Of a DNA stretch of 50,955 nt, positions 1 to 50,955 are shown in pieces. The stretch is from Lenisia limosa (Eukaryota > Protista > Breviatea), in NCBI GenBank assembly GCA_001655205.1, contig LPNZ01008900.1, positions 1-50,955 on the forward strand, in the 5' to 3' direction. Made by a program: the position numbers and the translations under genes. Below the pieces are notes generated by a model, which did not search any database, was not told the origin of the DNA, and saw only the letters and a program-made list of their open reading frames with translations. How positions within the stretch are numbered: position 1 is the first letter of the stretch; the number at the start of each line of letters is the position of its first letter.

Positions 1-1034
1 CAAAGAATGGTGTGTTTAAACTTTTAAGATTTTTTACTCTTTAGAATTAACTGCTGAGGTTTATAAAATCATGACAAGCACTGAAGTTCAAATTGCAATT
101 GTTGATGTGACAAGGTTTGCTTCATGAAAACTCTACCATTCTGTGTAATGTATCGCCCCTCCTTCAGCTTGAAAAATCCTTCGTTACCGGAAATGTTCTT
201 CGCTACTTTAAATGTTTAACTGTCTTAGAAATAAAGAATTTGGAAAGAACTTAGCGTCTTGGTCTAAGTGCTCGGAATTCCCTCAAGTAAGCTTTTTTTT
301 TGTCATTCAAATTGAATGCAAGTATTTATTCCTATAATAATCTGTAATATTTACATAAGTTTCAATCTAAATCATATTTTTAGCTTTGTTTGAATGGTAA
401 GTTTGCCGCCGGCCCTCAAGATATCATTACCAAATCCAAAAACAATGATCTTGTCGATATGCTCTTGAAAGTGAGTGGACCTTGTGAACCGGTGTAATGT
501 TCAGGCTGAAGAAAAAGATGCTGAAGCGTTGACCAAAAGAATTATTCAGCTTATCAACCAGGATGACTGGGTAAGTCATCTCAATTACCTTGTAATATAG
601 TCAACCTATTCATGTTCAAGGTTCTTTTTATGAAGGGTAACCCTGAAGCACCCCGCTGCGGCTTCAGCAACACTATGTGCAGTAGGCTGTTTCCCCCCCT
701 CCTTTTTTTTTTTTGACAGCACCTCAAGCATTGTCTTCATTGTCCAGGTATTCTGAAGCAAGCAGGCTTGACCAAGTACTCAACCTTCGACATCCTCCAG
801 GACGATAAAATCCGTCAAGGTAAGATAGCAGGTGGTTCCTCTTTTTCACATTATTGAGGTTTGAAAAAGCACAGCAAGTGGCCCACTTACCCTCAACTCT
901 ACCATAAGGGTGAACTTCTTGGCGGACTTGGTTGGTGGATTCTCAAAGTGGTCAAGAAGTTGTCAACTGACTTACTGTTTATAGATATCATCAAGGAGAT
1001 GATTGAAGATGGTGAACTCCAAGAAATGATTTAA
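1..1034 (+). CDS. Monothiol (CGFS) glutaredoxin with two tandem Grx domains (Grx3/4/PICOT-like); 5' end lies outside the window; about 9 introns
   Basis: Spliced translation gives [20 protein letters not shown]...[63 protein letters not shown] (TAA 1032-1034). An upstream degenerate domain reads [27 protein letters not shown]. Confidence 0.92.
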
Positions 1035-1340
1035 CTTTTCAACTTTTACTATGTTTCCTATTGTTTCTCTTGTTTCCGTTAATACATATGTAACACCGTA
1101 ACACCAAAATCAGTCGTTTTGATTGCGTTTTAGTTTGATATATTAAGGTATCCCAGTGTGTATCAATATGAAGGAAAGCATAAAGCACCAAGGAACAACA
1201 GAACAACTGCAACAAACAACCCCTTTCAAAAGGGGATCGATCAGCGGATCTTGAGAGTTGAAAAAGTGTTTTAAAAAGGAAAAGGGCAGGGAATTGAAGG
1301 CGGCGTAAGTGTAAGGAAAGCTAAATAGAAGAAGGCCAAG

Positions 1341-3357
1341 ATGGAAGAAGCGGGTAATCAAGGCAGCGACCAAGTAGGTTAATGAGAAAACGACTTACAA
1401 TCAGAATGGGTTCGACGATATTTTCAACTCTGAGGAGTCTGACGGCCAATCAAGCGTTGATGTTGATGATAACGATCTTTTTGGAGATAATGGCAGTGAA
1501 CACAACTCCGAGAATGACCCTGTTGAAGAAAATGATGTTCTTGAGGTTGACCCAGAAGCACCCTACCTCACAGATTCTGATTCAGAAGTAAATAATCACA
1601 ATTAATCATTATTTATGTTTTAGTGGATTTCTGTTCAGCTTCCCTCAACTGTCTGCATTGAAAAAGAAATGTATGATGATGAAAAAGTCAAGAACGAAAA
1701 CCCTTTCTTGTGAGTTTTGGATATATCTAATTCTTGCTGGGATATATATTAATGTGGTTGAAATCAATTCTAAATCCCCCCCCCCCCCCNNNNNNNNNNN
1801 NNNNNNNNNNNNNNNNNNNNNNNNNNNNNNNNNNNNNNNNNNNNNNNNNNNNNNNNNNNNNNNNNNNNNNNNNNNNNNNNNNNNNNNNNNNNNNNNNNNN
1901 NNNNNNNNNNNNNNNNNNNNNNNNNNNNNNNNNNNNNNNNNNNNNNNNNNNNNNNNNNNNNNNNNNNNNNNNNNNNNNNNNNNNNNNNNNNNNNNNNNNN
2001 NNNNNNNNNNNNNNNNNNNNNNNNNNNNNNNNNNNNNNNNNNNNNNNNNNNNNNNNNNNNNNNNNNNNNNNNNNGAAAACCTCGTTTACGGTACAAAGGT
2101 ATTGAGAACACGATTAGATTCAAACAAGGAGAGGATCATGCTGGTGAACCTGTGGTTGGTGTCTTCCATAGTGTTCCTTTTAACTCTTAGATTGAGTGTA
2201 ACACCCAGTTCACTGAGGATGATGATGGCAGTTTGATAATGATTTTAAAGTATGTAAAGGTTTTGTCCAGTGAAAACATCATGCGTAATAGTGGTTCAAG
2301 TGTTTTTTGTTTGCTTCATCCTTCAGTGACGAGGTGTACACGATTAAAGAGTCGGCTGTTGAAGAGCGAGCAATTTTAGTGAACAACAAAAGTAGGTGCA
2401 AGTTTAGCTTCTTTTTTGTTTGCCCTGTTTATACCTATTTTTGTCACGTTGGATGAGGCTCCTGTTATTATTTTTCTCTCATTTTCTTTGAGGACTAATT
2501 ATTTAGCCAATAAACCTGTTGATTGTGGCCCTATTAAAAAGAAATGGACCATCAGGCCAAAGAACTTTAATTCACCAGTCCAACAGTAGGTTTCTTCACT
2601 CTTGAAGAATTTGACTGTTTTTGTTTGCTGATTTAATGTAACAGGGCTATTCAAGCCAATATTCGAAGACATTTTGAAGAGGCTTCCAGTGCCCGTAAAA
2701 TCGAAGCTGTTGCCGACCCTTCTGAGCAAGCCAAAAAACTACTTGCGGTATGCTACCATATGGGAAAAGTATAATGTGGTGGACGGCTTTTGCCAGATAC
2801 TATCTATTTTTATTTCTCATTTCTACATGGATCTAATGTGGTGGCTTACGTCAAGATGTCATTTTACTATTTCTATGTATTTATTGTTTAGAAAGAGGAT
2901 GAAAACATTCGCTCTAAACAATCGAGGAAACGTGCTATTAGTAAAAAATCAAAGTAAGGATGAGGTTAAGTAGCGCTACAGTGGCTGATACATCTTGGTT
3001 TCCCATTTCTGAACAGAAATTGCCGTTCATGTATTTGCAGGGAATACGGACTGACGGCAGAATACCTTGAAACTGGAGATGCCAATACACTGGAGGAATT
3101 CAGAGAATTGGAAGAGGATGAGCAACCCAGAAAGAAAAAGAAGCAAGTCAAATCGTAGGCTTGAAGTGTAGTTGTTAGATAGCTGGTGGTGATTTCTTCA
3201 ATTCTGAGTGTAACTGTTAATGCTGTTCAGACGGCGTCATATTGCTGAAGAAAGTGAATCGGAGTCTGAAGACCTTGCAAGTGACGAAAAAGATGAGGAA
3301 GAAGATGAAGCTCATGATTCCGATCTTGATTTTCTTGATGAACAAATAAGCGATTAG
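1341..3357 (+). CDS. LEO1: RNA polymerase-associated Paf1 complex subunit Leo1-like; spans an N-gap at 1790-2074
   Basis: Acidic N-terminus, then WISVQLPSTVCIEKEMYDDE...KPRLRYKGIENTIRFKQGEDHAGEP/IECNTQFTEDDDGSLIMIL...DCGPIKKKWTIRPKNFNSP. This matches the recalled Leo1 core (VKLPNFL...VENTIRWR...ESNARIVKWSDGSMSL...KLTFRP). Acidic tail ends at TAG 3355-3357. Confidence 0.78.
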
Positions 3358-3885
3358 GTGTCTGATTTTAGGGGCAATCTTAAGTGATTTTGTAAAAGTA
3401 GGACTGGTTGTACATTTTAAGAAAATTATGACTGTATTTGAATGTATTCTGATGAAAATGATTCTACACTCATGCGGCAGACTGGTTTACTGGTGGTGTA
3501 TTTTATTTTTTGGTTAAGATCACATAAATCACATGTATCCAAAGACTCGAACTTACGGACTTACGGTTGGACCTCAAGACCTTAACTCAGGATGAGGGGG
3601 TTGTATTCATGTATTCTTCTTGTATTCTTCAAGCGACCTAATAGCGACCTGTTTGCTTGCGACCGGAAATTGACAGGAATTGATAGACCATGTGATAGAC
3701 GATAAGTACAAGCTAGGGTGATCACCAAGATCTTAAAACCGCTGTGACATTTGTGTTTATAGTGGTTTTAGTGGTGTTCAAGCTGTGTTGTGGAACTTAA
3801 GAGAAAGAAAGAAAGAAAGAATCGTCAGCCAGCCTATATTATAAGAAACAAGAAGAGTTAAATAACAACAAACAACCAATTCATC

Positions 3886-5883
3886 ATGTCATCTACGTAC
3901 TCTTTCCCCATTCTCTCCTCAGAAGACATTCTATTATGTATGCAAGAGTTGGATGTACCGGTCACAGAAGAAGATTTGAAGAATCCTCACCCTGATCAAG
4001 TTTGTTATCCATTTTTGACTCACTCTTCAGATAAAAAACATCTACGCTTTCTTTGTTGATATTCTCATGGGAATAACAAGAGAAGAATTGCAGCAGCCGT
4101 CGTTTGCGGTTATGGAGATGCTTCAGTTTCCCGAGCTCCACGAAGAATCAATTGCAGAGCTTGCCTTCCATAAGCATTTGTTGAAGGGGTAACGGATATT
4201 TTTTGCTGCATTTTTTTGAAACACATCAATTCACCCAAAAGGATCAACCTGCTTCAGACGTGTGGTGTCCATGACTTCACCCTCAATGACATTTATAAAC
4301 CAGTCGCTTCAAAAACACGACGAAATCTCTCGGCCGTTATCAATTTCGCGAAGGTTTGAGGGAACTCGTTTACTTAGTTATAGCCAATCAAGATAGTAAA
4401 GTTGCGAGTTCACCTTTTAGTTCAGAGAAGAAAGGCTCTTCCATTATGAAGAGCTTTGTAACCAGACAGCCGCCTTTGGGACAGCTCAACAAGAGGCAGA
4501 TGCTCGCAACGCAGAAATTAAATTGAAACTTAGGAAGCTGAGGTAGTAGAGTGTTTTCTTGCCGTTTACTGCCTAGGGAAGAGGTTGAAAGCAGTCGTCC
4601 ATTGATATCAAACCTCAAGGAAGAAGCTTCAAAACTAGAGGACAAGCTCGCTGATTTGAATAGGTTTGAATCAAGCAGAACTTTATTTTATTAATTGTTG
4701 TCATTCGTTTTAGAACCCAAGCTTCAACTCATGCTGAGATCAAATCTTCGAAAGCATCACTAAAGGAAATGGCAGACCAACTGGTTAGTTTTTTTCAAGA
4801 TATAACCTTTCAGTCGGCTGTCAAATTCCAAATACTATCAGCCCACCAAGACTCCACCCGTTTGGAAGGGCAAATTGTCAAAAGTCCAAGAAAACTCACA
4901 CAAGTAAGAGGTACAACTAAAACTGCCTTCGTTCTATTATTTTGTGATACATTACCATAATTATGTTTTCCCCTGATATCTAATCATGAGGTTTGGGGAG
5001 AACTGGTCTGCATTGGTTATTTGTCCTTTTCAATACTCTAAAATCGTCCACAATTATACTATGATTATTTTTTTAAAAAAACGAGTTTGCTCAATACAGT
5101 GATGTATCAAATATTATTAAGATCTAGTCTTACCATTACAGGCTCTAGTTGAGTTAAACCGTGAAATCAATGAACTCAAGGAATCTAACAGTGAGGGTGA
5201 GGCTAGACTCATTGATTTGAGTGAACGAATAGAAGGGCTTACAGCACTGGATAAGGTTTGTGCCTTCTTGAGTCATTCTTTAGACTCTTGGTGTATGTAA
5301 CCAGGCACTAGAAGAGTTGGATCAGGAACAAACAAAATATGATCAGGTATGTATATACTGGCTTTTGTTTTACTTATACCATAGGCTATAAATGAAATTG
5401 AATCGTTGAGTGCTGCTGTTAAAGAGAAGGAGAAAACTATCGAAGAACTGAAGGGTGCTGAAGAGGTAACGCTTTTCTTAATCTGATAGATTTTTAGACC
5501 TATGAAGCCCAAGTTAAAGCCAGCCAAGAGAAATTACAGCGCCTTGAGTCGGTCAAAACAGAGAAAATCAAGGTAAGTCCACCAACTCCCCCTTCCCTTT
5601 TTTTTATTCTCCAAGGCTACAGAACTGGCAATGGAAGCTGCAATGGAACGGTTGAAGCATGTTGAAAAGTCTAAAGTTGAAGAAAGCCGAAAACAAACAG
5701 AGAATATCATGCTTCTGCAGAGAGCAGAGAGGAAAGTGGGATATAATTGCTTAATTATTGTTATAGTACCAAACACTTGTTGAGTCACACAATGCCGAGG
5801 TAGCCTCATTACGCCAACACCTTAAGGAGTTGGAAATTGAAGTCTCTGAATACAACAAGGTTTTAAAAGAGGCTCTGAGATGA
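3886..5883 (+). CDS. NUF2: Kinetochore protein Nuf2 (Ndc80 complex)
   Basis: MSSTYSFPILSSEDILLCMQELDVPVTEEDLKNPHPDQ...FPELHEESIAELAF...CGVHDFTLNDIYKPVASKTRRNLSAVINFAK is the Nuf2 CH-domain signature, followed by long coiled-coil exons. TGA at 5881-5883. Confidence 0.93.
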
Positions 5884-6269
5884 TGTTCCTCTTTGCCACT
5901 GATTATTTATTACACTTTTCCAATGGATGCATGTTGTTACTTCTCTTTATGGCAATTTTTCGAAAACTCTAATGATATCGTGATACCCCCCATTCATAAT
6001 AAACAATTACACCATAGAAACGTACAAAAAAACAAAAAAAAAAATGAACATTGACATTAGTAGAACCCGAAATACAAAATGAAAAATAGAGAGGCTGGGG
6101 AAAGAAATGCTAAACAGCTCTCGTTTTAAAAGAAGCCCTCCTAAAAAAATAAGCGCGGAAAACAAACCAACCAGGACTTTTGGGACTGTTGACTGAAAAA
6201 TGGGACGACTGCTTCATCAAAAGCATTGATCAAAATTTGTGTCTATAGAGGTTATCACTCTCTTGCCTA

Positions 6270-9200
6270 TCATACATCTCTAGCAAATTTGTTCTTGAAA
6301 TCTAAAAGCTGGTCTGCGGACTCAAGAAGGTCGGCTTCCAAAAGAGCAACACAAGGGTGGAACTGGCTCAATGAGCTGTGTCGCACCGGTGGAGTATTTG
6401 GCCGCGCACTTAATCTACAGAGAAAGTGTGATGTGGATGGCAAAGAGACACCCACCTAGACGGCTGCTGTGAGTTTGTCCAGTCAAAATGTGCATTAGGA
6501 AGGTCATCACAAAAGGAATAAGTAGCGTCAATTGATGAGTTATTAAATAGCGGAGTATTGGCTCGGTAACGTCTCTCCTGAGCAAGTAAAAAGAAATACA
6601 AAAAAAAAACAATCAGGAAACCAAAATGAACAAAAAGCACTCACGTTTTCAGTGGGACTAAGAGTGGGGTCACTCAGAGAAGAGCCCATGAGCAGTACAT
6701 TCTGTCGCTCAGTGTCCGTACAACAGTCAATTTTGAGAGGGGTCGGACGTTTAACCCTTGGAGTAGGTGTAACGGAAAAGGAGTCTGAAGAATCGTGGCT
6801 TCCAGAATCCTGTGAGTTGAGGTAGAGACACAACCGGAGACCGTTGTTGTACTGATCAATACCAGCTGTTGCTTCTCGAATGGCAGTGTTCAATAGACTC
6901 AAGACTTTTTGTCTGGAATGCGTCAGAGTATCAGAAACTGATATCAGAGATTTCAGTCGCAAAGTTGCCGTATTCACTAAGAAGTCTGGGTTTGCTCCAA
7001 CAATCTCTCCAGAACAGTCATCATTGATAATTTTCAAGATCTTGGGTGACTTTGAGGAGCGAATAGCAGAGAGCTGGGAGAATGTGGCATCGCTATCAAT
7101 GGTCCACCTTTCCATACGCGGCTGGCTGTTTATCCAGACATTTCGCAACTTGAACACTCCGTCAGGATCATCATCCAAGGACTGGCAGTTTTCCGAAAAG
7201 AGATTCAGGAAATATGGTGCTGCTCTGACATTTTTGTTTTCTGATGTGTAGACGTAGAGAGGATGGTCTGGCAGCTTAGGGCAGCCAGCAACGTCTGCCT
7301 TCATTGTCTGCGTTACAAATGGGGGAAATTTGGGGACAAAGAAGCGGGATTCGGCTTGACATGTAGGCGACATTGTCTTCAACACTTGGGATGCGCGAAA
7401 CGTCTGCACCAGACGTGGAAACTTCAGGATTGATGCTAGGGAACGGTTCATCTCAAATTCCTGCGTCTCCTCAATAGCAATTCGTTGTTCACGAGTTAAT
7501 TGCTGAAAACATAAACAGTCCTTAACTTGACGGTCTGATTCAAGAATAACATGAAGGTGCTGACACAGCTCTTCAATGCAAGAGAGCATGGGGTAACATG
7601 GGATAAATCTTAGTAGCCATCGCATGAACAAGTATTTATGCGCTTCAGGGTCGGTTTGGGTTGGCACTTGGAGTTGACAGATGTAGCGCGTCCAAGCCTC
7701 GGAAAATAAGCCAGTTGTCATACCAGCCATTTTAATAACTTCAACAGCGAATAAGGAAGAAGTGGTAGTCGAATTTTGAAGTGATATCGGAGAGTTTCGG
7801 TCACTAGGAGACCCAAACGTGCTAGGGGACCGGACAGAAGGAAACGCAGAGGGTGTAGAGCTTTGTCTCGTCTAAGGTGGTCATTTATGATGACTGTTAA
7901 TAATATCATACAAACTTTAGTAAGAGTATGTAAAAAGTTGGTCATATTTTATCTCTTTTGTTCTTCCATTTTTATTTCATTTTGCTGATTGATCTATGAA
8001 AAAACAATAAAAACAGCCTACCAATGGAGAAGGGCAAAATGGGGGTAAAGATGGAGTGGGGCTGATTGTGGCCGATTTTGGATGCTGGCGCCCTAAAACG
8101 TTGGTGGAGGAGAACGGACTGGGAGGCTTGGGATTCCTTGGCTGATAGCTGTCGGAACCCATCGATAACTAAAAAAATGAGAAGTTCATAGGTAGAAAAC
8201 GTTATTGTGATTTTTCCAAAAACTCATATTGAAAAATAAAAAAGGACTGTTCTAAGCAAAGAAAACTAACCTGAGAATTTGTATTTGGATGATTCTCTGG
8301 CGTATCTGGGGAAAGAGCAAAGGAATTGGAGGGAAGGCCGCTGAACGAAACGGTTTTTGTATCAAGGTCAGATGCCGAGTCCAGAGTGGGGGACTCTCCG
8401 AAGTCCAGTGATTCCGACGATAGCCCCGAGGGTATCGAGGAATCTGAGAGAGAAACAGGGGAAATGGGCTGTGAAAAAGCGGTTCCGTCTAAGGGGGCAA
8501 TGATCAGTTCCTGAATAGGGTCGGATAGTGGTTTTCTGAAAGGGCTGCCTTGACGGGAAAATGATGCAGGAGTGTCAGGAAGAGACATGGGGGGGATCAC
8601 ATCCTGGGGTACAAGGGGTCGCACAGCGGTAGGACTGAAAAGATAAGGTGGTGGCTCCTTTTCCGGCGGCGGAGAATCCATTTCTTGCTTCTCAATCGGG
8701 CTGATGTCTGGGCTGAATCCTCCAAAACTGTTACTGGATTGCGGAGATGGTGACGTCTGGCCATAGGTGCAACTATGGCGAGAAAGAGGCGAGCTAGTGA
8801 GGGGAACATTGTCGAAACCACTGAAGGATGAGTCAATGGTTAACGGGGGGTCAGCGTGTCTGAAGGGAGGGGACGTGGTGTGCGCCCGACGGAGATCCAC
8901 ATTGATGAGATTGAAATCTCCTGAAAAATGAAGAATCAAAAGAACAGCATACCAGTTGGGACTACTGGAAGGGAACCAAAAGAGTCACCAGGGGACATAT
9001 TGGTGGACCTTGGAGGTGAAGACAAAAAACAACACACATAGTATCAAGATTATTGAAAAGGACAAACCTAGAATGTGTTTTGAGTGGAGGTAGGCTTTTA
9101 TTGTAGGTGGCTTTGGAAAACCAATTTTTAAACGGGTCTGAGAAAAGTAACCTTTCAACTTCAGCCTCAGTAAAATTTTTTACACCCCTAGAAGTATGAC

Positions 9201-10745
9201 ACAAGAGAGCCAAAGGTTTAGCAAACCTCAAAGACAAATTAGCAGATTCAACTGCCTTTGTGTCGAAGTACATAGCCTTTTGGAAAACTGATCCCCCAAA
9301 ATATGACAACTTCTCAAGAATCTTATCGCAATCAGCAGAGGTCAGATCATTGTTTTCAAGAACAGTCATGTTGGTTTCGTTGTAAGTTTTCCAATGTGCT
9401 GGTGAGAACTCAGTGAGGCCCGATATATTCTAGATAGTTAAATGAGCTGAAAAATAGAAGAGTAATAAGTATTATATGTCTGTAGTGGTGATAAAAAGTT
9501 CGTGAAGAGTGGCAACGTACCGCAACGTCCACGAGAGGTTTGGTCGAAATATCGTCGACAGGAGAGGTGTTCGCCATTTCACGAAGGCGGATTTGGAGTA
9601 ACTCCACCATTGATGAGGCTTCGAATCCCTCCACATTCGCTGCAAACTCTGAAACTTCCCGACAGATATCCGCCTGGGTATTTGGCCAAATAGTAGTCCA
9701 CTCATTTGAAACCAAATTCAACTAAATGGTGAGGCCAGCAAACAATTTACCTTGGAAGCAGCTTCACCCAGGAGCACTTTCACTGTGTTCACTAAATGAA
9801 GGCCAACTCCAGGATTGGGGTTCATGGTGGGAAACATCAACTCTTAACAAAATCAGAAGGTATCGTGAAAGGCGTACCTGGAGGAGGAGGGAGGGGAATG
9901 GGCTTGTTGGCAACAAGTCTTCGAAGGACTTGAGCTTCGTATGCTGACATTCTGAGAACTATTTTATATGCCTGAGTGTGTCAGCAAACATAACTTCATG
10001 GGAGACACTGTACAAAGCCCCAAACTGGGAGAAGTTCACTCCATGCTTTGATAAAGATTTTTCCAATCAATGCGTGTGGGAGCTCGAAGTAAATGAGGGA
10101 GACTAGTTCGTTCACAAAAACACAATCAGTAGGGCTGGGGGTCTTATTTCTGTTGATATACTCCTCTTTCAGAACTTTGCTAATCATATCCACACGATCC
10201 TAATAATGATAAGATAGGCTTGCAACTGGCTTACCTCAAAGGAGATGGGCTCATCAAGTAGAAACGCTAGTTCATCTCTGGTTGCCTGCAATGTTATCAA
10301 CCCAGTAACCACGGTCACAAACCAGCAGAATATCGGCTGATGCAATAAGAGCATTTGCCAATGACACAGGTAATGATAGATCGCATATTTCAGGGGATAG
10401 CTCCTCCAAATCTTCAAGGCAGAACGAAGCTAATTAAATAAGAATTGTTCATAACGGGTGGGGACCTCCCACCTTCTTTAATTGCAATAATTAGTCCGGA
10501 TCTCATCATGGTTGACAAGTTCGATTCCCTTAAAACACAGTCTCTTCCAATAACATCAGTAACTACTGTAGCCTCAATAATCTGAAAGGTAACCAATCAA
10601 AAAGAAACCCTTACCAAATGAAATTTATTTAGGCACTTTCTCAGCTCTTCGAAGAGTAACCAGGTGTTATCATCCAAGAGTCTAGAGGTATTAATGGCAA
10701 AATCAAGATATTGGGTCCAAGAAGCGAATATCAAAACTGCATATT
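6270..10745 (-). CDS. Large uncharacterised multi-exon protein (roughly 1100 aa) with a central Ser/Pro-rich disordered region
   Basis: Long minus-strand open exons (6543-7800, 8250-8939, 8990-9370, 9500-9721, 9996-10596) are joined by GT-AG introns. Final exon ends ...LLDFKNKFARDV* at 6270. No family recognised; 5' end uncertain. Confidence 0.7.
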
Positions 10746-10793
10746 ACTCTCTTAGTTCAGGATAATTTACATGTAAAGTTAAACCATATCATA

Positions 10794-10869
10794 CAGTGAC
10801 CGGGATAAGTCTTGACCGATTTGCTATTATTTCCCATTGAAAATCGGTCAAGACTTTTCCCGGTCACTG
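10794..10869. mobile_element. 76-bp MITE-like element with 29-bp terminal inverted repeats and TA target-site duplication (Tc1/mariner type)
   Basis: TA|CAGTGACCGGGATAAGTCTTGACCGATTT...AAATCGGTCAAGACTTTTCCCGGTCACTG|TA. The arms match with one mismatch. CAGTG ends and flanking TA (10792-93, 10870-71) are characteristic of Tc1/mariner. Confidence 0.8.
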
Positions 10870-10899
10870 TATATATACATAGTACCTGTAATTAGTATA

Positions 10900-11951
10900 T
10901 TAATATTTCGCTTTAGTATGACTAAAAAAAAAAGCAAACTTCATTTGCTTTTCATTGCTCAATGAACTATTGAGAGTTTGATCAGTAATCTTGGTTCGTA
11001 AAACAATCAAATCGGTGATTTCGTCAAGAAGGTCACATATTGGAACCTATATCGTAAAAAAGACACCATTTGAAAAGCAGAAATTTTGACAGACCTTTTC
11101 AGCTGTATGCTTCTTATACTCATGAGAACGCAGCAAGTAGAGAAGCTGGGTTGTCTCCATTTGTTCTAGCAATGATATGACCTAATAGTATTATTAATTT
11201 ACGTTGTAAGGCAAATGATTGGTGAAAAAGTAATAATATCACCAATATCCATTTATAAACGTTATGATACCTGATATCTACATGCCACTTTACTTTGCCT
11301 AATAATGTTAAAGAATGTAATGGCTTCTTTATCATAATTGCTTATCCGGTGTGGAAACTGTATATAGCTATATATATATATATATATATATGATATAATT
11401 TATACATATAGTATACTATATANNNNNNNNNNNNNTATGATATATATTTTATAATATATATGATATATATTATTTATTACCCGTATACCTTTTCTTGAAA
11501 ATCTCTCAAGTCCAAAGATCCAAAGGAAGATGATTTTTTTCCGACTCTCACAGCCGGATTAAAGAGTTCATGAAAAAGTTTTTGATGAATGATTGGACCC
11601 TGATGGTGGTAAGTGGGGATGTACCATGTCTTCAACCGCAAGCCAAAAAAGAAGAAACAAAAGGGCATTCACAATAGATATGATATGACATGATATGATA
11701 TGATATGATTCAAGAGTGACAAACCTCCTTGTAACCTCCAGGGTCCTCATTACGAATCCCAGCAACAGCTGCAGTTACCGTTTCCAGATAAGTCTTATGT
11801 CCAAGCTAGAGGCTGTCAGACACTTCCACTTGCTCACTTGATGAAGCTGGATGGCACATTCCTGACACAACGTGTCCCGTTTAGAGACTGCATCAAACGC
11901 CTCTTTCCAAGTGAATACCTGGCTCAGCATTCCTCCAACATGTTGACCCAT
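10900..11951 (-). CDS. Further minus-strand exons; either the 5' part of the 6270-10745 gene or a separate small uncharacterised gene
   Basis: Short open segments (MGQHVGGMLSQVFTWKEAFDAVSKRDTLCQECAIQLHQ; RLKTWYIPTYHHQGPIIHQKLFHELFNP; CDLLDEITDLIVLRTKITDQ) are separated by intron-like AT-rich stretches. The splice phase across the MITE-containing intron was not resolved. Confidence 0.4.
11361..11475. repeat. TA-rich low-complexity/microsatellite tract (contains a 13-nt N-gap), intronic
   Basis: (TA)n with TATAGCTATA, TATACTATA and TGATATA interruptions, directly visible. Confidence 0.85.
11677..11709. repeat. (GATAT)n pentanucleotide microsatellite, intronic
   Basis: gatatgatatgacatgatatgatatgatatgat. 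Confidence 0.85.
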
Positions 11952-12372
11952 CCCTACAACCTCATGTAGGTCTTTTCACACAACACAACCCTTTCCCCTC
12001 CGCTTTTCTCCCCCACTTGGAATAAATAAATCACAAAATAACACCAAGAGCTCCACAGCAACACCAGAACACCACACCAGTACACCAGTGCACTGATGAA
12101 ATCGGTGAGTTAGACCCGCCGGCGAACAGAGAACACTTCCAAACGCAAAAAATACCTAAAATAATAATGGGGGTACGCTACACCAACGCGAAAACACCCC
12201 CCTCCCCCCCGCGCGAGAGAAGAAAATCGAAAAGAGAGGGAAGTCAACAAGAGAAGACAAAGAGAAGAGGAGAGAAGAGAGAGAGTCACCGAAAGAGGAC
12301 AAAGAGAAGAGGTGAGCAAACTTTTAGGTGCAGCGAAATAGAATTTGCACTCATCAGCAACACTCGTGCGCA

Positions 12373-13806
12373 ATGTCAGGTTGGTATATATATTCATGGT
12401 TTTGAACGAAGTAACATTTTCGCAGGAGCGCTCCAACAATTCCGAAGCATCCTTGAGATGGAACCTGACCTACCAGTCGCAATGGTTGGCGTTTGCTTTC
12501 GGGCTGAATGGTATTATTGACATCTTTTTTAGGCTGGAGTAAGAACATTGACAATGGTTCTTAAGAAGTCAACAGGTTGGCTATTTTTCTCTATGTTGAC
12601 CACTCCAGCCTCTACCCTGATGGGTATCCAGCATGACCTTAGTGAAGCTGCATCAGAACTCTGTGTGGGTGTGGTGGCAATTGCAGGACATTTCATACTC
12701 TTTCAAACCGTGTTATTTCAACAGAAAAGCATGCCACAGGTTCTTTCCCTCAAGTCAAGCTGCGAGCTGTATCTACGTTATGTCACTCGAACTATATGCG
12801 ATTCGGTAATCTCTTCCTTCCCGTGCCATTACAACATAGGGTATTGAGCTTGAGAAGAGCAAGGAAGTCTTAGTGCAAAGAGGATCTGATTTTGTTCAAA
12901 AAGCAAGACTATCGCGTCACAATATCGCAAGAAGAGCTTTGTCCCTCATTCCTGACCATTGTGTTTGACGGCTGATATTTGTGTTGTTTCTTTCCTCATT
13001 CTATTCGTTTGTTGTATCTTTTTCTGAACTAATTATATTCTGCCCAAGACACCAATCCACGTGACCGACAACCTATTTCGCTCTTTACCAACAACTTGCA
13101 TTATCTTACCACCAATAGTATAATTATATTTACCCACCTCCCCCTGTAGACTGTTCTCATTCATGGATTTTCACGTATGGTGTGTCACACTATCCAACAA
13201 GCAGCGCAGTCAAGACGGCTCAGTGTCCTTTGTACAACATCAAACCCAGGCAATCAAGGGTATTATGGCTCTTCACGTTGTTTTCATTGTTTTTAGTCAG
13301 AAAACATTTGATGAGTTAAAAAATGCTGGTGTTGACATTCGTATGATTCCAGATGCTTCAATTGGAGTACATATGGAGACAGTAGGCAGTTTTTTTCTTC
13401 TTCTGATAGCATAGGTTGATTTGGTTATGTTTGGAGCTGAAGCTCTTGTTGAAAACGGTGGCATTGTGAATAGAGTCGGCACCTATCCCATTGCTGTACT
13501 GGCTCACTCTTTATCCAAACCTGTATATGTTATGGCGGAATCTTTCAAGGTATGTTTACTTCTTTGCTGCCATCTCCTGCTGTATTTGATCTTTTTAGTT
13601 TGCACGAATTTTCCCACTCAACCAAAGAGACCTTTGTCAAATCATGAAGGAGGATGGAGTAGGCACAGCATTGCACCTAACTTATCCTTCAGGACAACCC
13701 ACTGTACGACTTTACTCCCCCTCATCTTCTCTCAATGCTTGTCACCGATTTGGCCATTCTCACTCCATCTGCTGTGAGTGATGAGCTTATCAAGCTCCAT
13801 GCATAG
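12373..13806 (+). CDS. EIF2B1: Translation initiation factor eIF-2B subunit alpha
   Basis: [22 protein letters not shown]...[16 protein letters not shown]...TVLIHGFSR...[54 protein letters not shown]...[32 protein letters not shown]. These are classic eIF2B-alpha/GCN3 motifs. Confidence 0.95.
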
Positions 13807-13838
13807 TTTTATCAGGTAATATATTGATGTATCAACAT

Positions 13839-14977
13839 CTAATCGCTTCGATCGCCAATTTTCTTCCATAATGCATACTCACTTTGCTGAAAAGGCTTGA
13901 GCATTTGGTCTTTGAGGGGGCCCATCCATCTGCGGTATCCCTGAAGTATGACCACCAAAAAGGGTGGTACCAACCATTGATGAGAAGTGGACTCCATCAG
14001 CAAACATCGACTCCTGTCCATGAACCGTCGCTGACATTGGTGATGGTCCAAGGAATATGCTGTGGCTGGTCCTAGCCCTGGTTAGAAAAGGGATTAACGA
14101 GGAAACCAGGAGAGTAACACTAACTACGTTTAGTATTAATCTATGTATTATAGTGAGTTAGATATTGTATTTCGGCAACTATAGTTGAGCTTTTCATATT
14201 AAAAAAGATTAACAAATTAAAAATACACAAAATGAAAGCGCAAAGTGAAAATACTTTTCAATGGCATCATAAAGGAGCCGATTTTTCTTCATTTGTTTTT
14301 TCTTGGCTTCGGGGGTTGGCCCACTGGAGAGTCAACACACTTGCTGATAGTAAACTCAACTGTTGAGGGAAGAACGGAACAATCACTTTTGTTCCCTTCA
14401 GAGCCAAATATTCAGCTGTTTCCATAACATTCGAGATAGTTTCTTCAGCAGAGCTGTTTATTGTTATTAATCAATAATCCCCCACCAAAGGTCAAAGCAC
14501 CCTGCAGTAAAGAAGATAACATTGGAACCAATAAGACTTTTGCTGTTGATAATAGAATTAAGGTGAGCAGTCTAAAAAGGTCATACTCCCCACTCTGTAA
14601 GCAAGAAAAACTCACGCCAGGAAGCCAGTCAGAAGAAGTTGTGAAGGGAGCCGCCTTTTGAAAGACGGCCCAAGGTAATCTGAGATGATCGGACTAATAC
14701 AATGAACAGGGATGAACAAATAACAAACCTCAGCCAGAAGTCTTGAGAATTGCCGGGCTGGGCCGGAGAGTCCTCCCATCACAACCCAATCACCAACACC
14801 GAATGCAAAGCTATCTCCTTTGGTCAATGAGAAACATCAAAAACTGCACCACAAACCAATCACAACAAGAGTTTTCAGAAGGTCTTGGGGAAGGTAGGGG
14901 CGGGGTCGGAACCATGAGCAAAATACAATCCACCACACAGCAAGCTGCACACGAAGACGCACATAATATGACTGCAT
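13839..14977 (-). CDS. SGNH/GDSL-family hydrolase
   Basis: Spliced block I reads LVVI/GDSFAFGVGD, with a block II-like segment WAVFQKAAPFTTSSDWLPG and block V MFADGVHF. Ends ...KIGDRSD* (13839-13841). The N-terminus is hydrophobic. Confidence 0.75.
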
Positions 14978-15123
14978 TATTGGAAATGTGGAAATGCGCT
15001 GGGGGCTTGCAAGCTTCTCTTTGCTGCTTCTTCTTGTTTTTTATAGTAAGAGAGTCAGAGAGGATAAAAGAGGGAGAGGAAAGGGCTGATGAGGGGCTAT
15101 AGATATTATATACACCCTAGAAT

Positions 15124-15200
15124 CAAAAAAACATACCCCCGGTACGAACCGGGCAGATCGCTTGATCTGTCCCAGGTCAAACTGGTAAGCACGGCAAGCA
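15124..15200 (-). ncRNA. Candidate structured small RNA (three abutting hairpins followed by T7); alternatively a small spliced exon
   Basis: Minus strand: CCAG-TTTGAC-CTGG, CAGATC-AAGC-GATCTG, CCCGG-TTCGTA-CCGGG, then GGTATG-TTTTTTT. The last loop resembles a Pol III B-box (GGTTCG). Not a canonical tRNA. Confidence 0.3.
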
Positions 15201-15435
15201 CAGTACTTGGGGACTTGGGAGTTTGTGGTCGGGTGGTCGGTTTGTGGGTTTTAGGTGGGTTTGTGGCTTTGTGGTTGTGGGAGGGCTGAGTAGAGGCTGG
15301 GTGGCTGGGTACATACCCGAATACCACGACTCTGGAGATAACAGTTTATAAACCCAATGAAAGAAAAATAAAAAAATAACATGTGTGTACATCCCAAAAA
15401 TAAACAATACATATAAAACATGACTCTTGGCATCT

Positions 15436-18400
15436 CTAATCTTCGTCGGAATCAGAGGATTCTTCTACGTAACATCAGATTCAAGAAATGGAATGGCATT
15501 CAAAAGAACAATTTCACATCTCAACACAGCTCATTCTCACCATCTTCGTTTCCTTTCTGCTTGTTGTTCTGCTGTTGTTGTCCCTTGAACCATGCTTGAA
15601 CCTAGAAATTAGTACTGATTGTAATAAACATGAAAATTTGATGTCAATTAGTATTTTCGAAGTTCTGACTTCACCCTCTCCCACATCGGAGATCATGACA
15701 TCTTCAGCTTGGTTGAGTAGCATAGTGAGGTTGAATTTTGAGGCCTTTTCAACTGGAGAAAGACATTGCCACCACATTCGAACCTGTTCAAGACCACCGA
15801 CCGCACGGTTCGATTTCATGAGCTTCAAATATCAAACAAACGCAAAATCAACTAACCTTAGACTGCAGCTGATTGTATTCCATGTAAGTAGTCATGGAAT
15901 TGGCAATCACTGTCACGACCGAAATCCACACATGAAAGCCTTAAGTGTAATCGATGGGGTGGGGGTTACCGAAAGTTGCAAGAAGAGCACTGCAAGCTGA
16001 AAGAGAGTAAGTGATCCATTGCAAGGTCTTCAATTTGGTCTCAATTCGTCTGGTCTTGTGTGTGAAGTATTTGATCCCAGGTAACACTCTGCGAAATAAG
16101 TTGAAGTGAAGATTGTGTCACTAAACATACCTGAAAATGATATATTCCTCTGGCTGAATGTAATCCAGTGACTTCTGTGAGTACAAAGCAAGATGACTCA
16201 TCTAATATGTCAATGATTATCGTAATTACAGACATCATCCCCCCACTCACTCCACGGTGCTTTTCATCAGCCTCACTAAACGCATAGTTCTCCAAGCTGG
16301 TGATTGGTGGTGGTGAAACAAGGGGTTCGTTGAGCTAAGTGGTGAGAAACGACTCGTATTGACAAACAGGGTATTCATAGGCAGTCAGTCGGTCTGTGAA
16401 AATGTCATCAACTCCATCAGCAGAGGGCTAAAACATGAGTAACTGGAGGCATTTGGGGACCCACAATTGCGAGACTGCTTTCCTGGACATCTGACTCAAG
16501 GAGGGCCTGTGAAATGTTCTCTAACCGTTCAGCCAACAGAGCTTGACTGCGAAAATAAGAGCTATCGATATGGAGAGGCAAACCTTTCAAAACCCAGAAT
16601 GGCATAGTCGCCCTCAGAAGTTCTGTAGCGATAGATTTGTGAAAGAGTGGCCTCCGCGGCCGCACGGAGATAGATCCACTGAAGGGGTCAATCATTGGTA
16701 AGACAAAACAAACTTTGCTTCCTGAATTGAATCTGTTGTTTGCAGCCGTAATAACTCCAAGAAGAAGTGGGAGAACTGAGGCGGTGATGAAGAGACCAAA
16801 ATATCCAAGCTTCAACCCTACATACTGACAACCCAGGCCGAAAATCCCCATTCTCCTTCTTTGGGAATTTTTTCGAGGTCACCACTGTTTTCCAAAACAC
16901 TGTAGGTGATGGCAGAAATGGTAGTAATAATACCTAAAACGTTAACCCACATGTTAGAATAAGACAAACCAATCAAGAGAATCCAAATAAGCATGTTCTT
17001 GCTCATTGCCTTATGGCGCTTCGCATTGTACTGGTAAATAAGGAATCTATTCCAAGCAAGCATCAGCTGAGCGTCGTCTTCTCCTTCAACTGCTGCAGTC
17101 TTCCTTGCAGCTGTTTGACTGAGACTCTGTAGAATGTATTGTTCCAATGATTCAACCTAAGTGGTTAGAAAAGATCCTTTCAATCTAAACTCACTCCAAA
17201 TTCCGTTCGGAGATCGTAGACATAGAGGTTACCGTCAGCAACTACTTCCTCCACTTCAGCCTGAAGTGTGAGTGACTGCTGCACCGATGGATGAAATCGG
17301 TCATACAGTTAACCATTTTAAAAAGTTCGGTAAAAATATGATATTTGATGAGTGGACTATCTGTTATACGGTCAAATCCCCAAAAAACCTGTTGTCTGTG
17401 TATTTTGTGAAGCCCATCTGGGGTGGCGACAAGACGTGGTTTGGTCCGTTTGATTTCATCTAGTGGTCAAAATGTTTTACGAAAACGAGTAGGAACTACG
17501 TCATACAAATAATCATGAAAAATAGACACAACTAACCGATCAAGAGCTCAGGCTTGCTTGCCTTGAAGCGTGCGAATTCATCAACAAGTTCTAAAAAGTG
17601 ACACCGTTTTGTGAAAAGCAATCAAGTAGTGGAACAGACCTTGGATGGTCTTTCGATGGGTGTCATTGGGCTTAAGGAAGTCGAGATCTGGGTCATCTTC
17701 GGGTAGATCTGAAATGCTGTGTAGGCGAGCTTGAACCCCAACAGTAGAATCTTTCTTCGCAGCCTTATTGGCTCTGACGGCAATCTTAGCTTTGTCTTTG
17801 TCATCCTAATCTATCACAAACGACAGTTCACAAACTTTCTTTTGGATTTTGTCCAACTTCTTTTGTGCTTTAGTACCACCAGACAGTCCTAGAAAATGTG
17901 ACATAAGAGTATTTCACTAACGTCCAATTGGTTCCTCTTTTGGATCGCTCTTGGACTTTCCCTGGATACGACGCTGCATTTCTTTGATCATGTTTTTCTT
18001 CTTCTTCTCGTACTCAAAGAGGGTAGCAACGTTATCAGCGTAGTCGCCAGATCCATTGAAGATAATAATGGGTTGGCCTAGAACATAAAAGAACTTCATT
18101 ACTCCTAAAAGAAACTTATTACCACATTGGCTTCACCGTATTCTCCCCCACTCACCACCACGAACAGAATGCAACATTGTGTTCAGCGTACCCGCGGTTC
18201 CACCAACAACAACGAGAACGGTTGGGATAATCTTAGCATAGAACTGAAGCTGTTAATTGATAATGCCTCATACCGCTTCCAATTTGTAGCGCACACTGAT
18301 TTCAGCTCCCCAACTGGAGCCTGTCACGAAAATGAAGTGGCTGTGGTTTCGATCAATGGGGGCTCTAGAAAGTTATAAATATACGAGGCGCCAAACCCTT

Positions 18401-19588
18401 TGCCACAAGCCGTGAGGAAGGGGGGCGGTTCTTCACCATCCTTCTTTGCACGCATGTCCTTCTGACGGTGCTCGTAGACAAACTCCTGTCCCCTCATGCC
18501 TTGCAGAGGCTCACATCCCTTGGACATAGGGTAGGGCGACACCCTATATCATAACCGTAGTAATAATGCTTCTACATACTCGACCCAGCAGCCCAGCCCT
18601 AAAATATCTCTATTTAAACTAATCCCACAACCCATACATACGCCAAAAGGGGAACACTCTGAGCCCGTCCTTCAACTGCCTCTCCTGTGAGTTTCATGCA
18701 CCCTGACTCCATACCGCTGCAAAATAAATGCTGATATTGAAAAATGAGACAATAATAATTAATAAAGGTAGTATCAGGCCAACGCCATCAAGGCCAATAC
18801 GGACGTGATTATAAACTGCTAATTTATTGGCTGCTTGTATTCTGTGGATATTTATTAGATATGGATGCCACGCCCACCCAGACACGATCCATGCCTTGGT
18901 GTTGAGCGCGGACGTTACAACACCACGGCTGAAGAGGTTCTGGAGATTGATCATCATTCGATCATCGTCACTCTTCAGAGACTGCGCACCACCCGTGACG
19001 GATATGAGAAGCTGCACTGTGAGGCTGTGAAGTTCACAAACCTTAGGTCGCGGAAGGCCCCAGACATTATGAAGAACATTGTAGAGGTCCGCTGGGTTGA
19101 CAGTCTACGTGGAGGATGAGACATGATGACTCGAGACCAACTGGAGGGGTGATGAGGAACTTTGCTGATTTTCCATTTTCTTTAAATTTGATTTGTCCAA
19201 ATGACACATCTGGTCTCTGCAGGAAGGGGACTTCAACATCGTATATTCTAAACCCCGTGATATCCGAAATAGAATGTAAGGAGTCATTCATAGTGCCACC
19301 AACTTTTTGCCTGCTTCTCTACTCTGTGACATTTGAACAACTTGCCCCTCAAGCTGCTTGTTGCGGTTGTGGAATTGTTGGATTCGCTTGCCATACTCTT
19401 TGATCAGCTGTTGTTCGCGGTCGGTCGGTTTGGTTCCTGGTCTAAAAATGGAGGAGAGTGAATTGGGGAGCGAAGCACCAAATTTGACTCAAATAAGTCG
19501 GAATATCAACAACATAAACGATATCATACTGCAGAATTGATGAGACTTCAGGTGGTGGGGCTGAAGCCCTTGGTTGATCAGATGACAT
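15436..19588 (-). CDS. TRPM-type SLOG (LSDAT) domain fused to two SLATT-like 2TM modules (DUF4231-like then SLATT_1-like); roughly 25 introns
   Basis: Spliced SLOG: RPDVSFGQIKFKENGKSAKFLITPPTVNPADLYNVLHNVWGLPRPKLLISVTGGAQSL...AWIVSGGMESGCMKLTGEAV...SVPLLG...IDRNHSHFIFVTGSSWGAEISVRYKLE...PTVLVVVGGTAGTLNTMLHSVRGGQPIIIFNGSGDYAD. C-terminal half: LAWNRFLIYQYNAKRH...(2TM)...NNRFNSGSKWIYLRAAAEATLSQIYRYRT...LDYIQPEEYIIFRV...(2TM)...MTTYMEYNQLQSKLMKSNRAVGGLEQVRMWWQCLSPVEKA...DVQAW. TAG at 15436-15438. Confidence 0.88.
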
Positions 19589-19880
19589 TCCGCTTCTCTC
19601 TTCTGCCCTTCTTCTATACTGATTACAAGCTAAATTCCTAACTTCTAATTGACTTCAAGGTTGCTACCACTGTGAAAAAGGCCCGTGCATTTTTTTTACA
19701 ACTGAGTCTCCGCGACCGGATATCTATTTTGTTCCTTTTTCCTCCACCTCTCTTTCTCTCTTTTCTGTCGATCTTGTGATATTGTATTATCATCCAAATA
19801 TTACAAGCGTAGTTTAGGAATAGGATTTCAGTTGGATAAAATAGTTAGATGAAAGAGACTTATTGTTACTTTGATGCAAT

Positions 19881-22800
19881 ATGACCATCACTCTTCGTGA
19901 GCATCAGGTGGAATGTGTCAACAGAGCCAAGGATAAGAATGCTCTGATTGTGAAAGACACTGGTACCGGAAAAACCTTCGTGGCTGCAGAGGTAAGTTTG
20001 GGTTTTTCATGGCTGACATTCAGATTGCCCACCAAGCCCTTATCAGATCCGAGTTTGGAACCGAAAATCCGTTAACTCAAATTTTCTTTCTTGTCAAAAC
20101 TACAAATCTTGTTGAGCAACAGGTTGGAATGTTAGGCTTAGGTTTTAAATACCTAGGCTGCCAGCTTTGAGCAGTATTTTGAAGGTCGGAATCTCAGCAA
20201 TAATTGTGTTGGACGAGCCCATGGTTTGCACTATTCATTTTGCCCTTCATGTTTAATCTTTAGGTGGATGTACGTCTGAAAAAATACAAGGAATGGTGAG
20301 TAGTGTTGTGTTTTCGGTTATTTATTGAACCAAGAAGGCTCTCGTTTCTACTTTTCAGGGTCTGTTCACAGTTTAGCTTCGAAGATGCGCTGTTATTGTC
20401 TTAACTGCTGGATCATTTATGAATTACATTAATAAAAAGTAGTGCTACCGTACTCTAAAGTGTGAAACTCATTTTCATAGAGACGTAAACTTGTATAAAG
20501 TGAGTTTAGTTATCCTTGATGAGATTCATAACGCAACAAAGAAAGATGACTTCCTGGTAGTAAGCGGGTCTAGTGGTTTATTGCTGTTAGAAATGATAAC
20601 AGACGGGGTTTTTTTTTAAAAAAAATTCAATTTAAAATTTTCGTGATTAATTTGAAATTCACTTCCACTTCCATTTTAGCTGAAAAGTGACATCTTTATT
20701 TAAATTTTCAATCAATATTTTGAGTGCTGAAAATCTACGACTTGGATAAGTAATTGATAACAATCTCGCTATAGGTCTGTCGAGAGGTTCATAAAGTATG
20801 GGAAACTCGCGGAACAAATGCGCACCCACAACTTATCGGCTTCACAGCAACACCTGGTTTGGTTTTCTCCCCTATCTTTGTTATTGTTTAGGAGATAATC
20901 AAAGGAAAATTTACAAGCTGAAAACAGAAACAAAACGTAAGTGACATTGTCTATTGTTAACCACGGTTCAGTTGATCTTGTATACAACATCACGACAAAC
21001 GAACCAGTATCAAGGGGCCAAACAGAGACTGTTGCTCTCCAATCAACTAACTACGAGCGAGTTCTTTTGAACGTACTCTCAATGGAGGTTTGCAATTCAC
21101 CGGAAGACTGACCGTCTTTTTAGTTTTGGACAATCGTAAAGGATATTGGAGAAGGTTTAGATTTTCTCAATGTGACAATTCAACTCAATGACTCATTTGA
21201 GGCAGCTTTACGTGGCTACTTGTTAACCTCCCTTTGTGTAAGAGGATCTTCATGTGCAAACCTTGAAAAAAAATTTTACTCCTAGAATGAGGAGAAACCA
21301 AAGCCTCTAATGCAGCTAGCCTTTATTCACCAAGTATACAACTGGACAAAACACAATGTTTGGGGGATTTTAAAGTACTGTCATGTATTTACCTTGGGAC
21401 ACTTGTAAACTACAAACAGATGACTTCATATAGATTATATATACTATTTGTATAATATATGTATATATATTATACTATATAGCTATATGATATACTTATG
21501 TCATTGCATCTAGAGTCCGAGAAAGGCATTTGAGGCTCTTCAATGTTGTCAATCCAACAATGTCGATTTTCTGAAGTTCAAATACCTTACACCTGTATGT
21601 ATTGAGTCAATTGGGATTTATTTTCAGGAGTTAAATGGGCTTCTTTCCAAATTCAGTTCCCATTCTTTCCCTAAATTCAGTCAGAAGGTAAATACTAATT
21701 ACAGCCAACTTATGACTAGATTGAAATGACACATTCCAAAATCTCTAAAGCCATGACTGGTGAATTGTATGGAAACAAGAACACAAGTAAATTTTCGTAA
21801 TATCTCACATATCTCCCACTTCAGATCAATCTGCGGACTTAATTAAGCCTATTTTGGTGATTGTTCAGCAAAAAGAGATGGTTTACAACCTTCTACATTC
21901 GTTTTCAGGGTTAGGAGAAAATCTTTGTAATCCTATCAGGACAATGATAGATATCTTAAACCCCGTCTTCATGATCGGTCAGGACCAGTCACCATCGAGC
22001 CGGTTTCTGTGGCACAAGCTGCTCACTCACTTCCATATTGAGGTAGTAAGATTGTTCTATTGGTTCTAAACCTCTAGGGATCAGATATTGCATTTAAAGC
22101 TGGTCAGTCAATCGGAGGACAGAAAGAAGCACTGAGTTCTCTCAAACTCCCTCTTAAAGTTTGTGTACTTTAAGCACATGTAATACCTACAATTATCTTG
22201 TATTTTATCATATGTGGATATGCATCATTGTCTCATAATAATATTAAGATGCAAATGCTAACACTCAGGAAAACGGAAGTCGACTGATGGTGGCCACCGC
22301 AATTGGGGCTGAAGGTGTTGATCAGTCCTTCAAGCTTGTTGTGGTTTTTGATGAAATCCCTTCTGCCACAAAATTCAACCAAGTAGGTTGCGTTGTAGCC
22401 TAATTCGTGTAGACAATTGGAAGAGTGAGAGATGTTGACGGTAAAGCAATTTGCTTGACCGACCCCCCTGTAAGTCTTCACCCAGCTTGATTTATTCATT
22501 GTTAGGGAATTCACCGAATTGAGCGATTCAAACAGACCAAATCAAAGCTCAAAACGAATATGAATGCCGCAAAGGTTGGCGGCTCTTGTTTGTGACATCC
22601 AGATGATGACAGGTCCCGCAGACCCTGATGAAGAACGTAGACCTAAGAGTAAACGTGTCAAGTCAAAAAATAAAAATGTCATTGCTGCCAATAAAGTAAG
22701 GGGTTCAGGCACAAATAGATATTTTGCGATCAGGACTTACCCTTTGGCACCTAATTTTAATGAGTTAGTTCACATTTGTTGAAGTTGTCAAACAATTGTT

Positions 22801-25083
22801 TTGGCCACGCTTATTTTCCAGGACCATATTGCGCCTGCCAAAATTCCACTTCGTCGCAACTTCGACCGCGACCCATCGCAATTCCAACAGGACTCCCCCC
22901 AAGAAGAAACGCCAAGCACCAGCTCTTTGGAGGAACAGTCCGAGGGCTTCAGTGACATTGGCACCTGCAGCACACTCCAGGACGAGTCTGATGGTGTTGA
23001 CGACATTCTGGACGAAATCCACAAAAGAACTTTGGAATTATTTCAAAATGGCTTCAATGATTCTGATGGTGAAACTGAAGAAACGCTTTCGCTGCTTGAT
23101 GAAAACTTAGACGCGTCGGTTTTGACTTCATCAGACGCAGTTGAAGAGCGAACTACTTCCACTCTCTTGAATGAAGAAGGTAACACATTCCTTGACTCTT
23201 ATACTTGCTTAGACGAAATCTTATCAGTAACAACCGTAAACTCCGAGCTTTTTGAGCAGGTGTTGCGAGAGGAACGCGAAAAGAAAATGAGAAAGGCTCA
23301 GAAAGCCCTCGTCCCGACTCCCTCTGGTAAGCAGCGTTTTTACAACTTACCATGTAGAAAGCTCCTATGAGGAAGCCACTGAGCTGCCGAAAAGCCTATT
23401 TGTCGACTCACTGTGCGAAAAACAATACTGTCACCCTTATCCACAATCCAAAGACACTTCACAGTCCTCCAATGAGTCTGAATTCCTCATCCCCAAGCAA
23501 ACTCCTCCTTCAGAATCAGGCGCTTCTGTCCATATCCTACCAGATCCTAGCAAGCCAGCTCCACCACGAGAACTTGAGCCACTTGCTGACATCCCTTTAC
23601 AAACACAGCTCACATCTCCATACATTCCTTCTCACCAGACACAGACCACCAAGCCAACGCAGGTGTCACCGTTCACTGCCAAAAAAGACCCTTTTCAGCT
23701 TTCACAAAGCGTGGTGTCAAGCGTTATCTCTCTAAAAAACAAGCAAAATCAGGTTCAAATTCAAATGGACCCTTTCAACCAATCAAGAATACAGATTTCA
23801 CCAAAGGGCAGAATTACTGTTCAGAATGGCAAACCTCAAGCTCCGAAGCATACTCCTTCGTTTTCCAACCCCAGCCCCAGCCTTAACGACCTTCTAAGTA
23901 CGGCGGAAAAGGTCACACCTGCACCGTCACCAGCCACACCATTCTCCTCCGCGCCAGCAAAAAAAGAAGAGGCAACTAAGACTCCAGAACCTCGTAGGTC
24001 CACCATTGCTAAACGCTTTAGCCCATATCCCTGGTGGCAAAATTCCCAGGAATATCCTGTCAGGTGTTGTTGACGACAGTCCTCAAACAGTGGAATTCCT
24101 CCAGACTCTGATTCAGCTCTACTCCGAAAAGAATAAGGTTGTCTTGATAAGGTTATCATAGTTTAGCTGTCGGATAATAACATGAACGCAATCAGTAACT
24201 GTATGTCTGAATGGACTCGTGCCAAATGGTCAAAGCCGGAGTATCGTTACTCAAAAAGTGGGGAGTTTCGTCGCAGTTCACAGTATAGGCCAACTCAGTC
24301 CCACTTTATGGGTGGCTACTCTCCTGATCCGCGCGCCTGGTATGTTAAGCCACAGTCTACAGTCTTACTGTTAAGGGGCTAAAAAGGCCAATGAAGAGTG
24401 CAAGGGGGAGCCAAGTCATGGCGCAAGGTGTGTGTTGAAAGAAGCAACATCTGATACGATTATTGGTCTTCATTACGGCATGATTGTTCAGATGGTGGGT
24501 GACTGAAAATCCGCATCCTATTCTCAATGTCAAGTCTGCTGCCAATACCAGTAAATCTGAGGCTAAAAATGTTGTTTGTGCTGTAAGTTCCACTGTTATG
24601 GTTCCTGTTTATTCCCAAGGTTGCTCTCGTTGCCAATATCGCTCTGTTCCCCCTAAACTCACAGCAGGTTTGTTACAATACCTTTTTTCACTTTAGATAC
24701 CACCGCTGCAGAAAGATGTTCCAACACCATCAGCTTCAGTATGTTGGATTTTCATTTTACATTGTAGCCTCCTATTAAAGATGCCCCAATGATATTTGGA
24801 GTGAAACCTGCTTTGGAAAACCCCCAGGTTAACTGTTATTCTAATAACCAGACAAAATTTAATGAATTGAAACAAAAGTACCCCCATCTTTCTATTGCGC
24901 TTTCTCTTGATTCAGGTTAGCAATTTCTGCGGTTACAGTTTAGGATCACAGGCTACCAAAGCCTCCGCTTGTTTCATGTCACCAACCCCGTTCCAGTACC
25001 CATTTGACCCATTAATCTTCTCAAATGGAAAAACGGTGCATCAAACGGTACATGAGATTCTCTTTTACTTTATAGAAACATGA
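19881..25083 (+). CDS. RIG-I/Dicer-class (SF2 DExH) RNA helicase with a long disordered linker and one or two putative C-terminal dsRNA-binding domains; no RNase III
   Basis: Q motif LREHQ; Walker A DTGTGKT (19956-19976); DEIH (20518-20529); motif III PQLIGFTATP; motif IV ILVIVQQKEMV; GQSIGGQKEALSSLK; motif V RLMVATAIGAEGVD; motif VI FNQ/TIGRVR. C-terminal segments NAISNCMSEWTRAKWSKPEYRY...SKSEAKNVVCAVAL and ENPQTKFNELKQKY are dsRBD-like. Confidence 0.85.
21425..21500. repeat. TA-rich low-complexity tract in a helicase intron
   Basis: catatagattatatatactatttgtataatatatgtatatatattatactatatagctatatgatatac. Confidence 0.75.
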
Positions 25084-25235
25084 TGACAAGTATCTGATCA
25101 CTTTTATGTCTGGACCCATGAAAAGTAAAAAAATGGCAAAAACCCATGTCTGCCAAGCCTTGATCGACTTTGTTGCTAAATACATGGAAATATCATAAAC
25201 AAGGCTCGTTAACACCTTCGCTCCTGTTCATTTAG

Positions 25236-26550
25236 TTACTTTCTGGCTTTGGCTCGCTTCGAATGCTGTTCTTCTTTTACCCGTTTCTTTGCTGTGTTGA
25301 CCATTTCTACGGACTTATTGTAGATGGAATCCCAGTCAGTGTAGCCTATGATCGTAAATAACCAAAGAACCAACCCTTTTCTTGCGCATCCTGTTCCTTT
25401 ACGAAACAATTGATATCATGGGCCACCATCTAAAATGGTAAGGAAGGAAGAGTCTGACTTTCAACACTTGCGTGTTATCAAGCCCTGAGGCTTTGGTACA
25501 TTCCATACAATGGCTTGCTGCGGGAACAACAATCAATTTTTTGGAAACATTTATTTCCTAAACAGAATTACTCAAAATGTCATCAAACTTCAAAAATTGT
25601 CCGAATAGCACTATGATCCATCATTGAATCTCTTGAGCCAGTCAGCAAAACGACAGGCAAAATAGAGTCTAAAAGAGGCTGTCCTGGGAGGTTGGATGAG
25701 AAAAATAATGTGACATACTTCTAAGCTCCTTGGCACCAGGCGGTTTGAGGGGATAGTTCAACAACACTGTACACTGAAATCCATCATCACCTTAAGAGCT
25801 TACAAGGAGTGGAGCAGCACCTCTGGGTGTTTCAGCGTCGAATTCATTTTTGGACTCATCATTAACCCCAATACTGTACATCTGACATGCCCTTCCGCCC
25901 ATACTACAAAGGTAAACTGAAGAACCTTCATACCTCTGTCCAGCTAATACAACCGCTTTACAAGGGTACTTTCCACTTTGACTCAAAAGTGCATGTCCTT
26001 GTTGAATATCTTTCTAAACAATCACATTATTGCAATTCTACCATAAGCGCAGGCATTCTTGCAGGAGGTTGCTTTGGTCCCTTGTTTCTGTAGGCTAACA
26101 GGTAAGATACTCACAAAACACTCACCAAAGTTCATCCTAATGACAAGGTATCCAAGGTCGCATAAGTTCTGACTTAGTTTCACAAAACGGTCCTGTTCAT
26201 AATTGCCTCCAGCACTACAATTTATCACACACTTCTAGACTACTGGCAACAAAGACAGGTTTGAAGTGGTTTGGAAATCCGACATGGCCCTCAGCCGGAC
26301 CCTTACCGAGATCTTAATTTATTACAGTGAAGTGACCCACAGACCCATGAGTTAAGAGTACACCAATCGTATTTTCATCGTAGTTGCTAGGAACAGACTC
26401 GTGGAAGACCAAGGCTGCGTCTGTATCTAGCAGATTATATCATCAAATTCAGACTGTATCCCTCCTTTGGTTAACATTTTTATACTAATTCTAAGTGTGG
26501 ATATATAAGCACCCACCCTTAGTTCCAGACTTTTTCTTAGTCTGTGGCAT
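25236..26550 (-). CDS. TEX30-like (KANSL3-type) alpha/beta hydrolase
   Basis: Spliced IGVLLTHG/AGGNYEQDRFVKLSQNLCDLGYLVIRMNF...AVVLAGQ/SMGGRA (nucleophile elbow GxSxG)...LLNYPLKPPGAKELR, matching the recalled TEX30 pattern LTHGASG...GGRSMGSR...ISYPLH. TAA at 25236-25238; start tentative. Confidence 0.75.
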
Positions 26551-26858
26551 GCTGAGAATGCGTGGAGGGGGGTGCTCTCTGCTCCTGATTAAAAGACTTT
26601 CTCCACCTTCTCTAGTTATCAAATACTACAATACTACTATGTTAAATTTTGGCCAAAAGAGGCGGGNNNNNNNNNNNNNNNNNNNNNNNNNNNNNNNNNN
26701 NNNNNNNNNNNNNNNNNNNNNNNNNNNNNNNNNNNNNNNNNNNNNNNNNNNNNNNNNNNNNNNNNNNNNNNNNNNNNNNNNNNNNNNNNNACAACTGAGA
26801 CAGACTGAGAAAGAGAAATACAGAGATACACCTTGAAAATACAGAAATAGGCAAATCA

Positions 26859-29800
26859 ATGTCGTTGTGGTTGGAAGAGGAGGATGATACTCCGAGGGAG
26901 GCTGAATACGATGGCATTGATCTCGTCAAAAAGGTCCGTATTTCACCTGTCTCATTTGTAACACTCTTGGATAACAGACACAGATACTTCCAGCAGGATT
27001 TGGATCGGTTGCATTAGACGCGTCCGTTGACCTTGGAGTGGACACCTCACAACCTTCGTTGGCCGAACTCGCTGATAGGCCTCGTCCTTCCCCCGTCAGT
27101 GATTCTCAGGTTAGTTTGCTTCGTCATTTCACATCCAGGACAACCTTGAAACAAGCCATTCCGATTTGTTGGAAAACAATTGCATTTCTGGTTAGTAGGC
27201 GTGTCAATTGACAGTATAGGTTCAAGTCAATCTCCAACTGTTTTGGGATCGTCTTATCTTGGCTACCTTCTCCCTCAAAGTAGTAGTAGGCTGTCTTGAA
27301 TTATTGACAGTTAGAAGGGAAACATGAGCAAGTGTTTATTACTGAACCAGCACATGCACCGGAACATGTTGAAAGCAGTTTAGAAGTTTGGTGTTTATGG
27401 AGTTAACTCTTCTTAGAATTTAACTTATTTTGCTTATGACTTACCCCCTGTTGAACTAAAGATCGCGCAAACACTAAGTAGGCCAGATTGATGAATTGGT
27501 AACGGTTCAGACAAAATAATTACAACAATTCTGCGGCTTCCCAAAGATGATAGGCCAGTTGTTGTTCCATTTCTAAAGAGAAAAGATAGCTTGTCGTTAA
27601 TTGAAGCCCTTGCATGGCTCTGCTTTGTCATCCTGTTCCAAGACCATGATACAGTCTCCCGGGAGTCTCTGAGTGGGTGCTTCCTGGTTTCTTGTTCGTA
27701 TACTTCATAATATTGACTACTTGTGGCATGCTACGTTAATGACCTGATCCACAGCTGACGCCGTGGCTGCCTTGTATTTCCCCCTGCTCCAAACAATACC
27801 ACGAGAAACAAAGGATGCAATTTTAAATGTTGGCGTGATGTACATTCAGCATGTCTATGGTAGTTTTACATTCCAGGTTTACCCTTACGCGTGTGCTGAA
27901 GTTATATTCCGCTGCTTCAGTACAACTTTTTTGGATTCAATTGTCCCTTTTAATTCAGTTTTTGCTCTTCATGTAAGACCCCAGTCAATGTTCACAATTC
28001 TAGATTTATCGTGTGGTTGTTTTAGTTTTGACTGGCTTTGTTGTGAATGACACAGCGTTGGCTGCATGTAGAGCAAAGTTCTTTCCAAAGCAGAAAGGCA
28101 ACCCAATGGATAACGTCAGTGGGGTGTTACGGAGTTTTTCAAATTTGCTGTGACAATGAATCCGGGGTGCACAGTGAAACCCTCGTTCTCATGCAGCAGA
28201 CTCCAAAAAACGCAGCTTATGCTGTAAGGGCGTTAGTCCGGAAAGGAACCGAGGAGGCACGTAGAGAAGGTAAACACTCTGGGTGTGAATGTGGGGTTCA
28301 CAAGAAAGTAACACGCGGAACTTTGAGTCTTTTGCTTAACAATTAGAGGCAAGAAGATCATTGTCTCGAATGTCAAAATCAGTAGCCTTTGCATCACAAC
28401 ACATCCTTTCAACAATGGTTTGTGGGCTGTTCTTTGGTTTATTCTATAGAATCAGACTCAACCGTTACTGGAGGGCTGCATCAGTCATGAGCAGGACATT
28501 TCTCTTTTAGAAGGTTGGAATAGACCCAGGTTTGTTACTTTTGTTCAGCATTGAAAAGCATGGATGAAGATGAGAGGGAAGAGGCGCAAGTTGATGCTGA
28601 TATGGCAAGCACTCTTTTAGCTACCGTCAAAATGCCTGAGGTACGGGACTGGCAGTTACATGATGCTTTCAATAAAGCCATTAACTTTACTCTGATATTG
28701 AAATAGTAGAGCTGAGTAACTCTCTAGGTCTTTGGCACTCGGCAATCGAAAGGTTCTCTCCCCCTACATATTGTTCCAAAACAAGCCGTTGCTAGGGTTA
28801 TTCTAAAAGACGACACTGAGACTGAAAAATGTTTGTGTTACGAGTTTTTTTTCATGATTATTCAGTACCCGAAACTCTAGGTGCTAGGAGATTGCGTGTT
28901 AATGTCAACTCTGTGTCACCTCTTGTCCGAAGAATGACCGATGATGCGGTTGGTGTGACTTGTGAATCACCTTAGCTTGATGTTTCAGGTTGGATCTTTA
29001 CGCCAAGCTGCTTACCTCAAAATTACCAACCCCCCAACATCGCCTAAGAAGCCTGAAAGTCAGCCCTCACCGTGATAGCAGTCCACTTCTCTGACACTTA
29101 TAGAAGTAACAACTTTGTCCCAAATAGGAACAGCCCAAACTAGAGTTGCCAAAATTGCGCCGGGTAAGCCTACTTATCAAGTCCACCTCAACAAATTTTG
29201 TCTGTTGTCTCCTTTGCAATTCATGGACATTTTTGCATCTCAATTCTTATCTCTAGGCCTCTCGGATCTCAGAAAACAGCAGGAAGACATGACTAGAGGT
29301 AGGCACACCACTAGGTAGCTAAGGTTTTAGAATACTACGAAATGCGAACGGAAGTGGAAAACGATATCAAATTACTCAAGAAGAACCTTGTAAGTTGTTA
29401 GCGGTATTGACCATGCAGAAAACGGATCTGGTCAGTGTGGAGACAATGCATGATCGTGTCATTAACAGCTCGGACGAATCTATAACCCAATTTTGCCTGT
29501 CTACTATTCAAGGAGACGTAAGAGTGAGGAATATTGTGACTTGTTAGACCGACGAAAGACCTAAACGCAACCTTCGCTATGTCTCTGGAAGAACTCTCAG
29601 AAAAGATGATTGTAAGGAAAATAATGAGTCTCATCGACTATATTTTAGATTACCACAGCAACCCAAAGGACGTGATAGAGATATCAGCACCTCGGCTTAC
29701 TGAGAGGAATATGCATAGGTAGGATATTCACTATCTTATTCTTCAGTATTCTGGTGGACTTTTCAACGATGACAGTCCGGGCGAACCGAAAAGAAAAGCA

Positions 29801-30412
29801 AATCAACATGCGTAGTAGCCTCACGCGCTCCAAAGCACAGACAGATTCTGAGCGAATAGCAAAAGAGGTCTGTGTCAATGCCGCATTTATAGTGTCTTGC
29901 CACCTGACCATGAAGGATCGAAGGAAACGAGAAAGCAAAGAGTCGGAACGAAGTCGTCCGGCCTGGAGGGCTGCAGGCTCGTCAAACTCAATACTGCGCG
30001 TCAACGCAATGAAAGAGCGCGAGGCAAGGAATAAACTGTTGGCTGACCGTTCTTTACCGCTCTTCTCAAAGAAAGACGAGGATGAGGTTATGTGTATTGA
30101 AGAGCTGGTGCCTCTGGCCACTACCAAAGGTTTGACGAGGAGTTGTTTAACAGACTAGATCGACACACAAGCAGAGCTGAGCCGTGGAGGCCGAAAGCTA
30201 CTGGGAGGCGAACTCGATTCACGTTGGTTTTTTTCTAGTTCTCTTTTTCTTCATTTCTCTGCTGATGATGCAGGAAAGAAGACAGCTCCGTGGCAATTCT
30301 GTCCCCTTCAGATTTCTCTTTTCTTTCCGAGAGTAAACACCGTGCACGTATGGCCACTGCGTCTGCGTCATTGAGCGTGGCTTCTACAAACGTAGGCTTT
30401 TCGTTGTCGTAA
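26859..30412 (+). CDS. FAM227-like (FWWh domain) protein with a long low-complexity C-terminus
   Basis: SLSLIEALAWLCFVILFQDHD...AVAALYFPLLQTIPRETKDAILN/VYPYACAEVIFRCFSTTF resembles the recalled FWWh core (DSFWWWFLHKF...[31 protein letters not shown]). Many GT-AG introns; probable TAA at 30410-30412. Confidence 0.6.
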
Positions 30413-30629
30413 CGGTTGTAGCTTGGAAAGAAAGCTCGACAACAGAAGAACTCTCTTGCCCCCTAGCTCCCAAGCTGACAAGGAATTGATACAAATCACT
30501 TTGAAAACACTTTGGCAATAACATAATATTATCATAATAATATCAATAAAACGAAGAAAAAGGGATCTCAGCCTCCTTTAATAAATATTCCAATATACCA
30601 GAACTTCAATCATTGGTCATAATCATTTC

Positions 30630-33600
30630 CTAGAAATGTGAGACAACATCACAAACAATTGCCAGTACCTCTTGTCGTTGGAAAGCCTTTTTTCGAAGAG
30701 CTGCGTAGTCTTTATCTTCCTGGGCATCAGCAGCGGAAGATACGCTTCCGGGGGGAGGGGAGTCTCTGAAGTGGTAACTTGAGGCATCGGACATGACACT
30801 CATCATGTCCGGATTGAGGGTCTCAAAAGTCCTTTGTCTCTGGCAATGCTTGCAATGTCGTGGTGAGATATTCTGTGGAAGATAGGGCCAGGTTTCCTCA
30901 TCTGAGAAGCCTAGGGAAATGAGGCCATACTGGTGCTTACCCTTTGGTGTTGACGGTGACCAGGATTCCGACATAATCGGCATCGTTTTCTCCCTCCTTG
31001 ATTGTTAGTTTGACCATATTACGCTTACATTAGTGTTAACCTCTCAGGCTTTCGTTCTGAAAAAGCGCCTTTTTCAATCATCTAAAAAAATAAATCATTA
31101 ATGCCCAAACCTCTACAGTTTTTTCTTTGCTTTGAATGATCTCCCTATTTTGCTGTACAAGTACAACCGCGACGTAGACCAAATTAATGACAATGATAAT
31201 GATGATGAGGGAAATACACACAACCAAGGCCAGGCCTGTCAGCGAATCGTAGAAGAGCTGAGTGGTTAGAGAACTTCACCTTCGATCGGTCCCAACGAAC
31301 CACTCCGAACACAAGCGTGAGAAGACACGAGAAGAGAGTCCAGGATTCAAGGCGATTCAGAGAGGGTGCACGGTAAGGCCGTTGAAGGGTGTGGATGTAG
31401 AGGCTCACGAGGAAGACTATGAGAATGGAAGAGGCAAGAAGAAGAGGACGACTGGAGGGTGAGGGGCCAAAACATCTTACGAGTCGACAAAGGTGAGGCA
31501 CATGACGAATGAGACGGACCGAAGCATCACGACCAGCTCCCACATGTACAGCTTCTCCTGGAACCGCGTGTATAAGAAACCGTACCTAAATGGCACGTAA
31601 ATTGTTATCGATAACTCATACAATTGAATAGAATACAATACAAATAGATAAGAGCATTTCTTCAAAACAAACCTTGCAAGAGACTGTTTGGAATTCAGAT
31701 CCGCCTTCTTGGCTTTCCGCAAGCACACAAAAGTTACAAAAGGAATCCCCAGAACAAACACGACCATCGCCGCAATGGCTAGTGGGAGGTTGGTCAAATG
31801 GTCATCTTCATAGCAAAGAAGGTACGGCGCTGAGAATCAGAAATGAGATGACCTGTATTGTTCCTACCTGCATCTAGGGTGAGTGACCCATCATTCTGCA
31901 TGGTACAATCAAAGTACTCTAAAATGAAGCCTGAGAAAGGGATGTACATTAGAACGAAGGAGAAGAGCATTGTTGAGACGAGCGCATGCCTGTCGGATTA
32001 GAAGTCAAGAAGGTTGACAAACTTGAGATCGATTTTAAAAAGTTTTAGTGTATTGACAAGGAGTCGCGCCTGGTCACATCGCATTACATCGTCGCTATTG
32101 ACAGTCTAGAAGATGACCATTGCGTCATCTAACAAACCGGTTTCCCTGTTACAACAAATGAGCCTTTGGTATCGACTTGCTTCGGGATGAGGTTTGTTGA
32201 AGATGACGTCATATGGAGCTAAAGCGTGACCAAAGAATACAACAAGGTAGCAAGGGAAATGCAACCGTTCCCACTTGAGGTAAGGAATCACTTTCAGGAG
32301 ACTCGGTCATTCCATGTTCCACTGTGAATGCTTCTAGTGTTGTGACTACAAACGATAAACAAACTCTCAGGGATGATACTTGAAGGTTTGCCACATTTTG
32401 CAGGAAAGGGGCATAGGTGTCTACTGGGTAATGTGCCGATTAAGACTAACTTTTTTAGACGGGACTTATATTTCAGAAATTCAAAGACCCAAATACTACA
32501 ATAAGCCATGAGAACAATTAAGATCAACATAAGCGGCAATAACAGCTTGAATTTGAACATCGTATAGAACCCCAATTGTGCTTGAGCGGAACATTCAGGA
32601 GCTGCAATATCGGCTACACTCGTTAAACCGTTCCGCCTAAGGCACAACCCACGATTCAAAATGGTTAGTGAAAGAAGATTGAACGCAGATGTCACCTCAG
32701 ATGGCCATTTCATCTCAATTTCAGTAAAGAGTGATGTCAACTAACAAGTGAGAAGAACGACTACAGCCAGCAACACACCTGAATGTATAGGATGCCAATT
32801 CTCAGTGCATCCCATCGGTTTTGTAGAGCCGGACGGAAGAGGAAAACGAACAAGAGCAACACAGCGAATATCAAGAGAATTCCAACGATGAAGAGGGCAA
32901 CCTGCCTGTAAAATGACCTGGTGCCCTACCCTTGACACAGAATTACACTCGACGCATTCAGTACCAAACTGGTAGTATCCGCTTTGACAGGATGAGCAAA
33001 CAAAGTTTTCATGGCTAGAGGAATAAAACATGAATGTGACACTACCCTTCTTTGCATTGTGAATCGCCGACACAGGCGTCCGGATTGGGGCATGGGATGA
33101 AAATGGCGTATTCCGTGTTGGACTTGTAGAAACCGTTCAATGCTGTTGGCGAGCTCTCGCCCCCCAAACATGAGGCTCCTTGAGGGCACTCCAGGCACTG
33201 AACAGATCAAATTACTTTCTAAGAACCGTTCTGAGACGAATTGCCAGCTCAGAGCAAAAAGATGAAACTCCCTCCAACCTCTGTGCCATTTCCTGGTTTT
33301 TCCCCTTCAGGCAAGTAGAATTCAGGCAGACATTCGCACATCTCCGGTGCGGAAGATCCCTCATCAGCAGTTGTCATTGACTCCTAGAGAGTAAGCCCCA
33401 AGCACAAGGACCTACATGGCAAGCCACACAGGGCGATAGGTCGTAGTCAACAGAGTATTTGCCCGGAATGCAAGGGTTGCACTGTCCACCAGCTCCATTG
33501 CTCGCAAACTGTGTACCTGTATTGTCAACTTTGTAGCACAACAAACCAGGTTCACAGTAGCAGGCTAAGTCACTTGGGTTGTTGACGTCTTTGCTGAAGC

Positions 33601-36600
33601 CGAACTGGGAATGATGAAGAGGAGGGAACAAACCGAGCAGGTACAATTGATGGGGGAGATAGAACCTTCATTCAATGTTGTTACTCTCACGCCGGGGCAC
33701 GCTTTGCATGATGACTGTGGCAGTCAGGTCAAGATGCAACAATAAGAATCACGGTGATTTGGGCTGGTCAAATGGGGACCCTTTGAAACAAAAAAAAAAC
33801 AGTTTGTTTTTTAGTTTTTATTTCAGGTAAAGCTGAAGGACAAGAATGTTGGAGCAGTGAATAATCAACCTAATGAAGCTCACCTTGTCAGCAGCCTCCT
33901 TATAAGTACCCAGCGCACACGGTGTGCACACTCCAAGAGAAACGTCCTTTTCAAATCCAGCCACACAGCTGCAGGTCTAGAAAGATGACCATCATGATGG
34001 CACTAACAGAAGAAAGATCGTGGGATGGGTTAGTCGAATTCGCAATGCAAGGCTCGCACTTTCCATTGAGCAGTTGGAAGTCTAAAGATGAATCTGAACG
34101 TGAACGGCCTACCTAGTGGACAAACACATCGATCAGACGACGTGATGTTGGGATTGCTGACAAAAGACTCAGCACACACACAATCATCCAACGACACCGA
34201 CTGATTAAAAGCGGTGGTCATGTGCTGAGGACACTCGGTACAACTCTCAAGGCCAACTTCGGCTGAACTATGAGGCAAAAAAGCGTGCGCCTACGTTTGA
34301 AGAAGCCCTTAGAACAAGGCAGACACAGGCTATCCAGAACACTGTAAGAAAAGCCTTGGTTGCAAAGACAATCACTGTCCACACTCGAGTTTGACTGCTG
34401 TGTTACACAAGTCACATTCAAATGTATTGAGAAGGAGTACCACTTCAAAATTTTTCAGAAAATCCCCATCCCTCCTACATAAACAGAATTTTTAAGCATA
34501 ATATCGCAGGGGGCTGCAAGAATAGGGCCCTAAAGAGTCAGCCGAAACGCACTGGCCTTACAATTGTGATGTCACAGTCAATATCCGAGGAAGCGAACGT
34601 GACGAAGTACTCAATGAACTGCCATCCTTCAAACTAGACGATAAGCAGTACGGAAGAAACTGAACCTGCATTGATTCAAAGACAATCGTCCCATTTTCAT
34701 TCGAAGTCGCCACATCACCAGATACTCTGAACCTTGAGAAACCGACGAGTAATGTGAAACCAAAGGCTACTGCAGACCTTCTTGGCGTAGGCCACACGAC
34801 CGCACGCACTACACTGTCAGCATGAGGCCATGAAATGTTCGCGGGCCGGGTCATGACCTGCAACGTGGGTGGCGGTTCCAAGCTGACTGAGGCCAGCGTC
34901 ACGTTTGCGACTGGCCCGGATAACTCGGCGTAATAGTCGCCAAGATAGTCAAACTGAGACAACGGCTTCGGGTCAATCTAGAGCAAATTATGGACGTCAC
35001 GTGACATACATGAGGAAGCAGGCGAACTGAGAAGTCCACCGTGTTTGGAATGCTACTGATGGGAATGTTGCAAGAAAAGACCTACACGTGAGAATGGAAG
35101 GAAGATTGTTGCCCTACCAAGTTGGTAATAAAGGTTGCTGCTTCTTCAATGCCTCCAAAGACACACCGCACTGATGGCATTTCAACAACGTTTTCGGCTA
35201 CAACAATCTAAAAAGTGTCAAAGAGGAAGGAGCGTCAAACAATGGTAGTTTCGGGGTTGATAATGGATGTTGTCCAAGGAGCCAGAGCAATTAGATTAAC
35301 TGGACTGAGGAACCGGAGAGGCTCAGGGTACAGTACTAGCATGTCTTTCTACAAAGTCAATCATTGGTTCAGCAGACATACCAAGAAAATTCCAGCATTT
35401 GAAATGGCAAGTTTGAACGTGCAAGATTCTTCACTAAATTCTGATTTAACAACAAAAGATCCGTGTGTTTCGTTGTACTGTTCAATATGGATCTAAAGGG
35501 TTAATACACAGGACAACTAACAGGATCAGAATAGAAGCTGAAAGACGAGGCTTTCTTCATTCGAAATGAGAGTTTATCAGAAAAAACAGCATTTTGAAGT
35601 TTGATAAGGACCTAGAACGTGAAAAATGCCACCATCACAGTACCGTGTCACCAATCACCCAGGTCGCAGGAGATACAGAAACGACCACCGGTGGCGCAGC
35701 CACAATGACTGTTAAATATTCGAGTTGTGTCAGTATCTTGTGACCATTTTGGTGGAGGGTCAAATTGTACTGGAGCGTCAGCATTGAAGTGAACTTACGA
35801 CTTGCTCATCAAGAGGCGGAACGGAGTGTTGGATGAGTTCCGACCGGTTACCGGAACAGGTATACTCATAAATGGACCGGAAAACTGAGTCCTTTGTCTA
35901 TAGTGTGAGCAAATCGGGAATATGTTGTGACTCAAAAAGTAAGGTAGAAGACATTCGCCAACCTGTATCTTCATATTGGTTTTGGTAAGGCTGGATTCTA
36001 CATACGGGTCCAGGTCTCCCGGTAACTAAACTGTTACCAAAACAGTTTGCTCACATTTTGGAAAGGAAATGAATATTTCAATACACTGTCAACAGAGATC
36101 TCAACGTAAGTGTTGGGAAATACTACATCACAGCTCGAAAAAATGCCCAACTAAAGAATGAGTCACAATGGGTTCCCCACATTAACGGTTTGAGTTTCTA
36201 GTGACAACGTCGTCATATTACTGAGAAACTCGATATCACCACGTTGGGGCACATCCAGTAAAGCAACCGCACCCCTTTCGGTGACTGACAACTGTCCAAT
36301 TACCGCAGTCGGAGCAATTCCAGTTCGCGGTGCAGGGACGAAGAAATCCGAAGAGGAAGACTGACTGTAAGACAATAATCATTGCATACCAATCCACTTT
36401 TGTTGATCATGCCAGAAATGACCCACTCATTATTTGCTCCGATCACATGCATTTGAGTTTTATCAACATAAACCTAAAGATAAGTCCATCAATAATAAAC
36501 CCAACATCCTTGACAAATGCAGGTAATCCATTGGGGACTGACCACTGCTCTTTCTTATGTCCGCAATAACCAGAAGACAAACATGTTGTCATCAAATGTC

Positions 36601-50955: not shown

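Follow-up and report, generated by a model that had tools for sequence, protein, structure and literature searches.

Several bacterial immune modules, among them TIR, cGAS-STING, gasdermin and SIR2, survive in eukaryotes, and their discovery there has changed how the origin of innate immunity is seen. Two other modules, SLOG and SLATT, were reportedly defined by Burroughs et al. in 2015. A locus of the protist Lenisia limosa raises the question of whether a SLOG-SLATT protein can exist as a genuine eukaryotic gene, to which family it belongs, how it relates to the TRPM channels and which function it may perform. We examined this locus within a window of 50,955 nucleotides, the whole stretch of DNA analysed, by combining gene modelling on RNA contigs, domain and family profiles, and a survey of the gene context of bacterial relatives.

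A spliced and expressed protist gene

The SLOG-SLATT gene is a real, expressed and intron-rich protist gene. Its model, for which the first ATG past an in-frame stop was taken as the start, keeps a 901-codon SLOG-DUF4231-SLATT_1 frame intact across all the introns:

15436..19588, minus strand: whole coding region, 28 exons, 27 introns, 901 aa; start codon ATG at 19588, stop codon TAG at 15438-15436
15465..17921, minus strand: span with 18 RNA-verified GT-AG introns, from RNA contig joints
15465-15540, 15602-15684, 15823-15856, 15940-15969, 16089-16130, 16202-16250: RNA-verified introns 1-6
16335-16367, 16428-16464, 16547-16583, 16679-16713, 16776-16825, 16934-16969: RNA-verified introns 7-12
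17157-17194, 17261-17388, 17460-17536, 17591-17639, 17806-17835, 17889-17921: RNA-verified introns 13-18
18078..19529, minus strand: span with nine introns lacking a listed RNA joint, placed by GT-AG ends, frame continuity and colinear family homology
18244-18273, 18365-18396, 18544-18579, 18610-18641, 18717-18877, 19105-19141, 19248-19303, 19442-19529: introns without an RNA joint
19589..19880: intergenic gap of 292 bp, head-to-head with a helicase gene (ATG 19881, plus strand)

An intron was considered verified when its joint was present in RNA contigs and absent from the DNA run, the splice ends being checked. Spliced contigs from a polyA metatranscriptome confirmed 18 introns in this way, all of them GT-AG and 30-128 nt long. 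Depth arithmetic showed a nineteenth intron (18078-18155) to be compatible with the RNA depth profile, and the remaining eight, located in the 5' third where RNA cover is absent, were predicted from splice signals and homology. The 3' 1744 nt of the coding sequence were taken from the RNA contigs; once joined, these can be read without a break for 580 aa, from QPIIIFNGSGDYAD as far as the stop codon. For the model as a whole we used RNA joints together with a codon-scored splice prediction, and this combination replaced a splice model maximising the open frame, in which exons were over-extended. A sequence-only reading of the locus had estimated about 25 introns, against 27 in this model, and had treated the SLOG and membrane halves as a single gene. 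The RNA contig 17125-18206 supports this last point: it runs from the SLOG exons into the membrane part, of which it reaches the first exon, so that the two halves are joined in one transcript contig and are not separate genes.

The same reading had argued for long residence of the gene in its host and against contamination, and the introns, the polyA RNA and the neighbours, which are eukaryotic (the helicase gene and a gene of the IF-2B family), all speak for a eukaryotic gene. The presence of bacterial contigs in the assembly, and the fact that all retrieved sequence relatives of the spliced protein are bacterial, could suggest a bacterial contaminant or an assembly chimera instead of a eukaryotic gene. 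Contamination is nevertheless refuted by the removal of 18 spliceosomal introns in polyA RNA, and since the whole stretch, eukaryotic neighbours included, is contained in one 178-kb contig of the DNA run, we consider the probability of either origin as negligible. The neighbouring helicase gene, of which the ORF 19881-20075 (plus strand) has the motif DTGTGKT, is of the RIG-I/Dicer-like type. The gap between the two genes is possibly a bidirectional promoter, and this common 292-bp upstream region might co-regulate them.

Domain layout and family membership

Scanned exon by exon, the gene matched all four domain models that the sequence-only reading had named for checking. Pfam LSDAT_euk gave 28, 18.3 and 15 bits on single exons in colinear order, the best of which exceeds the Pfam cut-off of 25.7 bits, and LSDAT_prok also matched. 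Pfam DUF4231 reached 15.5 bits (positions 70-96 of 103) on the exon 16687-16565, and SLATT_1 was detected on the exon 16087-15971 by both Pfam (14 bits) and NCBIfam. No ion-channel family and no SIR2 domain appeared in any exon scan, and the PADLOC models gave no match on the exons. Searches with short queries brought little: the 75-aa SLOG exon had 0 matches at E 0.001 in a library of 1.8 billion proteins, a query of a single exon being too short where the library is so large, and the SLOG exon retrieved no related loci among metagenome and genome contigs. A homologue search with a 112-aa ORF returned nothing beyond the window's own ORF, and Atlas look-ups with single exons gave chance neighbours only. 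In the PDB, the SLOG exon matched the TALE protein Hax3 best (E 6e-9), but this match consists of eleven weak alignments to a single 25-aa stretch and was discarded as a repeat artefact.

The family itself was reached by tblastn with one exon, which led to a DUF4231 protein encoded on a Chlorohelix plasmid and composed of LSDAT_prok (117 bits), DUF4231 (48.6 bits) and SLATT_1 (84 bits). A profile was built from 91 bacterial LSDAT_prok, DUF4231 and SLATT_1 proteins related to it. The spliced protein matches this profile colinearly over its full length with 388.8 bits (E 2e-117), while the best of 1000 shuffles scored 2 bits. It retains 7 of the 7 invariant family columns and is identical at 48 of the 74 columns conserved to at least 90%. 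An alignment of the family had no related loci among viral contigs. The parts of the protein are as follows:

19196..19588, minus strand: N-terminal extension, aa 1-83, predicted from sequence, with a charged and probably coiled stretch in it
18004..19195, minus strand: SLOG domain (LSDAT type), aa 84-345, from Pfam exon matches, the family profile and TRPM2/TRPM3 alignments
18289..18312, minus strand: pocket residues W279 and R286, from a phmmer alignment to human TRPM2 residues 277-306
18034..18054, minus strand: GSGDYAD motif, from the alignment of family members
17389..18003, minus strand: K/E-rich linker, aa 346-487, a gap of the profile alignment fully covered by spliced RNA
16468..17260, minus strand: first membrane module (DUF4231 type), aa 488-686, family profile positions 219-414
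16732..17000, minus strand: TM1 (aa 562-584) and TM2 (aa 601-622), from a hydropathy scan
15685..16174, minus strand: second membrane module (SLATT_1 type), aa 745-872, family profile positions 431-581, 126.7 bits
15881..16024, minus strand: TM3 (aa 781-798) and TM4 (aa 799-818), from a hydropathy scan
15439..15601, minus strand: Q-rich acidic C-terminal tail, aa 873-901, from the RNA-supported translation

Every motif quoted in the sequence-only reading was found on the minus strand at the coordinates given there, and its description of a SLOG domain followed by two tandem 2TM SLATT modules can now be specified as SLOG-DUF4231-SLATT_1. The SLOG domain, matched by the family profile at positions 13-112 and 131-218 and enlarged by some 45 inserted residues (aa 215-258), presents the motifs LLISVTGGAQ, SGGMESGCMK, NHSHFIFV, VVVGGTAGT and GSGDYAD, and with them the SLOG set GG, NHSHF, GG.G and GSG.AD. 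In the first membrane module, which lies inside a profile domain of 215.7 bits, the VADGNLYVY element is followed by the AWNRF helix, TM1, TM2 and the WIYLRAAAEATLSQIYRYRT helix, and the KW.LLR..AE....YRYR helix of DUF4231-type modules is present. The second module runs from PEEYIIFR through TM3 and TM4 to WWQCLSPVEK. The hydropathy scan thus gives four TM segments in two hairpins. The TM1/TM2 region is split by the introns 16934-16969 and 16776-16825, and the 30-nt intron 15940-15969, known from RNA, interrupts the tight helical hairpin that TM3 and TM4 form. A recent tandem repeat was considered as the origin of the two modules and rejected, the local score of 40 between them being reached by 33 of 500 shuffles; they belong to different families of the SLATT clan and their mutual similarity is undetectable.

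By its homology, the window protein is best described as a divergent member of a prokaryotic family, with the standard bacterial layout and eukaryote-specific insertions. It has the same domains in the same order as the bacterial proteins, for example WP_341472297.1 from the plasmid NZ_CP128403.1 of Ca. Chlorohelix allophototropha, and shares with them the inter-domain elements VADGNL..., LAERLENIS... and PEEY.... Other bacterial members, annotated as "DUF4231 domain-containing protein", occur in Pyxidicoccus, Hyalangium, Niastella, Anaerolineae and Pyrinomonadaceae, and the best 120 of 610 protein-search matches were all of bacterial type, with no eukaryotic relative among them. The window protein differs from the bacterial family by its 27 introns, an acidic tail and an 83-aa N-terminal extension without counterpart in bacteria (the family profile match begins at aa 84), besides the SLOG insertion and the K/E-rich linker, in which about 125 aa are extra when compared with bacterial members.

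The divergence is considerable: identity to the relatives is 27-34% and never above 34%, and the branch measures 1.9-2.0 substitutions per site. Together with the large insertions, these values might point to a relic heading for loss, still transcribed after its transfer but of no further use. We find this very improbable, as a relic would hardly conserve an intact frame over so many introns and every invariant family residue, in a transcript that is both spliced and polyadenylated.

Proposed function of the protein

Because TIR genes often adjoin its closest (bacterial) relatives, the best functional reading of the window protein is that of a nucleotide-gated membrane effector. A TIR-domain ORF lies within 7 kb in 25 of the 87 bacterial loci and is absent from the other 62, and in 14 of the TIR-linked loci it is placed directly downstream on the same strand. 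A locus of Cystobacter fuscus is one example with a downstream TIR gene. Pfam TIR_2 is listed for at least 8 of the 10 TIR-domain ORFs checked, and in three bacterial loci the divergent neighbour is a TIR-STAND gene. Homology and bacterial gene context together support a membrane effector which would be gated by an NAD-derived nucleotide. We estimate at roughly 70% the probability that the gene is an expressed eukaryotic member of the family, most likely received from bacteria long ago and since then filled with introns, and that it acts as such an effector. The ligand of the cytosolic SLOG domain would be a small nucleotide that derives from NAD and belongs to the class of ADP-ribose or cyclic ADP-ribose. 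Its binding would rearrange or re-oligomerise the four-helix membrane part made of the DUF4231 and SLATT_1 hairpins, which may then pass ions or breach the membrane in a stress, immune or cell-death response. A PDB search with the family profile gave no solved structure for the DUF4231/SLATT_1 part, and we therefore only infer pore formation; in the literature we found no experimental work on any family member, bacterial or eukaryotic.

The same PDB search matched TRPM2 MHR1/2 at 93 bits, which is in line with a SLOG domain that senses nucleotides. The SLOG domain of TRPM2 binds ADPR and 8-Br-cADPR, its residue Y295 stacking on the ligand and R302 contacting the adenosine ribose (PMC6759353). 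In the phmmer alignment, W279 of the window protein corresponds to Y295 and R286 to R302. Another TRPM2 residue, R358, contacts the phosphate and is presumably that of the GSGR motif; the equivalent position in GSGDYAD is Asp, so that the phosphate contact would differ and the ligand cannot be named. In bacteria this presumed R358 position is variable (R, G, D or P).

LOG enzymes carry an acidic residue after their PGGxGT motif. The SLOG domain could itself be an enzyme, a nucleotide N-glycosidase of the LOG-like type by which a signal is produced or removed, the membrane part serving only as an anchor, given that LOG-type hydrolases belong to the SLOG superfamily (PMC9503650) and that the profile weakly matched the LOG-like structure 1rcu. 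The best matches by far are however the non-catalytic MHR1/2 domains of TRPM, and the second glycine motif, GGTAGTLNTM, does not have the expected acidic residue, which makes an enzyme very improbable. Instead of an immune or death effector, the protein could also be a physiological ligand-gated channel which, like TRPM2, senses free ADP-ribose or other NAD metabolites made under stress and passes ions reversibly. A TRPM-type SLOG domain with equivalents of the TRPM2 ligand contacts, the lack of a TIR partner in most bacterial loci and a transcript constitutively detectable in polyA RNA are consistent with such a channel; we nonetheless judge it unlikely, since SLATT-clan modules are known solely as conflict-system effectors and TIR genes, being enriched next to the bacterial members, suggest defence.

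A nucleotide-gated effector may also be one element of a Thoeris-like axis, in which a TIR-type or DUF4062-type STAND sensor encoded elsewhere in the protist genome would respond to infection by producing an ADP-ribose-derived signal, upon which the SLOG-DUF4231-SLATT_1 protein opens the membrane. We propose this axis tentatively. Unlike many bacterial members, the gene has no TIR neighbour, and a tblastn search of the 51-kb window detected no homologue of TIR or STAND genes; this is unsurprising because eukaryotic gene order is not expected to keep the linkage. The lineages bearing TRPM belong to Obazoa, and the axis, if true, would place a bacterial-type second-messenger immune effector at work in an Obazoa eukaryote.

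Until now, the SLOG-SLATT effector was a computational prediction in bacteria. What is new here is that a free-living anaerobic protist has such a gene intact, spliced and expressed, the invariant residues all being present, and with its putative function the gene would add one more eukaryote to those possessing a bacterial-style immune or signalling device. The bacterial survey provides a concrete and testable link between the family and TIR genes, and a protein uniting sensor and membrane effector in one chain offers the opportunity to ask which NAD-derived nucleotide gates the SLATT pore and whether such pathways operate in eukaryotes.

Comparison with TRPM, Thoeris and other SLATT proteins

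The window protein resembles TRPM by its SLOG subfamily (MHR1/2, Pfam LSDAT_euk) and by the ligand-contact equivalents W279 and R286. Unlike TRPM, it has no MHR3/4, no six-helix TRP pore and no TRP helix, and unlike TRPM2 it lacks the NUDT9-H domain; its membrane part consists of two SLATT-clan hairpins, and DUF4231 and SLATT_1 entirely explain the C-terminal half, leaving no place for a TRP pore. The sequence-only reading had suggested a possible evolutionary link to TRPM, and it had regarded an N-terminal extension of the SLOG domain as typical of eukaryotic TRPM. Neither is supported by the comparison with bacteria: the bacterial family also has this extension, and the equivalent bacterial SLOG pieces match TRPM chains slightly better (18-19 bits) than the window exon does (16 bits). 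An intermediate towards TRPM is consequently not supported, the window protein being no closer than the bacterial members, and on how TRPM channels originated the gene brings nothing new.

Thoeris relies on an ADPR derivative that is made by a TIR protein and, once sensed, switches on an effector, with a SLOG sensor in ThsA of type I and a SLATT membrane effector in ThsH of type VII; in type VII Thoeris, TIR-made cADPR activates the SLATT effector. The window protein would follow the same principle. Unlike Thoeris, it carries sensor and membrane effector in one chain and is devoid of SIR2, which sets it apart from ThsA (SIR2-SLOG), and its relation to ThsH exists only at the level of the Pfam clan.

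Finally, similar proteins are found under eukaryotic labels. The SLATT proteins A0A812PM83, A0A813A3B9 and A0A7S3DT55 of AFDB look eukaryotic, which we assume from their accession series, and the same layout is found in Atlas clusters (935-1079 aa) that include Haptophyta and are presumed eukaryotic from their taxon shares. These eukaryotic-looking proteins of 740-1230 aa contain DUF4231 and SLATT_1, some of them also LSDAT_prok, and their structural alignment spans the whole bacterial model. In E. huxleyi, the uncharacterised EMIHUDRAFT_256646 is a SLATT-domain protein, and the expression of the SLATT gene of this alga is altered in virus infection. Judged by the layout of these clusters and entries, the SLOG-DUF4231-SLATT_1 architecture is not unique to the lineage of the window gene.

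Gene structure and transcript evidence

The SLOG-SLATT gene and its neighbours in the window are arranged as follows:

13421-13774, plus strand: open reading frame piece with a 48.6-bit match to Pfam IF-2B (initiation factor 2B family); a neighbour of eukaryotic housekeeping type on the downstream side of the SLOG-SLATT gene
15436-19588, minus strand: SLOG-SLATT gene
19589-19880: the 292 bp between the starts of the SLOG-SLATT and helicase genes
19881-25083, head-to-head with the SLOG-SLATT gene: helicase gene, with DTGTGKT in its first open reading frame

The SLOG-SLATT and helicase genes may have a common promoter. Six N runs mark assembly gaps in the window (1790-2074, 11423-11435, 26667-26790, 39968-40242, 45576-45645 and 50305-50314), none of them inside the SLOG-SLATT gene.

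All the motifs quoted in the sequence-only reading were found on the minus strand within 15436-19588. Contigs from polyA metatranscriptome run X1 and DNA run X2 were aligned over 15300-19700, the whole of which is spanned by a single 178-kb X2 contig. Eighteen short pieces are absent from three X1 RNA contigs, and each ends with CT..AC on the plus strand, which makes them GT..AG introns for a minus-strand gene. Removal of these RNA-verified introns (n=18, at 15465-17921, 30-128 nt, every one GT-AG) leaves an unbroken frame of 580 codons, from QPIIIFNGSGDYAD to the stop codon at 15438-15436, the end of which coincides with the start coordinate first proposed. Together the three contigs cover 15358-18206 except for two gaps, 7 and about 120 nt long, that fall within exons. 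One of them runs from about 17125, in the exon opening the first membrane module, to about 18206, in the SLOG exon with VVVGGTAGT, so that the SLOG and membrane halves lie on one transcript, as expected for the single gene originally described. The intron at 18078-18155 is consistent with RNA depth figures. Above 18240, where the X1 contigs give no RNA cover, the model was built from GT-AG signals, homology and a codon-usage score derived from the RNA-supported part. The full model has 28 exons and 27 introns and encodes a protein of 901 amino acids, in which residues 1-83 and the insertion at residues 215-258 are the least secure.

Membership in a bacterial family

Pfam and NCBIfam domain scans were run exon by exon rather than on the spliced protein. 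LSDAT_euk (Pfam) was matched by three exons at 28, 18.3 and 15 bits, only the first passing the cut-off of 25.7 bits, at colinear profile positions (11-67, 131-163 and 206-242 of 266), and the NHSHF exon matched LSDAT_prok at 21.5 bits. The exon with WIYLRAAAEATLSQIYRYRT matched DUF4231 (15.5 bits, positions 70-96 of 103) and that with KYFTHKTRRIETKLKTLQW matched SLATT_1 (14 bits in Pfam, 14.4 bits in NCBIfam, positions 10-44); taken singly these two matches are weak, each is the sole match of its exon, and both families belong to the small SLATT clan. Separately, a PDB search matched the stretch 18970-19045 (minus strand), PKVCELHSLTVQLLISVTGGAQSLK, to the TALE protein Hax3 with a misleading summed E-value of 6e-9, which arises from weak likeness to each repeat; a TALE relationship was rejected as chance resemblance.

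A tblastn search of plasmids with a 41-residue piece (16687-16565) gave two matches, one of them inside a Ca. Chlorohelix allophototropha plasmid gene whose annotation reads "DUF4231 domain-containing protein". The protein of this bacterium (625 amino acids) contains, in that order, LSDAT_prok (117 bits), DUF4231 (48.6 bits) and SLATT_1 (84 bits), and with it as query 91 proteins of 417-755 amino acids were retrieved, nearly all with the same three Pfam families. Against an HMM made locally from these 91 proteins, the spliced window protein scored 388.8 bits (E 1.9e-117); the highest score among 1000 shuffles was 2 bits. The match consists of three colinear pieces (profile 13-112, 131-414 and 431-581 on residues 84-201, 259-686 and 745-895) and takes in conserved inter-domain elements; the window protein keeps the residue of all 7 invariant family columns and of 48 of the 74 columns with at least 90% conservation. 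Together these results make the gene a full-length member of the LSDAT_prok-DUF4231-SLATT_1 family. The SLOG-SLATT-SLATT architecture first proposed is thus largely right, the modules being DUF4231 and SLATT_1. Compared with the bacterial family, the protein has an extra N-terminal extension, a SLOG insertion, a K/E-rich linker of about 125 residues and an acidic tail. Recent duplication as the source of the two membrane modules was rejected, since direct comparison of DUF4231 and SLATT_1 detected no similarity between them.

The sequence-only reading also saw a TRPM-typical N-terminal stretch and inferred a possible evolutionary link with TRPM. The bacterial family has an equivalent stretch, and its first SLOG piece matches TRPM chains at 18-19 bits, versus 16 bits for the window exon, so neither claim was supported. 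Scores for LSDAT_euk versus LSDAT_prok were mixed. In trees the window protein has a very long branch (1.9-2.0) and at most 34% identity to relatives, its nearest sequences being from Chloroflexota, without firm support. Nothing marks it as a step towards TRPM.

Distribution of the family and its TIR neighbours

A profile search found 610 proteins at E 1e-5 and, with one genome scanned per bacterial or archaeal species, relatives occurred in 352 stretches, prominently from Acidobacteriota, Bacteroidota, Chloroflexota, Myxococcota, large sulfur bacteria and Verrucomicrobiota. A bacterial member was modelled with confidence by AlphaFold2 (pLDDT 81, pTM 0.75). Compared with solved structures, the family profile matched through its SLOG part only, best to TRPM2 MHR1/2 (93 bits), and none was found matching the membrane part. 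Two bacterial variants of 1080-1110 amino acids (L004:8001-11243 and L008:642-3974; P0094, P0095) have two SLOG domains before DUF4231 and SLATT_1, and one of the pair adjoins two TIR_2-NB-ARC-WD40 genes.

The bacterial architecture is already named in existing annotation, for example by JGI, and there seem to be relatives in eukaryotes. Three Atlas clusters (935-1079 amino acids) combine SLATT_1 with DUF4231, and one of them has LSDAT_prok too; their Eukaryota share is 50-80%, and Haptophyta is the commonest taxon in two of the three. In AlphaFold DB, presumably eukaryotic "SLATT effector domain-containing proteins" of 740-1230 amino acids align over the entire bacterial model. The architecture is not unique to this lineage. 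Expression of a SLATT gene of Gephyrocapsa huxleyi flips in virus infection (2026 preprint). The literature searched contained no account of this family from breviates and no experiments on it from any organism; the window gene adds a member to an already known, uncharacterised family.

TIR genes neighbour several bacterial members. In three loci the divergent neighbours are TIR_2-NB-ARC-WD40, TIR_2-AAA_35, and TIR_2 plus nSTAND1-WD40, and a TIR_2-NACHT-FGE-sulfatase gene lies at most 1.2 kb from the Chlorohelix gene. With an ad-hoc TIR profile and a 7-kb radius, 25 of the 87 loci proved to have a TIR-domain open reading frame, which in 14 cases was immediately downstream on the same strand; Pfam listed TIR_2 for at least 8 of 10 checked, and for the other two, with WD40 repeats, the check covered the first 25 families listed. 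In other loci no TIR gene was seen. This appears to be a Thoeris-like pairing that is undescribed or little described. Its TIR gene frequently stands directly downstream, as a TIR-WD40 or short TIR gene, or is a TIR-STAND gene in divergent orientation. In Niastella soli (L006:4491-5828), the divergent neighbour of the family gene encodes a DUF4062 protein, and an AAA ATPase comes after it.

Presumed ligand pocket and comparison with known systems

The TRPM2 SLOG (MHR1/2) binds ADPR and 8-Br-cADPR via Y295, R302 and R358 (PMC6759353). The ThsA SLOG reads 3'cADPR made by TIR, and a SLATT effector, modelled as a filament that spans the membrane, is linked with TIR-made cADPR in type VII Thoeris (bioRxiv 10.64898/2025.12.03.692087). 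In the alignment to TRPM2, W279 and R286 of the window protein take the places of Y295 and R302, and the glycine loops of its SLOG are intact. The Asp of GSGDYAD, which we take to be the equivalent of R358, stands at a position that varies among bacterial members (GSGR, GSGG, GSGD, GSGP). From these features the pocket looks functional, and it does not allow the ligand to be named. We infer ligand binding, gating and a biological role for the window protein, which would most likely act as a nucleotide-gated membrane effector. The sequence-only observation was confirmed: the architecture and likely function first proposed were largely right, the idea of a TRPM intermediate was wrong, and the architecture is not unique.

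Follow-up and report, generated by a model that had tools for sequence, protein, structure and literature searches.

A transcribed many-exon helicase gene of Lenisia limosa, assigned by sequence comparison to the Hef/FANCM-Dicer-RIG-I clade, with a candidate dsRBD-like C-terminal end

Gene structure and transcription

The window, i.e. the whole stretch of DNA that was analysed here, comprises 50,955 nucleotides of contig LPNZ01008900.1 of the breviate Lenisia limosa. An exon chain was modelled on its plus strand between positions 19881 and 25198, and a bacterial-type SLOG-SLATT effector gene adjoins this helicase gene. The features of the chain are as follows.

19881-19991, plus strand: exon 1 with start codon, Q-type motif LREHQ and motif I DTGTGKT; open frame with GTAAGT donor
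20024-20122, plus strand: exon 2 with motif Ia (FFLVKTTNLVEQQ), in frame with exon 1 via a 32-nt GT..CAG intron
20157-20295, plus strand: exons 3-4 (AASFEQYFEG.. / GCTSEKIQGM); donor of exon 3 ambiguous
20377-20559, plus strand: exons 5-6 with motif Ic IVLTAG and motif II DEIH; Pfam DEAD at E=0.05 on this piece
20775-20856, plus strand: exon 7 with motif III LIGFTATPG, from the exon chain
20892-21786, plus strand: exons 8-14, insertion of about 215 aa between motifs III and IV, from the exon chain
21444-21484, no strand: AT-rich simple stretch within intron 21358-21513, kept out of searches
21825-22158, plus strand: exons with motif IV KPILVIVQQ and the GQSIGGQKEAL block, from the exon chain
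22269-22382, plus strand: motif V exon VATAIGAEGVD; Pfam Helicase_C at E=0.07, Hef matches
22413-22469, plus strand: motif VI exon (Q, TIGRVR) after the 30-nt intron 22383-22412
22506-22695, plus strand: two post-core exons with a basic helix-like stretch and the NLS-like patch RRPKSKRVKSKNK (22636-22674)
22822-23326, plus strand: large acidic tail exon, 168 aa; codon score +73.5 bits, strong splice sites
23358-23993, plus strand: large Ser/Pro/Gln-rich exon, about 212 aa; codon score +73 bits
24064-24257, plus strand: tentative exons VVDDSPQTVEFLQTLIQLYSEKNK, a 29-nt intron and LSDNNMNAISNCMSEWTRAKWSKPE.. (dsRBD-helix-1-like string), from the Viterbi chain
24492-25047, plus strand: tentative small C-terminal exons (24492-24570, 24697-24738, 24768-24827, 24852-24915 and 24944-25047), from the low-penalty Viterbi chain
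25076-25198, plus strand: last exon with KSKKMAK..ALIDFV and stop codon 25196-25198; acceptor score 8.8

The helicase motif region (19881-22469) is made up of about 20 short plus-strand exons, which are separated by GT..YAG introns of 28-215 nt. Because all 19 confident introns end in YAG, acceptors in AAG were given up, among them that of a 36-nt intron. A Viterbi exon model calculated without intron penalty was likewise discarded, as it was over-split into exons of 3-12 nt. Removal of the 42-nt intron at 20439-20480 takes out an in-frame TAG between exons 5 and 6. For exon 3 the frame is kept by all three candidate donors (20184, 20205 and 20223), the exons with motif IV and GQSIGGQKEAL may contain an additional in-frame intron of 30 nt (21910-21939), and the 3′ end of the Ser/Pro/Gln-rich exon is uncertain, being either the donor at 23994 or an open frame through the stop codon at 24071-24073.

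The gene is transcribed: of the words sampled from 19700-25600, a share of 0.32 occurs in a polyA RNA run, which is approximately the expectation for spliced exons. Extension of the chain to the stop at 25198 gained 24.3 bits with the lower and 4.5 bits with the higher intron penalty, and neither gain was reached by any of 150 dinucleotide shuffles. The real exons thus run on to the stop codon at 25196-25198, past position 25083, where the initial annotation had ended its second dsRBD-like segment. The best chain is shortened to an end at 24161 when the intron penalty is raised, and the C-terminal chain includes weak splice sites with donor scores of 0.0 at 24241 and 1.2 at 25048. Judging from the exon model, a single transcript probably leads from the helicase to the C-terminal tail.

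Helicase core and clade placement

The seven SF2 motifs quoted in the initial annotation are real. LREHQ (19893-19907), DTGTGKT (19956-19976), DEIH (20518-20529), FTATP (20841-20855), GQSIGGQKEAL (22102-22134) and VATAIGAEGVD (22290-22322) were located on the plus strand, spread over separate short exons, and QTIGRVR becomes readable on the same strand once the 30-nt intron between Q (22380-22382) and TIGRVR (22413-22430) is removed. The SF2 core is complete, with the Q-type motif and motifs I, Ia, II (DExH), III, IV, V and VI occurring in this order between residues 5 and 496 of the spliced protein model, and single exons are matched by Pfam ResIII, DEAD and Helicase_C. The insertion between motifs III and IV lies at the HEL2i position and is split over seven exons, the pieces of which matched nothing in Pfam or PDB and have no recognisable relatives.

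For the placement of the gene, exon 1 and the motif V exon were most informative. Exon 1 is matched by Pfam ResIII at E=1.1e-5, which passes the cutoff of that family, and its best PDB match is an ancestral Dicer helicase (E=0.0011), followed by animal Dicers (0.008), RIG-I (0.05) and then MDA5 and DRH; XPB also occurs among the matches (E=0.014), and neither Hef nor FANCM was found in this list at E<=10. Among 18,950 NCBIfam models the best one for exon 1 is the Hef nuclease (E=1e-4), which is also the sole match of the motif V exon in that collection (E=0.018). In the PDB, the best match of the motif V exon and its only helicase match is Hef (1wp9, E=0.45). Single-exon PDB searches of exon 2 and of the exons with DEIH, motif III, motif IV and GQSIGGQKEAL gave nothing useful.

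Since two independent exons have Hef as their best prokaryotic model and exon 1 ranks Dicer and RIG-I/MDA5, these comparisons assign the gene to the Hef/FANCM-Dicer-RIG-I clade of SF2 helicases, a placement that reaches clade level only. Within the clade, the PDB matches of the single exon 1 lean towards the Dicer/RIG-I-like receptor (RLR) side. To our knowledge Hef is the sole prokaryotic member of the whole clade, and NCBIfam is therefore unable to separate its branches. The proposal of a Dicer/RIG-I-class helicase accordingly stands as regards the clade, which however also holds FANCM and Hef, and the statement that all motifs have an RLR/Dicer flavour fits exon 1 but was too strong for the motif V exon with its preference for Hef.

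Apart from a 38-aa ORF-level call of identical DNA, the motif V exon has no relative among 1.84 billion representatives. The gene has no close relatives in very large protein sets and so samples a deep branch of the clade about which little is known. It is a new, divergent member of an established kind and does not, so far, amount to a novel class of RNA sensor.

Tail, C-terminal region and absent domains

The Ser/Pro/acidic stretch of about 400 aa that had been described behind the helicase was borne out as a tail of about 435 aa with 37% S+P+T+Q and 15% D+E, the first half of which is acidic and the second half rich in Ser, Pro and Gln. The acidic exon belongs to no Pfam family, and for the Ser/Pro/Gln-rich exon no relatives of 143-455 aa were found in 5.8 billion proteins and none in JGI metagenome contigs. 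The NLS-like basic patch in front of the tail suggests nuclear targeting of the protein.

The dsRBD-like strings of the C-terminal region exist, namely NAISNCMSEWTRAKW..KPE at about 24190-24240, SKSEAKN at about 24550-24570 and, as the best one, KSKKMAK..ALIDFV at 25115-25180 in the last exon. However, their assignment to dsRBDs was not borne out by profile searches. Pfam dsrm did not match any of seven C-terminal pieces at E<=10, no PDB dsRBD matched the strings, and the spliced candidates scored about -1 bit (-0.1 to -1.8) against a custom profile of 40 non-redundant RNase III dsRBDs, which covers the RNase III type only. A first set of RNase III sequences had been near-identical and enterobacterial and had given a narrow profile without signal; it was widened with genome and viral loci, and still no signal was obtained.

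The last exon has no match in Pfam, PDB or Foldseek. In a language-model look-alike search, all of its ten best named clusters were PF00035 dsrm with a score of 0.80, a score also reached by one third of shuffled proteins, and its recognition value of 2931 exceeds what known families typically show. An AF2 model of the last exon as a fragment shows helices at residues 4-12 and 18-39 joined by a loop (pLDDT 79), i.e. a helix where a dsRBD strand is expected and no strand. The fragment encoded by 24167-24379 was modelled with a single helix at residues 3-21, the helix-1 position, followed by coil. A dsRBD C-terminal end is plausible from the look-alike search, which points there for the last exon alone.

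The reported absence of RNase III, PAZ, zinc-binding CTD and CARD was confirmed. The RNase III signature E[FYW][LIV]GD is absent from all six frames of the whole window, and Pfam RNase III, PAZ, RIG-I CTD, CARD, ERCC4 and HhH had no match on 20 open pieces at E<=10. Pfam also gave no match to DUF283 or PAZ on any open piece, the sequence behind motif VI being basic and then of low complexity, and none to FANCM-MHF_bd, ERCC4 or HhH on the tail or the C-terminal pieces. A C-terminal helix-hairpin-helix of the Hef/XPF kind was considered and rejected, as neither Pfam nor Foldseek lent it support. As to the zinc-binding CTD, Pfam RIG-I_C-RD was not matched, and the five CxxC strings at the locus all fall outside the frames that the exon model reads. 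N-terminal CARDs are absent as well, with the Q-type motif beginning at residue 5; the ATG is located about 290 nt from the upstream gene and a stop codon lies two codons 5′ of it, so that there is no space for them.

Comparison with known systems

The helicase domain of Dicer, the RIG-I-like receptors and the nematode DRH proteins are duplex-RNA-activated ATPases. With them the Lenisia protein shares the exon 1 matches, all core motifs and an insertion at the HEL2i position, whereas it lacks DUF283, PAZ and RNase III of Dicer as well as CARD and zinc CTD of the RLRs, and its insertion domain does not resemble theirs at a detectable level. Hef, FANCM, Mph1 and Fml1 belong to the same clade and include the best prokaryotic model of two exons and the best PDB match of the motif V exon, and the layout is like that of Mph1, with the helicase at the N-terminus and a long disordered tail behind it. 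In contrast to this group, searches for an ERCC4 nuclease, HhH2 and an MHF-binding region were negative and exon 1 prefers Dicer and RLR.

The closest precedent is HelF of Dictyostelium discoideum, a protein of 837 aa that is described as a nuclear suppressor of RNAi, with a dsRBD and DEXDc/HELICc but no RNase III, by which a stand-alone Dicer-related helicase with dsRBD is already known (PMC4894637); the Dicers of Dictyostelium are without helicase (PMC4894637, PMC2175303). Both proteins are stand-alone protist DEXDc and HELICc helicases without RNase III, PAZ or CARD, with RNA binding of the dsRBD type that is putative in Lenisia, and the NLS-like patch would be in keeping with a nuclear role. 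In HelF a single clear dsRBD is detected by SMART at the N-terminus (residues 2-76), while in the Lenisia protein the helicase comes first, a disordered tail of 435 aa follows, and the putative dsRBD-like modules, which profiles do not detect, are located at the C-terminus; the likeness drawn here is one of layout.

Proposed function and alternative explanations

The reading that we prefer, and to which we give a little less than an even chance, is that of one transcribed many-exon protist gene (about 31 exons, 19881-25198 on the plus strand, about 1,150 residues) for a Dicer-related duplex-RNA-dependent ATPase. Its N-terminal SF2 motor with the insertion at the HEL2i position would be followed by the NLS-like patch and the low-complexity tail, without nuclease, PAZ, CARD or zinc domain, and beyond the tail small exons would encode a C-terminal region of about 190 residues that holds two dsRBD-like modules of very divergent sequence. 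Such a protein might clamp or translocate on dsRNA and act apart from any RNase III, as HelF or the nematode DRH proteins do; it would probably be nuclear and modulate small-RNA pathways (the genome has Argonautes) and would not itself cut RNA. If this RNA reading is true, the gene would encode the second protist Dicer-related helicase apart from RNase III, after HelF, and the first one having C-terminal dsRBD-like modules, and it would bear on the assembly of Dicer and RIG-I-like sensors from a FANCM/Hef-like motor.

A more specific version, which we regard as unlikely, takes the protein for a Dicer-type helicase split from its nuclease, i.e. a stand-alone motor on dsRNA in the nucleus, whose two highly divergent dsRBDs would sit at the C-terminus on a long flexible tether. 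It would act in trans, with Argonautes and an RNase III lacking the helicase as partners, or would serve as an RNA sensor. We know of no described protein with the helicase first, dsRBDs last and no nuclease. For this gene, "split-Dicer module" and "antiviral sensor" are ideas.

Rather doubtful, and yet the rival to be taken most seriously, is a nuclear DNA translocase of the FANCM/Mph1/Fml1 type, which remodels stalled forks and recombination intermediates and has a disordered tail and no C-terminal nuclease; as a FANCM/Mph1 orthologue the gene would be an ordinary one. Such an assignment would agree with the Hef matches of both exons, the NLS-like patch and the long disordered tail, and an insertion of the HEL2i type is also found in the FANCM family (PMC3590228). 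The NCBIfam part of this evidence does not discriminate between the branches, however, and exon 1 has Dicer, RIG-I and MDA5 among its matches and neither Hef nor FANCM at E<=10, FANCM-MHF_bd, ERCC4 and HhH were not found, and the last exon is dsrm-like to the language model. The absence of a nuclease does not exclude the Mph1/Fml1 branch, because Mph1 and Fml1 also lack a C-terminal nuclease. It is less probable still that the gene encodes a lineage-specific helicase whose C-terminus is unrelated to dsRBDs, with chance matches of basic or helical strings and a substrate that cannot be guessed from accessory domains. Every profile test for dsRBDs was negative, the fragment folds contain only helices, and tail and motif V exon are without relatives in large protein sets, as this explanation would have it; against it stand the look-alike clusters and the recognition value of the last exon, and the dsRBD-like strings occur in the expected order, twice. 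Least probable appears a division into two genes, with the helicase and its tail ending at 24159-24161 (or 24071-24073) and a small dsRBD-like partner gene starting from the ATG at 24182. This ATG opens straight onto the helix-1-like string, and the best chain under higher intron penalties ends at the first of these stops, but stop and ATG would be just 20 nt apart, compared with about 290 nt in the upstream intergenic gap, the two frames are connected by a 29-nt intron of the typical GT..TAG kind (scores of 5.4 for the donor and 6.1 for the acceptor), and the chain stays in phase up to 25198.

Gene structure and helicase core

Long open frames were absent from the region (GC ~36-45%). By three-frame reading, each helicase motif quoted in the initial annotation was found on the + strand, one short exon apiece, in the following gene model:

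19881-25198, + strand, proposed multi-exon helicase gene
19881-19991, + strand, exon 1, with start codon, LREHQ and DTGTGKT
22269-22382, + strand, motif V exon, with VATAIGAEGVD
25076-25198, + strand, last exon, with KSKKMAK..ALIDFV and the stop codon at 25196-25198

The 19 confidently placed introns (19992-23357) ranged from 28 to 215 nt, most falling within 28-48 nt and chiefly at 30-36 nt; all 19 started with GT and ended with YAG, never AAG or GAG, and most carried G at +5. The model called for no GT-TG or GT-AC micro-introns. QTIGRVR appeared only once a 30-nt intron was removed. The 42-nt intron 20439-20480, just before DEIH, shares its reading frame with the exons on either side and contains TAG; unspliced, it mimics a premature stop within the helicase. 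Intron 21358-21513 of the exon model encloses positions 21444-21484, which were masked in the local six-frame search.

The SF2 core was complete in the spliced N-terminal half, with the Q-type motif at residue 5 and motifs I, II, III, V and VI at residues 26, 137, 173, 460 and 490, respectively; motifs III and IV are ~215 residues apart in the spliced model. The stretch from motif IV to the GQSIGGQKEAL block (21910-21939, 21977-22098) was ambiguous: it may hold a 30-nt intron that is in frame and free of stops, and it contains an F-x-x-GQ string twice (FMIGQ and FKAGQ). Downstream of the core lie a basic stretch that includes RRPKSKRVKSKNK, an acidic exon of 168 aa and a Ser/Pro/Gln-rich exon of ~212 aa, together a tail of ~435 residues. 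The helicase motifs and tail of the initial annotation were thus borne out.

Of the words sampled across 19700-25600, a fraction of 0.32 was present in a polyA RNA run of the study that also produced the DNA, roughly the expectation for exons alone. Protein entries in databases for this organism are artefacts of reading without splicing. Public ORF calls on an ENA metagenome contig holding the same DNA (L002) include a 328-aa 'protein' at 10278-11264 (22564-23550 of the window) forced to read through TGA codons, and a 38-aa call (P0001) extends into an intron.

Family assignment and absent domains

Family searches were performed with single exons, not the spliced protein. Exon 1 alone exceeded the Pfam ResIII cutoff (25.8 vs 22.5 bits). 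Among solved structures its top match was an ancestral Dicer helicase (E=0.0011), followed by animal Dicers (0.008), XPB (0.014), RIG-I (0.05) and then MDA5, DRH and plant DCLs; neither Hef nor FANCM was among the matches. The sole helicase structure matched by the motif V exon was Pyrococcus Hef (1wp9, E=0.45), and among the 18,950 NCBIfam models Hef nuclease ranked top for both exon 1 (E=1e-4) and the motif V exon (0.018). The remaining exons, searched singly, gave no useful family match. To our knowledge, Hef is the sole prokaryotic member of the clade comprising FANCM/Mph1, Dicer and RIG-I-like receptors. Since it is also the top NCBIfam model for both exons, sequence similarity makes a solid case for assigning the gene to the Hef/FANCM-Dicer-RIG-I clade, at the level of the clade and not of a branch. 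Duplex-RNA-activated ATPases have been described as the nearest relatives of the FANCM family, and an insertion of the HEL2i type in the helicase second half is common to both (PMC3590228).

Searched exhaustively, the motif V exon matched only the 38-aa ORF-level call from the metagenome contig, hence neither close relatives nor a spliced protein are on record; a look-up of relatives over 18381-26698 returned none. The gene is a divergent member of an already known clade.

The initial annotation had also reported the absence of RNase III, PAZ, RIG-I zinc CTD and CARD, which was confirmed: no RNase III signature occurred in any of the six reading frames across the entire 51-kb window, and Pfam searches with 20 open pieces across the locus (E<=10) yielded no RNase III, PAZ, Dicer_dimer, RIG-I CTD or CARD, nor any ERCC4, HhH or FANCM-MHF_bd match. 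A stop two codons 5' of the start codon and the end of the previous gene ~290 nt away leave no space for CARDs.

Extent of the gene and its C-terminal region

An exon-chain Viterbi search, with codon and splice-site scores trained solely on exons upstream of 23990, robustly recovered the helicase exons. When introns were penalised lightly, the best chain reached the stop at 25196-25198 (31 exons, 1,149 aa), and at higher penalties it stopped at 24161 (958 aa). Extension past 24700 gained 24.3 bits (lower penalty) and 4.5 bits (higher penalty) in the real sequence, gains that none of 150 dinucleotide-shuffled versions of the downstream DNA reached (maxima 13.1 and 1.5 bits); real + strand exons therefore run on in phase past 24161. 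We infer a single gene through to the last exon as the parsimonious reading.

The dsRBD-like strings of the initial annotation were present, and a further, better one was located in the last exon, past that annotation's end coordinate of 25083. Pfam searches with seven C-terminal pieces found no dsrm (PF00035), and a PDB search of the C-terminal pieces found no dsRBD. Against our own profile, built from 40 non-redundant RNase III C-termini of bacteria and giant viruses, the spliced candidates scored ~-1 bit; PEYR and G-x-KSKK-x-AK aligned at the expected dsRBD spots, without significance. In a language-model look-alike search, rated as a lead only, the best named clusters for the last exon were dsrm families in 10 of 10 cases (score 0.80), and the other C-terminal piece returned nothing. 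AF2 modelling of the 40-aa last-exon fragment gave a helix (4-12), a loop and a second helix (18-39), with pLDDT 79 and no strand; Foldseek found no match to it. The model of 24167-24379 was a single helix (residues 3-21) with coil afterwards, which suggests that the exon with the helix-1-like string may end shortly after it. A putative dsRBD at the C-terminus is plausible; such modules, if real, would be far from canonical.

Proposed function and alternative readings

Our tentative preference, at somewhat under an even chance, is a Dicer-related, duplex-RNA-dependent ATPase that would lack a nuclease of its own and probably act in the nucleus; the organism has Argonautes. The split-Dicer module and dsRNA sensor suggested in the initial annotation are conjectural. 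Among described proteins, HelF of Dictyostelium comes nearest: its 837 aa comprise a dsRBD (residues 2-76) together with DEXDc and HELICc but no RNase III, and the Dicers of that organism lack the helicase (PMC4894637). RNAi hypersensitivity follows the loss of helF (PMC2175303).

The leading alternative, that the gene encodes a DNA translocase of the FANCM/Mph1 type whose tail is disordered, is less likely, though it draws on the Hef matches in structure (motif V exon) and NCBIfam (two exons); the structure matches of exon 1, however, are led by Dicer, without Hef or FANCM. It is improbable that the dsRBD resemblance is due to chance, as the lack of dsRBD support from Pfam, PDB, our profile and Foldseek would suggest, given the consistent dsrm look-alikes of the last exon. 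Least probable are two separate genes, the second starting at ATG 24182: the chain ending at 24161 under higher penalties would fit, but that ATG lies only 20 nt past the stop and a typical 29-nt intron (24138-24166, GT..TAG) links the frames.

Genomic neighbourhood

The upstream neighbour is a SLOG-SLATT gene (15436-19588) on the same strand, ~290 nt away; both genes have immune-type or conflict-type relatives, and their closeness may or may not mean anything. An N-run at 26667-26790 coincides with the expected end of ENA contig NODE_373 (26,757 nt), if colinear with the window, which thus looks like a scaffold assembled from such contigs.
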